From positions 32,001-96,000 of the forward strand of contig CAXXJS010000031.1 of assembly GCA_963662665.2 (NCBI GenBank): a DNA stretch of 64,000 nt, in the 5' to 3' direction. The notes under the pieces were generated by a model. It was not told the origin of the DNA, searched no databases, and was given only the letters and a program-made list of their open reading frames with translations. Of the stretch, positions 1 to 64,000 are shown piece after piece. The stretch comes from Candidatus Latescibacterota bacterium. GTDB lineage: Bacteria > Latescibacterota > UBA2968 > GCA-2709665. Position 1 is the first letter of the stretch. Each line of letters starts with the position of its first letter. Made by a program: the position numbers and the translations under genes.

Positions 1-23
1 GACTTCTCATAAAGGGTAACGAA

Positions 24-272
24 ATGAGCGCAGGTGAAAAAATATCGATTTACGTGAGAGGCAGAAGATTCGAGATCGAAAGGGAGAAAATTAGCTACAG
101 CGAGGTTGTAAATTTGGCGTATCCAGACGGCAAACATGGCCCGCTGTACGAGTATGACGTGACGTGGAAAGACGGACCTAGAGGAGAAGAAGACGGCGTA
201 CTCAATGAAGGCGAAGAAACGAAAATTGTCGAAGGGATGAAATTTGATGTCAAATTCACTGATAAGTCGTAA
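24..272 (+). CDS. Multi-ubiquitin-type beta-grasp (ubiquitin-like) protein
   Basis: 82 aa; pattern I.V.G..FE....ISYSEVV.LAY...YDVTW..GP.....G.L..G....I.EGMKFDV..TDKS resembles bacterial multiubiquitin-domain proteins; overlaps the downstream ThiF gene. Confidence 0.8.
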   Translation: MSAGEKISIYVRGRRFEIEREKISYSEVVNLAYPDGKHGPLYEYDVTWKDGPRGEEDGVLNEGEETKIVEGMKFDVKFTDKS

Positions 273-1476
273 CGCTGACTTGTCCGCCTTAGTGGAGGTA
301 GGCTACCGCGTAGAGATACGTGGAGCCTACCTTCTGGTGAAGGGGATTCCGTACGTAAAACAAGACGGTAACATTGCTACCGGAACCTTAGTTGCAGGTC
401 TGGAGCTTGCTGGCGACCAGACTAGACCTCCCGGGGACCATACTGTCTGGTGGGCCGGTGAAACACCACACCGGTGTTCGGGAGATAGCATGGAGCAGTA
501 CTTGAGCTGTGGACACTGGCCATCTGGGCACGACTTGGGCGAAGGGATCACAGTTTACATGCGATGGTCGCGGAAACCAAGGAGTGCTGGTGGCAGCCGT
601 GGTTACAGCGACAACCAAGAAAAAATAGAAACTTACGTCGAGGAAGTCGGCGGCGAAGCCGAAGCGAAACGACCAGGAATATTGGAGGCTGCAAAGGCAG
701 GCGGCAAACCAGAGATTGCAGCAACGACACGGTTCAAATACATCAATACAAACTTGTATCGGAACGGGACAAAAGCAATAGAACAGCGAATAGCGGAAGA
801 GGTAGTGGCGGTTGTCGGTGTAGGAGGAAGCGGGTCTTACCTTGTCGATATTTTAGCCAAGACGGACATAAAGGAATTACACCTTATTGACGACGATGTA
901 ATGGAACAGCACAACGCGTTTAGAATTGCAGGAGCGGCATCGATACAGGAACTCGGAGTCGGAAAGAGCAAAGTTGAATGGCATCAAGAACGATATGCGG
1001 CCGTGAGGGAAGAAGGGGTTTACGTGCATAAACGGCGGCTAGATGTGGAGACTCTGGACGAATTGGAAAGGTTCACCACAGTGTTCATAGCAGTCGACAA
1101 ATTGGACACGAGAAGGAAGATTCAACAAAAATGCAATGAGCTAGGCGTGTCTCATATTAGCGTTGGAATAGGGATGGATATAGAGGGCGAAAATGACGAC
1201 GAAATAGGTGGAATGGTTAAGATAGAAACTCGGCACAAGGCATTCGCGGACATGACGACTTGCGCAAGCGACAAGAATCCAGGAGAAGAAGACGTGGCAA
1301 ACATATACGGGAACATTCAGACTGCCGAACTAAACATGCTTGGTGCCGCACTCGCGATCACAGAGTGGAAGGCCAGCAAGCGCATCTATCGAAATGAAAG
1401 GGAAAGTGGGATCGAAAGCGTGATATATTCAGTAAGCACTGGACGTATATTGCAGACACAAGAGGGACGGAATTGA
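247..1476 (+). CDS. ThiF/E1-family adenylyltransferase with N-terminal E2-like (DUF6791-like) domain
   Basis: VGVGGSGS nucleotide-binding loop, DDD...HNAFR, FIAVD, NIQTAELN; ~170-aa N-terminal extra domain (YLLVKGIPYV...SRKP...Y...EKIETY); ATG at 247. Confidence 0.85.
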   Translation: MSNSLISRNADLSALVEVGYRVEIRGAYLLVKGIPYVKQDGNIATGTLVAGLELAGDQTRPPGDHTVWWAGETPHRCSGDSMEQYLSCGHWPSGHDLGEGITVYMRWSRKPRSAGGSRGYSDNQEKIETYVEEVGGEAEAKRPGILEAAKAGGKPEIAATTRFKYINTNLYRNGTKAIEQRIAEEVVAVVGVGGSGSYLVDILAKTDIKELHLIDDDVMEQHNAFRIAGAASIQELGVGKSKVEWHQERYAAVREEGVYVHKRRLDVETLDELERFTTVFIAVDKLDTRRKIQQKCNELGVSHISVGIGMDIEGENDDEIGGMVKIETRHKAFADMTTCASDKNPGEEDVANIYGNIQTAELNMLGAALAITEWKASKRIYRNERESGIESVIYSVSTGRILQTQEGRN

Positions 1477-1886
1477 GAATGAGGACGCGCAGATGGCAGG
1501 CACTTTGGGTCGCGGATATGCCACAAGAGATGGAAGAAGGGAAGGTGTATGTTTCGGTAAAACACCGGCTCACGGAACATTTGTGTGCCTGCGGATGTAA
1601 AACGGAGATAAGTCTTCCGCTCGGGCCGAGTGAATGGTGTATCGAATTCGACGGAGATTCAATAAGCATTCGACCATCCGTCGGGAACTGGCGATTGCCT
1701 TGTAGAAGCCATTACATTATCCGACACGGCTTAACTGTGTGGTGCAAGCAGATTTCGATCAAAGAAGAAGAGGCTGGAAGGATACGAGACCGACAGGAAA
1801 AGGAACAAGATATCACCAGGAAACAAATGGAGCGAAGATGGTGGAATCGTATCGCGAGAAGAATAATGCGGAGCATTAAACGGTAA
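1473..1886 (+). CDS. DUF6527-like Cys/His-rich putative metal-binding protein
   Basis: MP..MEEG.VYVS, HLCACGC, W....DG..ISIRPSVGNW..PCRSHY.I; start overlaps the ThiF stop. Confidence 0.8.
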   Translation: MRMRTRRWQALWVADMPQEMEEGKVYVSVKHRLTEHLCACGCKTEISLPLGPSEWCIEFDGDSISIRPSVGNWRLPCRSHYIIRHGLTVWCKQISIKEEEAGRIRDRQEKEQDITRKQMERRWWNRIARRIMRSIKR

Positions 1887-1917
1887 CCGGTCTTGCAACT
1901 ACAGGACTCCAAAAAAC

Positions 1918-1960
1918 GCCCAACGGTTTGTCTCTGTCCGTTGGGCTTCTTTCTGTTTTT
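1918..1960 (+). terminator. Putative intrinsic terminator of the Ubl operon
   Basis: GCCCAACGG-N11-CCGTTGGGC followed by a T-rich tract. Confidence 0.6.
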
Positions 1961-2047
1961 CGAGTCAGTTTGGCGAGATGTAAGGATCGGCGCCAGGTTA
2001 CTTGATCCCTGGCGAGAGGTCTCCGATGTCCGAACGTCTCCCCGATC

Positions 2048-2425
2048 TCATGCCCGAAAGGTTCTCAGGTCGAGTTCACCGATCGCGCGGTAGTGTTTTC
2101 CGTTGGCCGTGCAAAGTGCCATGTGATGTTCGACGGCGGTTGCCGCGATCAGGGCATCCGCCAGCGAGAGTGCCGTCTTGAGAGTAAATTCTTCCATATA
2201 CACGGATGCTCTGTGTCCGATGTTTTCAGTGAGGGGCAAGGTCTGAAAAGCGTGATCTTTGAGGAAATACTTGATTTCCCTTAATTCCTGCCGGCTTCTC
2301 GCACCCCGGATCAACTCCGCGTACGTAACGAGCGATACCCGGCGTTCATTTTGCTCTTCAACATGCTGCGCTGCCCCTGGATGGCCCCTGAAAACCCAGA
2401 TCAATACGTCGGTATCAAAGATCAT
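2048..2425 (-). CDS. vapC: PIN-domain toxin (VapC family)
   Basis: DTDVLI, E(LIRG), DALIAATA, TAN.KHY acidic PIN motifs. Confidence 0.9.
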   Translation of the reverse strand: MIFDTDVLIWVFRGHPGAAQHVEEQNERRVSLVTYAELIRGARSRQELREIKYFLKDHAFQTLPLTENIGHRASVYMEEFTLKTALSLADALIAATAVEHHMALCTANGKHYRAIGELDLRTFRA

Positions 2426-2660
2426 CCAGGCGGCCTTTTCTCAGATTCCGGACGTAAGCGTCCACGTCCGCCATATCTTTCCTGTCTCGCCACATCCCGA
2501 AGGCTGAATGGTCCGTTACTGACTTTTCCGTTCGCTGCCGGCTGGGCGACAGAATCGCCTTCTCCTTGCCTCGATAATAGATGGTGACGGACTCGCAACG
2601 ATCGAGCGCGAGCAAGACGTCTTTCATGCGGCGTCTCAAATCCAGAATGGTTGCCTTCAT
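2415..2660 (-). CDS. vapB: Phd/YefM-type antitoxin
   Basis: MKATILDLRRRMKDVL...V.I.YRGK..A.L.P; AFGMW.DR; overlaps vapC; SD-like AAGGGGG. Confidence 0.85.
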   Translation of the reverse strand: MKATILDLRRRMKDVLLALDRCESVTIYYRGKEKAILSPSRQRTEKSVTDHSAFGMWRDRKDMADVDAYVRNLRKGRLDDL

Positions 2661-2675
2661 GATGCCCCCTTAAAG

Positions 2676-2713
2676 TGCACACTTAATATGTGCAATTAAG
2701 GATCGAATGTCAA
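2676..2713 (-). promoter_or_regulatory. Sigma70-like promoter and palindromic operator of vapBC
   Basis: Minus strand TTGACA-17-CATATT; inverted repeat TGCACA-N7-TGTGCA overlapping the -10. Confidence 0.55.
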
Positions 2714-2791
2714 GCCCGAAATTCGATGCAGGCTTTCATGTCGAGGGGCTACTTTTCACCAAATCGGATCGTGGCGCTTACTCGTTGGGCC

Positions 2792-3039
2792 TCACCATAC
2801 TTCGCGGCCAATCGGAGGTCCGGTATCCACCTCGCCGTGTATGTTGTCCTTAGTCACACGGGCTAAAAGGTCGTCCAGATTCAAGTCGGACGCGCTCACG
2901 GGTTCGATGACCAACTTCCCGCCACGCAGCGACAACTCGAACTGTGAATCGGGTTCAAGTCCGATTTGAGTAGCGAGTGGCTCGGGAATACGAAGGACAA
3001 GATCATTGCCCCATTTCTGCACACGGGTTTTTGTGTCAT
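2792..3039 (-). pseudogene. mazE: MazE/AbrB-family antitoxin, orphan, possibly frameshifted at 5' end
   Basis: TRVQKWGN.L.LRIP...L..LLA.VT.DN.HGE.DTG...G.E.W; ATG at 3039 is one base out of frame across an A5 run (or GTG start at 3022); no mazF follows. Confidence 0.7.
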
Positions 3040-3128
3040 TTCTCCACTGTCCATAGTCTTATGTTGTGACGACTACGCAAAAGAACAGGGCGTGACGTTT
3101 AAGGCCTGCCGGCAGTAACATCGATGTG

Positions 3129-3197
3129 GAGCTTGTCGAAGCGACCGTGTTTCCGTCTACCCATCGCCGACCCTTCGACAAGCTCAGGGAGCGGCTC
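3129..3197. repeat. REP-like palindromic element (CCCTTCGACAAGCTCAGGGA family)
   Basis: Perfect 13-bp inverted repeat 3129-3141/3173-3185; 3171-3197 recurs at 14744-14770 with one mismatch. Confidence 0.7.
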
Positions 3198-3331
3198 AGG
3201 AGGGGCCACGTGTGCAGGCTGGCGGTATGGATGCTGTACGCCGTGAGACGTGGATACATCAGAGTGGACAGGGTTAAAGCTTTGCTCTTTCAATCCTGTC
3301 CATCCGGGCCATCCATGTAAATTGATGCGGT

Positions 3332-4216
3332 TCAGACGCCGTAATAGGATTCGACGGGGATGCCGGGAAGGATTTGACGCGCGGTTCGGGCGATGCCGTC
3401 GACCTCGGCGTCGCTCAAGGCTGTCACGTACGATTCGGCGGGTTTGCGGGCAACCGTGTAGATCTGGATGTTCTTGAGTTGCCCGCCCGCTTCCAGGACG
3501 TCGGACAGGACGCGGCAGAAGGCGAGGATCTCTTCATCGGGCGGGGGCTGGCCATGGACGCGCATAAACAGGCTTTGTATAACCAGTGGCCATCTTCGCG
3601 CAGCCAGTTTCAGATTGTCAACGATCCGTTCGAAAGAGATGCGGGTGCGTTCCACCAGGTGATAATATTCGGCCGTACCGGCCTCCAGTTTAGCCCAGAT
3701 TTCGCCGTTGTTCCGGTGCATGACGTCAAACGCTTCCAGGACGGCCGGGACGTGGAACCGAGTGCAGTTCGTTATGGCGGTGATTTTGACCTCCTGCAGG
3801 TCGAATGCACGTTTGACATCCGCGGTCTTCTGCACGATTTCTCCAAAACGGGGATAGGTTGTGGGTTCCCCGTCGCCCGAGAACGCGATATCGTTGATCC
3901 GTTTCAGCCGGTCCGGGATCTCTCTGAAGGGCGGTTGCTCAAATAGCCGGCCCTCAAGCGTGTCGCCGAGGAGGGCGCGGAGTTCCTCGATGATCCGGTC
4001 TTCGTCCACCTCGCGCAGTACGGGCCCAACGGTGCGATCCACCTGGCAATAGATGCAGTCAAAGTTGCAAATCTTGTCCGGATTCAGATTGATGCCAATC
4101 GAGATCCCTCCGGAGCGCCGTGAAAGTACGGGATAAACGTATCGGTTTTTCTCGAAGCGCCTGGGATGCGAGGTGACCGCCCGCCGGACGGCCGTATCGC
4201 CGGATGGAGTCGACAT
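3332..4216 (-). CDS. Radical SAM protein
   Basis: CNFDCIYC (CxxxCxxC), SRRSGG.SIG.NL, FSGDGEPT. Confidence 0.9.
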   Translation of the reverse strand: MSTPSGDTAVRRAVTSHPRRFEKNRYVYPVLSRRSGGISIGINLNPDKICNFDCIYCQVDRTVGPVLREVDEDRIIEELRALLGDTLEGRLFEQPPFREIPDRLKRINDIAFSGDGEPTTYPRFGEIVQKTADVKRAFDLQEVKITAITNCTRFHVPAVLEAFDVMHRNNGEIWAKLEAGTAEYYHLVERTRISFERIVDNLKLAARRWPLVIQSLFMRVHGQPPPDEEILAFCRVLSDVLEAGGQLKNIQIYTVARKPAESYVTALSDAEVDGIARTARQILPGIPVESYYGV

Positions 4217-4261
4217 ATTTTCACTTTCGTTTAGATGGAATTCACATCACCCGCTGTCTCA

Positions 4262-4416
4262 GTGTCCTGACCCAAGAATACCTAACCATTCTTCCGCCGA
4301 TTCATCGCGTCTCGCGGCGTTGCGATCGCTCGCCGAACTTACGCAGGTCGGTGGCGCCTTGCAAGCCGGGCGACTCGACGGCCGAATTCAGGCAGCCAAT
4401 TTCCGGGACAGAACAC
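4262..4416 (+). mobile_element. MITE family A, copy 1
   Basis: Imperfect TIRs GTGTCCTGACCCAAGAATA / ATTTCCGGGACAGAACAC; body homologous to 17181-17334 and 62960-63121. Confidence 0.7.
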
Positions 4417-4600
4417 CAGCAGCTTTGCGGGACATCCCTCGCCTTTCCTGAGATACCACAATATACCAAAATTATCCGTGCCGCGCACATTTCAACCGAA
4501 TTTACGCGGGATCGCACGTGAGGCCGTTTTCCACTTGTGCGCCGGATTGAAAATCGATACCTTAATTCGCGCAGGAAGGTAGACGGAAAAGCGGAGACGC

Positions 4601-4626
4601 GGGCGACCACAAGGGTCGTCCCAACA
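4601..4626 (-). repeat. REP-like hairpin
   Basis: GGGCGACC-ACAAG-GGTCGTCC stem; minus strand begins GTTG, resembling GTAG-type REPs. Confidence 0.5.
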
Positions 4627-4699
4627 AACGCAATGAAAGCGCGGATCGAGGTCGGGCTTTGCTAGAAGCTGACGGCTGACAGCTTACTTAGAGGTTCTA

Positions 4700-5212
4700 A
4701 TGTCTACTTTCATTGGCAACCTGCCGGAACGGACGAAGGTCTGCAAAGTTACGTTTACCAACTGGGATAAGACGGTCGAATGCAAGCCGCACACCAACCT
4801 CCGGCAACTGGCAATCGACAACGATCTCGGTCTCTATAACGGGATCACCCGGTTCGTGAATTGCGAAGGCAACGGGTTGTGCGGAACCTGCACGGTCGAG
4901 GTTGTCCCGCAGGAGGGCATCACCGGGAAGGGCGCGAGGGAAAATCTGCGCTTTTTGCTGCTGAAAGGGAATCTGCGCCTGGCATGCCAGGTGGAGGTTA
5001 CCGGAGATATACAGGTCACCAAACACGCGGGGTTAAAGGGAAAAAAAGGGTACGCACCGGGAATCGAACAGGCCGAGGTGGTGCGCCTTTATCGCGACGA
5101 GGGCAGGACCATTGCGCAGATCGCCGAGCGGATGCAGTGTTCGGAGGCCATGGTGGTCACCCTGCTCGAACGCGGTCGCGTCGAATTGCGCCGACCGGGC
5201 TCGGCAGCATAG
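4700..5212 (+). CDS. 2Fe-2S ferredoxin with C-terminal helix-turn-helix-like domain
   Basis: CEGNGLCGTC...RLACQ plant-type 2Fe-2S ligands; tail VVRLYRDEGRTIAQIAERMQCSEAMV. Confidence 0.8.
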   Translation: MSTFIGNLPERTKVCKVTFTNWDKTVECKPHTNLRQLAIDNDLGLYNGITRFVNCEGNGLCGTCTVEVVPQEGITGKGARENLRFLLLKGNLRLACQVEVTGDIQVTKHAGLKGKKGYAPGIEQAEVVRLYRDEGRTIAQIAERMQCSEAMVVTLLERGRVELRRPGSAA

Positions 5213-5281
5213 CAGTCCGTTGAAAAAGTCGCTCTGCAGACGAGACAGGACGCAGCCCGGATGGGCTTATTCTACGGGCTG
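5213..5281 (+). mobile_element. MITE family B, short 69-bp derivative
   Basis: Left end CAGTCCGTTGAAAAAGTCGCTCTGCAG identical to 62923-62949; degenerate right end ...TTCTACGGGCTG; abuts the ferredoxin TAG. Confidence 0.65.
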
Positions 5282-5315
5282 TCAGGCGCGGGACCCGCGG
5301 ACGAAGTGGTGTGAT

Positions 5316-5343
5316 CAAGGGCGACTACAGGTCGCCTTTTTTG
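5316..5343 (+). terminator. Intrinsic terminator
   Basis: GGCGAC-TACAG-GTCGCC followed by TTTTTT. Confidence 0.7.
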
Positions 5344-5562
5344 TTGTGTGACAGGGCGCGCGAAGAGGCCGACCCGCGCCCCATGGATGCATCCAATCCG
5401 GTTTTCTTAATACGGCCTGCCCCAGTTTAATTTCAACCGGCGCTTCAGCTAATCCGTTTCCGCGACTGGAGAGTAGCCTTCCGAGGCAGCACCGTCACCC
5501 CATGACTCCCTATTGGTGGAAATTCTGAAGCTGACGTTACATCCGATACGCCAACAAACGCC

Positions 5563-8500
5563 ATGACCTGCCGCCATATCCAATTCCCGATACGCACGTT
5601 GTCGCTCATTCTGCTGTTGACCGCCCTGATGTCCGGCCCGGCGAGTGCGCAATCCCAGGCGACAACAGGGGTGATCCGGGGCTACGTATGCGATCAGTTC
5701 AACAATCCGATCGGAGATGCCACTGTCGTTCTCAGGGAAGCCGGTACAAACTACCGGAGAGTTCTCGCGTCGTCGGAACTGGGGCTGTTTACCGCGACCC
5801 TGTTGCCTCTCGGATACTACGACGTGACGGTACGGGCGGAGGGATGGTCCGAAGCCCGCCAGACCGGCGTGCAGGTCCGTGTTGGCGACACAGTGGATCT
5901 TCTCATCAAGATGATTATTGAAATGGAGGAGTTCGTCGTTGTAGCCAGAAGGCCGGCCGTGGACGTCACCCGGACCGAGACGGCCACACGCCTCCCCGAG
6001 GAGGCGGTACAGGACCTGCCCAACAACGGGCGCAATTTTCTGAACCTCACACTGTTGACTCCCGGCGTGAGCATCGTCCAGGGGCCGGACGGAGACGAAC
6101 TGACCATTGGGGGGCAACGCGGCATCCACAACAACATCTCGGTGGACGGCGCAGATTTCAACAACCCGTTTTTCGGCGAGCAACGCGGGGGGCAGCGCCC
6201 GGCCTTTACGTTCAACCTGGACGCCGTGGCGGAAATCGTCGTCGTCCCGCAGGGTGCAAACGCGGAGTTCGGGCGGTCCAGCGGCGGCTTTGTCAACGTC
6301 ATTACCAAGTCGGGTACCAACAGACTCAGCGGCTCGGCGCATTTTTTCGGAAAGCACGACGCGCTTTCCGAAATTGCGAGGCACAACGGCACCGAGCGCA
6401 GGCCGCGCTTCAGACAGGGGCAGTTCGGTTTCACGCTCGGCGGTCCTCTGAAGCGGGACAAGGCATTCTTCTTTGCCGCTTACGACCAGCAGGTGTTGAG
6501 AGACACCCGGCAGAACGACGTCGAGAGGATGGACTCCCGGCTGCGGGACTTTATGGACACGGGTTTCAACGGGGCGTTACGGGGAGACTACGGCCCCATC
6601 GACCGTACCAACGACGCCCGCGCTTTTCTTGCCAAGGTGGATCTTCGTCTCTCGAAGGACCATTCCGCCACTTTCAAATACAACTACACATGGTCCGAAC
6701 AGGAGAACGGCACCTTCGATGTGGACGCCTGGGCGCGCAGCGCCAACGCGATTGAAAGAGACTGGTCCCACGCATTAAACGGCAGCCTGGTATCGCTTCT
6801 CACGCCGAGCACCATCAATGAATTCCGGTTCCAGGTCTCCCGCGAGGACCGTCCGCGTCCCTACGAGGGTCCGGTCAACCCCGATACCGGGCGCCCCTTT
6901 CCCGATACCGGCATGGACTATGAGTACGGTTATCGCTTCGGCATGCCGTTCTTTATTCCGGTGGAATACTACGACACCCGCGTTCAGCTGCTCAATAATA
7001 TCTCCTTTGCCAGGGGCGGTCACCTGTTCAAGGCCGGCGTCGAGTGGAACCGTGTCGAAGCCGCGCAGACCTTTATCGGTTTCGCCAACGGGCGGTACAT
7101 CTTCGATTCCGTGGACGGGTTTCTCAACTTCGTGGAAAAGGGCAACCGCTACGTCGAGTGTTCCGACGGCAGTTTCAGCATCGAGGGCGAATGCCCCGCT
7201 GGCGCGCAAATCACGGGACCGGTCCTGTTCTATCTGGAACAGGCGGGTGTGGGCGGGCTGTCAGTCGAGGAAGCGGGCACACAGCGCATTCCGCAGCACG
7301 AACTGGCGTTGTTCGTGCAGGACAGTTGGCAGGCCTCCAACCGGCTGACGCTCAACTACGGTTTGCGCTGGGAGGCGCAGATTCAGCCCGAACCCATCAC
7401 CGATCCTTCCGAGGTCTTCTTCAGCAATTTCATTGGCAAATCCGTGACCAACGACCAGGGCGTTCACAGGTTCCCGTCCAACGGCAGAATTCCCTCCGAC
7501 CTGGATATGCTCCAGCCGCGGATAGGCCTGGCCTACGACGCGCACGGTGACGATAAGACCCTCTTGCGCGCCAGCGCGGGGATTTACTACGCCCGCATTC
7601 CGGGACTGAATCTGGCCAGCACCCGCTCCACGAACGGCTCGCGAGGGCAATCCCTGTTCCGGTCCAGCGAGTTCACGCCGATCCTGGGGCCGCCCCCCAC
7701 GTTCGGCGAGTTGCTGCCATCGCCGGAGGGCGATCCCTTCCAGCCCAACATATACGTCTTCCATGAGCGCTTCGAAAACCCGCGGACCATTAACCTGAAC
7801 GCGGGAATCGAGCACGAGTTTCATGCGGACGGGCTCGTGGGTTCCATCGACTATACCTACGCCCGTACCGACTATCTCACGCGTTTCGTAAACCGCAACG
7901 ATGCCGCGTTCGGATCTCCCTGGTCAACCGGTTTGGGGTCGGAGGGAGGTAACGGCATCGGCGACCTCACGGCTGTGGAGAGTACGGCGAGGTCGCGATA
8001 TCACGGCTTCAGTCTTGGGCTGCGGCAGATGGCGAGCGACAACCTGCAGTTCCAGGCGAACTACACGATGTCCTGGGACAGGTCCGACGACGATAACGAA
8101 CGCGACCCGTTCAGCTTTCGCTACGTTGATCCGACCCGGCTGGACCGGGAGTGGGGCTATTCCGACCGCGACCAGCGCCACCGCTTCAATGCCTGGGCGC
8201 TGGCCGTACTGCCCGGCGATATCTATATGAACAATCGCGTGAGCCTTTATTCACCACAACCGGTCTCAGCCGCCTGCGGCGGCAACAACCGGGCGTCTTC
8301 GAAGTATTCGACAAACCCCTGGGGGCCCGCCTCCGACCGCATCTGCGCCGACGGCAGCATCGTCCGGCGCAATACCCTGCGCAAGGACCACGGGTTCTTC
8401 TCGTGGGACGTGCGCCTCACCCGCCCCTTTCCCATGGGCAGCGGCACGTTGGAGGCCATCCTGGAGGTCTTCAACCTGTTCAATACGGACAACTACCGCG

Positions 8501-8601
8501 ACCCCTCCAGTGCGGGCCTGCTGTTCAATTTCGACGGCACCGTCCAGTCCGGCCTCGGCGACCCCCGAGAAGTCCAGATCGGGATGCGTTTCGTGTTTTA
8601 G
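5563..8601 (+). CDS. TonB-dependent receptor with carboxypeptidase-regulatory-like N-domain (Oar-like)
   Basis: Signal peptide (ASA/QS), LP.NGRNF..L..LTPG, AEFGRSSGG.VNVITKSGTN plug, C-terminal R.VQIG.RF.F. Confidence 0.9.
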   Translation: MTCRHIQFPIRTLSLILLLTALMSGPASAQSQATTGVIRGYVCDQFNNPIGDATVVLREAGTNYRRVLASSELGLFTATLLPLGYYDVTVRAEGWSEARQTGVQVRVGDTVDLLIKMIIEMEEFVVVARRPAVDVTRTETATRLPEEAVQDLPNNGRNFLNLTLLTPGVSIVQGPDGDELTIGGQRGIHNNISVDGADFNNPFFGEQRGGQRPAFTFNLDAVAEIVVVPQGANAEFGRSSGGFVNVITKSGTNRLSGSAHFFGKHDALSEIARHNGTERRPRFRQGQFGFTLGGPLKRDKAFFFAAYDQQVLRDTRQNDVERMDSRLRDFMDTGFNGALRGDYGPIDRTNDARAFLAKVDLRLSKDHSATFKYNYTWSEQENGTFDVDAWARSANAIERDWSHALNGSLVSLLTPSTINEFRFQVSREDRPRPYEGPVNPDTGRPFPDTGMDYEYGYRFGMPFFIPVEYYDTRVQLLNNISFARGGHLFKAGVEWNRVEAAQTFIGFANGRYIFDSVDGFLNFVEKGNRYVECSDGSFSIEGECPAGAQITGPVLFYLEQAGVGGLSVEEAGTQRIPQHELALFVQDSWQASNRLTLNYGLRWEAQIQPEPITDPSEVFFSNFIGKSVTNDQGVHRFPSNGRIPSDLDMLQPRIGLAYDAHGDDKTLLRASAGIYYARIPGLNLASTRSTNGSRGQSLFRSSEFTPILGPPPTFGELLPSPEGDPFQPNIYVFHERFENPRTINLNAGIEHEFHADGLVGSIDYTYARTDYLTRFVNRNDAAFGSPWSTGLGSEGGNGIGDLTAVESTARSRYHGFSLGLRQMASDNLQFQANYTMSWDRSDDDNERDPFSFRYVDPTRLDREWGYSDRDQRHRFNAWALAVLPGDIYMNNRVSLYSPQPVSAACGGNNRASSKYSTNPWGPASDRICADGSIVRRNTLRKDHGFFSWDVRLTRPFPMGSGTLEAILEVFNLFNTDNYRDPSSAGLLFNFDGTVQSGLGDPREVQIGMRFVF

Positions 8602-8923
8602 CCTCATTTATTCAAAAACCCATACTTGCATGGATAGACAGGATTGAAACCAAAAACAGGGCAAATGCTCACTTTTCCGGGCCAAAGCGATGAATCGTTA
8701 CCTCTTTAGACCGCGCAACACCACACTGACAAATGAGCTTCCGCGTTTCTTTGGATACTGTCGTACAAGACTTCGCTGAACTTATCGTGATACAGCCGGT
8801 TATACAACAAAACCACTGGTCTACGTGAATAATTCACCGCAGGTGTATACATAGTGAGCAAATGCCCGAACCTTTCAATACGCTACGTGGTGTCGATGGC
8901 ATGGTAAATTGGGGGAAGACTCG

Positions 8924-10024
8924 ATGACAACGCTGAAAAATGTGGAGATCAAGGGGTTCCGGTCCATTAAAGATATGGAATTGGAACTCAGGCCGCTCAA
9001 TGTCCTCATTGGCGCCAACGGAGCCGGGAAGAGCAATCTCATCGCCTTTTTCAAGATGGTGAATGAACTGATGGCTGGACGCCTCCAGCAACACATCGGG
9101 TCGACCGGACGGGCCACCGGTAATTTGCACTTCGGCCCAAGAGTGACACCACAACTTGAAGCGAAAATGGTGTTCGAGGTGGAAAACGGAACCGACACCT
9201 ACCATATGAGACTCTTCCACGCCGCGGGCGATTCTCTGATATTCGCGGAGGAAACGGTTGCATTCCATCAGGAAGGTTATCCCAGCCCCAAGACGGTAGA
9301 GCTGGGCGTGGGGCATCTGGAAACGAAGATTGGAGAACTGGCGGAACGAGGGGAGCCGACGGCGAGAACGCTCAGGGCATTGTTGAATCGTTGCCGCGTC
9401 TATCACTTTCACGATACATCGCCGACTTCACGAGTCCGGCAATATGGATACATGGGAGACAACCGCTGGCTCAAGCCCGACGCTGGCAACCTCGCTGCGA
9501 TGCTATACGCGCTCAAGTCCAGTAGTGAAACCGACTACCGGCGCATTGTCACCACAATCCGCCAGGTGGCGCCGTTCTTCGATGACTTCGATCTCGAGCC
9601 CGCCGATTCAAGAGATATTATCCTCAACTGGCGCCATCGCGAGTCCGATCTCGTGTTCGGGCCTCATCAGCTATCGGATGGCACATTGCGCGCAATCTGT
9701 CTGATTACTCTTCTCTTACAGCCGGCTGAAAAGCTGCCGACTCTGATTGTGGTGGACGAACCGGAACTTGGCCTGGACCCCTGTGCAGTGGACGTGATTG
9801 CCTCGCTGTTTCGTTCTGTAAGCGAGCATGCGCAGGTACTCGTCAGCACGCAGTCCAGCGCATTCGTCGACAGCTTCGAGGCGGACGACATCGTGGTCGT
9901 ACAACGAAATCAAGAAGCGACGGAGTTTGAGAGACCCCGGGCCGAAGAACTCGACTCGTGGGTGGAGGAATACGCGCTCGGGGAAATCTGGGAAAGGGAC
10001 GGCGTCGTCGAAGGAACGGATTGA
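8924..10024 (+). CDS. ABC-type AAA ATPase (AAA_21/OLD-like)
   Basis: Walker A GANGAGKS, signature LSDGT, Walker B VDEPE, STQS. Confidence 0.85.
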   Translation: MTTLKNVEIKGFRSIKDMELELRPLNVLIGANGAGKSNLIAFFKMVNELMAGRLQQHIGSTGRATGNLHFGPRVTPQLEAKMVFEVENGTDTYHMRLFHAAGDSLIFAEETVAFHQEGYPSPKTVELGVGHLETKIGELAERGEPTARTLRALLNRCRVYHFHDTSPTSRVRQYGYMGDNRWLKPDAGNLAAMLYALKSSSETDYRRIVTTIRQVAPFFDDFDLEPADSRDIILNWRHRESDLVFGPHQLSDGTLRAICLITLLLQPAEKLPTLIVVDEPELGLDPCAVDVIASLFRSVSEHAQVLVSTQSSAFVDSFEADDIVVVQRNQEATEFERPRAEELDSWVEEYALGEIWERDGVVEGTD

Positions 10025-10085
10025 CGGTTCGACTCCTGGCGGAGGATCAAACAGAGTATTTCAAGCAGTGGCTGGCACTCGACTA
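10021..10085 (+). pseudogene. Possible remnant of a TOPRIM-like (DUF4276-type) partner gene
   Basis: TTG overlapping the ATPase stop; VRLLAEDQTE.F...LA resembles the N-terminal VEGQTE motif, then similarity is lost. Confidence 0.4.
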
Positions 10086-10244
10086 TTCCCGCAAAGCGCG
10101 CAAACGCCACGCCGCATCCATTTTTGCAAGCTGGGGAACATAGTCGCAGTATCGGGAAACCGCACGACCTTCCCGCGTCGTTGTCGCCGACAGATCACGT
10201 GACAGGACACGAATGCCGTCGCGCAGCACATGTAGGAGGTGTTT

Positions 10245-10550
10245 ATGCCTGCCGCCACAATGCCACCGATTCATCCGGGAGAAATCCTGCTGGAGGAATT
10301 CTTGAATCCTCTGGAAATCAGCCAATATCGACTTGCGAAAGACATTTCTGTTCCGCCTCGCCGAATTAACGAGATTGTGCATGGGAAACGCGCCGTAACG
10401 CCAGACACCGCGCTGCGTCTGGCGCGTTTTTTCGGTACCACCGGTCAATTCTGGCTCAATCTTCAATCCCGCTACGAACTGGAGTTGGAACGAGACCGAC
10501 TTGGCGAACGATTGCAGGCCGAAGTGCGGATCCTTGAGCGCGTTGAATAA
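10245..10550 (+). CDS. higA: HigA-family antitoxin (orphan)
   Basis: PPIHPGEIL.EEFL.P...SQY.LA...P.RINEI..GKR.VT.DTALRL.RFFG....FWLNLQ; SD GGAGG. Confidence 0.92.
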   Translation: MPAATMPPIHPGEILLEEFLNPLEISQYRLAKDISVPPRRINEIVHGKRAVTPDTALRLARFFGTTGQFWLNLQSRYELELERDRLGERLQAEVRILERVE

Positions 10551-10628
10551 TCACTTAGCTAAAAAGTCGCACGGCCAGGATTGATATTCTCGTACCCACC
10601 AGGCGTAAACCGGATCTTGTAATAGACT

Positions 10629-10784
10629 CCTGCGCGGTGGACGTGATTGCCTCCATGTTTCATTCCGTTAGCCAGCATACGCAGGTGCTCGTCAGCACGC
10701 AGTCCAGCGCATTCGTCGATGGCTTCGAGCCGGACGATATCGTGGTTGTGCAACGAAATCAGGGAGCGACGGAGTTTGAGAGAC
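10629..10784 (+). repeat. Diverged 156-bp duplicate of the ATPase 3' region (9780-9935)
   Basis: Collinear, gap-free match with scattered substitutions. Confidence 0.85.
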
Positions 10785-10821
10785 ACCTGCAAGCGCGGCA
10801 GTTTTCCTGTGGTTAAGCGGA

Positions 10822-11289
10822 GTGGGCTTCGATGGCTATGTCGGCCAGACAGGCAGCGGCGAGTTCCTGCCCCTTTTCGAGCCACCCGGGTTTTATGCAC
10901 AATATCGCATTTTCTCCCTCGAGCACCTGGTGGACTTTATTAACCTGCAGCTGCTCTCGGCCCCCGCGGCTTGCATGGCCATATTCCTTGTCCGCAAGCG
11001 CCCTTTGAGTCGCCACACTTTCCTCGTCATCTGTACCCTCGTCTCTCTCTTCTTCACCTTCGTTGCAAAGGCCAACATCGGCGCATTCCGGGACTGGGAC
11101 ATTCTTTCCCTCCCCGCATTGCCTCTCACACTGTGGGCCGCCACAATGCTTCTGGAACGCATACGCAACGGCGAGAAGCTCTTTCACGGCGCCTTTTTAA
11201 TCTGTGGGACGGCGGGCCCTACATACCTTCCTGTGGATAGGCGTCAACGCGGGCGCCGGGTCAGATTGAAGCTCGACGGTATATTCTAA
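10822..11289 (+). pseudogene. Fragment of a multi-pass membrane protein
   Basis: Hydrophobic segments and G..RDWD motif; no convincing start; apparent +1 G at 11214-11216 (shifted frame reads ALHTFLWIGVNA). Confidence 0.5.
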
Positions 11290-11551
11290 GCAGTGTGAGG
11301 TCGCGTATCGGGAATTGAGCGGTAAAAGGCTCCAGGGATGGTCAACGACAAGGCATAGTTGGATAGTCTCGCGTCGGTCGTCGACGCTTCCGCAGAACGC
11401 TTCTCGTTCGAATCGTCAACAAGAATGCCGAGGCTATGGAAGCCCCGGCTTCATTTGTCATTCACCCATGATGGGCCAACATCCATCGCCTCGTTATGTT
11501 TCATACCGGCGCGTCTGCGATTCGTAACCCAGCTCGGATTTGTCTCCGGCG

Positions 11552-12274
11552 CTAAATCTCCGGATATTCCATCCACTGCCGTCCATCCAGCGTATTCCCG
11601 CCCGCTTTGGGGGTACGCCCACCCCACTGCTTGAAGAAGAAAGCCACGTGTTGGTCCTCGCACTGATCCCGCAATTCACGTACCCAATCCGGCTCAATCG
11701 GACGAGCTCCCGGGCCGCTTTCCCCACCCGCAATTACCCAGTGAATGTGCTCCAGGTCCACCGTCCCAATCGGGCCGAGTAGCGGCTCGAATGAGACAAA
11801 GCGGACCGATGCGTTGGTCTCTTTGAGATGCCTGAGCCGCGAAAGTGCCGCATCGTCTTCGATGGAGACGCCGAGCCAGATATGCGACGGCGCATCTCCA
11901 TTCGGGTACCGCTCACGGACAAAGCGGCGCATCAGGGAACTGCGCTTGGTGAGTACCTGGTAGATGTGCCAGTTGGCGCGTTCCATGGTGTCGAATACGC
12001 GATGGATGTACTTTGTGGGAATTTCTTTGTGGAAGAGATCGCTCATCGAATTGACGAAAATGAGTTGAGAACGCCGCCACCCCAGCGGTTGTTCCAGGCG
12101 CGCGGGTCGAAGGGTCAGATCAAAGCCGGTTTCGAACGGATGCCCTTCGACGCCGCGAAACCGCTCGGAAAGCCGCTCGGCATAACAGTTGTCGCAGCCG
12201 GCGCTCACTTTTGTGCATCCGGTAACCGGATTCCAGGTGCCATTGGTCCATTCAATTGCGCTGTTGCGCGACAT
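11552..12274 (-). CDS. DUF5131 / phage Gp37Gp68 family protein
   Basis: S.IEWT..TWNPVTGCTKVSAGCDNCYA, FVNSMSDLFH, LTKR, S.EPLLG, W.I.GGESG..ARP, FFFKQWGG. Confidence 0.92.
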   Translation of the reverse strand: MSRNSAIEWTNGTWNPVTGCTKVSAGCDNCYAERLSERFRGVEGHPFETGFDLTLRPARLEQPLGWRRSQLIFVNSMSDLFHKEIPTKYIHRVFDTMERANWHIYQVLTKRSSLMRRFVRERYPNGDAPSHIWLGVSIEDDAALSRLRHLKETNASVRFVSFEPLLGPIGTVDLEHIHWVIAGGESGPGARPIEPDWVRELRDQCEDQHVAFFFKQWGGRTPKAGGNTLDGRQWMEYPEI

Positions 12275-12312
12275 GGCAATATCCCCTTGAAGTAGTAAAT
12301 TTAGTGCACATC

Positions 12313-12341
12313 AGTATAGTAATTTTCAATCCCGCTGTCAA
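12313..12341 (-). promoter_or_regulatory. Near-consensus sigma70 promoter for the DUF5131 gene
   Basis: Minus strand TTGACA-17 bp-TATACT. Confidence 0.7.
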
Positions 12342-12417
12342 GATGGGGATTGGTAAGTTCTGGAAGAACGAGGAATGTGGACGTTGTGAATGGGCAGGAT
12401 AGGAGCCGGACGGGATC

Positions 12418-14550
12418 TTACACGTGTTCGTCGAACCAATCGAGCATGGCATTGCACAGATGCTTGAGCTTCGTGTACTCCCACTCGGGCGTGAAATGAT
12501 CCGCGCCCTCATATTGGATCCACTCCACCTTCCGTCCGAGCCGCAACAGGCCGTTAAACACTTCCTCGGCCTGTTTTGCAGCGGCTGTGTCCTCGCTGCC
12601 GTTGACCAGAAGTAACGGCGCCTGAATTCTATCCAGGAGGAACAAGGGAGAGTTGCGGACGTATGCCTCGGGGTCGCCCCAGGGCGGCTTTCCCATTCCT
12701 CCCTGTCCCGACTCGAACCAGAACCAGTCCTGCTGACCGTAAAAACTCGTTAAGTTCGCGATCGGCGCGTTGCATACGGCTGCGCTGAAGAGCTTCGTCT
12801 GAGTAAGGAGTGCCAGCACGGAATAAGCGCCGTAGCTGTGACCGTAGAGTCCGATCCGATTCGGATCTATGGTTCCCCGATCGATCAGATGCCGGATCAC
12901 TGGCGTTGTCCTGGCCGCAATCTCGATCATCGGATCGCGTCCCGGGAGTTCGGTATCAGGGTACACCACCGCGTAACCCCGGTGAGCCAGAAAGTGGGCA
13001 TTGTCCTCGGATGGCGTTTCCGTAAATCCAAATCTGTTGATGTCCTCCGAATATGAGTAATCGCCATATACGACGGTGATAGCCGGCACGGGCCGCTTTC
13101 CATCGAAATCCGGAGGCAACATCAAGGCCGCCTTGAGACTCTCGCCGCAGTCATTCTCAAATTCAACAAGCTCCGGGGTACCGAATTTAATGGAATCGAT
13201 AGAAGACAGTGGCTTGTATATGCGCGAAGTCTCGCCATTTCTGCTTACCTTGATGACTTCAGGAGGTTTTGTTGCGGTTTCCCGCGCGATGAATATCGTA
13301 CCGCCGTTGCTCGACGCCTCGTTCAACAGCGTGCAAGACTGGATGGCTCCGTCTATCTCGAGCATCTCTCGAAACGCCCCGTTTTCAAGGTCAAATTCAG
13401 CGATACAGAGCGTCTCATCCTTTCGAGTGACGGCGAGCGGTACCGTGCTGGCATTCACCACTGGACTTTCTTGCGGAAGCAGCCACGTCGACACCCGGTA
13501 ACCGTCCGGTACCGCCAGTTTTCGTTGCGCCCTTCCGGATGCATTGAAGACCCGGATCCCTCCAGGTACCGGCAGCAGGATTTCCTTCGAATCCGGACGC
13601 CATCTTGGAGGCGCTTCGTAGTAGGCATCGATTTTTCTGATGTAAGCACCACTATCACCCACAATATCGATCGGTTCGCTGCCCCCATCGTTCCCAACCA
13701 CGTGGGGATGTCCGGAGTTCTCCCCTCCCCATGTCAAATAGCATAGCCTCGTGCCATCGGGCGACCAGTTGAATGCGGTCGTGTACGACTGCACGATCCC
13801 ACTGGCGGCACACACAGTCTTCCTGCGGGCGATATCTGTTACCATCAAATCGCAGACGTTCCCACCGGATACTTTATTGTGACCCTTTATGCGCAAACAG
13901 GCAACCTGGTTCCCGTCCGGAGACGGACGCCAACATCGAAACGACCAGTTCTCCGCCAGCACCTCGACCTCCCCTGAACTCACGTCCACAGCGACGAGGT
14001 TCCCCCTTTTCTCCCAGTCGTCGATCGGCACGACAACAGATTCGGCAGATGTCCGTCGCTGAATTCCATTCTCGCCGTAATATCCTGCGCCGGCGGCCTG
14101 TTTGCCGGGATCTGCTTTTATCAGAATCCGGCGCCCGTCGTTTGTCCACCTCGGGATCTCGAAGCCGTAATCGCCGACGTATGTCACTTTCTCATACACT
14201 TCCGTCGTCGCTGTCTTTCGGTCCCAAATCGCTAGGCGGGCCGGATTGTCACTCTTCTGAATGTACGCTGCGAGACGGCAGCCGTCCGGAGACCACTGAG
14301 GCGCCCACGAAACTTCGGTTTCACCGAAAGGATGCACGGAATCCGATTCCTCGGTATCGACGACAACGACCGAAGGCCTCATGACTTCCTGCGGCACGCT
14401 CGAATGCTCTCCGGATGTCAATACCGAACGGCTGCGGCCGACGGCAACCATCGTAAGCGCCAGAAAACGCCCGTCGGGACTGAGATCAAATGGTATTCGC
14501 GTAGCCGGGACTTTCAACTGAAGCAGATGTTCCACCGTAAAACACTCCAT
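12418..14550 (-). CDS. S9 (prolyl oligopeptidase family) peptidase with beta-propeller
   Basis: WSPDG-type repeats, nucleophile GHSYG, G.ED, YEGADH; start uncertain. Confidence 0.88.
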   Translation of the reverse strand: MECFTVEHLLQLKVPATRIPFDLSPDGRFLALTMVAVGRSRSVLTSGEHSSVPQEVMRPSVVVVDTEESDSVHPFGETEVSWAPQWSPDGCRLAAYIQKSDNPARLAIWDRKTATTEVYEKVTYVGDYGFEIPRWTNDGRRILIKADPGKQAAGAGYYGENGIQRRTSAESVVVPIDDWEKRGNLVAVDVSSGEVEVLAENWSFRCWRPSPDGNQVACLRIKGHNKVSGGNVCDLMVTDIARRKTVCAASGIVQSYTTAFNWSPDGTRLCYLTWGGENSGHPHVVGNDGGSEPIDIVGDSGAYIRKIDAYYEAPPRWRPDSKEILLPVPGGIRVFNASGRAQRKLAVPDGYRVSTWLLPQESPVVNASTVPLAVTRKDETLCIAEFDLENGAFREMLEIDGAIQSCTLLNEASSNGGTIFIARETATKPPEVIKVSRNGETSRIYKPLSSIDSIKFGTPELVEFENDCGESLKAALMLPPDFDGKRPVPAITVVYGDYSYSEDINRFGFTETPSEDNAHFLAHRGYAVVYPDTELPGRDPMIEIAARTTPVIRHLIDRGTIDPNRIGLYGHSYGAYSVLALLTQTKLFSAAVCNAPIANLTSFYGQQDWFWFESGQGGMGKPPWGDPEAYVRNSPLFLLDRIQAPLLLVNGSEDTAAAKQAEEVFNGLLRLGRKVEWIQYEGADHFTPEWEYTKLKHLCNAMLDWFDEHV

Positions 14551-14743
14551 AACGGTACTCGCTTGATATGTTTTGGCATCATCGTACGGGATCGATCGCA
14601 CCAAATATAACGGCTTTTGGAACATAAGAAAACTCGGGCAGGAACTTACAGTAAATCTTCACAACACAGTGCGTTCATGTTCCTTCAGGCTGCCAGCTTG
14701 CGAAAGGCGCTGTGATCCCCCACGGCATCAGCTCTCGCGCCGG

Positions 14744-14803
14744 CCCTTCGACAAGCTCAGGGATCGGCTCGGCTTCTGCGACTCCCCCTCAAGGGGGAGT
14801 GAC
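14744..14803. repeat. REP-like element plus hairpin
   Basis: Second CCCTTCGACAAGCTCAGGGA copy, followed by ACTCCCCCT-CA-AGGGGGAGT stem. Confidence 0.6.
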
Positions 14804-15267
14804 TAAACCGTCATACAGGCGCAATCGTCAACGATTACCTTTTTTCGATGGACATAGCGAACCCGCGCCAGGCCCTTGTCCTCCCGAGCCCTTCCACGGA
14901 TGTGGATATTTGGCTATCTTCCTTAACCACACTGCGTATCAGATTGGGATTTCCGTGGCGCTGTCAAAACCTATCTGCGAAATATCGGTGCAGACCCGAA
15001 ACCCGAATCGAATGCGCGGTCAGTATTGATGTGCCTCCGGTTTTATTTGTCCGTTTTGCGATTTTTTTCCTGCCCATCCTGTCCATCCATCTAAGTTTCT
15101 TTTGCTGTTCCGGAGCCCGCGCGGACCCCGATCCGTTGATTCGGGTTGACACGGTTTAATCCCCGCCGTACTTTGCCATCCATCCTGCAATTTCATGCAA
15201 TCTTCCGGATCCCTGCGTTGCAACTGACAGGCGTGTAACGCCGGGGCCGGTTTAATGTGGAGACGCC

Positions 15268-16554
15268 ATGATCCGACTCGCCACTTTTCAATCCGACGTG
15301 ACGCCCCCACTGGGCCATCCGCTGTGTGCGGGGTGGTATCCCTCTGCCAAAGGCATCCTGGACCCGCTGGCCGCCCTCGGGCTGGTGATCGTACCGGACG
15401 CCGAATCGCCGATGGTTCTGTGCGCCCTGGACTGGGCCGAGTTGAGCAACGGCGACTACGACCGATGGCGTGAAGCGCTGGCCGTGGCCGTGGGCACCGA
15501 GGCGGACCGGGTGGCCGTACACTGCACGCACGCGCACGACACCCCCTGGCCGGACCGCGATGCCCAGCATATTCTTGATGCCCACGGCCATACCGACGTC
15601 ATTATGGCTGGAAGCTGGTCCGAAAACGTCCGCACGCAGGCGGCAATGGCAGCGGCTGAGGCCTTGGACAGGCTGCAGCCCTGCACACATATTTCGACCG
15701 GCGAGGCCAGAGTCGACAGGATCGCCTCCAACAGGCGGGTGATGGGGCCGGACGGGAAGGTGGCCGCCGTGCGCTGGACCAAAACGCCCGATCCCGAGGT
15801 GCGGGCCGCGTCCGAGGGCGTCATCGACCCCATGCTCAAGACAATCGGCTATTACCATCAGGATAAGCCGCTGGCCCTCGTTCATTACTATGCCACACAT
15901 CCAACCAGCAAGGACGGCACGGGGCTGGTGACGCCCGAATTCGTCGGCCTGGCCCGCAACCGGCGCACGGAGGAAAGCGGTATTCCGCACATCTACTTCA
16001 CAGGTTGTGCGGGCAACGTTACCGCGGGCAAGTACAACGACGGTGTGGCCGACAACCGCGAATTGTTCACCGGGCGCATCCATACCGCCATGGTGGAATC
16101 GGAACAGGCCAGTTCCCGCCAGCCCCTGGAACGCGTGGCCTGGACGGTAGAGCCCGTGCGGCTGCCGCCGCGGGAGGACCTGGTCGAGGAAGACCTGCTG
16201 GCGAAAATCTCGGCGGAGCGCAGAGGAGCCAAGATTCACAGCAAGCACGCCCTCATGCTGACGTACGTGCGCCGCCGCGAGCGTCCCATTCCCTTCACCT
16301 GCATGCATCTGAACGACCAGGTAGCGGTGGTCAATCTGCCGGGCGAGATCTTTATCGAATACCAGTTGCACGCGCAGGCGAGCCGCCCCGACGCCTTTGT
16401 CGCCGTAGCGGGATACGGAGACCTGGGGACTGGGTACATCACCATGGAAACTTCCTTCGACGAGGGCGGGTACGAGCCCACGGACGCCTTCGTGTCCGGG
16501 AAGTCGGAGAAAATCGTCCGCGCCGCCATCGACAAAGTCGTGCGGGCGGGTTGA
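15268..16554 (+). CDS. Neutral/alkaline ceramidase-like putative amidohydrolase
   Basis: D.TPPLG, DPL.A..L, THAH, DP.L, YATHPT, GCAGNV, LPGE.F.EY, GYI...F.EGGYE. Confidence 0.7.
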   Translation: MIRLATFQSDVTPPLGHPLCAGWYPSAKGILDPLAALGLVIVPDAESPMVLCALDWAELSNGDYDRWREALAVAVGTEADRVAVHCTHAHDTPWPDRDAQHILDAHGHTDVIMAGSWSENVRTQAAMAAAEALDRLQPCTHISTGEARVDRIASNRRVMGPDGKVAAVRWTKTPDPEVRAASEGVIDPMLKTIGYYHQDKPLALVHYYATHPTSKDGTGLVTPEFVGLARNRRTEESGIPHIYFTGCAGNVTAGKYNDGVADNRELFTGRIHTAMVESEQASSRQPLERVAWTVEPVRLPPREDLVEEDLLAKISAERRGAKIHSKHALMLTYVRRRERPIPFTCMHLNDQVAVVNLPGEIFIEYQLHAQASRPDAFVAVAGYGDLGTGYITMETSFDEGGYEPTDAFVSGKSEKIVRAAIDKVVRAG

Positions 16555-16570
16555 TGCAGAGGTCTGTCCG

Positions 16571-16957
16571 ATGAACGAACAACAAGTGCAGATCATCGTA
16601 AAGGACGGGGCACCTGAATATGCGGTGATCCCGATCGACGCGTACCGTCGCATGGCCGCCGCGCTGGAAGACGCGGACGATGCCGAGGCCATCGACAGAG
16701 CATGGGCCGATGACGCGGCGGGCGAGACGGTACCTGGCGAAGTCGTTAAGGGTATAATCGACGGAGGACCGCCTTTGCGCGTGTGGCGGAAATACCGCGG
16801 GTTGACGCCGGCCTCGCTGGGCCGGTCGGTAGGCGTTTCAAGGGGATATCTGTCACAGATCGAGAACGGGCACAAGTCCGGTACACTCGACCTGTTTCGC
16901 AGACTCGCAGGCGCGCTTGACGTGTCAATGGACCAATTGGTTAAACCGGCGACATGA
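16571..16957 (+). CDS. XRE-family HTH protein, antitoxin-like (orphan)
   Basis: YAVIP...Y..M....ED..D N-domain plus LRVWRKYRGLT...L...G.S..YLSQIENG...G. Confidence 0.85.
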   Translation: MNEQQVQIIVKDGAPEYAVIPIDAYRRMAAALEDADDAEAIDRAWADDAAGETVPGEVVKGIIDGGPPLRVWRKYRGLTPASLGRSVGVSRGYLSQIENGHKSGTLDLFRRLAGALDVSMDQLVKPAT

Positions 16958-17107
16958 TCGTCCCCGGTTCGACGGAAAGAGGGATGATCGCAGTCCGGGG
17001 AGTGAGCGGACGTTCTGCCTGTCACGGCGGGTCCGGTGACACACGCTCAGGTATCGTCCGGCGCCGCAGGCTTTTTTCTGTCTCTTTGCCAACAGTAAGT
17101 CAATGAT

Positions 17108-17135
17108 GCGGGCAGACAGGAATGTCTATCCCACC
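17108..17135 (-). repeat. REP-like hairpin
   Basis: GGGCAGACA-GGAA-TGTCTATCCCAC imperfect stem. Confidence 0.45.
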
Positions 17136-17180
17136 TTCAAACCGACTTCCTCAATGGGACAGTATTGGCCATAGAAACTT

Positions 17181-17334
17181 GTGTTCTGTCCCAGAGATAG
17201 GTTGCCTGAATTCGGCCGTCGAGTCGCCCGGCTCGCAAGGCACCTGAGCGCAGGCGACCTGGGCAGGTCGGCCCAACGTAGCGAGACGGGATGAATCGGC
17301 GGAAGATTGGTGAGGTATTCTTGGGACAGGACAC
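17181..17334 (-). mobile_element. MITE family A, copy 2 (inverted)
   Basis: Ends GTGTTCTGTCCCAGAGATA / TATTCTTGGGACAGGACAC; body is reverse-complement homologue of 4262-4416. Confidence 0.7.
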
Positions 17335-17349
17335 TAGACAGGAGCAGCG

Positions 17350-17823
17350 GTGTTGCGGCGAATCATCCATGGTGCGTTTGTGTTCGTAATAGCGTTTCTC
17401 CTGATGGGTCCGTTTTCGCACTTTATGGTAGGGCAGTCCGGCTGGCTCCACGCGATGGGGTTGGGGATGGGATGGGGGCTTGCGCTTGGGTTGATTGTGG
17501 GCATGGGCAGCGATATCAGCACGGGTGTTGGTATGGTGCTGGGCCTTGGCGCCGGGGCGGGCGTCTACTGGGATCCGTTCGACGGGCTGATCATCGGGTT
17601 TGTCACGGCCATACCCGCGGCCATGGGCGTAGGCCTGGTGTCGGTGCTGCTGGACTGGAGCCTCGGTGCGGGGCTCTTCTGGGGTCTGTCGCTCGGAATC
17701 AGCGCCGTATTGCTCGTATTGCTGGAGGGCGGATGGGTTGTTTTCGCGGCCGCCGCCGCGGGGTGCATAGCGGGCCTTGGCGTGCGAATACTGCTGAGGA
17801 TGTGGTCGACCCGGCCCGCGTGA
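17350..17823 (+). CDS. Gly/Leu-rich hypothetical membrane protein
   Basis: Repeated GLG.G.GL..GL..G hydrophobic segments; SD GGAG before the start. Confidence 0.55.
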   Translation: MLRRIIHGAFVFVIAFLLMGPFSHFMVGQSGWLHAMGLGMGWGLALGLIVGMGSDISTGVGMVLGLGAGAGVYWDPFDGLIIGFVTAIPAAMGVGLVSVLLDWSLGAGLFWGLSLGISAVLLVLLEGGWVVFAAAAAGCIAGLGVRILLRMWSTRPA

Positions 17824-17971
17824 GAGACAGAATTCCTTGAGTTTTGCGCAGCCCGCGAACCACGTTGGAGAAATATCGCGAGGCGCGCACGCGTTCAATA
17901 ACCGCCGGCAACCGGTCAATCTATCCGGTCACTGAAGACCTGAAACCACATCAACCTGTCAGGAGGACGGA

Positions 17972-20656
17972 ATGCGTCGTCCAATCGTCATGTTAACTTC
18001 CATCATCGTCGCCTCCATAATGGTGAACGCAGTGGAGGCTGAAGAAGCCAAACCCGATACCACGGCGGCGGACACCGTTAAGGTCGAGGCCAAAGAAACC
18101 GGTGCGGACACTACCGCGAAAAAAGACAAGAAGAAAAAAAAGAAGACCTTTGAGGAGGTCACGAAGGATTTCGAAGTTATCCCGGGGCTATTTACGGTTT
18201 ATCGAAAGGACGATGAAGCCAAAGTCTACATGGAGATTAAGCCCAGACAGTACGACCGTATCTATCTGTGCGCCGTCACCCGGGAGGCAGCGGACGGTTA
18301 TTTCTTCGACGCGACGGCCCTGATACCCAGCTTCATGAATTATGGATTTCCCTTTGTGCTCAAACGCATCGGGAAAAACGTGCAGTTTCTGCACAAAAAC
18401 GTCTACTTCCGGGCGGACGAAAACGCTCCGATCGCCGGCGCGGTAGCCCGCAGCGTCACCAATTCCATCCTGAGCGTCGCCAAAATCGTGGACAGCGAAC
18501 CGCACCCGGAAAGGAAGAGCATCCTTGTGGACGCGGGCGGGTTCTTCCTGAAGGACCTGACCATGGTGGCGGCCGCGTTCAGAGACCGCAAGGTAAAGTA
18601 CCGCTTCGACGGAAAGAACAGCTACTTCGGAAAGGTGAAGTCCTTCCCGATGAACACGGAAATTGAAGTCGTCCTCCACTTCAACACGGCCAATCCCGAA
18701 TTCGAGGCGTACACCTTCCCCGATCCCCGCAGTTTTCAACACGTTTACCACTATAGCCTTTCAATCTTGCCCCGGACGACCTATAGACCCAGACTGGGAG
18801 ACGACCGGGTCGGCCACTTCCTAACCATGTACCAGGATTACAACACGGTGCAGAAGGAGACGCCCTATATTCGTTACGTGGAGCGTTGGCACCTGGAGAA
18901 GGAGAATCCCCGGGCAAAACTATCGAAACCCGGAGAACCGATCGTTTTCTGGATCGAAAATACGGTTCCCGTGAAATACAGGAAGGCCCTGAAGAAGGGC
19001 CTCCTGATGTGGAATGAAGCCTTTGAACGCATCGGCTTCAAGGACGCGATCGTCGTAAATCAGCAGCCGGACGACGCGGATTGGGACGCCGCGGACGCGC
19101 GCTATAACATGGTCCGGTGGTTCGTGAATCCGCGCCGCGTCTATGCCCAGGGTCCGTCCCGCGCCAATCCGCTCACCGGCGAACTCTTCAATGCCAGCAT
19201 CCGTTTCAGCGCCGATTTTCCCCGGTCGATGTTCCGAGAATACGAGGAATTCGTGGATCCGACGTCCGAAGCCGGCGGCCCCCTGCTGGCGCAGCGTCGA
19301 GCGAAGGACTTTTCCCGGGGATTCTGCGACTACGCGGAAGGCGCTGTACACCAGGCCGCCTTTGCAGGAAACCTGCTGGCGGCCCGGGGAGAAATCGACC
19401 CTGCCGGAAAGGACGGCCAGAAATTTATCAATGACTATCTGACCATGATCGCCGCACACGAGATGGGGCACACCCTGGGCCTGCGCCACAACTTCAGGGC
19501 CAGCACACTGCATCCAACCGACCGCCTGCAGGACAAAGCGTCCGTAAAGGACCTGTCCAGCTCGGTGATGGACTACCTGCCCCCCAATATCGCACCCGAG
19601 GGAGAAAAGCAGGGTCACTACTTTCCCACCACTCTGGGACCCTACGACAAGTGGGCGATCGAATACGCCTACAAGCCGATCGAGGCGGAAAACCCGGAAT
19701 CGGAACGGGAAGAACTGGGCAAAATTGCCGCCAAGGTCGCCGATCCCAGGGTCGCCTACGGCACGGATGAAGATGCCTTCGGGGCGCCTCGCGGCATCGA
19801 TCCAACGGTCAACCGATGGGACCTGGGCGCCGACCCGCTGGCCTTCCACCTGAATCGCATCGGCCTTGCGAAGGAACTCTGGCGGAAAATGGAGGACCGG
19901 TTCGAGGTCCCCGGCAGACGGTACCAGAAACTACGGAGGGTTTTCGGACAGGGACTGACGGAGTACCTTCTCGCCGCACGCAACGTTACCAAATACATCG
20001 GCGGCATCTATCACCGGCGCGACCACGTGGGCGACCCGGGAAACCGGCTTCCGTTCGAACCGGTCCCGGCGGCCAGGCAGCGGGAAGCGTTTGACTTCCT
20101 CAAAGCGCACGTCTTCGGTCCAGACGCTTTCGACTTTTCACCCGAACTGATGCGGAAACTCGCCCCCGAACGCCTCTGGGGCTTCACCGGCGCGGTCTGG
20201 CGCATGCAGCGCCTCGACTATCCGATCCACAGCCGGATACTGAGGATCCAGCGCGGCCCTCTGAGCGCGCTGTACCACCCGCTGCTGCTGGGCCGGCTGC
20301 AGGACATGGCATTCTGGGCCGGCGGCGATGCATTCGGGATGCCGGAACTCTTCGACGGCCTCCGTGAGGCCGTCTGGGCGGAACTGGCATCCGGCGCCAA
20401 TATCAACAGCTTCAGGCGAAACCTCCAACGTATGCACCTCGACCACGTTGTCACGCTGGTTGTGAAACCACCCCGCGACACCCCGGCCGACGCCTCCTCG
20501 CTGGCGCGCGCCGACCTCCTGGCACTCGCAGCATCCATCCGGAACGTCCTATCCGACACGGGGCTGGACCGCCAGACCCGCGCCCACCTGGAGGAGAGCA
20601 TTACGCGCATCGATGCCGCGCTGAAAGCGGGCGTGCAACGCCACCTGGGAGGATAG
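17972..20656 (+). CDS. Secreted zinc-dependent metalloprotease (DUF5117/DUF4953, EcxA-like)
   Basis: Signal peptide, R..D.RVGHF, WN.AFE.IGF, HEMGHTLGLRHNF, SSVMDY Met-turn. Confidence 0.92.
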   Translation: MRRPIVMLTSIIVASIMVNAVEAEEAKPDTTAADTVKVEAKETGADTTAKKDKKKKKKTFEEVTKDFEVIPGLFTVYRKDDEAKVYMEIKPRQYDRIYLCAVTREAADGYFFDATALIPSFMNYGFPFVLKRIGKNVQFLHKNVYFRADENAPIAGAVARSVTNSILSVAKIVDSEPHPERKSILVDAGGFFLKDLTMVAAAFRDRKVKYRFDGKNSYFGKVKSFPMNTEIEVVLHFNTANPEFEAYTFPDPRSFQHVYHYSLSILPRTTYRPRLGDDRVGHFLTMYQDYNTVQKETPYIRYVERWHLEKENPRAKLSKPGEPIVFWIENTVPVKYRKALKKGLLMWNEAFERIGFKDAIVVNQQPDDADWDAADARYNMVRWFVNPRRVYAQGPSRANPLTGELFNASIRFSADFPRSMFREYEEFVDPTSEAGGPLLAQRRAKDFSRGFCDYAEGAVHQAAFAGNLLAARGEIDPAGKDGQKFINDYLTMIAAHEMGHTLGLRHNFRASTLHPTDRLQDKASVKDLSSSVMDYLPPNIAPEGEKQGHYFPTTLGPYDKWAIEYAYKPIEAENPESEREELGKIAAKVADPRVAYGTDEDAFGAPRGIDPTVNRWDLGADPLAFHLNRIGLAKELWRKMEDRFEVPGRRYQKLRRVFGQGLTEYLLAARNVTKYIGGIYHRRDHVGDPGNRLPFEPVPAARQREAFDFLKAHVFGPDAFDFSPELMRKLAPERLWGFTGAVWRMQRLDYPIHSRILRIQRGPLSALYHPLLLGRLQDMAFWAGGDAFGMPELFDGLREAVWAELASGANINSFRRNLQRMHLDHVVTLVVKPPRDTPADASSLARADLLALAASIRNVLSDTGLDRQTRAHLEESITRIDAALKAGVQRHLGG

Positions 20657-20715
20657 GAATCTCCAGGGCTGCAACCGCGCGGCGACTTCACCGCGCGCCG
20701 ATCAACGGAGCGACT

Positions 20716-22068
20716 ATGTCGAAATCTTCTGATATCCGAATCCGAAACGTCGAACTTGACTTTGAGGCCTACCCGTACCGCACCCCGCTCAAGTTCGGCG
20801 GCGTGGTCACAACGCACTGCAAACTGATGAACGTAACCATCGACGTTGAAAACGGCGCGGGCGGCGTGGCTTCCGGGTTCGGATCCATGCCCCTCGGAAA
20901 TGCCTGGTCCTTTCCTTCTCAAACCGTCGGATTCGAGGACTCCATGCGTGCGATGGTCCGGCTGGGCGAGCGTATGACCGACTACACCCGAACCTATGGG
21001 GAAAGCGGCCATCCCCTGGACGTCATGGAGGATCTGGAATCGCGGTTTCTCAACCTCGCGGCCGAAACAGGCGCGGAATTGAACCTGGGGGAGGCCATTC
21101 CGAAACTCTGTACCCTGGTGACAGCCAGCCCGATCGACGCCGCACTGCACGATGCCTACGGCAAGGTCAACCGGATCAACGCCTACGACGGTCTCTCGGC
21201 CGAATGGATGAATCACGACCTCGCCCGATATCTCAACGGAGACTTCACGGGCGAACATCTGGACCGGTACACCCTGCGTAGCCCCAAGCCGCGTATGCCG
21301 CTCTACCACCTTGTGGGCGCCCTCGATCCGCTCACAGACGCGGAAATCGACAAGCGTATCGGCGACGGCCTGCCGGAGACCCTTCCCGAATGGATCCGCG
21401 CGGACGGCCTGACCCACCTGAAGATCAAACTCAATGGAGACGACCTGACCTGGGACGTGGACCGCGTATGCGATATCCACGCCGTCACCGCCCGGACACA
21501 GGCCGAACGTAGCGTTTCGGACTGGTCCTACTCACTCGATTTCAACGAGAAATGCCAAGACGTGGGCTACCTCCTGGATTTTCTCGCCCGGATAAGCGAA
21601 AAGAGCGCCGGCGCCTTCGAACGCGTGGCCTATATCGAGCAGCCCACGGCCCGTAACCTCCGCGCCAACCCCGAGAACAAAATGCACGAAGCCGCGGGAA
21701 TACGTCCCGTGGTGATCGACGAATCCCTCGAGGACTTCGAGAGCCTGCTGCTGGCCCGCGACCTCGGCTATTCCGGTGTAGCGCTCAAAACCTGCAAGGG
21801 TCAGTCGCAGGCGCTGTTAATGGGCGCCGCCGCGAAGAAATACGGCATGTTCCTGTGCGTGCAGGACCTCACCTGTCCCGGCGCTTCGTTTCTCCACTCC
21901 GCCGGCCTGGCCGCGCGCGTCCCCACGGTTACGGCAATCGAGGGTAACGCGCGGCAATACTGCCCCGACGCTAACGGCATATGGGCGGATCGCTATCCGC
22001 CGGTCTTCGAAATAACCGACGGCACGGTGGATACATCCGGCCTGACGGGAATCGGACTCGGTCATTGA
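20716..22068 (+). CDS. Mandelate racemase/muconate lactonising enzyme (enolase superfamily) protein
   Basis: KIK motif; metal ligands D(FNE), E(QP), D(ES); ALK.CKG. Confidence 0.85.
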   Translation: MSKSSDIRIRNVELDFEAYPYRTPLKFGGVVTTHCKLMNVTIDVENGAGGVASGFGSMPLGNAWSFPSQTVGFEDSMRAMVRLGERMTDYTRTYGESGHPLDVMEDLESRFLNLAAETGAELNLGEAIPKLCTLVTASPIDAALHDAYGKVNRINAYDGLSAEWMNHDLARYLNGDFTGEHLDRYTLRSPKPRMPLYHLVGALDPLTDAEIDKRIGDGLPETLPEWIRADGLTHLKIKLNGDDLTWDVDRVCDIHAVTARTQAERSVSDWSYSLDFNEKCQDVGYLLDFLARISEKSAGAFERVAYIEQPTARNLRANPENKMHEAAGIRPVVIDESLEDFESLLLARDLGYSGVALKTCKGQSQALLMGAAAKKYGMFLCVQDLTCPGASFLHSAGLAARVPTVTAIEGNARQYCPDANGIWADRYPPVFEITDGTVDTSGLTGIGLGH

Positions 22069-22074
22069 CTGGCG

Positions 22075-22192
22075 CAAAGCGCGTCTACCCGGGCGTGGCT
22101 GATACTGAACCGGGGATTCGGGGAGGGAGCGCAACGCAATAATCCGGCCACAAGGGCCGTACGCAGCCCGGATGGACTTTTTCAACGGGCTG
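22075..22192 (+). mobile_element. MITE family B, right-hand portion
   Basis: GGGATTCGG..AGGGAGCGCAACGCA.TAAT.CGGCCACAAGGGCCG...GGATGGACTTTTTCAACGGGCTG matches 63165-63245. Confidence 0.7.
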
Positions 22193-22214
22193 ATAAGGCA
22201 TGAAGGAGACGTTC

Positions 22215-23226
22215 ATGAAGGCCAGACAGCTCGTTTTCTCCGGTAAAATGGTGGTCGAAACGGTCGACGTCGAGGTGCGGGACACCCCGGGGCCCGGCGA
22301 AATTCTGGTCGAAAACCTCTACGGACTGATCAGCCCCCGGCACCGAGTTGGCGATGTTTACGCAAACGCACGTGGGTTTCCCGCGGCACGACTTCGGCTA
22401 TGCCAAATATCCCTTCTACCCCGGTTATGCCTCGGTGGGCCGTGTCCTGCTTGCCGGGCGGGACGTGAATGCCGTGCACGAAGGGGATCTTGTGTACGTG
22501 AAGGGAAAACACGTCTCCCATGCTCTCGTCGGTTCCGGCGGGCCATTGATGAGGCTTCCCGAAAACCTGGCGCCCGAACGAGCGCCTTTCGCGGTAATTG
22601 CAAACATTGCGCTTACCGCCGTGCGCCTTTCAAACATCCGGCTTGGCCACACCGTGGCCGTCTTCGGACAGGGCCTCGTTGGCAACATGGCCGCCCAATT
22701 GATGAATCTGTCCGGCGCCCGCCGGGTTATCGGCATCGACCAGGTTCAGGAGCGGCTGGCCATCTCGAAAGCCTGCGGCATCGACGCCTGTGTGAACCCG
22801 GCAGCGGAGGACCTGGCGGATCGCGTCCATGCAATGACGAACGGCGAAGGCTGCCAGGTTGTGGTTGAGGCCACGGGCAACCCGGACGCGGCCCCGGAGG
22901 CCATAAGAGTCGCCGCGCAGATGGGACAGGTCATCCTTCTGGGCAGCCCGCGCGGTAGCGCCGAAATCGACCTCTATTTCGACCTTCACCGCACCGGCGT
23001 ATCGGTAATTGGCGCACACGGCTCCAGGCAGGCCGACGCGTCGCAATTCGGCGACCCCGTCCCGGACGAACTCATGCTGGACTATATCGCCAGGGAACGC
23101 CTGAAGGTCGCCCCTCTGCTCACCCACGTGCTTCCCGCCTCGCGGGCCGACGAGGCATACCGGGGGCTCCTGGAAGAAAAAGACGCCTGGCTCGGCGTCC
23201 TTTTGGATCTCACACGCTGGGAGTAA
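22215..23226 (+). pseudogene. Zinc-binding alcohol dehydrogenase (MDR) split by a +1 frameshift
   Basis: N-part MKARQLVF...ISP joins GTELAMF...YP.YPGY, GQGLVG, EATG if one C is removed from C5 at 22334-22338; SD AAGGAG. Confidence 0.8.
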
Positions 23227-23233
23227 GGCGCGA

Positions 23234-24517
23234 ATGCGAATCGTCCACGCCGATCTGGAAATGCAGCGGCAGCCCTTCGCCAGGCCATTCGCATTCAAGG
23301 GCGCGGCTTTCCACGAAAAGTGGAATCTGATTGTTCGCCTGACCGACGAAACCGGCGCCGAAGCCGTGGGCGTGGGCGGCACGGCCGTACTCTGGTCTGA
23401 CCCGGATGTTTTTTCGAGTCATACCGAAGTCGGCGGCAATATTCTCATGTCCGCCCTTCTGGAATTCGCGCTGCAACAGGCTGTGAAACGCGAATTTGAG
23501 GACCCGCCCGACCTGTTGTCAGGACTCGTACCTTATGTACACGACTACGGAAAGACCATCACCGGCAATCCCGGCCTGCGACTCACGTTTGCACTCATCG
23601 CGCTGGTGGCCCTGGACAACGCCGCGTGGATGCTCCACGCGAAGCGTAACGGGATCACCACGTTCGACAGTCTCATACCGGGTGCGTATCGTACGTTTTT
23701 CGCGAACCGCCAGACCCACCTCGGCGTTGCCCCGGCCATCGGCTATGGGATGCCTCTGGACGAACTGCGGGCGATTCTGGACACGGGCGTCTACATCCTG
23801 AAGATCAAGATCGGGCAACCGGGCGGCGAGGCGGAAATGGCGCGGAAGGACATGGCGTGGCTGGACCGCATCCATCGAGTCGCCGCGGGCTACACCACGC
23901 CGATGACGGATTCCGGGAAAGTCCTCTACTATCTCGACGCGAACGCGCGATACGCGAAGAAAGAAACCATGGCGCGGCTGCTGGACCACATGCGCAAAGC
24001 CGGCATTCACGAGCACGTCGTCCTTATAGAAGAGCCGTTTTCGGATCCTGATGACATCTACGTTGGCGACCTGCCGGCCCGTTTCGCGGCCGACGAAAGC
24101 GTACAGTCCGTGGAGGATGTGTGCACACGAACCGGCCAGGGATACGGGGCCATTGCCATCAAACCCGCGGGCAAGACCCTTTCGCTTGCGTTCCCAATGG
24201 TGAAGGCAGCGGCGGAGGCCGGCGTGCCGTGTTTCGTGGCCGACAACGGTTGCATTCCCCTCCTGGTGGAGTGGAACAAGAACGTCGCGGCCCGTCTTCC
24301 GGCGTTCCCCGGCATCAAGGGCGGCTTTATCGAATCCAACGGCCCGGAAAACTACGGCAACTGGGCCGATCTGGTTGCGGCGTACCCCGTTCCCAATGCG
24401 CCCTGGCTCACGCCCGGATCCGGCGCATTTTTCCTGGACGAAGATTACTACCGTCGAAGCGGCGGCGTGTTCCACGATCCGGTACCCTATTCCCGTATGT
24501 TCCGTACCTTGAGCTGA
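23234..24517 (+). CDS. Enolase-superfamily (Ala-Glu epimerase-like) protein
   Basis: KIKIG, DAN, EEP, ADES, IKP. Confidence 0.8.
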   Translation: MRIVHADLEMQRQPFARPFAFKGAAFHEKWNLIVRLTDETGAEAVGVGGTAVLWSDPDVFSSHTEVGGNILMSALLEFALQQAVKREFEDPPDLLSGLVPYVHDYGKTITGNPGLRLTFALIALVALDNAAWMLHAKRNGITTFDSLIPGAYRTFFANRQTHLGVAPAIGYGMPLDELRAILDTGVYILKIKIGQPGGEAEMARKDMAWLDRIHRVAAGYTTPMTDSGKVLYYLDANARYAKKETMARLLDHMRKAGIHEHVVLIEEPFSDPDDIYVGDLPARFAADESVQSVEDVCTRTGQGYGAIAIKPAGKTLSLAFPMVKAAAEAGVPCFVADNGCIPLLVEWNKNVAARLPAFPGIKGGFIESNGPENYGNWADLVAAYPVPNAPWLTPGSGAFFLDEDYYRRSGGVFHDPVPYSRMFRTLS

Positions 24518-24532
24518 CCCACGGAGAACGCC

Positions 24533-26170
24533 ATGCAATCCCCTCACGGAATCGGCCACCACGCCTTTCGCCCGTCGGTTATGGGAAACAACGGGCTCGT
24601 CGCCTCCGGCCATCCCCTCGCGTCCCAGGCCGGCATCGCCACGCTGATAGCCGGCGGCAACGCCATCGACGCGGCCGTTGCAACGGCCGCCGCGCTGGGC
24701 GTGGTGGAACCCGCCGCGTCGGGCGTGGGCGGCGACGGCTATTTGCTCATTTACAGTGCGGATTCCGGCGCCGTGTCGGCCGTCAACGGCACAGGCGCCG
24801 CCCCGCGGGCGGCCACCAGGGAAGTCTATCTGAAACGCGGCGGGATCCCAATGAGGGGTATCCTGAGCGTTTCCGTCCCCGGCCTGGTGGACGGATGGCT
24901 CATTGCACACGAAAGACACGGCCTCCTCGGTCTCGATCGGGTCCTGGACCCCGCCATCTCCCTTTGCGAAAACGGATTTCCCGTCAGCCACAAGTTGGCC
25001 GGCAGCCTGGCCGGCCGGACCGCGGGCTTCACCTCGGACCCGATCACCCGCGAAGTATTCACAAAGGACGGCGAGCCGATGGCGCCTGGCGACGTGCTTC
25101 GCCAGAGCGATCTGGGCGCCACGCTGCGCCGGATCGCCGCCGAAGGCCGGGCGGCCCTCTACGAAGGCGACGTCGCTGAGGCCATTGCCGCATTCAGCCG
25201 GTCCAGAGGCGGCCTGCTCAGCTTGGAAGACCTGGCGAACCACCACGCCCGCTGGGCAGATCCCATCCACACCACGTACCGCGGGCACACCGTGTATGAG
25301 ATGCCACCCAATTCCAGCGGCCACGTCCTGCTACAGGAACTCAATATCGTGGAACGCTTCGACCTCCAGTCGCTCGGATGCAACACGGCGGAATGCGTCC
25401 ATCTGATGGTTGAGGCCAAAAAGCTCGCGTTCTCGGACAGGGAAGCCTTTGTCGCCGATCCCGATTGGCTGGATATCCCCCTCAAGGGCCTGCTCTCCAA
25501 GTCGTACGCGGAACAGCAGGCGCGACGTATCGACCTCAATCGCGCGGCAACCGACGTTCCCGCCGGGCGCCCCGAAAGCCATGAAGACACCACGTGCTTC
25601 TGCACGGCGGACCGGTGGGGAAACGCGGTCTGCGTGCTGCAATCCATCCAGTCCGGATTCGGCTCCGGCCTTATTGCCGGAAACACGGGCATCATCCTCA
25701 ACAACCGGATGACGTACTGGCACCTGGAGGAAAATCACCCCAACTGCCTGCGGCCCGGCAAACGGGTACGCCACACAATGAATCCCGTTATTGTAACGCG
25801 GAACGACAGACCCGTGCTCGTTTGCGGGACTCCCGGGGCGGATACCCAGGTGCAGACCAATCTACAGCTTATCACGCATATTCTGGACTTTGGCATGACA
25901 CCGCAGGAAGCCGCGGAGGCCCCCCGGTGGCGCAGTCTGCAGAACCCGATGGAGTCCACCGTCCCCCATACCTGCGAAGACGTCCTTCAGCTCGAAGGAA
26001 GGTTTTCGAAAAACGTCCGCGACGGTCTCGTCCGGCGCGGCCACGAACTGCGCATCCTGGGCGACTGGGACGGCCCCGGCAGCGCCCAGGCGATTCGCAT
26101 CCTCCCGGAAACCAACACGCTCATCGGCGGCTCGGACCCGCGCCGGGACGGCTATGCCGCGGCCTGGTGA
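24533..26170 (+). CDS. ggt: Gamma-glutamyltransferase family Ntn-hydrolase
   Basis: GGNAIDAAVA, SG.GGD, VPG.V.GW, PPNS.G, nucleophile ED/TT, D.WGNAV, FGSG, DPRRDG. Confidence 0.9.
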   Translation: MQSPHGIGHHAFRPSVMGNNGLVASGHPLASQAGIATLIAGGNAIDAAVATAAALGVVEPAASGVGGDGYLLIYSADSGAVSAVNGTGAAPRAATREVYLKRGGIPMRGILSVSVPGLVDGWLIAHERHGLLGLDRVLDPAISLCENGFPVSHKLAGSLAGRTAGFTSDPITREVFTKDGEPMAPGDVLRQSDLGATLRRIAAEGRAALYEGDVAEAIAAFSRSRGGLLSLEDLANHHARWADPIHTTYRGHTVYEMPPNSSGHVLLQELNIVERFDLQSLGCNTAECVHLMVEAKKLAFSDREAFVADPDWLDIPLKGLLSKSYAEQQARRIDLNRAATDVPAGRPESHEDTTCFCTADRWGNAVCVLQSIQSGFGSGLIAGNTGIILNNRMTYWHLEENHPNCLRPGKRVRHTMNPVIVTRNDRPVLVCGTPGADTQVQTNLQLITHILDFGMTPQEAAEAPRWRSLQNPMESTVPHTCEDVLQLEGRFSKNVRDGLVRRGHELRILGDWDGPGSAQAIRILPETNTLIGGSDPRRDGYAAAW

Positions 26171-26197
26171 ACGGAGTAAGGGCCTCAAGGAGCTTTT

Positions 26198-27016
26198 ATG
26201 TCACGCTACGAAGATTTTCAGAGGGACGGCTACGTCATCCACTGCCGGCCGGTGATTCCCGAAGACCTGATCCGTCGCGCGATGGAAGGCATGGACCACG
26301 TGCTGGCCGGCCTGTACGAGACCGGCATTTCCCCGCAGCCTTCCTACTGGAATCCCGGCGATGACCCGAATAAGCTCGGCAAAGTTGAAATGCCCCAGCT
26401 TGCCAATCGGGCCATAAAGGAGCTTATCAGCCACCCCGGCCTGGGCAGGCTTGCCGCGGAAGTAACCGGTGCAAAGCGGATCCAGGTCTGGTGGGTCCAA
26501 CTCCTGTCCAAGCCCCCCGCGAGTACGGACGCGGGGTCCGGTGTAAGCGTCGGCTGGCACCAGGACCGGCAGTACTGGAAAGCCTGGAAGGAGGGTAGCG
26601 AACTCTTCACTGCGTGGGTCGCCGTATCCGACGTGGGACCGGAAACCGGCCCAATGGCCTTCGTAAAGGGTTCCCACAAGTGGGGACTGCTCAACGAGGG
26701 CGCCTTTTACATCGACGACAGTGACGACATTGAGATGCAGCGTCACCAGATCACGCTTCCCCCCGGCGAAACGTGGCGGGAGGTGGAAGCCGTCCTGCCG
26801 CCCGGCGGCGTCTCCTTCCACCATTGCCTCACCTTCCACGGCAGCCGCCCCAACCGCTCCGGCGCGCCGAGGCGAAGCTTTGCCGTCCACATGCGAACGG
26901 AGAAGTCACATCCCGTCTCCCAACCGGAAGGCACACTGGCCCAGTTCATCCACCGGCAGGACTGCTGTCCGGTCGTCTACAACGCCGATGGAGCGGATTC
27001 GACTCAATCGGGCTGA
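26198..27016 (+). CDS. Phytanoyl-CoA dioxygenase (PhyH) family Fe(II)/2-oxoglutarate enzyme
   Basis: WHQD...W.A..D...G......GSH...HGS.PN.S...RR. Confidence 0.9.
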   Translation: MSRYEDFQRDGYVIHCRPVIPEDLIRRAMEGMDHVLAGLYETGISPQPSYWNPGDDPNKLGKVEMPQLANRAIKELISHPGLGRLAAEVTGAKRIQVWWVQLLSKPPASTDAGSGVSVGWHQDRQYWKAWKEGSELFTAWVAVSDVGPETGPMAFVKGSHKWGLLNEGAFYIDDSDDIEMQRHQITLPPGETWREVEAVLPPGGVSFHHCLTFHGSRPNRSGAPRRSFAVHMRTEKSHPVSQPEGTLAQFIHRQDCCPVVYNADGADSTQSG

Positions 27017-27136
27017 CGGACATCCGCGCTGGTGCGCGGACAACGGCAACAATAAAACGCAACGGCCGTACATCTTGCCGTTGCGTTTTATTATGTCAGA
27101 TTCAATGCGAACCGCGGTGGCGGTCCGACTGTCACT

Positions 27137-29863
27137 CTAATAGTTGAAGCTGTATTTCGCGTACCAGAACGCGCCGCCGAATCCGAACGGGCTGAACTGG
27201 CTGTACTTGTTGCCCGTCCTGTCGCGAGCCAACTTGTGCTCGTCGGGATAGGTATTGAGCACGTTCTGCCCGCCAATGGCGATCGTGGACCTGTAGTCGT
27301 CAAATGAGACACTGGTTTCCAGGTCCAAAAGAACCTTGCCACTGTAGACCTGATCGTCTTCGGAGTCGTACCATTCGCCGAAATAGCTGATGCGGCCCAG
27401 CACGTCCCACCGGGTCGTGAGCGTCTGGGTGAGGGTCAGGTTCCCGCGCTGCTTGGGAAGATTCTCCTCCAGTTCCCTGAGCCGAAGATCGTCCAGAATA
27501 TCCGGATTGTGTTTCGTAACCTTTGTACCCGTGTAGTTATACGCGATGTTCATCGCGCCCAGGCCCACCGGCACGGAAAATACCACGTCGATGCCCTGGG
27601 TCTGGGAGTTGAAGTCGTTGGTGAAGAAGCGGAATTCCTGCAGCCCTGCCGCGCTGGTGATGCCCTCCCTGATGAGTTGCTCCCTCTCCGCATCGCTGAG
27701 TGAAAAGTCCTGCGAAACGGTCAGGCGGTTGTTCACCCTGATGTCGAAGTAGTCGACCGTCATGCTTGCCTTGCCCATATCCAGGACAACACCCAGAGAG
27801 AGGTTCTTGGACTTCTCGGGCGCCAGAGCTTTGGCCCCTTTCAACGCGGCCGCCCGACTCGTGGACGGGACCGTTCCGTTGTTCACGAGATCGTTCTTCT
27901 CGAAGTTGAACTCCGTAGTGATGTTGAACGCGTTCTGCTGGCCGGGCGTGGGCGCCCTGAAGCCGGTGCTGTAACTGCCGCGCACCCTGGCGTTCTCCGA
28001 CAGGCCTATATTCGTTGCAACCTTATAATTGGAGGTGGCGCCGAAATCTTCGAAATTTTCGTAGCGCAGGGCAACGGAAACCGCCGCTCTGTCCGTGGGC
28101 TGGATGTCCCCTTCCGCGTACACAGCCGTGTTGTACCGGCTCCATCTGCCGGCGGCCACTTTGCTGAAGCCGGAAAAACCGTTCGTCGCCGGCTGAAAAC
28201 CCTGGCTGGCCAGCGGCTGGCCGATAATATAGGACTCGATCTGGCCCTCGACGATCTCAAACGTCTCTTTCCGATATTCAAGACCCGCCGCAAGGAAGAC
28301 CTGGGGGTTCACGGGGTAGGTCACACCGAAGTCCAGATTGACGTCCGACTGGATGTAGGAACCCGGATCGAAATACGTGGGCGTTGCGGGCCCCATCGAC
28401 GCGTTCACCGTATTGAAGATGAAGTAGTCCGCCTCGTGGCGTCCGTAGGACATGCTCAGGTCCCAGGATGCGAGTGCCTGCTCCCCGATACCTGTGCCCT
28501 TGATACCCATCAGGATGGACTCATCCGTTGTAAATGCGCCGAACCGCGGCGTGAATCCGCCGGGAAACATCTTCAGGAAGGAGAAGCAATTGGGATCGTC
28601 GCGAACCTGAAGCCAGGCATTCTCGTCCAGCTTGTCATTCTGTATGAGCACTCCTGCGCACTCGCCGCCCTGGCCCACGCCGTCCAGGTCGCCCACACGC
28701 AACGACTGAACGATTGAATCCGCGTATGTTTTCCGATTCAACTCCCTTCCGTCGGGTAGCCTTATGAAATCGACGTCGTCTACCTTAAAGGATTCGAATG
28801 ATTGCCAGACATCCTGCCGCCCTACGTTTCTGTCGCCTGGATTTGGGATGTAATACTCAGGCCCCTTGAACACGCCGCTACGGGTATGTGGATTCCGAAA
28901 ATAGAACCCGCCCTCCGTTTCCTTGTCGGCATAATTCGCGTGACCGTAGAAATCCACGCTCTCGCCCAGGGTGGCGCCGTAGTTGGCGAAGATTTTCAGG
29001 TCGTCGCGAACAAAAGGTTGACCCCAGACCTGGGCGGGATTCGCCACCTCGATATTGCCCGCTGCAATCAGGCCCGCAGCGTCATTGCGCTGTACGGATC
29101 GGATGGTTTCGCCCGTATTGCCATATTCCAGGCTGAGGTTGGCCCAGGTGTTCTCATTGCCCAGGCCGATATTGAAGGCGGCCGTGAACATCTCGCCGTC
29201 GCCCAGAAATTTCCCGTCCCCATCCTGAAAACTCCCCACCTTCACGTTCGCGGCCATTCCTTCGTGGTTGTCTTTCAGGCGGAAGTCCAATACGCCTGCG
29301 ATGGCGTCCGATCCGTATTGCGCCGAGGCGCCGTCTCTAAGGACCTCCACACGCTTCAAGGCGATGGCGGGGATGGCGGAGATATCAGGGCCCTGCGCGC
29401 CGTCTGCAACGCCGTTGCCCAGCCAGTGGATCACGGCGGCGCGGTGTCGGCGCTTGCCGTTGACGAGTACCAGGGCGTGATCGGGCGCCAGACCCCGGAG
29501 GTTAGGGGGCCGGACAACCGTTCCCGCGTCGCTGATGGGCTGCGTGTTGACGTTGTAGGAGGGAATCACGTTTCTCAACAGGTCGGTCACATCCGTGCCG
29601 CCCTGCTTGACGAAATCCTCGCTGGTGACTACGTCGATGGGCACGACCGACTTCGTGGCCGAGCGCGGTCGCCGGGACCCGATCACGACAAGCTCTTCCA
29701 GTTCTACAATTTCATCCAGAATGATTTCCATGGAATCGGCGTCGGCCGTACCCTCGGCTTCCTGCGATACGGAGACACCGGCCAGGGAATGAAGGACCGC
29801 AACTGCAAACGCAACGGACCTGAAAACGTGCTTTGTGATCTTAATTCTGGAACAGGACGTCAT
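27137..29863 (-). CDS. TonB-dependent receptor
   Basis: Signal peptide, VVIGSR, LRGL.PD..LVLVNGKRRH, RVEVLRDGASAQYGSDAIAGV, aromatic C-terminus; SD AAGGA before ATG 29863. Confidence 0.92.
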   Translation of the reverse strand: MTSCSRIKITKHVFRSVAFAVAVLHSLAGVSVSQEAEGTADADSMEIILDEIVELEELVVIGSRRPRSATKSVVPIDVVTSEDFVKQGGTDVTDLLRNVIPSYNVNTQPISDAGTVVRPPNLRGLAPDHALVLVNGKRRHRAAVIHWLGNGVADGAQGPDISAIPAIALKRVEVLRDGASAQYGSDAIAGVLDFRLKDNHEGMAANVKVGSFQDGDGKFLGDGEMFTAAFNIGLGNENTWANLSLEYGNTGETIRSVQRNDAAGLIAAGNIEVANPAQVWGQPFVRDDLKIFANYGATLGESVDFYGHANYADKETEGGFYFRNPHTRSGVFKGPEYYIPNPGDRNVGRQDVWQSFESFKVDDVDFIRLPDGRELNRKTYADSIVQSLRVGDLDGVGQGGECAGVLIQNDKLDENAWLQVRDDPNCFSFLKMFPGGFTPRFGAFTTDESILMGIKGTGIGEQALASWDLSMSYGRHEADYFIFNTVNASMGPATPTYFDPGSYIQSDVNLDFGVTYPVNPQVFLAAGLEYRKETFEIVEGQIESYIIGQPLASQGFQPATNGFSGFSKVAAGRWSRYNTAVYAEGDIQPTDRAAVSVALRYENFEDFGATSNYKVATNIGLSENARVRGSYSTGFRAPTPGQQNAFNITTEFNFEKNDLVNNGTVPSTSRAAALKGAKALAPEKSKNLSLGVVLDMGKASMTVDYFDIRVNNRLTVSQDFSLSDAEREQLIREGITSAAGLQEFRFFTNDFNSQTQGIDVVFSVPVGLGAMNIAYNYTGTKVTKHNPDILDDLRLRELEENLPKQRGNLTLTQTLTTRWDVLGRISYFGEWYDSEDDQVYSGKVLLDLETSVSFDDYRSTIAIGGQNVLNTYPDEHKLARDRTGNKYSQFSPFGFGGAFWYAKYSFNY

Positions 29864-30757
29864 CGCGGAATTCCTTTGTTTCGGGTTTCGGGAAACGGGC
29901 TTCTGATCCAATCGACGTCAGCCTGGTTTGCGGCCGACAGCATCAGGTTCATTTGTCGCAGTCAGTTCACAAAGACCCATACAGATTCATCTCACATTGC
30001 GCAAAAGAGGCGGATTCGCGGACTACAAAATCCGAATCGTCTCGCGACGGGAGGTTGTATTGACAACTCCTCCCTCGTCACCATAGGCAGACTCTCCTAT
30101 ACTTTAATGGCACCTGGCGTCACAACGGTTTCTTTCGACAGTATGCGAATCCGGGGAGAGTTTGTGCCGGCTTCAGGTTGGGATTGAGGACCCGCGGGGG
30201 ATAATGCGCGGGGAATTTCAAATTGCGACAATCCTTCTATTAATATAGTAAAATCGCGACAATTCGCAACATACCATGGAAGAAAATTTCCGTTTTTGTT
30301 TTCTTCATAGCCGCGGCTTGGACTCCGATCCGTGCGAATCGCCGCCATGTCCCACTTACGGCAACGGATCTGCTCGTCGCCAGATCCGCGCCGACTCGAA
30401 ACGGCATTCCAGTTTTCTTCAAGCAGACCCTGGCACAGCGTCTTGTCGCTTTCCGCTGCTTGACTTGCAATCTTAAAAGAAATATACTACCTGTCAATCT
30501 TGATTGTTCATGCTCGTCCTTTTTACATGGATCCCTGGGTTTAACCGGTCGACCATACCCGGGATAACGGGCACCGAATGACGAACTACCTTAAGATTAA
30601 TATAACGATCGCCTGTGTCAATTCGGCGACCTTCGAGGGGCAGTATGGTGAGCGTTCGGTATAAACGTAAAAAAAAGCGAAACACCAGTCGGATTTCGGA
30701 TGGAGGCCGGCGCCGTCCAGGCATTTTAACTTATTCTCCTATTCATAAGGGATCGCG

Positions 30758-31726
30758 ATGGAGACCGTGAAAGTCGTTATTATGGCCGGTCCATGGACCG
30801 AGTGGCGGGAAGAACTGGAATCCGTTTCGCCGCGGGTGACGGCGGTCGCCGCGCACTCCGACGAGGACCTGCTTCGGGAGATTCCGGACGCGGAAGTCGT
30901 CTACGGACGGCTGCCCCGAGCGCCCTTTCTCAAAGCTGGAAAACTTCGATGGGTGCAGAGTATCGGCGTGGGATTCGAAACCATGCTGTATCCGGAAATG
31001 ATCGAAAGCGACGTGGTCATCACCAACACCGCGGGCGCCTTCGACGCCGCGATGGCGGAACAGGCCCTTGCATTCATGCTCGCCCACGCGCGCGGCCTCA
31101 TGCACTTTGAACGCGACCGGAGAGACCGCATCTGGGACCGGCACACGGACACGGTCTCTCAGATCCACGGGAAAACGGCATGCGTGCTCGGCCTGGGTTC
31201 GATCGGGCGCAGCGTCACCATCCGGCTCCACGGCCTCGGACTCACGGTGACGGCCGTGGACGCCCAGGTCGAAACGCCTCCTTCAGGCGTGCGACACCTC
31301 TACAGACCGGACGAGATGCTCCTTGCCCTTTCGGACGCGGACTACGTTGTCGTGGCGCTGCCACAGACCGAAAGCACTCTGGGGATAATCGACGCGGCGT
31401 GCTTCAACCACATGAAGGAAACAGCGTTCCTGGTCAATATAGCGCGCGGACCCATCGTCAACGAAGCCGACCTGATCCGGGCCCTCCTGGAGAAGCGCAT
31501 CGCCGGCGCCGGCCTGGACGTCTTCGAGGAAGAACCCCTTCCGGACGCCAGCCCGTTGTGGGACATGCCCAACGTTGTATTCGCTCCCCACTCTGGCGGA
31601 TACTCCCCCGAGGGACGCGAAAACGTCCTTCGGGTCTTCAAGGAAAACCTGCGACGCTATCTTTCCGAAGAACCCCTTCTGAACGTGGTAGACAAGAAAA
31701 AGGGGTACCTCATTCAACAGGGTTGA
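30758..31726 (+). CDS. D-2-hydroxyacid dehydrogenase
   Basis: GLGSIG, NIARG, LDVFE.EPLP, PH. Confidence 0.92.
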   Translation: METVKVVIMAGPWTEWREELESVSPRVTAVAAHSDEDLLREIPDAEVVYGRLPRAPFLKAGKLRWVQSIGVGFETMLYPEMIESDVVITNTAGAFDAAMAEQALAFMLAHARGLMHFERDRRDRIWDRHTDTVSQIHGKTACVLGLGSIGRSVTIRLHGLGLTVTAVDAQVETPPSGVRHLYRPDEMLLALSDADYVVVALPQTESTLGIIDAACFNHMKETAFLVNIARGPIVNEADLIRALLEKRIAGAGLDVFEEEPLPDASPLWDMPNVVFAPHSGGYSPEGRENVLRVFKENLRRYLSEEPLLNVVDKKKGYLIQQG

Positions 31727-31808
31727 AAGCCGGCGCCGGATTCAATTGTCAACCCTGCCCGCACTCTCCCTCCAACCGGGGGCCCGACCGACCGATCGAG
31801 GAAATCCA

Positions 31809-33059
31809 ATGACAACCCCTGCCGCCTTCTCCATCAACGACGCGGTCGCCCTCGCCTTCGAAAATCAACCGATTGTCGATATTCATACCCACCTCTATCC
31901 AACTCAAATGGGTCCGCTCTGCCTGATGGGGCCCGACGAACTCCTTACCTACCACTACCTGAAAGCCGAAACCTGCCGCCAGCTTCCACCCGGAGTCACC
32001 GTCGCACAATTCAACGCCATGACGAAACCGCGGCAGGCCGACGTCGTCTGGCGCACCCTCTTCGCGGGCGAAGGCAGCCCGCTATCGGAAGCGCAACTGG
32101 GCGTGGTTACCGTTATGTCGGCGCTGGGTCTGAACCCCAGGGCGAATAACCTGGCAGAATTCCGCGCGTTCTTCTCCCGGACAGCCGCTGAAGACTACGT
32201 CGACCTTATCTTCAGGAAGTCCGGTGTCGCGCGCGTTTTTATGACCAACGATCCCCTGGACGACCTGGAGGGTCCCGTCTGGAAGGCGGGATTCGAGAGG
32301 GATCCCCGTTTTGAAGCGGCCCTCCGGCTGGACAGCGCCCTGGCTGGCTGGCCGGCTCCCGTCGCAAGATTGAAGGCACTGGGTTACCAGGTCGACACCG
32401 GTCTTTGCGCGGGAACGATCGCGGAACTGCGACGTTATCTGGATGACTGGATCTCGCGGATGGATGCGCGTTACCTGGCCATCTCCCTCCCTCCCGACTT
32501 CGCCTATCCGTCCGATTCCCCCGTCGCGACGCTGCTGCGGGCGGCGGTCTATCCCACCGCGCGGGAGCGCGGCATACCCGCTGCCCTGATGGTTGGCGTC
32601 AGGCGTCGGGTAAACCCGCTGTTACAGGACGGGGGCGACGGTATGGGAAAATGGGACGTTACCGCGCTTGAAAACATCGCGCGGGACCGGCCCGACGTGA
32701 ACTTCCTCGTGACGCTGCTCTCCCGAGAAAACCAGCACGAACTCTGCGTAGTCGCCAGGAAATTCCCCAATATTACGCCCTTCGGTTGCTGGTGGTTCCT
32801 GAACAACCCCAGCATCATCCAAGAAGTTACTGCCGAACGCCTCGAACTGCTCGGGTCCGGCTTCGTGCCCCAACACTCCGACGCCCGGGTCCTGGATCAG
32901 CTGCTCTACAAATGGACCCATTCCATCAGAGCAATCGCCCCGGTATTTATCCGGAAGTACGAGGCGCTGCGTATCGCCGGATGGCCGCTGACCGAACAGG
33001 ACATCCGGAACGACGTCGCCCGGATGTTCGGCGGCGGCCCCCTCAATTCGAGCCCTTGA
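31809..33059 (+). CDS. Uronate (glucuronate) isomerase, amidohydrolase fold
   Basis: DIHTH, ELLTYHYL, MTNDP, FGCWWF.N.P, PQHSDARVLDQL.YKW.H. Confidence 0.85.
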   Translation: MTTPAAFSINDAVALAFENQPIVDIHTHLYPTQMGPLCLMGPDELLTYHYLKAETCRQLPPGVTVAQFNAMTKPRQADVVWRTLFAGEGSPLSEAQLGVVTVMSALGLNPRANNLAEFRAFFSRTAAEDYVDLIFRKSGVARVFMTNDPLDDLEGPVWKAGFERDPRFEAALRLDSALAGWPAPVARLKALGYQVDTGLCAGTIAELRRYLDDWISRMDARYLAISLPPDFAYPSDSPVATLLRAAVYPTARERGIPAALMVGVRRRVNPLLQDGGDGMGKWDVTALENIARDRPDVNFLVTLLSRENQHELCVVARKFPNITPFGCWWFLNNPSIIQEVTAERLELLGSGFVPQHSDARVLDQLLYKWTHSIRAIAPVFIRKYEALRIAGWPLTEQDIRNDVARMFGGGPLNSSP

Positions 33060-33061
33060 AG

Positions 33062-34249
33062 TCAGCGCAGCCACGACCATTGCGGGGGCACCGCGGCCTC
33101 GTCCCCGAATCTTTCCATCAACATCGCTTTTTCGGCAGGCGGAGCCGAGAGCATCCCCACCAGCCGGTCGCACGTCAGTTCCACCTCTTCGTCCGTCATC
33201 TCCATCGCATCCACGGTGAAATATCCCTCGTCCGTATGGTGCGCGCGAAGACGGATGGACGGATCTCCATTCATCATCGCGAGGTTGATCACGGCGGCGC
33301 TCAATCCCGTTTTCTCCGCATCCACGGATACCCGGGCGCGGCTGAACGGGTTCCCGTTGGGATCGGCATCCACGCTGAGACCGATGCCGTCGATGCCGTC
33401 CAGGCGTGACGCCACCCGGTCCATCTTCCGGTTCTGTTCCGCCTCCCAGCCCGCCACGTCCAGACGCATCCGGTACTCCAGCGCCGCCATCGCGCCGACG
33501 ATTCCCTCCTTGCCCACCTTCATCGGCCTCCCGATCCCGCGGTTCTGCAGGTTCACCGCCCGCACCAGATCTTCACGGCCGCAGACCACGCCTGCCGTGG
33601 TGCCGGAAAGATACTTGTGGCCGCTGCAGATCACCAGGTCCGCCCCCGCGCCCAGGATCTCTCTGATTACGAACGATTGCGCCGCCCCGTCGACGATGAC
33701 GGGTAGGCCGTACTCGTGCGCGATTTCTACAACGCGAGTCAGGGGCAGGGCGCCGTACCGGACGGTGTGGTGCGACACCACAAATACCACCGCCGCCGTC
33801 CGGTCTCCAATGGCGTGCCGGAGTTGCTCCTCGGTGGAACGGTGCACCGTCCCGATCTCCACGGCGACGGCGCCGGCCAGCCGGATCATCTGCGTCACCG
33901 GGGCGCCGAAATTCACCGCGTGGCCCTTCTGGATGACGACCTCGTTGGCCATCCCGGCGGTGTCAGGAAGTTGCCAGACCCTGCCGAGGTCGTTGCCGGT
34001 CATCGCCGCAGCCACCCCCAGCGATATGCCCGCAGCCGTACATGCCGTCACGCACCCCCACTGGGCGCCCGTGGCGCGTACGATCACCTCTCCCGCACGC
34101 TCCTGGAGTTCGTCCAGATCGTAGAAGCAGCCCATCGCATGCGTTACCTCTTCAGCCACTTCCGGCAATACGATCGCCCCCGCCAGATGCGTCATTTTTC
34201 CGCACGCGTTGATGACGCGAGTCAGCCTGTACTTCTCGTGCAAGTCCAT
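33062..34249 (-). CDS. SelA-like PLP-dependent enzyme (DgaE-like)
   Basis: VINA.G.MT.L, VDGAA, SGHK PLP lysine, GIGR.MKVGKE.I.G. Confidence 0.85.
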   Translation of the reverse strand: MDLHEKYRLTRVINACGKMTHLAGAIVLPEVAEEVTHAMGCFYDLDELQERAGEVIVRATGAQWGCVTACTAAGISLGVAAAMTGNDLGRVWQLPDTAGMANEVVIQKGHAVNFGAPVTQMIRLAGAVAVEIGTVHRSTEEQLRHAIGDRTAAVVFVVSHHTVRYGALPLTRVVEIAHEYGLPVIVDGAAQSFVIREILGAGADLVICSGHKYLSGTTAGVVCGREDLVRAVNLQNRGIGRPMKVGKEGIVGAMAALEYRMRLDVAGWEAEQNRKMDRVASRLDGIDGIGLSVDADPNGNPFSRARVSVDAEKTGLSAAVINLAMMNGDPSIRLRAHHTDEGYFTVDAMEMTDEEVELTCDRLVGMLSAPPAEKAMLMERFGDEAAVPPQWSWLR

Positions 34250-34330
34250 CGATATTCCTCCTCGGAAGGCAGAAGGCGAGCGACGTTCCCCGCCGCCCGC
34301 CTTTTCTGTTCCCGTATGGGCATCAGACGG

Positions 34331-35701
34331 TCAACGCCCCACGGCCTCATCCACCGACTCGCTCAGCACCGCCAACCCGTCGACCACGGCGTCTGCTGTA
34401 ATGGTCAGTGGCGGCGAGACCTTTACCGTCTGCCCCCAGGATCCCACGGGCGCGAAAAACAGCAACCCCTTGTGAAAGCAGCGTTCAACCACGTCGAATG
34501 CCAAATCCGGGTCGGGTTCCTTAAGGCCCGGCTTGACCATTTGCAGCCCCGCCACAAGCCCCTTTCCCGTGCAATTGCCGATCACGAGCGGATGGCGGGA
34601 CTGAATTGCGCGAAGACCGTCCATCATCACCGCCTCCAGCCGGGCCGCATTGCCCGTCAGGTCGTCCTCTACGATCTTCCTCAGACTGGCCAGCGCCGCC
34701 GCTGCACAGATCGGATTGCCCGTATGAGTGCTGGTCATGGAACCGGGAGGGTACTGGTCCATTACGTCCGTCCGCCCGATCACGCCCGACAGGGGCAGGG
34801 AACTGCTCACACCCTTTCCGAATGTAATCAGATCCGGTGTTACGCCGTAGTGCTCGAACCCCCACATGGTTCCGGTTCGTCCGAACCCCGCCTGGACCTC
34901 GTCGAAAATCAGCAGCGCCCCATGCGCCTTGCACCACTCGGCCAGGGCTCGAGCGTATTCCACAGGGAGAAAGTCCGGACCCACGCCCTGGTAGGTCTCC
35001 ACGATTACCCCCGCCACGTCGTCGGCCTTCATCCCCTTTTCGTTCAGGGTCGTGCAGAAGTGGTCGAAATCGGTTTTCTCGGTCCAGTACCCATCCGGAA
35101 AGGCCACCTGAACGATGGCGGGATCCTCGTTTACGATCCAGTCTTTCTGCCCGGGCATCCCACCGGCCTGCTGCGCTCCCAGCGTACGGCCGTGGAAGCC
35201 CCGCTCGAACCCAACGATCCCTACCTTATGGTTCCCGCCCTGCATTATACCCCAGGTTCGCGCCAGTTTGATTGCGTTCTCGGTGGCTTCGGAACCCGTT
35301 GTCAGCAGAAATACCTTTTCCAGTCCGTCCGGCGCCAGTCGAATCAAAAACTCCGACAGTTCCGCCCTCGCGGCGTTTGGGAACACGTAACTGTGCAGGA
35401 GTCCGCTATTGACCTGATCCAGAATTGCCTTCCGCACCTCCGGCATCCCGTGGCCCGCATTGGTCACCAGCACACCGGAACTCCAATCCAGCCACATATT
35501 CCCGTACCTGTCGTGAACCTGGACGTCCTCAGCCCGATCCCACACGACCGGCGGCTGTCCACGCATCGAAGTCGGTTCAAAGGTGCGAAGCGTCTCGAGC
35601 ACGGGTACCGACTCCGGATGCGGCAACTCGGAGACGATTCGCCGAAATTGGGTGTCCACACGGGGAACGGCCCGGGGCGTTATATCGAACTCCCTGCCCA
35701 T
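34331..35701 (-). CDS. Class-III PLP aminotransferase
   Basis: TGSEA.E.A.KLAR, FHGRT, DEVQAGFGRTG, GKG, TH.GNP. Confidence 0.92.
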   Translation of the reverse strand: MGREFDITPRAVPRVDTQFRRIVSELPHPESVPVLETLRTFEPTSMRGQPPVVWDRAEDVQVHDRYGNMWLDWSSGVLVTNAGHGMPEVRKAILDQVNSGLLHSYVFPNAARAELSEFLIRLAPDGLEKVFLLTTGSEATENAIKLARTWGIMQGGNHKVGIVGFERGFHGRTLGAQQAGGMPGQKDWIVNEDPAIVQVAFPDGYWTEKTDFDHFCTTLNEKGMKADDVAGVIVETYQGVGPDFLPVEYARALAEWCKAHGALLIFDEVQAGFGRTGTMWGFEHYGVTPDLITFGKGVSSSLPLSGVIGRTDVMDQYPPGSMTSTHTGNPICAAAALASLRKIVEDDLTGNAARLEAVMMDGLRAIQSRHPLVIGNCTGKGLVAGLQMVKPGLKEPDPDLAFDVVERCFHKGLLFFAPVGSWGQTVKVSPPLTITADAVVDGLAVLSESVDEAVGR

Positions 35702-35788
35702 CGAATCCTCCTGAAATTGAAAAACGAGCCGCGAGGCGCCCGGCCGAGTGGGACGTAGCGGCGTCTCACGACCCGCTGTTCCCCTCCT

Positions 35789-37072
35789 TTATAAAGCCTT
35801 CCCGTAGATCTGCTGAAAGACCGCGTCCTTTCCCTCGTCGATCCGGTTGGGGTCGATTATGGTAATGCCGTCTTTCCCGAACCGGGCCGTCACGGGCGTC
35901 CCCTTGCCTTCCTGCAGATATTTGAAATTCAGATCCCGCACCCGCCTGGCGGCATCGACAATTGCAACCGTAATCCGCCCATCGGCCGCGGTCGGATAGA
36001 TCCCGTCCACGTCCTCGCGCGTCGCCCCCAGGAACTTGATCCGGCAGGCTGCAACCAGCCCCACCGTGATACTGTCCACACCGTATCCGATATATGCATC
36101 CGAGCCGTCCGGACGCCTGACGTCGCGTGTCATATGGTTGTTCACCGTGCGGCTGCCGCCTCCATTGTACCAGAAACGCAGACCCCGGTACTGCTGGTCA
36201 GACTCCACCTTTCCGTCGGTACCCACAATTTCATGGCCCTGATTCACGGGACCCTCGAAGTCTTCCGGCGTGATCCAGTTATTGTGAAAATAGACGCTCA
36301 TGCCGTTCTCGAATTCAACGCGTACCTGAACCGAGTCGTACGCATTGATGCCGTCGCGAACAAGCCGCTTCTTCTGTCCAACGGCGGACAGCGCGACCGG
36401 CTTGCTCCTGAAATAGTTGTAAATCAGGTCCGTCCAGTGCGGACCGACGTAACTGAACGGATCGCTTTGTTCCGCCCACTTGAACGTGCTCGTGGACACC
36501 TCCAGCGGCTCTTCAAGCACGGCCTGCCCGTAGAGCGGCTCTCCGATTCGCGTAGATAGATCGTGCTGAACGCGCAGATGATCCGGATCGTAACGCTTGT
36601 GCATATCCACGCAAACCACGAGCCCCTTCCTGTCGGCCAGTTCGATGATCTCGTCCGCCTCCTCAATGGACAGGCACATCGGTTTTTCCATCACCACGTG
36701 CGTCCCGTTCCGTAGCGCAGCCAGCGTCACCTCGGTATGAAGATGGTCCGGCGTAACAACCGCCATAACGTCCAGGTCGGGAAAATCGCGCAACACGTCT
36801 TCCCACGGCGTTTCTCCCCAATAGATTCCCGGTTCGCGACCCGTGGATGCCCTGTAGTTCTCCCGCGCCCGTTCCGCCGACGCGTGGGACCGCGTGGCCA
36901 CTGCCACCAGATCGAACTGAATATCGGCCATGTCCCGCGCCCACCGGTCCAGCCCGACCCGTCCGAGATTTCCACTGATTCCCATCCGCTGCAAATCGGC
37001 AAACGCCCTTGCATGAACGTCGCCTCCGAACATCCCCGCGCCGATCAGCGCGATCTTCATGGTGCGCTGCAT
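35789..37072 (-). CDS. Gfo/Idh/MocA family oxidoreductase
   Basis: IGAG..G, TPDHLH, EKP, HKRYDP. Confidence 0.9.
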   Translation of the reverse strand: MQRTMKIALIGAGMFGGDVHARAFADLQRMGISGNLGRVGLDRWARDMADIQFDLVAVATRSHASAERARENYRASTGREPGIYWGETPWEDVLRDFPDLDVMAVVTPDHLHTEVTLAALRNGTHVVMEKPMCLSIEEADEIIELADRKGLVVCVDMHKRYDPDHLRVQHDLSTRIGEPLYGQAVLEEPLEVSTSTFKWAEQSDPFSYVGPHWTDLIYNYFRSKPVALSAVGQKKRLVRDGINAYDSVQVRVEFENGMSVYFHNNWITPEDFEGPVNQGHEIVGTDGKVESDQQYRGLRFWYNGGGSRTVNNHMTRDVRRPDGSDAYIGYGVDSITVGLVAACRIKFLGATREDVDGIYPTAADGRITVAIVDAARRVRDLNFKYLQEGKGTPVTARFGKDGITIIDPNRIDEGKDAVFQQIYGKAL

Positions 37073-37194
37073 TCCGTACCTCGCTTTCACGTTTTCCCGA
37101 TTTGTCCCACGGGACGCGCCGGAACCCTGTCTTCGCCTGGCCGATTCATTCGGTACCGGCGTGCGCGCTTTCGGATCCGAACGCCCTGTGTTCC

Positions 37195-37929
37195 TCATCT
37201 CGTAGAGACGGTACCCCTTACATAGTCGGCATCCTCCGATACCAGAAACGCCAGCACCTTCCCCACACCCTCCGGATTACCCAGACCCTGTCTCATCTCC
37301 TCCAGAGACCGGCCCTCAAGATCCGCCTGTTTCTCCAACACGCCCATCTTCAAAGGCGTATCAAGACTCCCGGGACACACCGCATGCACGCGGATTCCCC
37401 TGGAGGCCAGTTGCGGCGCGAGTACCAGAGAGAGCCCGTGCACCCCGCCCTTGCTCGATCCGTACGCCGCCGACGAACTGCCTCCCCGCACCCCGGCGCC
37501 GGAAGACACGAGCACAATCACCCCGCCGCACGAATGTTCCAGAACCGGCGCCGTGTATTTGCACATCAGAAAACTGCCCTTCAGATTCACGTCGACCACC
37601 CGGTCCCAGGTCTCTTCTGCGAACTGATCGACGGGGACAAGCGCGCCTTCCAGAATTCCCGCGGAGTGAATCAGACCGTCGATCCGTCCGAACGCGCCGA
37701 CCACGGCTTCCACCGTCGCCCTGACGTCGGCCTCCACGCTTACGTCCACCTCGAACCCCCGCGCGGCGCCCCCAGATCCCACGATCTCGCCAACCGTTGC
37801 CGCAACGCCGTCCCCGTCGCAATCCGCGACCCCCACGCGAGCGCCGGCCCGGGCGCAACAGATCGATGCGGCGCGGCCGATGCCCGACGCCCCACCCGTT
37901 ACCAGAATCACCTTCTTTTCCAACGGCAT
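37195..37929 (-). CDS. Short-chain dehydrogenase/reductase
   Basis: TGGASGIG, SAG, VNL.G, YGSSK, CPG. Confidence 0.92.
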   Translation of the reverse strand: MPLEKKVILVTGGASGIGRAASICCARAGARVGVADCDGDGVAATVGEIVGSGGAARGFEVDVSVEADVRATVEAVVGAFGRIDGLIHSAGILEGALVPVDQFAEETWDRVVDVNLKGSFLMCKYTAPVLEHSCGGVIVLVSSGAGVRGGSSSAAYGSSKGGVHGLSLVLAPQLASRGIRVHAVCPGSLDTPLKMGVLEKQADLEGRSLEEMRQGLGNPEGVGKVLAFLVSEDADYVRGTVSTR

Positions 37930-37960
37930 CTCACCCCTCGAGCCCGGCATTCCCGGCCAT

Positions 37961-39388
37961 CTATTCCTCTATTGCGAAAAGTACGTTGCGGGTACCGATG
38001 TAAAGCACCCCGTCCTTCGCGATAGGCGTGGTGTATACCGCGCTGCCCATATTGACTTCGTTGATCTTTTCAAGTTTCGCCGATGCCTTGAAAATCATCA
38101 CGTCACCGTCTTCGTCGCCAATGTAAACCTTTCCGTCGGCCACGAACGGCGACCCCCAGATGGCGGCGTAGGCGTCGTAGGTCCAGTGCGGCTTTCCTGT
38201 CTTCAGATCCAGACAATAGATGAATCCGCTCAGGTCCGCCACATACAGCAGACCGTCGTGGATGGCAACCGTAGACATCGTCCTGTTGAAATCCTTGTCT
38301 CCCAGATGCCAGACAGCGTGGGTGCCGGTGACGTCACCCATTCCGGTCGCGTCAATCGCCCAGAGATGCCCCACCCCTTCGCCGTGCTCGGGGTCCTGCC
38401 CAACACCGATGAAGACCTTGTTGTCGTAGATCACGGGCGTGGCGATGATCGCGTTTCGCGTGCCCCGTCCGCCAAGCTCCCATACGGAGTCCTTCGGATT
38501 GCAATCGAACTTCCAGATCAATTCGCCCGTCTTCGGCGACACCGCATAGACCCAGCCGTCCCCTCCGGGAAGAATGACCTGGGGTTCCCCGTTAATAGTT
38601 CCGTACGCCGGATTGGACCACTGCCCGTGCAGGATATTCGTGCCGGGATAGGCCTTCTCCCAGACGAGTTCCCCGGTTTTCAGGTTGAGCGCGAGAAAGC
38701 TGGGCGCAAACGGCGCAGGGATGGCCACGTGGCCCTCATCCACGCCATTGCTGGTGATCACGAACAGCAGACCGTCCGCTCCCACGGGAGAACACGTGGC
38801 CAGATTGTGCGGGAACACATCCAGCTCGTTCATCATATCGTATTCCCAGACAATATCCACGCCAATGGCGGCGGTCACCTCTTCGTCCCTGTAAGGCCCG
38901 TCGTTTTCGGAGTCCAGAAAACCCTCCGTATCGGCGCAGACCACCCGGCCCTGGTTCGAAACATAGTACAGGCGGTCGTCCTGGACAAAGGGCGTGGAGC
39001 AGACCCCCTGCAACGGCCAGTCGTTCACCCTTCCGGCGGGCAGCTTGGGGTGGGCCGACTGCCACAGGAATGCCCCATCCGATTCACGGAACGCCATCAC
39101 CACGCCGCGGTCGCCCTTGATTTCGGGATTCCGTTCGGCATGGTTGTTCGTCCCCATATACACCTTGCCGCCCAGCAGCACGGGCCCGGCGTAAGACTGC
39201 GAGCCGAGGGCCGCCTTCCATCTGATGTTCTCGCCGGTGGCCGTATTCCATTCGGTTGGCAGGTTCGTTTCGTCCGACACAAGGTTCCTTGAGGGCGTAA
39301 ATCCCCACATCGAGGTCTCCTCCGCGCCCGCGCCCGACGCCGACCAGGCCAGAATCACGGCGCACCTCATAATCCATTTTGTATTCAT
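37961..39388 (-). CDS. Secreted PQQ-binding-like beta-propeller protein
   Basis: Signal peptide; repeated A....TG...W and SP...DG..Y motifs. Confidence 0.85.
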   Translation of the reverse strand: MNTKWIMRCAVILAWSASGAGAEETSMWGFTPSRNLVSDETNLPTEWNTATGENIRWKAALGSQSYAGPVLLGGKVYMGTNNHAERNPEIKGDRGVVMAFRESDGAFLWQSAHPKLPAGRVNDWPLQGVCSTPFVQDDRLYYVSNQGRVVCADTEGFLDSENDGPYRDEEVTAAIGVDIVWEYDMMNELDVFPHNLATCSPVGADGLLFVITSNGVDEGHVAIPAPFAPSFLALNLKTGELVWEKAYPGTNILHGQWSNPAYGTINGEPQVILPGGDGWVYAVSPKTGELIWKFDCNPKDSVWELGGRGTRNAIIATPVIYDNKVFIGVGQDPEHGEGVGHLWAIDATGMGDVTGTHAVWHLGDKDFNRTMSTVAIHDGLLYVADLSGFIYCLDLKTGKPHWTYDAYAAIWGSPFVADGKVYIGDEDGDVMIFKASAKLEKINEVNMGSAVYTTPIAKDGVLYIGTRNVLFAIEE

Positions 39389-39496
39389 CTTTGCCTTTCT
39401 CTGATTGCACCCGCGTCTATGTGTTGCGTTCTGTCGACGGTCAACCACGTAACCCGGCCGAATTCGAACAACGCCGCATCCGAATTTCCGGTCCGG

Positions 39497-41678
39497 TCAA
39501 TACACGCGCACATTGTCAAAATAGATGTTCGCCGGTGAATAGCCGTAAAGCCCGGGACTGCCCTCCCGTATGGGAAGCGGATCCGCCGCCTCGATCGTCC
39601 AGGCGTCGGGTTCCGTGTCGCCCCGCTTCCACACTTTACCCCGGACAACCCCCCGGCCGTCCTCGATGTCGACCCTCATCTTCATCGTATACCAGACATC
39701 GGAATCCCATTGGAAGGCGACGCGTTGCACCATCCGCAGATCCGAGGACCAGGACCGGACTTCCAGCCGCTGGTAGGCGCCCTGCAGGTCCAGAATGTAT
39801 CGATGGGCGATCAGGCCCATGTCCGGCAGCCAGCGCCTGCGCCTGCCCCCCATCAGATCGGCCCTGGACCGTGTATCCGTTCATATCAGGCGGCCCGATA
39901 TACAGACTGGACCGGTCCAGGCCGCGCGCCGCGGGCGGCTTCACCAGCACCTTGTTTCCATCCTTTTCTTCAACCCTGAACCCCCTGCCGCCCCATACCC
40001 AGTGGCGAGGATTCTTGCCGGCGGGGACGCCCTCGAAGTCCTCGGTCCATGGAGAATCGGGCACCACCCGCACCCATGCCCGTGCGGTCAGATCACCCGA
40101 GGTGGCAACCACCCACCCCGCCTGTCCGTGCTTTGCAGGCGTAAACCGTCCGTTTTCAAACCGCCCGGAGAGTCCTTCGAGGGACCACGCCACGTCGACC
40201 TCACCGATCAACTGTCCAAGGCCGTCGTACGCCCGGGCGCCCAGCGGCAGCGCCTCGTTCGTCCCCAGTGTCTTCTCGGCCGGGAAGACAAGAAGCGAGG
40301 CAGGATTCGCGTCTGACGGTGCGCGCGGGCGCCCGACGAACGGCGTGGACGCGGGCGTGAACGGCGCGTCCCTGTCGCCCAGGCAGAACAGCCCCGCTTC
40401 GGTCGCAAAGTAGACTCGACCGTATGCGAAGGCAACCGAACCGTAGATTTCCGCGAGCCTGCCATCGGGCATTGTAATCTTCTTCTCGTCCAGTACCTGC
40501 GCACCCGCGTCCCCCACCTTGAGAATCCGGAACCCACCGTTGACTTCCGTGACGTACAATTTGCCGTCGGCCCATGAGGGAGAGCCCTTTCCCACCGTGC
40601 CGATATTATGCTCCCAGTATTTCCGCCCGGACTCCGCGTCCAGACAGTGTACGTTCGCCGAATTGTCGATTACGTACAGGCGTCCCTCGTGAAGAGCCGG
40701 AGAAGCATAACCGGCCGCGATCCCGTCCTGGCGCCATATCTCTTTTCCGGTTCCCGCATCCAGGCATACCACCCCACCCATAGTCGTATTGTCCACGTTC
40801 TCTTCGCTGTGGGTCGCGTACACGCGATTGTTCCCCGCAACCGGGGAGGTGTTGATGCCCCGCTTGCTCAAGGGGAACCCCCAGACCACTTCACCCGTCC
40901 CGGCCCGGAAGGCGAAAATCCCTCCATTTCCGTTGCCGGCGATCAATAACCGCTGACCGTCGACGGTTGCCGCTATCGGCGTGGAATATACGGTCAGGTC
41001 TGCCTGCCCGCCCCCGCCCGGCCGCGCCATCCAAACGGTCTCTCCAGTCCGCTTGTCGAAGGCCATGTACCGGTGGGAGGGCGGGCGGTCCGCCCAGCCC
41101 CGGTTACCCATGCTGATGACAACCAGGTCTCCGTCCACCACGGGCGTATGCAACCTGCCTCCGTAGCCCGAGAACCTGTTGAATTCCTCGGTCAACGACC
41201 TGGTCCACAGGATCCGGCCGTCACGGTCGAAACACAACAGCAGACCGTTTACCAGGTGCGCGTACACGTTTCCGGTTTCCCCGTCGGCGCCCAGGTTCGC
41301 CCAGCCGAGGCGGTTGAAAGTGATGGTGGAATGCCATACATTGAACTTGCGTTGCCATACCAGCCGCCCGTTCTCCGCGTCGAAACAGGCGACGTGTTCC
41401 TGTCTGGTAATTCCTTCTCCGGTTCTTCCGATCACGTATACCCGCCCATTCAGAATCACGGGCGTGGACCGGCCGATAAACTCCGACCGCCAGACCAGGT
41501 TCTCTCCGCCCAGAGTCCAACTGGAGACCAGACCGGTCAGCGGAGAAGCGCCGGTCTGCATCGGTCCGCGCCAGTGTGTCCAGTCCGATCCGGCGGCAGA
41601 CAGTGTCCATACCGTCGTAAAACCTCCTGTCAGGCAGACCGCGAAAAAACGAATTACCAGCCACCTATTCATAAACAT
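39497..41678 (-). pseudogene. PQQ-like beta-propeller + Ig-like + lectin-like domain protein, split by a +1 frameshift
   Basis: DW.HWRGP and propeller repeats; ...GYTVQ joins ADLMG...PD.GLI..RY...FDN.RV if one base is removed at 39862-39864. Confidence 0.75.
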
Positions 41679-41818
41679 AAATGCTCCCCGATGTCCTGTC
41701 CTGGAATGGTGTCAACATGCTTCCGAAGATTTTTCCCTTCGTGATCCGTTGTCTGCTCTGCATGAACTGCCCGCACAGAATTCGTTGAAATACCTCGATG
41801 GCGCGGCGCGGAACCCAC

Positions 41819-42280
41819 TTAACGGAAGGCGCCCTCCGCGATATCCGACTCCCCCACAAACTGCTTGAGATGCTCTATTGCCCTCCTCAGATCGCTCCTG
41901 ACCCAGGGGTCTCTTTCCGTACGGACCGCCAGTTCCAGAAAGGCAATGGCCTCCGGCTGCTCGATATGCATTATGGCCATTGCGGCCTGCTGGCGCAACC
42001 GGCGGTTTCTGTCCGTCAGGAAAGGCACCAGATCGGGCAGCGCTTCGCCGGCGCCCAGCATCCCCAGCGCCCAGATCGCCTTCGCGCGCACCTCCGGAAC
42101 CGTATCCCTCAGCGCCTGCCGCAGATAAGGAACCGCCCCGGTGACGCGACGCGCGCCAAGATAGGCCGCCGCATCCTCGCGCTCCCGCGGCGTACCGTAC
42201 TGTAACCGCGTAAAGTGATCGCCGCCGCCGCATCCCGGCAGGCCGAGCGACAATAGAACAATTACCCTCAGGCTGCGCAT
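41819..42280 (-). CDS. HEAT-repeat lipoprotein
   Basis: Lipobox-like LPGC; L.D....VR..A..ALG repeats; overlaps the hemL stop. Confidence 0.8.
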
Positions 42281-43557
42281 GCTTTCAGGGCCCTGTATTG
42301 CGCTTCAACCGATCGTTCGATATCCGCATCGGTATGCGCCAGCGAAACAAACGTCGCTTCAAACTGGGACGGCGCGAGATACACGCCCTGTGCCAGCATC
42401 AGCCGAAAGTAACGCGCGAACGCCTCCTGGTCGCACGCCACCGCGGCTTCGTATCGTGTGACCGGTCGATCCGAAAAGAACAGGGTCAACATGGAACCGA
42501 CCCGGTTCAGACGAAACGGCAACCCCAGCGTCTTCAGATTTTCCCGGAAACCCGCTTCCAGCGCTGCCGCCTTTTCCTCCAGCGCCTCATAGGCGCCCGG
42601 TTCCCCCAGTTGCCTTAGCGTCTCGAAACCGGCCGTCATGGCAAGGGGATTTCCGGAAAGCGTCCCTGCCTGGGATACCCCCTTACCCAGCGGCGATATA
42701 TGCGACATGATCTCCCGCCTGCCCCCGAAAGCACCCACCGGCAGCCCTCCACCGATAATCTTCCCAAGCGTGGTCAGATCGGGCGTGATCCCGTACAACG
42801 CCTGGGCGCCCCCCGGATGGACCCGGAAACCGGTAATCACTTCGTCGAAAATCAACACGATGCCCGAACCGGCCGTGAGCTCGCGCAGCCCTTCCAGAAA
42901 TCCCGCGGCAGGTGGAATCACGCCCATATTGCCGGCCACCGGCTCGACGATAATGGCCGCGATTTCGTCCGGGTTCTCCGCCGCGATCCGCTGCACCGCC
43001 TCCAGATCGTTGTAGGGCGCGGTGACGGTACCCGCCGCAGTGCCTGCGGTCACGCCCGGGCTGCTGGGCACCCCCGTGGTGAGCGCCGACGATCCCGCCT
43101 GAATCAGAAAGCTGTCGGCGTGCCCGTGCCAGCACCCCACGAACTTGATGACCTTCTCCCGTCCGGTATACCCCCTCGCCAGGCGCACGGCGGACATGGT
43201 AGCCTCGGTGCCCGAGTTCACCATGCGCACCATTTCCACGCCTGGCACGAGGTCGGTGACCCGTTCGGCCATTTTGACTTCGATTTCCGTGGGCGCACCG
43301 AAACTGGTTCCCCGTTCGCAGATCCGCTTGACCGACTCAACCACGCCTGGCGGCGCATGACCCAGAATCAGCGGACCCCACGAGCAGACGTAGTCGATAT
43401 ATTCCTTGCCATCCGCGTCGTATACCTTCGACCCGTTTCCCCGCGTTATAAACAACGGCTGGCCGCCCACGGGGCCGTACGCCCGCGCCGGGCTGTTCAC
43501 CCCGCCCGGAATCACCCGTTGCGCCGCATCGAATAACGCAACCGAACGGTCGTTCAC
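42268..43557 (-). CDS. hemL: Glutamate-1-semialdehyde 2,1-aminomutase
   Basis: [67 protein letters not shown]; GTG start with SD AAGGGG. Confidence 0.95.
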
Positions 43558-43617
43558 GAAAACCCCCTTATCGATCAGCGGAATTGCGTCTTCAGAGTGC
43601 AGGACGCCAGCCCTTGA

Positions 43618-43793
43618 CAGCCGGTTGAAAAAGTCCATCCGGGCTGCGACCTGCCTCGCGGGCTTCAGCAGGCAATCCGGCTGTTGTGGCCGAATGACTG
43701 CACTGTGCCACCTCACCGAATCCCACAATCCGACTCGGTCACCCGCCCTGTCTTCGGTCACGATTGCCCGGGAGCAACATTCGCAACAGACTG
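43618..43793 (-). mobile_element. MITE family B, diverged inverted copy
   Basis: CAGCCGGTTGAAAAAGTCCATCCGGGCTGCG...TTGTGGCCGAAT...CCGAATCCC, ending CAACAGACTG; flanks TTGA/TTAA. Confidence 0.65.
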
Positions 43794-43840
43794 TTAATCT
43801 TTGGATTTTGAACGCCATTGTCAAGTGGCGATTTTTGGCC

Positions 43841-43868
43841 TTGCAACAAAACCGCCGAAACGTATATT
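43841..43868 (+). promoter_or_regulatory. Putative sigma70 promoter upstream of the tRNA-like gene
   Basis: TTGCAA-16-TATATT, 14 bp before the acceptor stem. Confidence 0.55.
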
Positions 43869-43882
43869 TGTCCAACGCCTTC

Positions 43883-43948
43883 GCGGCAGCAGCTCACATC
43901 CGGCTTCGGACCGGACGGTTGGGGGTTCGAGTCCTCTCTGCCGCACCA
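43883..43948 (+). tRNA. tRNA-Arg(UCG)-like gene lacking the D-arm (66 nt)
   Basis: Acceptor GCGGCAG/CTGCCGC + A-CCA; anticodon stem TCCGG/CCGGA, loop CT-TCG-GA; T-arm GGGGG-TTCGAGT-CCTCT; only CAGCTCACA between acceptor and anticodon stems. Confidence 0.85.
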
Positions 43949-43950
43949 TC

Positions 43951-43980
43951 CAAAGCCCCGGTCACCCGATCGGGGCTTTG
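43951..43980 (+). terminator. Hairpin terminator after the tRNA-like gene
   Basis: CAAAGCCCCG...CGGGGCTTTG stem immediately after CCA. Confidence 0.7.
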
Positions 43981-43995
43981 CCTCCCCGATCCTCC

Positions 43996-46767
43996 ATGCC
44001 TCGTACCAACGACGCCATCCGAATCAGGGGCGCCCGTCAGCATAACCTGCGGGGTCTCGACCTCGATATACCTAAAAACCGGTTCGTGGTCATCACGGGG
44101 CCCTCCGGCTCAGGGAAATCCTCGCTCGCGTTCGATACCATTTACGCTGAAGGGCAGCGCAGGTACGTGGAAGCGATGTCCGCCCACGCGCGCCGTTTCC
44201 TGGAGGTAATGGAGAGGCCCGACGTGGAGAGTATCGATGGCCTTTCTCCCGCCGTGGCCATTCAACAGCGCCGCGCTTCCGGAAACTCCAGATCGACGGT
44301 TGGCACCCTTACGGAGATCCACGACCATCTCAGGATACTCTTCGCCCGCGCCGGTCTGCCGCATTGCCCGAACTGCGGCAACCCCATTGCCTGCCAGACC
44401 GTCGGTGAGATCGTCGACACCGTACTCGGCCTGCCGGACGGCGCGCGGCTGCGGATTCTCGCGCCCGGGATACGCAACCGGAAGGGCAGCCTCAACCAGG
44501 AACTGGAACGCCTGCGGCGCGACGGATACGTGCGCGTGCGAATCGACGGACGCGACCGCGCACTGGACGAAGAGATTCGCCTGGATCCAACGCGGACGCA
44601 CACCGTCGAGGCGGTTGTCGACCGTCTGGTCGTCCGCCCGAAAATCGAGCGCCGGCTGGCCGACTCGCTGGAAACCGCGCTGGCCCTTTCCGGCGGTATC
44701 GTCGTCCTGGATATCCTCGAAGACCGTGAATTGAGCTTTTCCACGCAATTCACCTGCAGAAACTGCAACATCGGTTTTGAGGAACTGACGCCTCGTATGT
44801 TCTCGTTCAACAGCCCGTACGGCGCTTGTCCGTCCTGCGACGGCATAGGCATGAAGGCCGATATCGACCCTGACGGGATCGTTCCGGACAAGAGCCGTTC
44901 AATCGCGGAGGGCGCCATCGCTCCATGGGGAGTCCCCAGAGGACGCGCGACGCTCGATTTGCTGCAACGCCTCGCGGACCGATACCGTTTCGATCTCGCC
45001 GCGCCATTCGGTTCTCTTTCACCCGGAGCGAGGGAGGCCATTCTGTGGGGCGATGAATCCCTCCGGTTCGACGGAGTAATCCCGCCCCTCAACAGGCGGA
45101 TTGCGGATGCCGCGTCGGACCATGGCGGATCCAGGCCGGATTCGTACGTCCGCAACGCAGCATGTAAAGACTGTGCCGGCGCCAGGTTGCGGACACAGGC
45201 CCTGGCAGTCAGAATCGCCGAAAAAAACATCGCACAGGTTGCGGCGATGTCCATCGATCAGGCCTTCGAATTCACGGAACGTCTGAAGGGAACGTTGGCG
45301 CCCCCGGAGGTCGTTGACCCGATTCTACTTGAAATCCGCAACCGGCTTGCCTTCCTGAGGGACGTGGGTGTGGGTTATCTTACCCTTGAACGAAACGCGG
45401 CATCGCTCTCGGGCGGCGAAACGCAGCGTATCCGCATGGCCACGCAGATCGGCGCGCGCCTGTCGGGGGTGCTCTACGTTCTGGACGAACCCAGCGTTGG
45501 ATTGCATCCAGGAGACAACCGCAAACTCATCCATACGTTGCAGACGCTGCGCGACCTCGGCAATACGGTTCTGGTTGTTGAGCACGATCGGGAAACCATG
45601 CTTGCCGCGGACCATCTGATCGACCTCGGTCCGGGAGCGGGTGAGAAGGGGGGCGAACTCATGGCTCAGGGTACCGCCCTGGAAATTATGGCGGACGGAA
45701 AATGCCTCACGGGCGCGTACCTCTCCGGCCGGAAGTCCATCCCCCCGCCTCCGGACAGACGGCAACCCTCCGGCCGGATCGTCTTGAAGGGCGCGCGGGG
45801 GCACAATCTCAAGTCCATCGACGTCGCCCTCCCTCTGGGCATTCTTGTGTGCGTGACCGGTGTCTCCGGATCCGGAAAGAGCACTCTGATAAACGGTACG
45901 CTCTATCCGGCACTGGCGAACAGGCTGCACAACGCCGCGGTCAAACCCCTTGAACACGACGGTGTCGAAGGCATGTCACAAATCGACAAGATCATCCGAA
46001 TCGACCAGGCGCCGATCGGCCGGACACCCAGGTCAAATCCTGCCACCTACACCGATCTCTTCACAGACATCCGCGAACTCTACGCGCAGCTTCCGGAATC
46101 CAGGGTTCGGGGCTATACGCCCGGGCGATTCAGCTTCAACCTGAAGGGCGGGCGTTGCGAGCCCTGCCAGGGCGACGGCCTGCGACGCGTTGAAATGCAC
46201 TTCCTTCCCGACGTCTACGTGACCTGCGACGCCTGCGGGGGAAGCCGGTACAACAGGGAGACCCTGGAAATTCGTTTCAAGGGCTGTTCGATCGCCGACG
46301 TACTGGACATGACGACGGAGAGGGCGCACACCTTCTTCAGAGATATTCCGGGCGCCCGGCGGAAACTGAAAACGCTATTGGAGGTGGGTCTGGGATATAT
46401 CCGGCTGGGACAATCGGCAACCGCGCTTTCCGGAGGTGAAGCGCAACGCATCAAACTGGCCTCCGAACTTTCCCGTGTGGCCACGGGAAAAACCATGTAT
46501 ATTCTGGACGAGCCGACCACCGGGCTGCACTTCGAGGACATCCGGTCGCTCATCGCCGTTCTGGACCGGTTGGTCGACAAGGGCAACTCCGTCGTTGTGA
46601 TCGAACACAACCTGGACGTGGTCAAACGGGCCGACTGGATTGTCGACCTCGGTCCCGGAGGGGGAGATTCCGGCGGCCGGGTCATCGCCGAGGGGGCCCC
46701 GGAGCGTGTTGCGGCGGCACCGGCCTCCCGGACCGGCCGCTTTCTAAAAGAGGTGATCGCACTATGA
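43996..46767 (+). CDS. uvrA: Excinuclease ABC subunit A
   Basis: GAR.HNL, G.SGSGKSSLAFDTIYAEGQRRY, zinc fingers, two LSGGE.QRI and LDEP motifs, IGRTPRSNPATY. Confidence 0.97.
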   Translation: MPRTNDAIRIRGARQHNLRGLDLDIPKNRFVVITGPSGSGKSSLAFDTIYAEGQRRYVEAMSAHARRFLEVMERPDVESIDGLSPAVAIQQRRASGNSRSTVGTLTEIHDHLRILFARAGLPHCPNCGNPIACQTVGEIVDTVLGLPDGARLRILAPGIRNRKGSLNQELERLRRDGYVRVRIDGRDRALDEEIRLDPTRTHTVEAVVDRLVVRPKIERRLADSLETALALSGGIVVLDILEDRELSFSTQFTCRNCNIGFEELTPRMFSFNSPYGACPSCDGIGMKADIDPDGIVPDKSRSIAEGAIAPWGVPRGRATLDLLQRLADRYRFDLAAPFGSLSPGAREAILWGDESLRFDGVIPPLNRRIADAASDHGGSRPDSYVRNAACKDCAGARLRTQALAVRIAEKNIAQVAAMSIDQAFEFTERLKGTLAPPEVVDPILLEIRNRLAFLRDVGVGYLTLERNAASLSGGETQRIRMATQIGARLSGVLYVLDEPSVGLHPGDNRKLIHTLQTLRDLGNTVLVVEHDRETMLAADHLIDLGPGAGEKGGELMAQGTALEIMADGKCLTGAYLSGRKSIPPPPDRRQPSGRIVLKGARGHNLKSIDVALPLGILVCVTGVSGSGKSTLINGTLYPALANRLHNAAVKPLEHDGVEGMSQIDKIIRIDQAPIGRTPRSNPATYTDLFTDIRELYAQLPESRVRGYTPGRFSFNLKGGRCEPCQGDGLRRVEMHFLPDVYVTCDACGGSRYNRETLEIRFKGCSIADVLDMTTERAHTFFRDIPGARRKLKTLLEVGLGYIRLGQSATALSGGEAQRIKLASELSRVATGKTMYILDEPTTGLHFEDIRSLIAVLDRLVDKGNSVVVIEHNLDVVKRADWIVDLGPGGGDSGGRVIAEGAPERVAAAPASRTGRFLKEVIAL

Positions 46768-47405
46768 TCCGTATCGACTTCGGCACCCTGTACGAATTTG
46801 AACGGGAAGACAATAACCGGCGCCGGGAAAACCGAAAGAAAATCCAGGACTTTCTTAGCCTGTGCGAAACCCACGACGCAACAATCGTCGAACAGCGGGA
46901 CTGGAATACGCGAGACCTGATCCACTTTCTGGGTATCTCACCCAACCTCGTTTTCACCATTACAATTTCAGAAAAATATCTGGGTGTTCAGACCAGCCAG
47001 ATCCGGGAAAAATTCCAGACGTTCAAGGCCGAATACGTTTCCGTACCCGACCGGCACGCGGTGTCACTGGAACAGCCTCCCGCGGACAAACTGGGCATGC
47101 ACGACGTGGTGAACTGCTCGGCGTGCGGGAAAAGAACACCCTACGACGGCTACTTTCAGCACTGTGTGCGCTGCGGCGAAAAGTTGGATACGATGGTAAA
47201 ATCCTGCAAGACCTGCAGTAACGGCGTCCTGTACCATCCGTCGTACGCCTGTTGCCCGATATGTGGAACCGAACTCCAACCGGATTACGACAGCCCTCCT
47301 CTGAATGAACTGGACCCTCACGGCCTGATCTGGGGCATATCGAACAAAGAAGAAACCGCCGAAGAAGGGGAAGACCTCTTCGGCGGCGGTGGTCCGCTCG
47401 GGTAA
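46764..47405 (+). CDS. Hypothetical protein with double zinc-ribbon domain
   Basis: Four CxxC motifs (CSAC, CVRC, CKTC, CPIC); ATGA overlap with uvrA. Confidence 0.7.
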   Translation: MIRIDFGTLYEFEREDNNRRRENRKKIQDFLSLCETHDATIVEQRDWNTRDLIHFLGISPNLVFTITISEKYLGVQTSQIREKFQTFKAEYVSVPDRHAVSLEQPPADKLGMHDVVNCSACGKRTPYDGYFQHCVRCGEKLDTMVKSCKTCSNGVLYHPSYACCPICGTELQPDYDSPPLNELDPHGLIWGISNKEETAEEGEDLFGGGGPLG

Positions 47406-47487
47406 TTCTTGTCCGGGTCCCGCACTCCCGCGTGCCTCACTCGCAGCCGCGTTACCTCCTGCCACTCACGTCGAACTCGCTTCCATT

Positions 47488-48060
47488 TCACGCGCCCGCG
47501 CCCGGATCGTAGACGAAGTTATTTTCGGCGTCGGTCAGCAGGGGGAGTTCGAGGTCCTTCCCTGATAGTATCGGATTGGAAACCGGCCAGTCGATGCCGA
47601 TGGCCGGATCGTCCCAGACAATGCCACGGTCGAGATCCGGCGCGAATTCGGCGGTGACCTTGTATACGAATTCGGCCTCGTCGCTCAACACGCAGAACCC
47701 GTGCGCAAAACCCTCGGGAACGTAGAACATCCTGTGATTCGCTTCAGACAGCACAACACCCTCCCACTGCCCGAAGGTGGGTGCGTTCTTCCGGATATCC
47801 ACGGCCACGTCGAACACCTCGCCCTTGACAACCCTCACCAGCTTGGCCTGCGCCCTCGGGTGCAATTGATAGTGTAACCCCCTCAGGACGTCCCCGACCG
47901 AATGGGAGTGGATATCCTGTACGAACCCGACGGAGATTCCGTTCGCCTCGAAATCGGATTTCCTGTAGGATTCCATCAGAAAGCCGCGGTTGTCTTCAAA
48001 AACCCGGGGCTCGACCAGAATGAGTCCGGGAATTTTCAAGCCTTCAAACCGGAATGGCAT
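47488..48060 (-). CDS. rfbC: dTDP-4-dehydrorhamnose 3,5-epimerase
   Basis: D.RG.L.E, FVQD.HS.S...VLRGLHYQ, DVAVDIR, GFAHGF. Confidence 0.95.
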   Translation of the reverse strand: MPFRFEGLKIPGLILVEPRVFEDNRGFLMESYRKSDFEANGISVGFVQDIHSHSVGDVLRGLHYQLHPRAQAKLVRVVKGEVFDVAVDIRKNAPTFGQWEGVVLSEANHRMFYVPEGFAHGFCVLSDEAEFVYKVTAEFAPDLDRGIVWDDPAIGIDWPVSNPILSGKDLELPLLTDAENNFVYDPGAGA

Positions 48061-48103
48061 CCAACTTCCTTTCCCGGGGAAGTACGTACGACGCGGATCA
48101 CGA

Positions 48104-49132
48104 CTATCCGGACGACACCTGCTTCCAGCCTTCCTCGTCCACGTCCAGGCGTTTCAGCAGGGGTTCCCACCAGTTGCGATTGTCGGCGTACCAGCGTACG
48201 GTTTCCTCATACCCGTGTTCAAAAGAAATCTCGGGACGCCAGCCGAGTTCGGTACGTATCTTATTCGAATTCAGAAGGTATCTGCGGTCGTGTCCGGGGC
48301 GGTCGGGAACGTAGACCTTGTACGACCCGTCCATCGCCAGTACATTCAGAATTGTGTCCGCGATCGTCTCAACGTCCACCTCAACGCCGCTCCCGACGTT
48401 GTACGTTTCCCCGATCTTTCCATGTTTCAGGATCAGGTCGATCGCCCGGCAGTGGTCCTCCACGTGCAGCCACTCCCGTTTGTTCCGGCTGCTCCGGTAG
48501 AGCGTCATCTTCTTTCCGTTCAAGACCTGTGTGACGAACAGGGGAATTACCTTTTCCGGGAATTGATACGGCCCGTAGTTGTTCGCGCAATTGGAAATCG
48601 TAACCGGCAGCCCGAACGTGAGATGGTACGCCCGGACCGCCAGGTCGGCCGCCGCCTTGGATGCATTGTACGGCGTACGCGGCTGATAGGGGTCATCCTC
48701 GGAAAAGCTCGCTTCCGAATCCAGCGGCAGGTCCCCGTAGACCTCGCAGGTTGAGATATGGTGTACCCTGGGCACGCCGGCATCGTGCGCAGCCTGCAGG
48801 AGACGCTGAGTCCCAAGCACGTTGGTCTCGAAGAAGACGTCGGGATTGACCACCGCGCGGCTGTTGTGCGACTCGGCGGCGAAGTTCACGACATAATCCG
48901 GCCGGTGCCGTTCGAAGAGACCTCGAACCAACTCAAAGTCGCCGATATCACCTTGAACAAACTCGTACCTGCCGGCACAGGTTGCGACCACGTCGGCCAG
49001 GTTCTCCGGATTACCCGCATACGTGAGCAGATCGTAGTTGATTACGCTGTCGTCCGGGTATCTGGACAGCCAGTACCGGACAAAGTTCGATCCGATGAAC
49101 CCCGCTCCTCCCGTCACGAATATCCCGCCCAT
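48104..49132 (-). CDS. rfbB: dTDP-glucose 4,6-dehydratase
   Basis: TGGAGFIGSNF, LTYAGN, FAAESH, PYNASK, NNYGPYQFPEK, DRPGHDRRY. Confidence 0.93.
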   Translation of the reverse strand: MGGIFVTGGAGFIGSNFVRYWLSRYPDDSVINYDLLTYAGNPENLADVVATCAGRYEFVQGDIGDFELVRGLFERHRPDYVVNFAAESHNSRAVVNPDVFFETNVLGTQRLLQAAHDAGVPRVHHISTCEVYGDLPLDSEASFSEDDPYQPRTPYNASKAAADLAVRAYHLTFGLPVTISNCANNYGPYQFPEKVIPLFVTQVLNGKKMTLYRSSRNKREWLHVEDHCRAIDLILKHGKIGETYNVGSGVEVDVETIADTILNVLAMDGSYKVYVPDRPGHDRRYLLNSNKIRTELGWRPEISFEHGYEETVRWYADNRNWWEPLLKRLDVDEEGWKQVSSG

Positions 49133-49141
49133 AGTGGTCCC

Positions 49142-50119
49142 CTATAAAAACAAAAACCCCGTTGACGCCAGGTAAGCTCCGTAAATCGCGAGCAGCACGA
49201 ATCCCTCGATCCGGGTCAGACGGTGGCCCGTGCGCATCATGAAAAGCATCGCAAAAACGATCACCAGCATCGCTGGAAATGAAAAGTGGATTACTTTTTG
49301 CGTCACCACGAGTGGATTGACCACGGCGGATGCACCGGCGATCCAGCAGATATTCAGGATATCGGCGCCCAGGATATTCCCGACCACGATCTCACCGTGT
49401 CCTCTCCTGGCGGCCGTCACCCCGGTTGCGATCTCCGGCAAGGACGTGCCGATGGCAATCACCGTAAGCGCAATCACCGCTTCGCTGACGTCCAATGCCT
49501 TGGCGATGACCACGGCGGATTCCACGATAAAATGACTGGATATCAGTACCCCGACCAGTCCAACGCAGAACCAGAGCATCAATGTCCCGAGAGCTCGTCC
49601 CTCAATGGAAGCCTCGATCTCCTTCAGTTCCTCCATCCGATTCCCCTCGGCCTCGGATGAACGACGGCGTGTCACGTAGGTAAAGACCGTGTATGCCACG
49701 AAGAGGAGGAGCAGTACGCCGCCCTCGATCCGATCCAGCGTGCCGTCGAACGCCATCGCGTAAGCCGCCAGATCCACGACAATCAGAAAGATCCCTGTCG
49801 TCCGCAGCAGGTATGGGTTGATGAGGATCGGGGTGCCCACCACAAGCACACCCAGCGCCAGAGCGACGCCGTCGTCCACAATCACCGACCCGATGGCATT
49901 GCCCAGCGCCATTTCCGGATGCCCTTCGAGAGCGGCCAGTACGGATACGGCCAGTTCCGGCGAGGTTGTCGCCAGGCTCACCAGTACGATACCGATCAGC
50001 ATTTTCGGCACGTTCAGGTATTCGGCAATCCCAACAGCACCGTCCACAAACCACGAAGCGCACTTCGCAAACACCACGAAACACAACGCCAGAACGCCTA
50101 CCGCAACCGGTATACCCAT
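49142..50119 (-). CDS. Calcium/sodium antiporter (CaCA, YrbG-like)
   Basis: Two alpha-repeats ATTSPEL...GNAIGS and GTSLPE...GNILGA. Confidence 0.9.
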   Translation of the reverse strand: MGIPVAVGVLALCFVVFAKCASWFVDGAVGIAEYLNVPKMLIGIVLVSLATTSPELAVSVLAALEGHPEMALGNAIGSVIVDDGVALALGVLVVGTPILINPYLLRTTGIFLIVVDLAAYAMAFDGTLDRIEGGVLLLLFVAYTVFTYVTRRRSSEAEGNRMEELKEIEASIEGRALGTLMLWFCVGLVGVLISSHFIVESAVVIAKALDVSEAVIALTVIAIGTSLPEIATGVTAARRGHGEIVVGNILGADILNICWIAGASAVVNPLVVTQKVIHFSFPAMLVIVFAMLFMMRTGHRLTRIEGFVLLAIYGAYLASTGFLFL

Positions 50120-50206
50120 AAACAACAAGCCTTTGTCAATTCACGTAGCAACTGGACAACGATCCCGTACGGCAGCGTGTCGGGCCTGACTTCCGAACCC
50201 CCCGGC

Positions 50207-52528
50207 TCATCGGCCGGCGACACGCGCCACCCAGATGCTGAATTCGTAGAGCAGCACCAGCGGCAGCGCCATCATCAGCTGGGAGATCGGATCGGGCGGC
50301 GTGAGCAGAGCCGCCAGAACAAAACCGATCACCACCGCATAACGCCGGCCCCACCGCATCCGGTCTGCGGTCAACAGACCGATCCGGCTCAGGAAAAAGG
50401 CAGCCACCGGAAGTTCGAAGACAACGCCGAAGGCCACCAGCAGTCTCAGAACAAAGCCGGTGTAGTAACCGATATCGAACTGGGGGTCTACGCCGGTCCC
50501 TTCGCCAATCAGGATGAGGAACCGAAACGACAGGGGCACCACGCTGAAATAAGCAAGGGCCCCGCCCAGGACAAAACAGACCGACGATGAAAAAACAATA
50601 AAAGATACGTACCGCCGCTCGGTTGTCAACAGACCCGGAGCGACGAAGATCCACAATTGATACAGGAGAAACGGCAACGCCAGGATCGCACCGCCTACCA
50701 GGGCAATCTGGAATTTGACGAGAAACATCCCCATCGGCTTCAGATAAATAAGCTTGACCGGCGGCTCAACGGGGGCTACGCCCAACAGCTTCAGGAAGGG
50801 GGTCGCTTCCCGCACCGGCAGGACGAGCCACCCCAGAATCGCGTCCGAAAAAATCCCGCAGATGATGGCTCCAACCGTGAGAGCCGCCAGACCCTTCAAT
50901 AAGCGCCAGCGGAGTTCCTCCAGGTGATCCAGAAAGGGCATCGCTTTGTCTTCGGCGCCCGAGGACGGTTCAGGCGCGTGTTCTGCAGACGTGCCGGAGT
51001 CGGGGGGCAGAATGGAATGGTCTGCATCCGCCGGGTGCCGGAGGAAGGCCATCGCCACCAGAATCGCGCCCGCAATCAGGCACAACTGTGAGAACAGATC
51101 CCCGTACCTGGTATAAAACGTCCTTGCGCTCCGTGGCGACACCCCCTTCGTCAACACGGCCGGATGGAATATTCCCGTTGTTCCCGACTTCCTTCCGTAT
51201 GGGTCGATGAACGTGGACACACCCGTATTCGCGCAGCGCACCACGGCACGCCGGTTCTCAATGGCGCGAAACACCGCCGACTCGGCATGCTGATAGGGTC
51301 CGGAAGTACGACCGAACCAGCCGTCATTGGTAATGACGACCAGAAACTCTGCGCCCCGGTCCACAAATGACCGGACAAATCCCGGAAAGACCGAATCGTA
51401 GCAGATCAGTGCGGAGAACCGGGCCTCGGGGCCGCTGAATACCGTCCGCGCCTCGCCGGAATCCCAGTTACCCCCCACGAACCCGCCGCCCGTGAACCTG
51501 ATCTTCCGCAGAAAAGGCAGCAACTCCGGGAAGGGCGCCCGTTCGCCGAACGGCACCAGGCGAGTTTTATCGTAGAATCCCGTGATCCCTTTCCGGGGCA
51601 CAAACAGAAACGAGGAGTTGTATACCTTTACCGGGTCGCCGGTAACAAGCCGGTACGCGCCCGTATAGAGGTAGATGTCCAGCGAGTCCACCATCGCCTG
51701 CACGCGTTCTCGATGGTGCCTGTACAATTCCCCTTTCATATAGCCGACCGCCGTCTCGGGCCACACCACAAGCTTCGCCCCCTGCATCGCGGCTTCAACG
51801 GTCATTGGCTTCAACTTACCGAAATTGTAATCGAATCCCCGGTATTCCTTGGCAACAGGCGGCATATCCGGCTGGACCACACCTACAGGCACGGCCCGGT
51901 CGTCCGGATCGTGTTTCAGCGTAAAATACCCGTTTGCCGCCGGTCCCGCAAAGAGGGCCGCCAGCCCGGCGGCCCATGTCCAGCGGCGCGCTTCGTACCG
52001 CCAAAGCATCAGTATGCTCAGATTGACCACCACAATCCAGAATGATACGCCATATACCCCCGTCACGTCCGCATACTGGATCAGCCACAGATAGCCCGTC
52101 TGCGAGTTTCCAAGAACCACCCACGGAAAACCCATATCTCCCAATGAATTGAAATACTCCAACCCGACCCACAGAAAGGGAGCGCTCCACATGCCCGCGG
52201 CGCCGAACCGCCCCACGACGCGGGAATACGTCCACAAGAACAGCCCGCGGAACAGGGACATGTAAAAAACCGCACCGGCCATGCCGGGCGGCGTGATCCA
52301 GCCGATCCAGTAAAGTGTCGTTCCGTAGAAGAATAACCCCTGAATGAATCCCGCGCCAAAGGCCGCACGGCCGCGAAGGCGTTCCGCCGAAATCAGCAGC
52401 GGGATCAGCGCAATGTAAGACAGGAATCCCAGGGGCAGGGGTGGAAATGCGGCGCCCAGGACAAGGCCCGAAACCGCCGGAAACACAACCATCCATTTCC
52501 AGTCTGTGCCCTGCCGTAACTCCGTCAT
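50207..52528 (-). CDS. lnt-tatC: Apolipoprotein N-acyltransferase (Lnt) fused to twin-arginine translocase subunit TatC
   Basis: Lnt: GFPW..LG.SQ, WPE, YNS, K..LVPFGE, ICYD, TNDGWFG, R.ANTG.S; TatC from 50941: MPFLDHLEELR.R, YQ.W.F.APGL...E, FELP, LTPPD..SQ, LYE; no stop between them. Confidence 0.9.
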   Translation of the reverse strand: MTELRQGTDWKWMVVFPAVSGLVLGAAFPPLPLGFLSYIALIPLLISAERLRGRAAFGAGFIQGLFFYGTTLYWIGWITPPGMAGAVFYMSLFRGLFLWTYSRVVGRFGAAGMWSAPFLWVGLEYFNSLGDMGFPWVVLGNSQTGYLWLIQYADVTGVYGVSFWIVVVNLSILMLWRYEARRWTWAAGLAALFAGPAANGYFTLKHDPDDRAVPVGVVQPDMPPVAKEYRGFDYNFGKLKPMTVEAAMQGAKLVVWPETAVGYMKGELYRHHRERVQAMVDSLDIYLYTGAYRLVTGDPVKVYNSSFLFVPRKGITGFYDKTRLVPFGERAPFPELLPFLRKIRFTGGGFVGGNWDSGEARTVFSGPEARFSALICYDSVFPGFVRSFVDRGAEFLVVITNDGWFGRTSGPYQHAESAVFRAIENRRAVVRCANTGVSTFIDPYGRKSGTTGIFHPAVLTKGVSPRSARTFYTRYGDLFSQLCLIAGAILVAMAFLRHPADADHSILPPDSGTSAEHAPEPSSGAEDKAMPFLDHLEELRWRLLKGLAALTVGAIICGIFSDAILGWLVLPVREATPFLKLLGVAPVEPPVKLIYLKPMGMFLVKFQIALVGGAILALPFLLYQLWIFVAPGLLTTERRYVSFIVFSSSVCFVLGGALAYFSVVPLSFRFLILIGEGTGVDPQFDIGYYTGFVLRLLVAFGVVFELPVAAFFLSRIGLLTADRMRWGRRYAVVIGFVLAALLTPPDPISQLMMALPLVLLYEFSIWVARVAGR

Positions 52529-52672
52529 TATTCAGGCACCTCCAAACCCCTCTGCAGGATCCTGTCCGGCCGCGCCGCTGCGCTTCAGCGTGGGGACAGA
52601 AAAACCGGTTGGGCGCAAGCAGTGAGTCCCGCCAACCGGTCTGGTTGAACCCCACCCCGGAAACCGGCTTAG

Positions 52673-52700
52673 AATATAAAAGAATGAACCTTTTTGTCAA
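52673..52700 (-). promoter_or_regulatory. Putative sigma70 promoter of the lnt-tatC/antiporter/rfbBC run
   Basis: Minus strand TTGACA-16-TATATT. Confidence 0.55.
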
Positions 52701-52805
52701 ACCGGTACCACTCCGCCTCACGCGCTTGACAAGCCATCTGGAATACGATAATTTTCGTCCACCCTTCGCCTTACCTCAACCGCAATCACTCATAGTATCC
52801 TGACA

Positions 52806-53969
52806 ATGCTTCCCCAACTCGCCACGGAACTGGACAATCTGAAATCACGCGGACTGTACCGCAGCCTCCATCTGCTGGAGGGCGCGCAGGGCCCCAGAGT
52901 CCGCATTAACGGAAGAGAGCGTCTACTCTTCTGCTCCAACAACTATCTCGGGCTTGCAAGCCACCCCGATCTTAAAGAAGAAGCCGGCTCCGCGCTACGC
53001 ACATACGGCCTCAGCGCGGCGGCCTCGAGGCTGATTTCAGGCAACATGGAAACGCATCGGAGGCTTGAACACCGGATGGCCGGCTTCCTGGGAACCGAGG
53101 CGGCTCTGTGTTTTCCCACGGGCTACATGGCGAACCTGGGCGCGGTAAGCGCACTTGTGGGCGAAGCCGATGCGATTTTCAGCGACCATCTGAACCATCG
53201 CAGCATCATCGACGCCTGCCGGCTTTCCCGTGCAAAGACCTTTGTCTATCGCCATAGGGACGTCGACCATCTGGAAAACCTGCTCAGGGCCCAGGTCGAC
53301 TTCCGGCGACGCCTGATCGTCACCGACGGGTTGTTCAGCATGGACGGCGACCTTGCCCCCCTGTCCGACCTCGCGGACGCCGCAAACCGGTACAACGCCA
53401 TACTGATGGTTGACGATGCGCACGGGACCGCAGTCCTCGGCGATTCCGGGCGGGGCACCCACGAACACTTCGGCGTTACGAAGGGCATCGACGTTCTGAC
53501 AACCTCCGGCAGCAAGGGGATGGGCGCCTTCGGCGGGTTTGTTGCCGGAACAACGGAACTCGTTGACCTGCTGATCAATCGAGCCGCTGCCTTTATTTAC
53601 ACCTCGGCACTGCCACCCGATGCCTGCGCGGCAGCCACGGCCGCTTTGCGTCTCATCCAAACCCGGCCGGGTCTGCGAGACAACCTGTGGCGAAACGTCC
53701 ATACCGTTCAAACCGCCCTGAAAGACCTTGACTTCGATCTGATGGGCTCCCAATCCCAGATCATTCCCGTCCTGATCGGCGACGCAAAGCGCACGATGGC
53801 GATTTCGGACCATCTGTTCGATGAAGGGATCTACCTGAGCGGCATCCGGCCGCCAACCGTACCGGAAGGCCGGAGCCGCCTGCGCCTCACGCTCATGGCC
53901 AACCACAGCGACGAGGATATCACTCGTCTCATTCAAGCGATGGCAGATGTCCGCACGGCATTCTTTTAA
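52806..53969 (+). CDS. bioF: 8-amino-7-oxononanoate synthase
   Basis: FCSNNYLGL..HP, SRL.SG, NH.SIID, FSMDGD, VDDAHG, SKG PLP lysine, IRPPTVP. Confidence 0.9.
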   Translation: MLPQLATELDNLKSRGLYRSLHLLEGAQGPRVRINGRERLLFCSNNYLGLASHPDLKEEAGSALRTYGLSAAASRLISGNMETHRRLEHRMAGFLGTEAALCFPTGYMANLGAVSALVGEADAIFSDHLNHRSIIDACRLSRAKTFVYRHRDVDHLENLLRAQVDFRRRLIVTDGLFSMDGDLAPLSDLADAANRYNAILMVDDAHGTAVLGDSGRGTHEHFGVTKGIDVLTTSGSKGMGAFGGFVAGTTELVDLLINRAAAFIYTSALPPDACAAATAALRLIQTRPGLRDNLWRNVHTVQTALKDLDFDLMGSQSQIIPVLIGDAKRTMAISDHLFDEGIYLSGIRPPTVPEGRSRLRLTLMANHSDEDITRLIQAMADVRTAFF

Positions 53970-55161
53970 AATTATCGCCGGTTTTTTCGCGCTGCACGTC
54001 TTTCAGGCGCCCGTGCACACGGCGACCCTGAACGGCACGGTAAGGGACAGCGCGACCCGCGCGCCGTTACCTTTCGCCACGGTCATTCTGCCGGAACTCA
54101 GGCGCGGGGACCTGACGGACCTCTATGGCCGCTTCACGGTTTCCGACCTTCCCGCGGCCCCCATCCGCGTCCAGGTATCATACGTCGGCTATCGGACGGC
54201 ACTGCGGAAGATTGTCGTTCCCAACGTCGCAATACACCCGCCGGACATCCTGCTTTCCCCGTCTCCAATGACCCTGAAGTCCCACGTGGACCTGCCGCGT
54301 CCCACCCTCACGGTTCTGATTGGAAAAATCGGTCGGAAACGCCGCGAAAACGTGTTCCACACGCGATACTCAAACCTCCGGACGCACGGATTCGCATTGG
54401 TAGGCACTCAGACCCTTTACGCCGGCGCCCACGCCGGTGCTCGCATCCTGGCACGGATCGACTACGACGGCCGGGGATATTACAGGAACCCGGGGGAGGT
54501 CGCCCAGATCATAACGGCGTACCGGTCCCGCAACGCGCCGGCGCAGCAATTCGGCATGCATCCAGGCGTCATCGTAAATATCCGCAGCGGCCGCCTCAAC
54601 GGCCGCGATTTCGACGTGGGTCCTCTGCCGCTGGAGGGGGACGCCAGTAGGGATTACCGCTATCGTCTGGTCAGTACCGTACAGATGGGGGACGTGGCCG
54701 TACACAAGATTCACGTCGAACCAGGAAAAAAGAGACGCCCCGGACTTGAGGGCGCCATCTGGATTTCCGCAACCGACTTCTCGCTCGTGGGCTACGACCT
54801 CGTATTGAACAGGAAGGGCCGAGAGTCACTCGGCATCAAGGAACTCCGCACCTACCAGGAAAACGCCCTGTATTACGACCGCTACTGGCTGCCGGTTTTG
54901 CAAACCGTGCGCATTACGACCGACTCCGGCGCCCTGGCCGAACAGACCACGCGTATCGGCGGATATACGCTGAACCCCGCGCTTCACGACTCCCTGTTCA
55001 GCGCGGGCCCGTTTTCCATGCAACCGGATGCGACCCGGCTCGGCGCCGCCTATTGGAAAGCACGCGACGACAGCCTGCAGACCGCGAGGCGAAGTGCAGT
55101 GCTGAAGCTGCTCGAAACCAACGCCGTTCCGCACGGGTGGAAACGGCTCTTGAATCAGTAG
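53947..55161 (+). CDS. Exported protein with carboxypeptidase-like regulatory domain
   Basis: Signal peptide; G.V.D..T..PLP.A.V...G..TD..G.F...SYVGY. Confidence 0.7.
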   Translation: MSARHSFKIIAGFFALHVFQAPVHTATLNGTVRDSATRAPLPFATVILPELRRGDLTDLYGRFTVSDLPAAPIRVQVSYVGYRTALRKIVVPNVAIHPPDILLSPSPMTLKSHVDLPRPTLTVLIGKIGRKRRENVFHTRYSNLRTHGFALVGTQTLYAGAHAGARILARIDYDGRGYYRNPGEVAQIITAYRSRNAPAQQFGMHPGVIVNIRSGRLNGRDFDVGPLPLEGDASRDYRYRLVSTVQMGDVAVHKIHVEPGKKRRPGLEGAIWISATDFSLVGYDLVLNRKGRESLGIKELRTYQENALYYDRYWLPVLQTVRITTDSGALAEQTTRIGGYTLNPALHDSLFSAGPFSMQPDATRLGAAYWKARDDSLQTARRSAVLKLLETNAVPHGWKRLLNQ

Positions 55162-55292
55162 GGGAGTCTGCCGGATCAACAGCGCGCGCCAGGAATGCCC
55201 GGCATGCACGTTGACTCAATCCCGGTCAGAACACTCGAAGCAAGGGGCATGCCGGCCCGAGAAAGGTGAGATGTTCGAACAAGGAGAACCCG

Positions 55293-56054
55293 ATGCACCC
55301 ACAAACGGCTGTCCCTGAAACGCTCAATCGCATTCGCATTGTACTGGCGGGCACAAAAGAGCCCGGGAACATCGGCTCGGTGGCGCGCGCCATGAAGAAT
55401 ATGGGCCTCTCACGTCTCTACCTTGTGGACCCTCCGGACCATACGTGCGGCGACGCAAGAAAAATGGCGCACGGATCGGGAGAAGTGCTCTACGGCGCGA
55501 CGGTATGCGAATCGCTTGAAGAAGCCCTGGCCGGCACGGTCCTTTCGATCGGGACGACCCACCGGACGCGGGAGCATCTGGACATCATGTACGGACCGCG
55601 CCACGTGGCGGAAAAGCTGGTTTCCCTGCCCGAAGACAACGAAGCCGCCCTGGTATTCGGCCGGGAAGAAAACGGCCTCACCAACGATGAAATGCGGCTC
55701 TGCAGCCTGATCGCCAATATCCCCACGGCCCACAGGTATCCCTCGCTGAACCTTTCCCAGGCCGTCCTCATCTTTGGCTATGAGCTCTTCCGCGCGGCAG
55801 CCACGCCTCGCGAAGTGCCGGAGCTCGACCTGGCGACTTTTGAAGAGATGGAGTCCCTCTACGCCCACGTCGGATCCGCGCTGGACAAGCTGGGCTTTCC
55901 CGCCGACTATATGCCCAAGGCCTTCCCGCGGTCCATCCGGCGCCTCTTCGGGCGCCTGTCCATGGATCGCCGAGACGTTGCCACCATGCACAGGATCTTC
56001 CGTCAGATCGACAAATTCGTCGCCGTACATAAATCAGACGCGGAATCAGGCTGA
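55293..56054 (+). CDS. TrmJ/LasT-family SPOUT RNA methyltransferase
   Basis: PGNIGS.ARAMKNMG, VFGRE..GLTN.E, IP....YPSLNL.QAV; SD AAGGAG. Confidence 0.9.
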   Translation: MHPQTAVPETLNRIRIVLAGTKEPGNIGSVARAMKNMGLSRLYLVDPPDHTCGDARKMAHGSGEVLYGATVCESLEEALAGTVLSIGTTHRTREHLDIMYGPRHVAEKLVSLPEDNEAALVFGREENGLTNDEMRLCSLIANIPTAHRYPSLNLSQAVLIFGYELFRAAATPREVPELDLATFEEMESLYAHVGSALDKLGFPADYMPKAFPRSIRRLFGRLSMDRRDVATMHRIFRQIDKFVAVHKSDAESG

Positions 56055-56069
56055 TCCCGCGCCCCATAC

Positions 56070-56206
56070 GCGCACCGCGCGTGCTTCATGTCCCAGTCAG
56101 GGTCTTCCGTGTCGAACGACGCGTGTCCCGTGGCGATGCCATCCTCGAGAATCCGGCGCACCGTCTCCCAGTTATCCGGTGTCATCGGCGTGACGATCGG
56201 ATTCAT
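56070..56206 (-). pseudogene. N-terminal remnant of a GNAT (phosphinothricin acetyltransferase-like)
   Basis: PM...W..V..I..DGIATG.A.F.T..P.W...H then breaks off against the convergent methyltransferase gene. Confidence 0.6.
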
Positions 56207-56231
56207 CGGCGTGCTTCCTGTCACGTGAGAA

Positions 56232-57107
56232 TCAAAGGCGGTCGGGGAAGTATCTGAAGAGATGCGTCTGCCATTGCGACAGGGGGCTCCGGCCGGTCCG
56301 TTCGTATAACGCCAGGGAGTCCCGCGCATTCATGGCCTGAGAGCGTCGTAACGGATTGCAGAATTCGAATTCCAGGCCGCCCCTGGATTCTTCTCTTGCG
56401 TACACCTTCAAACAGTTCAGAAGGTCGGGTCGCCGGAGATCGAATGGGACGCACGCGCTTCTCGCCAGGATTCCCTCGTGGAAGAACCCGGGGACGTCGC
56501 GCTCCAGCCCTGCAATCCTCCGTCTGCCGTACTGATACGAAATGCTCAGGAAGACCCGGCCGCCGTCGCGAAGATACTTCCTGGCGCCGCGAAGCACAGC
56601 CCGCCGGTATCCGAATCCGTCATCGTCTTCGCTCGCGTCCGGGTTGGCGATGAGGAAATCCGCACGCCCGCTGAGCGACTCGAACGAACGCATGTCGCCA
56701 TCCGCGAACGGTGTGTATGAGTCCGACTGCATGAACGCTACTTTTTCTTCGACGCCGTTCAACCTGGCGTTACGCCGGGCTACGGATACGTTTGTTTCGT
56801 CGATTTCCAACCCGACAACCCGGTCAACACCGGGTGCGCGCGCGGCCATGACGGACAGGCAGCCTCCGCCGCTTCCCCAGTCAATGCCGATTCCCTCGAG
56901 CAGGTGTTTGTGGCCGCCGATCGCTTCAATGGAGATCATGCTGGCCGGTGTGATTGGCGTGGTACCCGGTGGATGCAGGAGCCGGATTTCGCCAAGTCCG
57001 TGTGTCAGGTCATCTCCCAGCGTCGTCTCATTGCCTTCTTGTAGTGAAACGTCGCCAATACTGGAAGCAGTTCGTTCTTCTCTCCTGCGATCCGCCATCG
57101 CCTTCAT
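56232..57107 (-). CDS. Class I SAM-dependent methyltransferase (PrmC/MTS-like)
   Basis: DWGSGGG motif I, A..NA..NG, D.LIANP. Confidence 0.8.
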   Translation of the reverse strand: MKAMADRRREERTASSIGDVSLQEGNETTLGDDLTHGLGEIRLLHPPGTTPITPASMISIEAIGGHKHLLEGIGIDWGSGGGCLSVMAARAPGVDRVVGLEIDETNVSVARRNARLNGVEEKVAFMQSDSYTPFADGDMRSFESLSGRADFLIANPDASEDDDGFGYRRAVLRGARKYLRDGGRVFLSISYQYGRRRIAGLERDVPGFFHEGILARSACVPFDLRRPDLLNCLKVYAREESRGGLEFEFCNPLRRSQAMNARDSLALYERTGRSPLSQWQTHLFRYFPDRL

Positions 57108-57145
57108 CCCCGTTCGTATTGTGTGGGTGTTTATACGCGTGATAT

Positions 57146-57529
57146 CTATCCGCAGGTACCGTCGTTTCTGCGGTGGATGCAGAGCAGGTTACCCCATGGA
57201 TCCTTGATCCAGGCCATCCGGCAGCTTCCGCTATCGGCCGGCTCCATCACGATTTCAACGTCCATACGGCGGAGTTCGTTCACCGCCTCGTCCACGTCGT
57301 CCACCGCGAACGCGATCCCCGGTCGTCCCGCTTCCTCGTCCCACCGGACCAGCGCCAGGCTGACGGGACGGGTATCGAACTCCGTCCACGTGTCCCGGCT
57401 TCCGTCGCCCTTGATCCCTCCGTCGTCGATGAAGTCCTGATCGAGCCCCAGCACATTCCGGTAGAAATGAACCGCCTCCCTCGTATCGGTCACGTGGGAA
57501 ATCACGAAGTCGATCGCTTTCACTTTCAC
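57146..57529 (-). CDS. VOC/glyoxalase family protein
   Basis: V.D...A..FY..VLGL; F.VDDVD; DP.GN. Confidence 0.9.
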   Translation of the reverse strand: MKVKAIDFVISHVTDTREAVHFYRNVLGLDQDFIDDGGIKGDGSRDTWTEFDTRPVSLALVRWDEEAGRPGIAFAVDDVDEAVNELRRMDVEIVMEPADSGSCRMAWIKDPWGNLLCIHRRNDGTCG

Positions 57530-57580
57530 GCGTCATACCCTCCTCCCGAAACGTCGCGTCTGGCGGCGGTCCGGCATTCC

Positions 57581-58063
57581 TCAATCCTTCAGTTGCTTCT
57601 CCATCACGATCACATCACGCACGAGTCCGCACGGAAGCCTCTCCGGCGGCCGGTCTACTTGTGTATATCCGTTGGCGCGGTAGAAGCGGGGCGCCGCGAC
57701 GTTGTATTCCGTATAACACAACCGTGCGGTGTGATGTCCCGCGAGCTGAATCTCCTCCTCGGCCACCTTCAATAGCAGGCTTCCGATTCCCCGCCTCTGG
57801 AAGGACGGATGGACCCAGAGATCGGCGACTTCGTGACCGTCGGTGCTTGTTAGTCCAAGGATTCGTGACTGGATTGTTGCCACCGTGACCTTCGGCCAGA
57901 TTTCCGGGAATCGCTTGCTCTCGGAATCCGCTTCCATCCAATCCCGCACAACCTCCATCGGCGCCAGTTCGCAGTTTCCCGAAAGCCAGGACCGCTGCGC
58001 CAGGTCGGCGAGCGCCGGTACATCCGCCTCAACCGCGCGGCGGGTCTTGAATTCGAGTTTCAT
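57581..58063 (-). CDS. GNAT acetyltransferase
   Basis: L.V.P.FQRRGIG..L; N..A..FY...G. Confidence 0.9.
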   Translation of the reverse strand: MKLEFKTRRAVEADVPALADLAQRSWLSGNCELAPMEVVRDWMEADSESKRFPEIWPKVTVATIQSRILGLTSTDGHEVADLWVHPSFQRRGIGSLLLKVAEEEIQLAGHHTARLCYTEYNVAAPRFYRANGYTQVDRPPERLPCGLVRDVIVMEKQLKD

Positions 58064-58866
58064 TGACTTCTCTCCACGGGTGCCAATGGCTTCATCAGAA
58101 CCGTCCACGTACCTGGCAAGCCGAGAGCATTGGCGCTCTCCGGACAGACCTTCATCGGCCGTAAATCGAGAATCTCGAAAAATCCCGCGAGTATTTCTCT
58201 AAGCCTATTCTCGGTATAACCGATGCCCGGAGGCATCTGTCCACGTTCGTATATTTCCCAGTCTTCGACGGGTTGACCGCCGGTCGTGTCGAAACAGGTC
58301 ATGCCGAAGAATCCGTTCGGGTTTATAGCCTGTCGAACCAATTCGAGATAGTATGGCCTTCGATGCGGCGGAAGATGATGGAACAGACCGGCGTCGTACG
58401 CAACGTCGTAATGGTTCTCACGCAATGTTACGTCAAAGACCGACCCGACGATGAAATTGGCGCGAACCCCCTCTTCCTCCGCAATCAAACGCCCTCTCGC
58501 GATCGCGACCCGCGACAGATCGATGGCGTCAACCCTGAAACCTGCCTTCGCCAGATAAATCGCGTTCCGACCGATCCCGCATCCCAGATCAATGGCGTTA
58601 CCCGACCTGAGGCGCCCCTGATTAATGTAACCGACCAGATTCTCATCCGGGACGTTCCTCAGAAAAGGCGGCGTCCGCTTTCCCTCCGTGTAGAAGGACT
58701 CCCATTCTACCAATTCAGACGGGGCGGGGTCGAACAATGCCGAGTCTTCTTCAGTTAGAATCGGTTTTCGTGGGATGTCAGCCATCTGAGGCGCTTCGAA
58801 TCTGTCGGTCGCACCGGCTCGTGGTAGGCGTCCGGAGACGACGTCGTCAATTTGGACGTTAGACAA
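58060..58866 (-). CDS. Class I SAM-dependent methyltransferase
   Basis: DLGCGIGRN..YLA..G..V.AID.S; YD.G.FHH; start uncertain. Confidence 0.88.
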   Translation of the reverse strand: MSNVQIDDVVSGRLPRAGATDRFEAPQMADIPRKPILTEEDSALFDPAPSELVEWESFYTEGKRTPPFLRNVPDENLVGYINQGRLRSGNAIDLGCGIGRNAIYLAKAGFRVDAIDLSRVAIARGRLIAEEEGVRANFIVGSVFDVTLRENHYDVAYDAGLFHHLPPHRRPYYLELVRQAINPNGFFGMTCFDTTGGQPVEDWEIYERGQMPPGIGYTENRLREILAGFFEILDLRPMKVCPESANALGLPGTWTVLMKPLAPVERSQ

Positions 58867-58873
58867 TCTTCGT

Positions 58874-59260
58874 TTATCCGATCTTCAAGACGTGATCGAT
58901 CAGCCTTTCTGTCAGTTCCTGCCTCGACACTTGTCCCGAAGCAACACCCAGGATAACGGTCTTTTGCTCATCCACTTTCGCCCTGATTTCATGTCCGTTC
59001 AGAGCAAGAAACACTTCCATCGCTGCGTGTCCCGATCTCTCATTCCCGTCGACAAAGGGAAGATTTCGAGTCAGAACGAAACAGAGGACGGCGGCTTTCT
59101 CGATCAGCGTTGGATAGAGATCCCGCCCGGCAAAAGACATTCGGGGGTGCGCGATGGCAGATTCCAATCTGCCCATGTCACGCAACCCCGGTGCTCCGCC
59201 TGACTGATCAACAATACAACCGTGAAGGTCGATCAGTTCGGCCAGAGTAAGAAATCTCAT
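58874..59260 (-). CDS. Doc/Fic-family toxin with degenerate active site
   Basis: GLRD.G.LESA..P...F.G.DLYP...KAA; motif reads NLPFVDGNER instead of NHPFxDGNKR. Confidence 0.85.
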   Translation of the reverse strand: MRFLTLAELIDLHGCIVDQSGGAPGLRDMGRLESAIAHPRMSFAGRDLYPTLIEKAAVLCFVLTRNLPFVDGNERSGHAAMEVFLALNGHEIRAKVDEQKTVILGVASGQVSRQELTERLIDHVLKIG

Positions 59261-59455
59261 TAAGTCAGCCTTCTATATAATTTCTCATTCTTATTCAATA
59301 CAGGCGTTACTGAAGCATCGAACTCTGCCCGGGGCCTGTCGAGCAGTTCGTCTTACGCTGCCTTCGCAAGTTCCTCCCGGGGGGATACCCAGTCGTTTTT
59401 CGGTTGCATCCAACTCTTGGTTCTGCGATTCCGTAAGATCAAACGAGAGCTTCAT
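59260..59455 (-). pseudogene. Antitoxin of the Doc module, frameshifted and with internal stop
   Basis: MKLSFDL...RLGIPP / EELAKAA*DELL...VL.KN.KLYRRL; indel in the C/G run 59376-59384, TAA at 59353-59355, stop overlaps the doc ATG. Confidence 0.7.
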
Positions 59456-59610
59456 TGGATTACCCTCTTGTTTTTGCATATTGTCGACTTCCGAAATAAA
59501 AACGTACACTTGCGTGGTATCCGCTGTACATCCGAGCCGGAAAGAGCAAGTGCAGAATGCAAGGATCATCCGTGCGACTTCGTAATCTGAGGTTCGTCGC
59601 ATCGATGATG

Positions 59611-59940
59611 CTACCTGGCGGGGAAGACACGCACCACCTGACCAGGTCGAATTTTCGAAAGCATTCGTTCGAGTTCCGGCACGACCTCAATCAGGTCGCC
59701 AAGTGCCTCGCTGGATGAACGCAAGACCGCCACGGCCAGGTCGAAATGTCGAACGGGCTGTTGATAAGGCAGATTGTTGTCCATCGTAACCAGAACATCG
59801 AAATGTCGTTGAGCAAAACGAAGCAATTCGCCGTTTTTCAGTCCCTTCCAGCCCCGGTACTCCACGGTTTCGACCTCGACTTCCGAACGAAAGTAGAGCC
59901 TTAAGCCTACCGGAATATCCTCATCGAGAAGCACCCGCAT
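59611..59940 (-). CDS. DUF5615 (Mut7-C-like PIN) toxin
   Basis: MRVLLDE.IP, GW.G.KNGELL, FDVL.T.D.NL.YQQ. Confidence 0.85.
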   Translation of the reverse strand: MRVLLDEDIPVGLRLYFRSEVEVETVEYRGWKGLKNGELLRFAQRHFDVLVTMDNNLPYQQPVRHFDLAVAVLRSSSEALGDLIEVVPELERMLSKIRPGQVVRVFPAR

Positions 59941-60181
59941 TCTGCATCCTCAAGTAATCCAATCCCTCAGTCGAGAGTTCGAGATATGATTCGATCTGCC
60001 ATCGCTGTACTGAAGGAAATTCCTTGAGATACCCCTCGATCGAATACCCCCCCTTAAGATAACACACAAGGCTGTCTACAGGGACCCTCGTACCTGCGAA
60101 AACGAGGTCTCCACTGTGGATTTCAGGATCACGTGAAACAACCTTTTCCAGATCTATCGTGTTTCGCTCTCGATGCGCCAT
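59921..60181 (-). CDS. DUF433 antitoxin
   Basis: DPEI.SG..VF.GTRVPV..L...L..G.SI...L..FP. Confidence 0.88.
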   Translation of the reverse strand: MAHRERNTIDLEKVVSRDPEIHSGDLVFAGTRVPVDSLVCYLKGGYSIEGYLKEFPSVQRWQIESYLELSTEGLDYLRMQNAGASR

Positions 60182-60517
60182 CACGAAATCTCCGGTTTTA
60201 GCCACAATCCGAAAAAAACAGCAACACGGCGACGCGACGAAACCCCCTGAAACGGGGCGTAACGGGCGTCAAAAAGGACGTTTTTTCAGTTCACGTCCAG
60301 TGACCTGGTGTATCCTGGTAATCAGAAGTTAAATCACCTTTATCTACTTGCATTTATTCGGTTTTACTTTCCCGAAGAATTACGAATCAAGGTTTGTCAT
60401 CTCAATCGTGAGTCACGTCTGAATTGCCTTGGAAATATACGGTCCGTGGAATCAAGATACAAGGCCCGAGGACATTTATTCCAAGTGAATTCGGTTCCTC
60501 ACTCGAAACACGCGGCA

Positions 60518-61237
60518 CTACCAGTGCGAATCCCCAAGATGCCCCTTCAATTCCAGCCCGAGCGCGCCAGCGATTCTTTCTGCGAAGGCGCGTACGCCGG
60601 GCAACTCGGTATAGTTGTGCGAAAACACGAGGACGTTCACCTTTCGGTGTTTCCCGTACACCAGCAGATAGAGATTCGTCTCCCCCGTGACGTACAGATC
60701 GATATCGTATTGCAACGCGTCCCGTAAAAGTGTGGTATAGATACCCGCACCCGTTACCGTGCCTACCCTGCGCACGGGACGGTTCGCGTCATGCTCTCTA
60801 CAGGGCTCCTCTTATAGCAATGCGGTCAGTCTCTCGCGCACCGCGGTCAGTGGTACGGATTCGGGGAGTTCGCCCACCCTTCCCTCCGCATGCTTCAAAA
60901 CTGCCACCGGTACACAGCCGATCTCCGACAGCAGTGTTGCAGAGGTCCCGAATTCTGCCAGGTCCAGCGGGAGGTGCGCCCACACGTGCGTGAGTCCGTT
61001 TTCCTTCAAGAGAGATTGGACCTGCTCCCGCTGCTCGAACATGAAATCCCAGGCATCATGATGAGTGACAATAAGGTCCACGCCTCGATCGGTTGCCGTA
61101 CGTATCACATCCGGCGTTATTGTGGTCGAGTACCCCGCCGCCGTCGGATGGTCGCAATAGCCGGCAATCCCCCACTCATCCGGGTGTGCGTCCAGCAATT
61201 CCCTGGTAAACAGACCGTCCATTATTTCCCGAATCAT
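60518..61237 (-). pseudogene. Nif3-like dinuclear metal-centre protein interrupted by an in-frame TAA
   Basis: LIVTHH, HLPLD in the 5' part; V.G.G, D.YVTGE, H..TE..G in the same frame after the stop at 60812-60814. Confidence 0.8.
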
Positions 61238-61351
61238 GGTTCTGCCCCTCACCGTTCCGGTCTATACAGAAAGGCGTGCCGTCATCGCCAATGGGTCCAT
61301 GGCGGGAAAATCCACACACTTGTGTGTGTGGATTGTGCCAGGCCCCGTACA

Positions 61352-62239
61352 TCACAGGACCATCCACACGCCCCCCACACAGAGTACCACGCCCCCCACC
61401 AGCCGCAGCGTCAGCTTCTCCTTCAGAAAAACGACCGCCATCAACAGACCCATAACCGGTGAGACTGACGCAAGGGTGGCCATCTTGGCGGGTCCGATCC
61501 GGCTGATCGCCATCAAGTACAGCATGGAACCCGCGCCAACGCCGACGATGCCGCTGGCGCCCACGACAATCAGCGCCCGCCGGTCGATATCCCGGATACG
61601 CATAACCGGACCCGTCCACGCCCTGGCCAGGAAGAGTACCGCGGCGGTGAGCGGCACGCGGACGCTGTTGGCCTGTATGGACGTCAGATTCGCAATCGCC
61701 GGTTTGAGCATAACCGTACTCAAACCCCAAAGCAGGCAGGCGAACAGCGCCAGGAACATGCCTAGCGCGAGCCTATCGGGACGCTCACCGGAGGGCTGCC
61801 GGGCCCGGCTCGAAAGAAAGACCACCCCCACCGTAACCAGACAGATCCCGAGAAAGAACTTCCGGCTGAATGGATTGTCCAGCAGGGCCCACTCGAAGAA
61901 AAACGTGGACAGGGGAAACGTCCCCGACAGCGCCATCGCGCGCGACACGCCGATTTCTTTGATCGCCGCCAGGTACATCGTTTCGCCCATGGCCATTCCG
62001 ATCAGCAGCCCGCCCACCAGGAGCGCCCACTCCGTTCCGGTTACGTGCTCGTAACTGGAAAGGGGCGGTCCGAAGGGGAGCAGCGCCCAGAAAAAGACCG
62101 TGGCCACGGCGCACCGGATGCCGTTCATCATCGCCGGCGGGATCGCCTGCGACTGCGTGCGGACCATCAGGCTGTTCAGCGCCCAGACGAACGAGCACGA
62201 CAGTCCGAAAACCTCGCCGGCAGAGATCGAGAACTCCAA
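61352..62239 (-). CDS. DMT/EamA family transporter
   Basis: About ten hydrophobic segments in two EamA-like halves; FLKEKL. Confidence 0.9.
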   Translation of the reverse strand: MEFSISAGEVFGLSCSFVWALNSLMVRTQSQAIPPAMMNGIRCAVATVFFWALLPFGPPLSSYEHVTGTEWALLVGGLLIGMAMGETMYLAAIKEIGVSRAMALSGTFPLSTFFFEWALLDNPFSRKFFLGICLVTVGVVFLSSRARQPSGERPDRLALGMFLALFACLLWGLSTVMLKPAIANLTSIQANSVRVPLTAAVLFLARAWTGPVMRIRDIDRRALIVVGASGIVGVGAGSMLYLMAISRIGPAKMATLASVSPVMGLLMAVVFLKEKLTLRLVGGVVLCVGGVWMVL

Positions 62240-62441
62240 TATGAAGCCCCACGCGCGTTCTGAGGGTCAATACACGATTATTCGGGGGAGGTGATTTCGA
62301 GATTCGATGGCCGGTGACAGCCGTTCGGATGGTATGGTGCAAACGCCTGTCTGGGCCTCCGGTTGACAGGTGGAACCCGCGGTGAAGCGGCGTTCGCGTC
62401 TCTTCACAACATCGGCCGGCCGGTGCGCCTGGCTGCAGCGA

Positions 62442-62849
62442 TCAGACTTCGTACTTTCGGCTGACAATGGGTACGCCGGGCTCGTTGGCGATAACGTAGA
62501 AGACCAGGTCGTCGGTGTCGCTGGCGTTCCGGATCCGGTGCCGGGTGCCGGCCGGCTGCATGAAACAGTCTCCGGCGACGGCTTCGGTGGACTCCCCTTC
62601 GCGATCCACCACGGCCCGGCCGGATACGACAATGAAGAACTCCCACATCCGGTCGTGCGAATGCACGGGACACGGACGCGCGCCCGGGGGAAGACGGGTC
62701 AGTTCCACGTCGAATGGATGCGGCGTTTCCGGGGTGTTTCCCATGGCAACGGAGACATGGCGGCGAAATCGTTCGTAGTTTCCAGTACTCCACGTCCACT
62801 TCTGATGTTCTTCAGGCACGTCGTCCAGATTGATTTTCCATGGGGTCAT
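62442..62849 (-). CDS. Cupin domain protein
   Basis: PG....P.HSH...EFF.V.SG; GD....P.G..H.I.N. Confidence 0.88.
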   Translation of the reverse strand: MTPWKINLDDVPEEHQKWTWSTGNYERFRRHVSVAMGNTPETPHPFDVELTRLPPGARPCPVHSHDRMWEFFIVVSGRAVVDREGESTEAVAGDCFMQPAGTRHRIRNASDTDDLVFYVIANEPGVPIVSRKYEV

Positions 62850-62922
62850 GAGTCGCTTGCCTCCTGCTGTGGTTTATTGTTTTCAATCGGACTGCTCCGA
62901 AAACGTGGATCACCGAGCTTAG

Positions 62923-63245
62923 CAGTCCGTTGAAAAAGTCGCTCTGCAGGCGAGGCATGGTGTCCCGTCCCGGAAATATGTCACCATTCATCCGCCGATT
63001 CATCCCGTCTGGCGGCGTTGCCTTCGCTCGGTGACCCTGGGCAGGTCGCCTGGCTCAGGCGCCTTGCCAGCCGGGCGACTCGGCAGTCGAATTTCGGCAA
63101 TCTATTTCCGCGACAGAACACTGCCATTGTGGTCGAAGACAAGGCGCGCGACCGCGTCGAATCGCGGGATTCGGCAAGGGAGCGCAACGCAGTAATTCGG
63201 CCACAAGGGCCGGACGTAGTCCGGATGGACTTTTTCAACGGGCTG
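62923..63245 (+). mobile_element. MITE family B, full-length copy with target-site duplication
   Basis: 18-bp TIRs CAGTCCGTTGAAAAAGTC / GACTTTTTCAACGGGCTG (one mismatch); TTAG directly repeated at 62919-62922 and 63246-63249. Confidence 0.8.
62960..63121 (+). mobile_element. MITE family A, copy 3, nested within family B
   Basis: Ends GTGTCCCGTCCCGGAAATA / TATTTCCGCGACAGAACAC; body homologous to 4262-4416. Confidence 0.75.
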
Positions 63246-63461
63246 TTAGGGCTGGCGTCGGAAGTTTAAGGAAGACAGCGCTTCAATATCGTCATTCCGT
63301 AATGCCTGGGTTGTTCCTCGACGGCGCGTGAGAAATCTCCCTCGGGGATGGTGTTTATGACGTTGTCTGCTGCGGAGGGTGGGCCGGTAGCAGATATCTG
63401 TCGGACGTATCTACCCGTGGCGACGAGGTAGTGGCATTGCCGATAATATTGAGCCTACTAT

Positions 63462-63638
63462 CTATTCTGGCTGACCAACGTATTCGACTCGCTTTGGCGG
63501 GAGGGTAGTAAACTCCCTCCCGCTGGTTTTTTCTCGCTCCTTAATGTCTCTATATATGGCAGGCAGATCATAGTTGAACTTCCTGGCATTCGCTTCCCGT
63601 ATCTTCCTTACTTCCTCCAGAACCGAATCTCGCCTCAT
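63462..63638 (-). CDS. Small hypothetical protein (putative TA-associated)
   Basis: D.VLEEVRKIRE..A.KFNYDL.AI..DI...E..SGR; SD AGGAGG. Confidence 0.6.
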   Translation of the reverse strand: MRRDSVLEEVRKIREANARKFNYDLPAIYRDIKEREKTSGREFTTLPPKRVEYVGQPE

Positions 63639-63847
63639 CACGTCATTCCTCCTGTGGTGCCTGGCCACGGATCTCTGCTGCCCTGTTAGCCGCTGATGAG
63701 TGAACTCAGGATCGAAACATTATCCGGGGCTGTACTCATCGGTCTACAATGTCAATATGCCTGATTCCTCTGCGGAGTTTAGTCAGTAGTCTCTTCGCAA
63801 ACCGATTGGACCAACTATCCTGGTGTCAGCCAACTCTTCGGCAGACT

Positions 63848-64000
63848 CTAAGAATCCTCCAACCGCTTCAGGAAATCATCTGGCGTGAGAATCTCAATCC
63901 CACGAAAGGGACTCAACGCCAGCAAATCGGCATCACCACTGATGATATGATCTGCTGATCCACTTACAGCCAGTTCGAGGAACTTATCATCTTTTGGATC
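63848..64000 (-). CDS. PIN-family toxin, 3' end (runs off the window)
   Basis: Minus strand reads DPKDDKFLELAVSGSADHIISGDADLLALSPFRGIEILTP..FL*. Confidence 0.85.
   Translation of the reverse strand, partial: DPKDDKFLELAVSGSADHIISGDADLLALSPFRGIEILTPDDFLKRLEDS

Follow-up and report, generated by a model that had tools for sequence, protein, structure and literature searches.

A low-GC island of a Latescibacterota genome very probably carries an intact Type II Bub operon

Three genes at positions 24-1886 of a 64,000-nucleotide stretch of DNA from a Candidatus Latescibacterota bacterium (the whole of this stretch is hereafter called the window) very probably form an intact Type II Bub operon, a class formerly designated "6E.2/DUF6527", and add a new case to a kind of system already known. 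All three open reading frames were confirmed on the forward strand and are co-directional:

24..272, forward strand: bubA, a ubiquitin-like protein of 82 aa with a single Multi_ubiq beta-grasp domain (Pfam Multi_ubiq, 2.5e-10)
247..1476, forward strand: bubBD, an E2-E1 fusion of 409 aa counted from its ATG (Pfam DUF6791, 1e-33, and ThiF, 2.2e-15)
1479..1886, forward strand: bubE, a DUF6527 protein of 135 aa counted from the ATG at 1479 (Pfam DUF6527, 1.6e-20)

The finding leaves the known Bub chemistry unchanged. What it adds is an intact and apparently selected Type II Bub operon with a probable DNA-damage switch from a poorly studied lineage, in which the module, a unit of capH-capP-bubA-bubBD-bubE, appears to move into a variable hot spot of the chromosome. 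The operon also offers a compact test case, with a ubiquitin-like protein (Ubl) of 82 aa, no need for a processing step, and a clear promoter and operator to test.

The biochemistry of Type II Bub systems has been worked out in vitro by Ye, Gong, Chambers and Corbett (bioRxiv 10.1101/2024.11.21.623953; cited as Ye et al. 2026 in PMC13373217). According to this preprint, conjugation relies on a tyrosine in the E1 crossover loop and a serine in the E2 domain and proceeds through oxyester, not thioester, intermediates; the catalytic residues named there are S106, R219 and Y342 in E. coli BubBD and a C4 site together with S92 and H102 in Citrobacter BubE. The preprint describes the DUF6527 protein, BubE, as a protease that has a Ser/His dyad and a C4 zinc site and removes BubA conjugates, its fold being a compact beta-sandwich of eight strands with a terminal extension and without a close structural homologue. 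Tyr/Ser oxyester conjugation and BubE peptidase activity are shown there for proteins of E. coli and Citrobacter only, and according to both papers (EMBO J 2026, PMC13373217; bioRxiv 10.1101/2024.11.21.623953) an antiphage role is demonstrated for no Bub operon. An earlier note on this DNA, made from the sequence alone, had considered the architecture not functionally resolved, a view rendered outdated by the conjugation chemistry that the preprint reports.

The earlier note had read the three genes as a protein-modification operon composed of a Ubl, an E2-E1 protein and a DUF6527 protein, and Pfam confirms all three domain calls: the profile searches it had proposed (Multi_ubiq, DUF6791, ThiF and DUF6527) all gave matches, each exceeding the curated cut-off. 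Its remark that the operon lacks a JAB peptidase was likewise borne out, as the Pfam scan detected no JAB domain in the three operon proteins or in 10 neighbouring ORFs. The genes had also been described as overlapping, which holds for bubA and bubBD (26 nt) and, for the second pair, depends on the start codon chosen: bubBD and bubE overlap by 4 nt only if bubE begins at an alternative TTG at 1473, which would yield a protein of 137 aa, and are separated by 2 nt if it begins at ATG 1479. An alternative start is also available to bubBD, a TTG at 244. All 14 related loci that come from titled genomes keep the order bubA-bubBD-bubE and, as here, an overlap of 26 nt between bubA and bubBD; the nearest titled relatives are Latescibacterota MAGs with a BubBD identity of 73-74%. 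In one related locus (L019) bubBD is interrupted. All residues that define the family are retained in the window, namely H65, S108, K110, R226 and Y354 of BubBD and C38, C40, C42, C77, S69 and H80 of BubE.

BubA ends in ...FTDKS, directly followed by the stop codon. Its sole sequence match in the PDB was 9cd2_A, annotated as a "ZDHYS365 multi-ubiquitin domain protein" (E 2.2e-6), with BubA residues 6-82 aligned to residues 146-222 and the TDKS end common to both. A [D/V][K/R]S-stop ending was found in 17 of 17 BubA sequences, comprising the query and 16 homologues from the loci. That the reactive C-terminus (...TDKS) would be exposed as made fits the missing JAB processing peptidase. Single-domain Ubls such as this one make up 40% of Bub Ubls (Gong et al.).

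BubBD, whose AF2 model has a pLDDT of 91.1, is divided into two halves:

277..750, forward strand: E2-like (DUF6791) domain of BubBD, holding H65, S108 (codon 568-570) and K110
781..1473, forward strand: E1 adenylation (ThiF-type) domain of BubBD, which carries, besides a glycine-rich nucleotide loop, the residues R226 (codon 922-924), K242 and D284 and, in the crossover loop, Y354 (codon 1306-1308)

The NCBIfam model PRK06153 matches the protein at 4.8e-86, below the model cut-off. In an alignment of 161 sequences, the E2 half shows H65 in 161/161, S108 in 156/161 (the other five carrying Cys) and K110 in 141/161; judged from this alignment, the lysine falls short of invariant, whereas Ye et al. 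call it so. No conserved Cys column was present at the E2 active site in the same alignment, and the Cys residues of the query lie in unconserved columns. The E1 half shows G191/G193, R226 and K242 in 161/161, Y354 in 158/161 and D284 in 154/161. In two homologues of 395 aa the S108/R226/Y354 columns fall at residues 106/219/342, as in the numbering of Ye et al., which ties these homologues to the E. coli protein by numbering only.

The top Foldseek matches of the BubBD model were chains of Citrobacter BubCD (9eav, 9eae, 9ea4, 9ea5 and 9ea8; E 1e-13 to 1.6e-12, the best being 9eav_B at 1e-13), the BubBD family profile matched BubCD sequences at 3.5e-12, and R226 aligned with the NLNR arginine of Citrobacter BubCD. 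Residues 337-348, directly before Y354, are the sole low-confidence segment of the model, as expected of a mobile crossover loop. The N-terminal domain of the model has a secondary-structure order (helix, four strands, hairpin, long helix) that fits a UBC/E2-like arrangement. No direct UBC/E2 match was obtained for it, because the E1 half dominates the whole-model fold search, which returned E1 matches only. A profile of the E2 domain (15 rows, BubBD residues 1-160) gave 0 hits at E<=10 among PDB sequences, and the protein atlas offered neither a usable match nor a model for these residues. An hhalign comparison of the domain with two Type I BubB (Prok-E2_E) sequences fell short of significance (probability 0.24%, E 0.25), with no more than the WSR[K/H] motif aligned.

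In BubE (numbered from TTG), C38, C40 and C42 are conserved in 113/114 sequences, and C77, S69 (codon 1677-1679) and H80 (codon 1710-1712) in 114/114; in a 64-row alignment all C4 and Ser/His residues are invariant, and the HxCxCxC...CxxH motif is present and conserved. The AF2 model (pLDDT 90.8) consists of a beta-sandwich of eight strands followed by a long basic C-terminal helix (94-134); the extension is mainly basic and charged, not hydrophobic, a point that counts against the assignment, and a search of the PDB with the model returned 0 fold matches at E<=0.001. For the protein bearing this motif the earlier note had weighed two roles, of which the processing enzyme matches the Ser/His protease described for DUF6527 in the preprint, and the E3-like Zn-binding adaptor found no support. 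According to the same preprint (bioRxiv 10.1101/2024.11.21.623953), the last His of the motif is catalytic and no ligand of the zinc, whose site is formed by the four Cys.

A predicted complex of BubE with BubA scored 0.76, as against 0.01 for the best of 3 controls, a mark that 58 of 80 solved complexes attain, as do 2 of 110 mismatched pairs. The runs agreed in at least 92% of contacts, with a partner pLDDT of at least 83, and the predicted interface brings BubE residues 66-73 (ATG numbering, which includes Ser67, equivalent to S69) together with the BubA tail (75-82). No BubE complex has been solved; the model supports binding only.

A mechanism can be transferred by homology from the E. 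coli ZDHYS365 and Citrobacter systems, whose proteins, judged from more distant family members, share only 30-37% identity with the BubBD found here. By this analogy, the E1 half of BubBD would bind ATP and adenylate the C-terminal carboxylate of BubA by means of R226 and the glycine-rich loop. BubA would then be passed as an oxyester to the crossover-loop Y354, from there to S108 of the E2-like domain, with K110 and H65 assisting, and finally to lysines of its targets. BubE, a putative Ser69/His80 protease stabilised by zinc (C38/C40/C42/C77), would take the BubA tail into its active-site loop, cleave BubA conjugates and so hold the pathway in check.

Among described systems, the Type II Bub operon of E. 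coli ZDHYS365 is the closest: it shares the gene set and its order, the lack of a JAB peptidase, and a BubBD layout with Ser, Lys and His in the E2 half and Arg and the crossover-loop Tyr in the E1 half, and its BubA has a TDKS end (9cd2) identical to the one reported here. Type II BubE proteins share the C4 zinc site and Ser/His dyad, and an adjacent pair of the CapH and CapP type occurs in many Bub operons, as in this genome. The differences are that BubA has one beta-grasp here (82 aa) against three in E. coli BubA, that the host belongs to an uncultured-type lineage, and that capH-capP point the same way as the operon and, in this genome and L009, are parted from bubA by a 102-aa ORF. Type I Bub (6E.1; BubAB, BubCD and BubE; Citrobacter sp. 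RHBSTW-00271, PDB 9ea4/9eae/9eav) supplies the best structure and sequence match for the E1 domain, the same BubE family, the WSR[H/K] motif around the E2 serine and the oxyester chemistry, but its E1 is fused to a JAB domain, its E2 is of the Prok-E2_E type, and it has either a Ubl-E2 precursor or separate genes; between Type I and Type II E2 domains there is no significant sequence likeness. Two relatives, G026 and G003, carry Type I Bub. The Bil system likewise conjugates a free Ubl to proteins through E1 and E2 homologues and encodes its own deconjugating peptidase, but its E1 and E2 are separate and use catalytic Cys and its DUB is of the JAB type, whereas here the two are fused, without a conserved Cys, and accompanied by a DUF6527 peptidase.

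The operon differs in composition from its surroundings, with a GC content of 0.492 against 0.588 for the genome. Positions 1-1800 of the window have a GC content of 0.47-0.54 and an AT skew of +0.09 to +0.36, as compared with 0.52-0.62 and about -0.14 to +0.15 beyond position 2000, so that the A-richness relative to the flanks noticed earlier is real. Two further features were mapped:

1918..1960, forward strand: terminator-like hairpin with a 9-bp G+C-rich stem (1918-1926/1938-1946), an 11-nt loop and a T-rich run (1947-1960), 32 nt past the bubE stop
1..2053, no strand: right-hand end of a low-GC island of 10.96 kb (G000:C31:23094-34053), with conserved core DNA from window position 2054 onwards (blastn against same-genus genomes)

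The 81-nt stretch that holds the hairpin (1885-1965) has a predicted folding energy of -24.6 kcal/mol (z -2.81 relative to shuffled sequences). The hairpin is missing from a consensus terminator scan, since that scan admits loops of 3-8 only. The closing terminator announced by the earlier note thus has its hairpin and T-tract, and is best called terminator-like, a candidate terminator.

Horizontal acquisition, also proposed earlier, is upheld by several observations. The island (GC 0.524, flanks 0.59 and 0.572) is absent from another genome of the genus, G002, in which blastn places the two flanks 278 bp apart, and in G008 a different insert of about 6.7 kb lies between the same flanks (blastn). 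The family is patchily distributed, and BubBD homologues are present on 127 plasmid records; none was found in 50,697 phage records. No tRNA was detected in the 14 kb of C31:20001-34000, the island borders showed no direct repeats of at least 10 nt, and no integrase-like ORF was noticed. A transposase of the IS256/Mutator family lies inside the island (Pfam 4.7e-39).

Just upstream of the window, and co-oriented with the operon, are two genes for CapH/CapP-like regulators, recognised by Pfam (HTH_31, 3.1e-9; Peptidase_M78, 1.6e-10) and by PADLOC (capP, 3.4e-11; capH, weakly, 1.3e-3). They are preceded by a consensus sigma-70 promoter (12/12; L001:10031-10059), in whose start region an 18-nt motif of dyad symmetry, ACGCCATAGACGGCG, occurs in two copies (at 10061 and 10085). 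This operator-like repeat is kept in loci L008 and L009. According to PMC13373217, CapW or CapH+CapP accompany 219 of the 544 Bub operons counted there. On the strength of these sequence features, bub expression is probably controlled by the CapH-like repressor together with the CapP-like M78 peptidase, and the promoter with its operator-like motif, next to CapH/CapP, suggests induction on DNA damage. Between capP and bubA lie a further terminator-like hairpin and, in this genome and L009, an ORF of 102 aa with a weak match to AHJR-like nucleases; the sequence immediately before bubA yielded no promoter-like site. Because the hairpin and the ORF intervene and bubA has no such site of its own, we infer rather than observe the co-transcription of the bub genes with capH-capP.

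Since BubBD is an E2-E1 fusion, the operon could in principle encode a regulator of the Cap2/Cap3 type (Type II CBASS, Pycsar or MBL) that conjugates a signalling enzyme and not a free Ubl. Type II CBASS Cap2 likewise joins E2 and E1 on a ThiF-type adenylation domain, has CapH/CapP or CapW regulators and resides in mobile or defence islands; PADLOC "E1-E2" models match BubBD (up to 2.1e-10), as does NCBIfam 6A-MBL cap2_3 (1.3e-8), and Cap2 chains are among the fold matches (7tqd_A, E 2.2e-10). These Cap2-type matches are nevertheless confined to the ThiF part (residues ~170-300) and stay far under the cut-offs (33.9 bits against 320). Cap2 works with catalytic cysteines on a CD-NTase and is accompanied by the JAB peptidase Cap3, whereas BubBD has Ser and Tyr at the E2 and E1 catalytic positions, the operon has a dedicated Ubl and a DUF6527 gene, and neither it nor the neighbouring ORFs scanned yielded a gene for a CD-NTase, cyclase, MBL or JAB/Cap3 protein. 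We regard this reading as scarcely credible. Hardly more can be said for a ThiF/MoeB system of the sulfur-carrier or cofactor type, whose small beta-grasp protein would be thiocarboxylated and not conjugated to proteins: ThiF and MoeB do appear among the fold matches of BubBD, but the sequence matches of its ThiF domain to such models are weak (TIGR02356, 6.7e-11; PRK05690, 6.4e-9) and far under the equivalog cut-offs (TIGR02356, 41.9 bits against 275). Moreover, BubA ends in ...TDKS and not in Gly-Gly, the ThiF domain comes fused or linked with an E2-like domain and a protease gene, neither a rhodanese domain nor a gene for thiazole or molybdopterin synthase was seen nearby, and the location on a mobile, patchily distributed island argues against a cofactor-type role. 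Apart from the weak Cap2 "E1-E2" matches to the ThiF part of BubBD, PADLOC returned no model for BubA or BubE; the 2023 defence library therefore does not recognise the system.

A remaining explanation is that the genes are the remnant of an inactive, decaying Bub operon carried passively on the island, in keeping with the transposase that shares the island and with the interruption of bubBD in L019. We consider it very unlikely. Set against their homologues, the three ORFs have their full length (98-100% coverage), the catalytic residues of BubBD and BubE are all kept, and upstream of capH both the promoter and the operator-like motif remain intact and conserved. In comparisons with four orthologous loci, dN was far below dS in bubA, bubBD and bubE, with dS saturated; 8 of 12 comparisons returned a dN/dS, of 0.04-0.17, and saturation of dS left the other 4 without one.

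A survey of the 14 loci by phmmer, using this genome's CapH, CapP and small ORF as queries, revealed clear counterparts only in L008 and L009 and weak ones in L010, the 102-aa ORF having its counterpart only in L009; a PIN query matched none of the 14. As the queries were proteins of this genome and not general HTH or M78 profiles, these results do not imply absence of such regulators elsewhere. One might speculate that this clade, which has a single-domain BubA with an invariant TD[K/R]S end and a co-oriented capH-capP pair behind a single promoter bearing the operator, forms a DNA-damage-induced unit, in which the small PD-(D/E)xK-like (AHJR-like) nuclease of this genome and L009 would be a functional partner or effector of Bub tagging. 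We consider this a long shot and quite unlikely; were it true, the nuclease partner would provide the first handle on the cellular purpose of Bub conjugation.

The three genes at the start of the window constitute, as read from their sequence, a genuine and intact Type II Bub operon, and add another member to a known, biochemically characterised family:

24..272, + strand: bubA, 82 aa
247..1476, + strand: bubBD, 409 aa from ATG (alternative start TTG at 244)
1479..1886, + strand: bubE, 135 aa from ATG (137 aa if TTG at 1473)

bubA and bubBD overlap by 26 nt; bubBD and bubE overlap by 4 nt or are separated by 2 nt, according to the bubE start. The four domains that the earlier note had proposed to search for were all matched above Pfam curated cut-offs: Multi_ubiq in BubA (2.5e-10), DUF6791 and ThiF in BubBD (1e-33 and 2.2e-15) and DUF6527 in BubE (1.6e-20). 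No JAB domain was found by Pfam in the three Bub proteins or the neighbouring ORFs scanned. The operon has a GC content of 0.492 versus 0.588 for the genome, and its stretch is A-rich, with an AT skew of up to +0.36. A hairpin (stem 9 bp, loop 11 nt) followed by a T-tract was read from the sequence at 1918-1960, and the 81-nt stretch containing it (1885-1965) folds at -24.6 kcal/mol (z -2.81); this hairpin is absent from our consensus terminator scan because of the scan's loop limit. The original description of an A-rich Ubl/E2-E1/DUF6527 operon without JAB and closed by a terminator-like hairpin is therefore confirmed by ORFs, Pfam matches, composition and hairpin.

Ye, Gong, Chambers and Corbett (bioRxiv 10.1101/2024.11.21.623953) rename "6E/DUF6527" operons "Bub". 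[quoted passage not shown] According to the same text, which includes the E. coli BubBD mutants R219A, Y342F and S106A, the E1 acts through a tyrosine in its crossover loop and the E2 through a serine, which makes the intermediates oxyesters; in Type II the E2 serine is accompanied by an invariant Lys and His. BubE is described there as a weak protease with a Ser/His dyad and a C4 zinc site that strips BubA conjugates. The view that this architecture was not functionally resolved is thus outdated by the chemistry of Ye et al., and of the two roles suggested for the DUF6527 protein, a processing enzyme was right in kind, while an E3-like zinc adaptor found no support. In the parts of PMC13373217 and 10.1101/2024.11.21.623953 consulted, the authors report no phage protection by Bub operons so far.

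The catalytic residues of BubBD were assessed in an alignment of 161 sequences, comprising the query and 160 homologues: 140 full-length representatives of ~30-55% identity (from 150 listed, filtered to 370-430 aa) and 20 closer ones (every sixth of 120 listed). H65, R226 and K242 are present in 161/161, Y354 in 158, S108 in 156, D284 in 154 and K110 in 141. No conserved Cys column occurs at the E2 or E1 catalytic position of this alignment; the five sequences without S108 carry Cys instead, and to judge from this substitution a thioester may be possible at the E2 step in some members. In two 395-aa homologues the S108, R226 and Y354 columns fall at their own positions 106, 219 and 342, the numbering used by Ye et al., a match of numbering only.

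The AF2 model of BubBD (pLDDT 91.1) has a single floppy segment, 337-348, immediately before Y354. Its best PDB fold matches are Citrobacter BubCD structures (E 1e-13 to 1.6e-12), and in the whole-model search the E1 half outweighs the rest of the protein; BubCD is also the top PDB sequence match of the family profile (3.5e-12), R226 being aligned to its adenylation Arg. No comparison recovered an E2 fold for BubBD residues 1-170: the E2-domain profile gave no match against PDB sequences, a protein atlas look-up for this domain returned nothing, and hhalign against Type I BubB (Prok-E2_E) of two relatives was not significant, aligning only a shared WSR[K/H]. In the model this region starts with helices, continues with four strands and a hairpin that closes at S108, and then forms a long helix, an order compatible with the published description of a UBC core minus its last two helices.

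Among 114 BubE sequences (TTG numbering), C77, S69 and H80 are invariant and C38, C40 and C42 are each present in 113. The BubE model (pLDDT 90.8) shows eight strands and, after them, a long helix; it has no PDB fold match at E<=0.001, the same result as reported for the models in 10.1101/2024.11.21.623953. BubA ends in [D/V][K/R]S and a stop in 17/17 sequences examined; it would therefore be produced with its reactive end already exposed, which fits the missing JAB processing enzyme. A predicted BubE(1-95)-BubA complex scored 0.76 (best control 0.01), a mark attained by 58/80 solved complexes and 2/110 mismatched pairs; the runs share at least 92% of contacts, with partner pLDDT at least 83. 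The predicted interface places BubA tail 75-82 against BubE loop 66-73 (ATG numbering), the site of the catalytic serine, and this model supports binding of BubA by BubE.

The window starts at position 32001 of contig C31 of the source genome (G000), and the following genes lie upstream, outside it:

C31:30116-30511: CapH-like HTH gene (HTH_31 3.1e-9; PADLOC capH only 1.3e-3)
C31:30499-31086: CapP-like M78 peptidase gene, overlapping the former (HEIGH motif; Peptidase_M78 1.6e-10; PADLOC capP 3.4e-11)
C31:31526-31834 (L001:11526-11834): 102-aa basic ORF between the CapP-like gene and bubA, with an AHJR-like nuclease match

The REase_AHJR-like match is sub-threshold (3.5e-5; 23.8 bits versus a cut-off of 26.1); a counterpart lies at the same position in related locus L009 (2.8e-42), and none was found in L008 or the other 12 related loci. 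A perfect TTGACA-17-TATAAT promoter precedes capH (L001:10031-10059), directly followed by two copies of ACGCCATAGACGGCG, 24 nt apart, the first with 7-bp dyad arms. Promoter and motif are kept in L008 and L009, the two closest titled loci; directly 5' of bubA, conservation is limited to the ribosome-binding site. We infer that the motif is a putative CapH operator and that the Bub genes would be induced from the capH promoter once CapP removes CapH on DNA damage; the operon probably carries a DNA-damage switch. The CapH/CapP mechanism was reportedly described by Lau et al. in 2022. Our account of it is drawn from citing passages in the Bub literature, in which PMC13373217 counts CapW or CapH plus CapP in 219/544 Bub operons.

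Horizontal acquisition, as previously proposed, is supported by a 10.96-kb insertion (C31:23094-34053) relative to same-genus genome G002, where the flanks lie 278 bp apart; same-genus genome G008 carries a different, ~6.7-kb cargo at this site. The island has a GC content of 0.524 versus 0.57-0.59 in its flanks and contains an IS256/Mutator-family transposase (Pfam 4.7e-39). At L001:5985-8112 (C31:25985-28112) this transposase overlaps the 3' end of a 281-aa ORF beginning with a zinc-ribbon-like CxxC...CxxC, which its insertion may have truncated. At the left end of the island (L001:3931-5355; C31:23931-25355) lies a second CapH-like HTH gene (PADLOC capH 2.1e-8), followed by a 342-aa protein without Pfam or PADLOC match; together they may form another regulated cargo module.

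Among the genomes searched, DUF6527 occurs in 5/14 other same-genus and 4/19 sister-family genomes. Some of these occurrences belong to Type I Bub operons (JAB-E1 with Prok-E2_E), as in L022 (same-order genome G026) and L023 (same-genus genome G003), where the BubAB fusion of Type I is replaced by separate adjacent Ubl (Multi_ubiq) and E2 (Prok-E2_E) ORFs, followed by JAB-ThiF (BubCD) and DUF6527. Plasmid records with BubBD homologues, all below 60% identity, number 127, and for 96 of these plasmids mobilization or conjugation is predicted; among 50,697 phage records no homologue was found. The bubA-bubBD-bubE order and the 26-nt overlap are retained in 14/14 related loci from titled genomes. 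In one related locus, from a Vicinamibacterales MAG (L019:5986-10524), bubBD is split, residues 6-314 matching 6001-6930 and the rest resuming near 9764, which suggests a ~2.8-kb insertion. For all three genes dN is far below dS (dN/dS 0.04-0.17 in 8/12 comparisons, with dS saturated).

Downstream of the operon we annotated the following:

2048..2425, - strand: PIN/VapC gene (Pfam 9.7e-16)
2415..2660, - strand: 80-aa ORF upstream of and overlapping PIN/VapC
2792..3022, - strand: MazE/AbrB-type antitoxin-like ORF, separate from the PIN pair
3332..4216, - strand: radical-SAM gene
4700..5212, + strand: ORF

Because G002 and G008 share the PIN/VapC pair (2048-2660) at ~87% DNA identity, the pair belongs to the core flank, outside the Bub island. 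Between the radical-SAM gene and the 4700..5212 ORF lies a ~160-bp intergenic element (4261-4420) that looks like a MITE or REP-type sequence, since each of five same-genus genomes contains dozens of dispersed copies of it (~70-91% identity).

Follow-up and report, generated by a model that had tools for sequence, protein, structure and literature searches.

An in-frame fusion of apolipoprotein N-acyltransferase to TatC, conserved across an order of uncultured bacteria

A single open reading frame in the genome of Candidatus Latescibacterota bacterium (assembly GCA_963662665.2) joins apolipoprotein N-acyltransferase (Lnt) to the twin-arginine translocase subunit TatC, two textbook proteins of envelope biogenesis which have so far been studied as separate entities. 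The frame occupies 50207..52528 on the minus strand of the window, the 64,000-nucleotide stretch of contig CAXXJS010000031.1 that was analysed here, and encodes 773 residues followed by a stop. Its product is predicted to be one inner-membrane chain of 14 helices, translated as a single polypeptide. The preferred reading, to which we assign a probability of about 0.68, is a conserved in-frame fusion of overlapping neighbour genes whose halves work separately, with no mechanistic link between them. The frame, its domains, the conserved catalytic residues, the distribution, the ancestral gene arrangement and the repeated changes of state are observed here; we infer translation as a single chain, the topology, both biochemical activities and the absence of mechanistic coupling. 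As far as could be searched, an Lnt-TatC fusion has not been described previously.

The frame begins with an ATG at 52528, which is preceded by a Shine-Dalgarno-like GGAGG at 52539..52543 (10 nt upstream of the ATG, -15 to -11), and contains no internal stops; this and all other features below lie on the minus strand. Profile matches and the translation confirm that, as stated in the preliminary description, one 773-residue frame holds a complete Lnt, a linker and a complete TatC, and the motifs listed there (WPE, K..LVPFGE, ICY, LDHLEELR, APGL..E, FELP and TPPD) can all be read in the translation.

The Lnt part comprises residues 1-496 (51041..52528), as delimited by Pfam, NCBIfam, the AF2 model and a PDB match. 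Both of its Pfam domains, the LNT_N membrane domain (PF20154, residues 20-170, 52019..52471, 2.2e-31) and the nitrilase-like CN_hydrolase domain (PF00795, residues 216-448, 51185..51883, 8e-30), score above their cut-offs. Further, the NCBIfam model for lnt, TIGR00546, is matched at positions 8-394 of 395 with 319.7 bits against a cut-off of 132.9, and residues 25-492 match the PDB Lnt entries 5vrg and 5n6h along their full length (E about 1e-31). Based on the motifs WPE, K..VPFGE and ICY/ICF, we take E258 (51755-51757), K321 (51566-51568) and C376 (51401-51403) to be the Glu-Lys-Cys catalytic triad; all three are invariant in two alignments of fused proteins (17/17 and 89/89). A Kyte-Doolittle hydropathy scan resolved some of the Lnt helices but not all, and the topology was taken from the secondary structure of the AF2 model, in which seven predicted helices and the nitrilase-like domain are followed by an eighth helix at residues 478-495 (51044..51097; also in the hydropathy scan). 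By analogy with the Lnt structure, published with eight transmembrane helices and cytoplasmic N- and C-termini (PMC5500888), this last helix would lead the polypeptide back to the cytoplasmic side. The Lnt part resembles Lnt from E. coli and P. aeruginosa (5N6H, 5XHQ, 5VRG) in its two Pfam domains, its triad and its predicted helix layout, but the C-terminus of the fused Lnt is not free and instead runs through a 33-residue linker into TatC. By homology, this half, with its nitrilase-like domain predicted to be periplasmic, would N-acylate apolipoproteins, using a phospholipid as acyl donor and the amino group of their diacylglyceryl-cysteine as acceptor. As the same genome encodes Lgt (contig C10) and LspA (contig C16), both scoring over their cut-offs, a substrate for Lnt should be available.

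The TatC part, residues 530-773 (50210..50941), opens with the conserved block MPFLDHLEELR and is equally complete. Residues 534-756 cover profile positions 1-208 of 208 in PF00902 (225.1 bits versus 25.1, 1e-66), the NCBIfam tatC model TIGR00945 scores 196.6 bits against a cut-off of 132.7, and residues 530-772 match the PDB entries 4hts and 4b4a end to end (E about 1e-38). In these entries, TatC of Aquifex aeolicus (236-249 residues) begins with MPLTEHLRELR and is aligned over its whole length. The AF2 model places helices at residues 532-559, 598-629, 638-675, 686-715, 728-742 and 747-772, which, like the alignment to Aquifex TatC, is consistent with a six-helix fold. Many TatC positions are invariant in 89/89 fused proteins, including E637 of the APGL..E motif, while E538 of HLEELR is conserved in at least 90%; by motif, E538 and E637 presumably correspond to E15 and E103 of E. 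coli TatC in the twin-arginine binding site. The N-terminus of TatC is cytoplasmic, and the AF2 helix layout together with the published Lnt topology supports the earlier view that the C-terminus of Lnt and the N-terminus of TatC are compatible with a fusion. What differs from TatC of Aquifex and E. coli (9DZZ) is that the N-terminus of the fused TatC is tethered to an eight-helix enzyme.

The window holds neither tatA nor tatB, as had been noted from the sequence, and a profile search of the genome returned its sole TatA/B-family match on another contig (PF02416, G000:C14:10145-10291, 65.1 bits), a single TatA-family gene. No separate TatB was found in the genome, which is 92% complete. The TatC half would be a six-helix twin-arginine signal receptor, with the lone TatA from contig C14 as its partner.

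As the genome is an incomplete draft MAG in 66 contigs, the fused frame might be an artefact or a decaying gene, produced by an assembly or sequencing error or by a recent accidental read-through in one genome. However, this explanation has next to no probability left. A TatC frame of fusion length is present in 53/53 genomes of the order, many of them single-contig assemblies, and 118 of the 120 database clusters listed combine TatC (PF00902) with CN_hydrolase. Contigs from four runs of four studies that cover the gene, two of which are identical to the window and possibly its source, show substitutions only, with no indels or stops, and the population variants over the gene are mostly synonymous while the catalytic residues do not vary. 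The order-wide conservation, the database clusters and the indel-free contigs rule out artefact and pseudogene alike. Further, a search of the genome for a second tatC or lnt found none. The fused frame holds its only tatC and its only true lnt, so that, judging from gene content, both halves would have to function.

Among the 53 genomes of the order, the TatC frame measures 764-841 residues in 51 and is cut by contig ends in the other two; that Lnt lies inside the long frame was verified by HMM in 12 of these genomes and in the window. Long TatC frames in f5 and f12 (G133 and G156) were considered as further Lnt fusions and hold no Lnt. The architecture appears confined to one class of uncultured MAGs labelled Latescibacterota or Gemmatimonadota, and among 1.84 billion representative proteins just two match both the Lnt and the TatC halves. 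The literature searched, including text from a 2013 survey of TatC (PMC3827258), does not describe an Lnt-TatC fusion, in agreement with the preliminary description, which knew of none; subscription journals and supplements might differ. Databases label these proteins only as 'apolipoprotein N-acyltransferase'. Because this name covers Lnt alone, annotation pipelines would call tatC missing from these genomes, and pathway reconstructions for the class would wrongly list the Tat system as incomplete.

The unfused relatives point to the origin of the fusion. In these genomes lnt lies directly upstream of tatC, and the stop and start either overlap (ATGA) or abut (a stop, one codon and an ATG). 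Where the two genes are in different frames (7/7), the tatC frame has an ATG at -17 to +4 nt relative to the stop of lnt, with ATGA overlaps in three. Where they share a frame (5/5), a single stop separates them and is followed one codon on by an in-frame ATG (4/5) or TTG (1/5). Junctions of this kind usually indicate translational coupling. The stand-alone TatC of the unfused relatives carries its own acidic N-terminal tail. Linkage of lnt to tatC with this overlap is conserved in the class, while tatC was near none of the 67 Lnt loci from other lineages (0/67); a class-specific linkage of this kind makes some selective tie, such as co-expression, plausible. On the tree, the fused and separate states have changed at least four times, with flips between sister species. 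The fusion most likely arose from an lnt-tatC gene pair with such a junction, in which loss of the stop or a change of frame turned the acidic N-terminal tail of TatC into a linker. Each half would most likely continue its ordinary, separate job. The fusion would set 1:1 co-expression and a common membrane patch for the two proteins, and it would be dispensable, since close relatives use two genes. Collectively, the order-wide fusion and the class-specific linkage could reflect a tie selected for beyond co-expression.

The linker comprises residues 497-529 (50942..51040) and reads RHPADADHSILPPDSGTSAEHAPEPSSGAEDKA. Its 33 residues are rich in acidic residues, proline and serine, and the tryptic peptide that spans the junction is AMPFLDHLEELR. 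While the AF2 model has a pLDDT of 83.9, residues 501-527 fall below 50, and the linker is probably disordered. In the 17-protein alignment both its length and its sequence are hypervariable, and its position suggests homology with the N-terminal tail that TatC carries in relatives with separate genes.

At the end of the linker, the ATG of the internal methionine M530 (first base at 50941) raises the question of whether free TatC is made in addition to, or instead of, the fused chain, either because translation starts at M530 or because a protease cuts the linker, which would leave the fusion transient or minor. M530 is invariant in 89/89 fused proteins of alignment A2, the stretch before it is rich in Glu, Asp and Gly with purine-rich codons, and a linker modelled with low confidence and probably disordered would be an easy protease target. 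However, no GGAG, GAGG or AGGA occurs at -16 to -4 before this ATG, as the earlier remark on the lack of a strong SD had it, and none occurs in the genus of the window either, although Shine-Dalgarno sites are in use in the genome, where SD 4-mers peak at -15 to -9 before gene starts. Counted by eye, an SD-like 4-mer precedes the internal methionine in about 4 of about 24 distinct fused loci. An internal SD was thus dropped as support for TatC initiation at M530, being absent from the window and present in few of the fused loci, which does not disprove such initiation. Further, the methionine is just as conserved in relatives whose TatC starts 14-40 codons upstream, implying that M530 probably has a structural role within the MPFLDHLEELR block, and the fused frame of the relative L036 has an isoleucine codon (ATA) at this site. 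We also infer that the linker is cytoplasmic and hence out of reach of signal peptidases. Collectively, the production of two proteins from the one gene seems rather unlikely.

The preliminary description had gone further and proposed that Tat export of folded lipoproteins is physically coupled to their final acylation. Of this interpretation, the single polypeptide and the compatible topology are supported, while the coupling itself is not favoured in view of the hypervariable linker and the flips in state. It would require that the tether sets Lnt beside the Tat exit, where folded prolipoproteins are N-acylated efficiently, or, more broadly, that Lnt belongs structurally to the Tat receptor complex. 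Besides topology, the class-specific linkage, the uniform fusion across one order and the single TatA/B-family gene, which in a 92% complete genome may mean that TatB is missing, are in keeping with such a function, as is the remark in a review that how these enzymes interact has hardly been studied at all (PMC8048626). Candidate substrates exist as well: a scan for twin-arginine motifs followed by a lipobox gave 11 candidates at N-termini versus 0 in the interior control, the only Tat regex class above background, whereas the plain-Tat regex gave 125 matches versus 36 in the interior control of 1478 ORFs and has poor specificity. The 11 include a molybdopterin oxidoreductase, for which the Pfam TAT_signal match is just below cut-off, and a DctP-type binding protein. 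However, LpoB and an M48 peptidase among them are doubtful and probably Sec lipoproteins, and two were assigned to no family. With 3-4 convincing cases, these roughly 3-11 candidates are far fewer than the about 81 of the Sec type found by the same rough regex scan. [quoted passage not shown] A prolipoprotein meets Lgt and LspA first, both encoded by unlinked genes, so that fusing the last enzyme is not the obvious route to substrate channelling. Finally, a linker that varies this freely and is modelled with such low confidence, and a fused state that is gained and lost between sister species, both speak against a coupled function. The predicted complex of Lnt (1-497) with TatC (526-773), computed from 89-row alignments and without controls, gave ipSAE values of 0.00 and 0.00, which is neutral evidence. 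Taken together, coupling of export to acylation is improbable. A stronger form of the idea, in which Lnt-TatC is a physical unit with Lnt integral to the Tat receptor complex, either as a scaffold in place of the missing TatB or for acylation at the Tat exit, is given slightly less credence still. In the latter case, folded, cofactor-bearing lipoproteins would be matured at a dedicated membrane site. The physical unit would have arisen by translational coupling first and covalent fusion later.

The fusion is a clean and well-sampled case of overlapping, translationally coupled genes that turn into fusion proteins and back, with the intermediates preserved. The N-terminus of TatC helps to bind the twin-arginine signal; this natural chain would mean that a bulky addition embedded in the membrane, an eight-helix enzyme, can be accommodated at that very end by TatC and its oligomers. 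The fusion also offers a ready-made construct for testing the joint organisation of translocons and lipoprotein-modifying enzymes, a question described as essentially unstudied in a recent review (PMC8048626).

The Lnt-Ppm1 fusion of M. tuberculosis, to which the preliminary description had pointed, is on record: Rv2051c (Ppm1) combines an Lnt domain with a polyprenol-phosphate-mannose synthase domain, and M. smegmatis encodes the two by the separate adjacent genes MSMEG_3860 and MSMEG_3859 (PMC3850990). Like Lnt-TatC, Rv2051c is a natural two-domain protein with Lnt at the N-terminus, and in both cases neighbouring genes have merged in some lineages. However, Rv2051c has a cytoplasmic glycosyltransferase domain where Lnt-TatC has a polytopic subunit of a translocase, and it belongs to another phylum. 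The linker of Lnt-TatC is predicted to be cytoplasmic and shows no obvious processing site. The haloarchaeal double TatC is another TatC fusion. At the locus L114, in a related lineage, the product of a neighbouring gene, an Fe-S/ferredoxin-like part, lies in frame before TatC, which is here fused to a different partner.

The lnt-tatC fusion gene lies on the minus strand at 50207-52528 as a single uninterrupted frame of 773 codons, with GGAGG placed 10 nt 5' of its ATG. Pfam assigns LNT_N to residues 20-170, CN_hydrolase to 216-448 and a full-length TatC to 534-756 (profile positions 1-208 of 208, E = 1e-66), and the product passes the NCBIfam equivalog models of both lnt (319.7 bits, cut-off 132.9) and tatC (196.6 bits, cut-off 132.7). 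Against solved structures, residues 25-492 can be aligned to the Lnt of E. coli and P. aeruginosa (E ~1e-31), while residues 530-772 align with Aquifex TatC from end to end (E ~1e-38). The preliminary description of one ORF holding a complete Lnt and a complete TatC is borne out.

An AlphaFold2 model drawing on 89 homologues has good confidence (mean pLDDT 83.9, pTM 0.72). For the Lnt part it shows seven helices, then a mixed alpha/beta domain and helix eight (478-495); a linker stretch (501-527) at pLDDT below 50 comes next and leads into the TatC helices. TatC has its N-terminus in the cytoplasm. As the report of the Lnt structure describes eight transmembrane helices with both termini cytoplasmic (PMC5500888), the chain would be back in the cytoplasm where the N-terminus of TatC belongs.

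The Lnt-TatC fusion is real and conserved. In the window's genome, a 92% complete draft of 66 contigs, the only TatC match and the only true Lnt match are the fusion ORF, and a search for a second copy of either gene returned none; one TatA-family gene is present, on a different contig. Contigs from four runs in four studies cover the fusion gene with zero inserted or deleted letters. Two of them do not differ from the window and are possibly its source, and the other two carry 14 gapless substitutions each. The position-listed substitutions in these two (13 and 14) are synonymous in 9 and 10 cases, respectively, and none creates a stop or falls in the linker. The indel or stop in the linker that would have exposed an artefact is therefore not seen in these run contigs. 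Related genomes hold the same architecture: TatC lies in a fusion-length open frame throughout the window's order (families f1 and f2; 53 of 53 genomes), many of these genomes being single-contig assemblies. These frames measure 764-841 aa in 51 genomes, and the other two (506 and 713 aa) reach a contig end; Lnt within the frame was confirmed with our own HMMs for 12 fetched loci of the order and the window. Among the best 120 database clusters, 118 combine PF00902 with a CN_hydrolase domain, three of these being short (522-606 aa) and devoid of LNT_N, and the three-domain clusters extend to ~35-40% identity. Where the source names the fused proteins, the usual name is 'apolipoprotein N-acyltransferase'.

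The full fusion is recorded in MAGs that carry the label Candidatus Latescibacterota or Gemmatimonadota. In a phylum sample of 168 genomes, 162 of which have TatC, the fusion-length TatC frames among the matches listed are restricted to the window's class. All genomes of f1 and f2 have one, as against 0 of 3 in family f3 and 31 of 73 TatC-bearing genomes in family f4. Within f4, genus g25 shows 24 long, 1 cut and 4 short TatC frames, g30 has the long form in both of its genomes, and g31 has 5 long, 3 short and 2 partial frames; the remaining 32 f4 genomes have TatC frames of 299-492 aa. In one f4 genome (G074:C63:23220-23958), TatC occurs as two adjacent pieces in separate frames (profile positions 1-77 and 84-208), which could reflect a frameshift or an assembly error. 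Beyond the class, the TatC frames among the matches listed, which comprise all but sixteen, span 250-464 aa save for two (553 and 653 aa), which were ruled out as Lnt fusions because they contain no Lnt. When 1.84 billion representatives were searched with HMMER, both halves were matched by only two of the best 150 proteins, one per fused group, and Lnt alone by the other 148, in a library where clusters with an unfused representative could conceal fused members. The ESM Atlas holds one named cluster of Lnt-TatC architecture, with 53 members and Latescibacterota as the commonest phylum.

Whether the gene yields one protein or two turns on the internal Met, M530, whose ATG begins at 50941. All 89 fused proteins aligned have M530, and the motif MPFLDHLEELR, Met included, is conserved throughout the phylum whether TatC is fused or not. 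Conservation of this Met is just as strong where the TatC start is demonstrably further upstream, and the fused locus L036 has Ile (ATA) at this position; M530 thus seems to be kept for structural reasons and not as a leftover start codon. The window's genome has a canonical anti-SD tail, with SD 4-mers peaking at -15 to -9 before gene starts and GGAG preceding 21.7% of gene starts versus 4.1% of internal ATGs. The absence of a strong SD before the internal Met, remarked upon in the preliminary description, holds for the window and its genus; counted by eye, an SD-like 4-mer precedes this Met in ~4 of ~24 distinct fused loci. An apparently structural Met and an internal ATG lacking an SD together favour a single chain. 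With 3 mismatches, the 39 bases at 50903-50941, which code for MPFLDHLEELRWR, are also matched by contigs from other organisms that are more abundant in the runs covering the fusion gene (depth up to 92); conservation of this block extends to the DNA level.

The most plausible reading of the fusion is a lnt-tatC pair, once translationally coupled, that has become fixed as one gene. Where lnt and tatC occupy different frames (7 of 7 relatives), lnt is the immediate upstream gene and a tatC-frame ATG falls -17 to +4 nt from the lnt stop, with ATGA overlaps in three; the TatC of these relatives carries an acidic tail of 15-40 residues ahead of MPFLDHLEELR. Relatives with both genes in the same frame have exactly one stop between them (5 of 5; TAG in three, TGA in two), and one codon past it comes an in-frame ATG in four (e.g. 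TAG-gcc-ATG) and TTG in one. Without the separating stop, the two genes would read through as exactly the fused gene, and the tail of TatC itself would become the linker. Since tatC was found near none of 67 Lnt loci outside the class, within the fetched flanks, the linkage itself is a trait of the window's class. A careful ML tree was built from 36 Lnt+TatC sequences, leaving out L001 and L003 (window duplicates), L026 and L032 (duplicates of other records) and L008 (cut by a contig end). The order's 17 fused sequences form one clade (100/100) whose sister is an unfused pair, and fused and unfused forms interleave in f4. The fused label requires four changes, and a single change is allowed by 0 of 200 bootstrap trees.

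The preliminary description further proposed that Tat export of folded lipoproteins might be physically coupled to their final acylation. The predicted topology is compatible, and some weight is lent to the idea by the class-specific linkage, with traces of translational coupling in the ancestor, by the presence of the fusion in every genome of an entire order and by the apparent lack of TatB. However, such coupling appears quite improbable, and several points speak against a dedicated hand-over: the linker varies from ~30 to ~90 residues with no conserved sequence among fused proteins and is modelled at low confidence, the fused and separate states switch between sister species, and Lnt is the last of three steps whose other genes, lgt and lspA, are unlinked single genes. 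Likewise, a crude proteome scan, with the interiors of 1478 ORFs as control, counted 11 Tat+lipobox candidates (control 0) against 81 Sec-type lipobox candidates (control 9). Among seven Tat+lipobox candidates inspected, a molybdopterin-binding oxidoreductase and a DctP-type protein look genuine, and LpoB and an M48 peptidase probably belong to the Sec-exported lipoproteins. The oxidoreductase (G000:C17:21339-22361, L122), with a twin-arginine signal NRRKFLKAG..., a lipobox GVLVGC at the signal end and a TAT_signal match of 22.1 bits, just under the 22.7 cut-off, is likely a Tat-exported lipoprotein judging by these motifs. No Tat- or lipoprotein-related genes are found among the described neighbours of the fusion gene, namely a Na/Ca exchanger, two dTDP-sugar enzymes and an aminotransferase. 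The Na/Ca exchanger family, dTDP-glucose dehydratase-like and dTDP-sugar epimerase genes (47488-50128, minus strand) are closely spaced directly downstream and possibly form one operon with it.

Neither a full-text literature search nor passages from a 2013 survey of TatC diversity yielded a description of an Lnt-TatC fusion, in line with the initial impression; this is apparently an undescribed fusion of two well-known membrane proteins. The mycobacterial comparator was aptly chosen: Rv2051c is described as a two-domain Lnt + Ppm protein, the two parts being separate neighbouring genes in M. smegmatis (PMC3850990). As outlined in a 2020 review, lipoproteins enter via Sec or Tat, and interactions among their modification enzymes are essentially unstudied (PMC8048626). 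The 653-aa frame outside the class (L113, G133:C452:3300-6247, frame 520-2478, minus strand) has TatC at 423-632 and no Pfam matches in the ~420 residues before it, which could be an N-terminal extension or an upstream gene in frame by chance. In the 553-aa frame (L114, G156:C7:5600-9250, family f12, frame 496-2154, minus strand), TatC occupies residues 322-531 behind an RnfB-like part with FeS and several 4Fe-4S ferredoxin domains, and this frame may represent a TatC fusion of another kind. Four long representatives, P0162 (842 aa), P0183 (826 aa), P0167 (735 aa) and P0192 (688 aa), align with the query over its Lnt part alone, pointing to Lnt fused to other partners elsewhere; these might be Ppm-like, as in mycobacteria.
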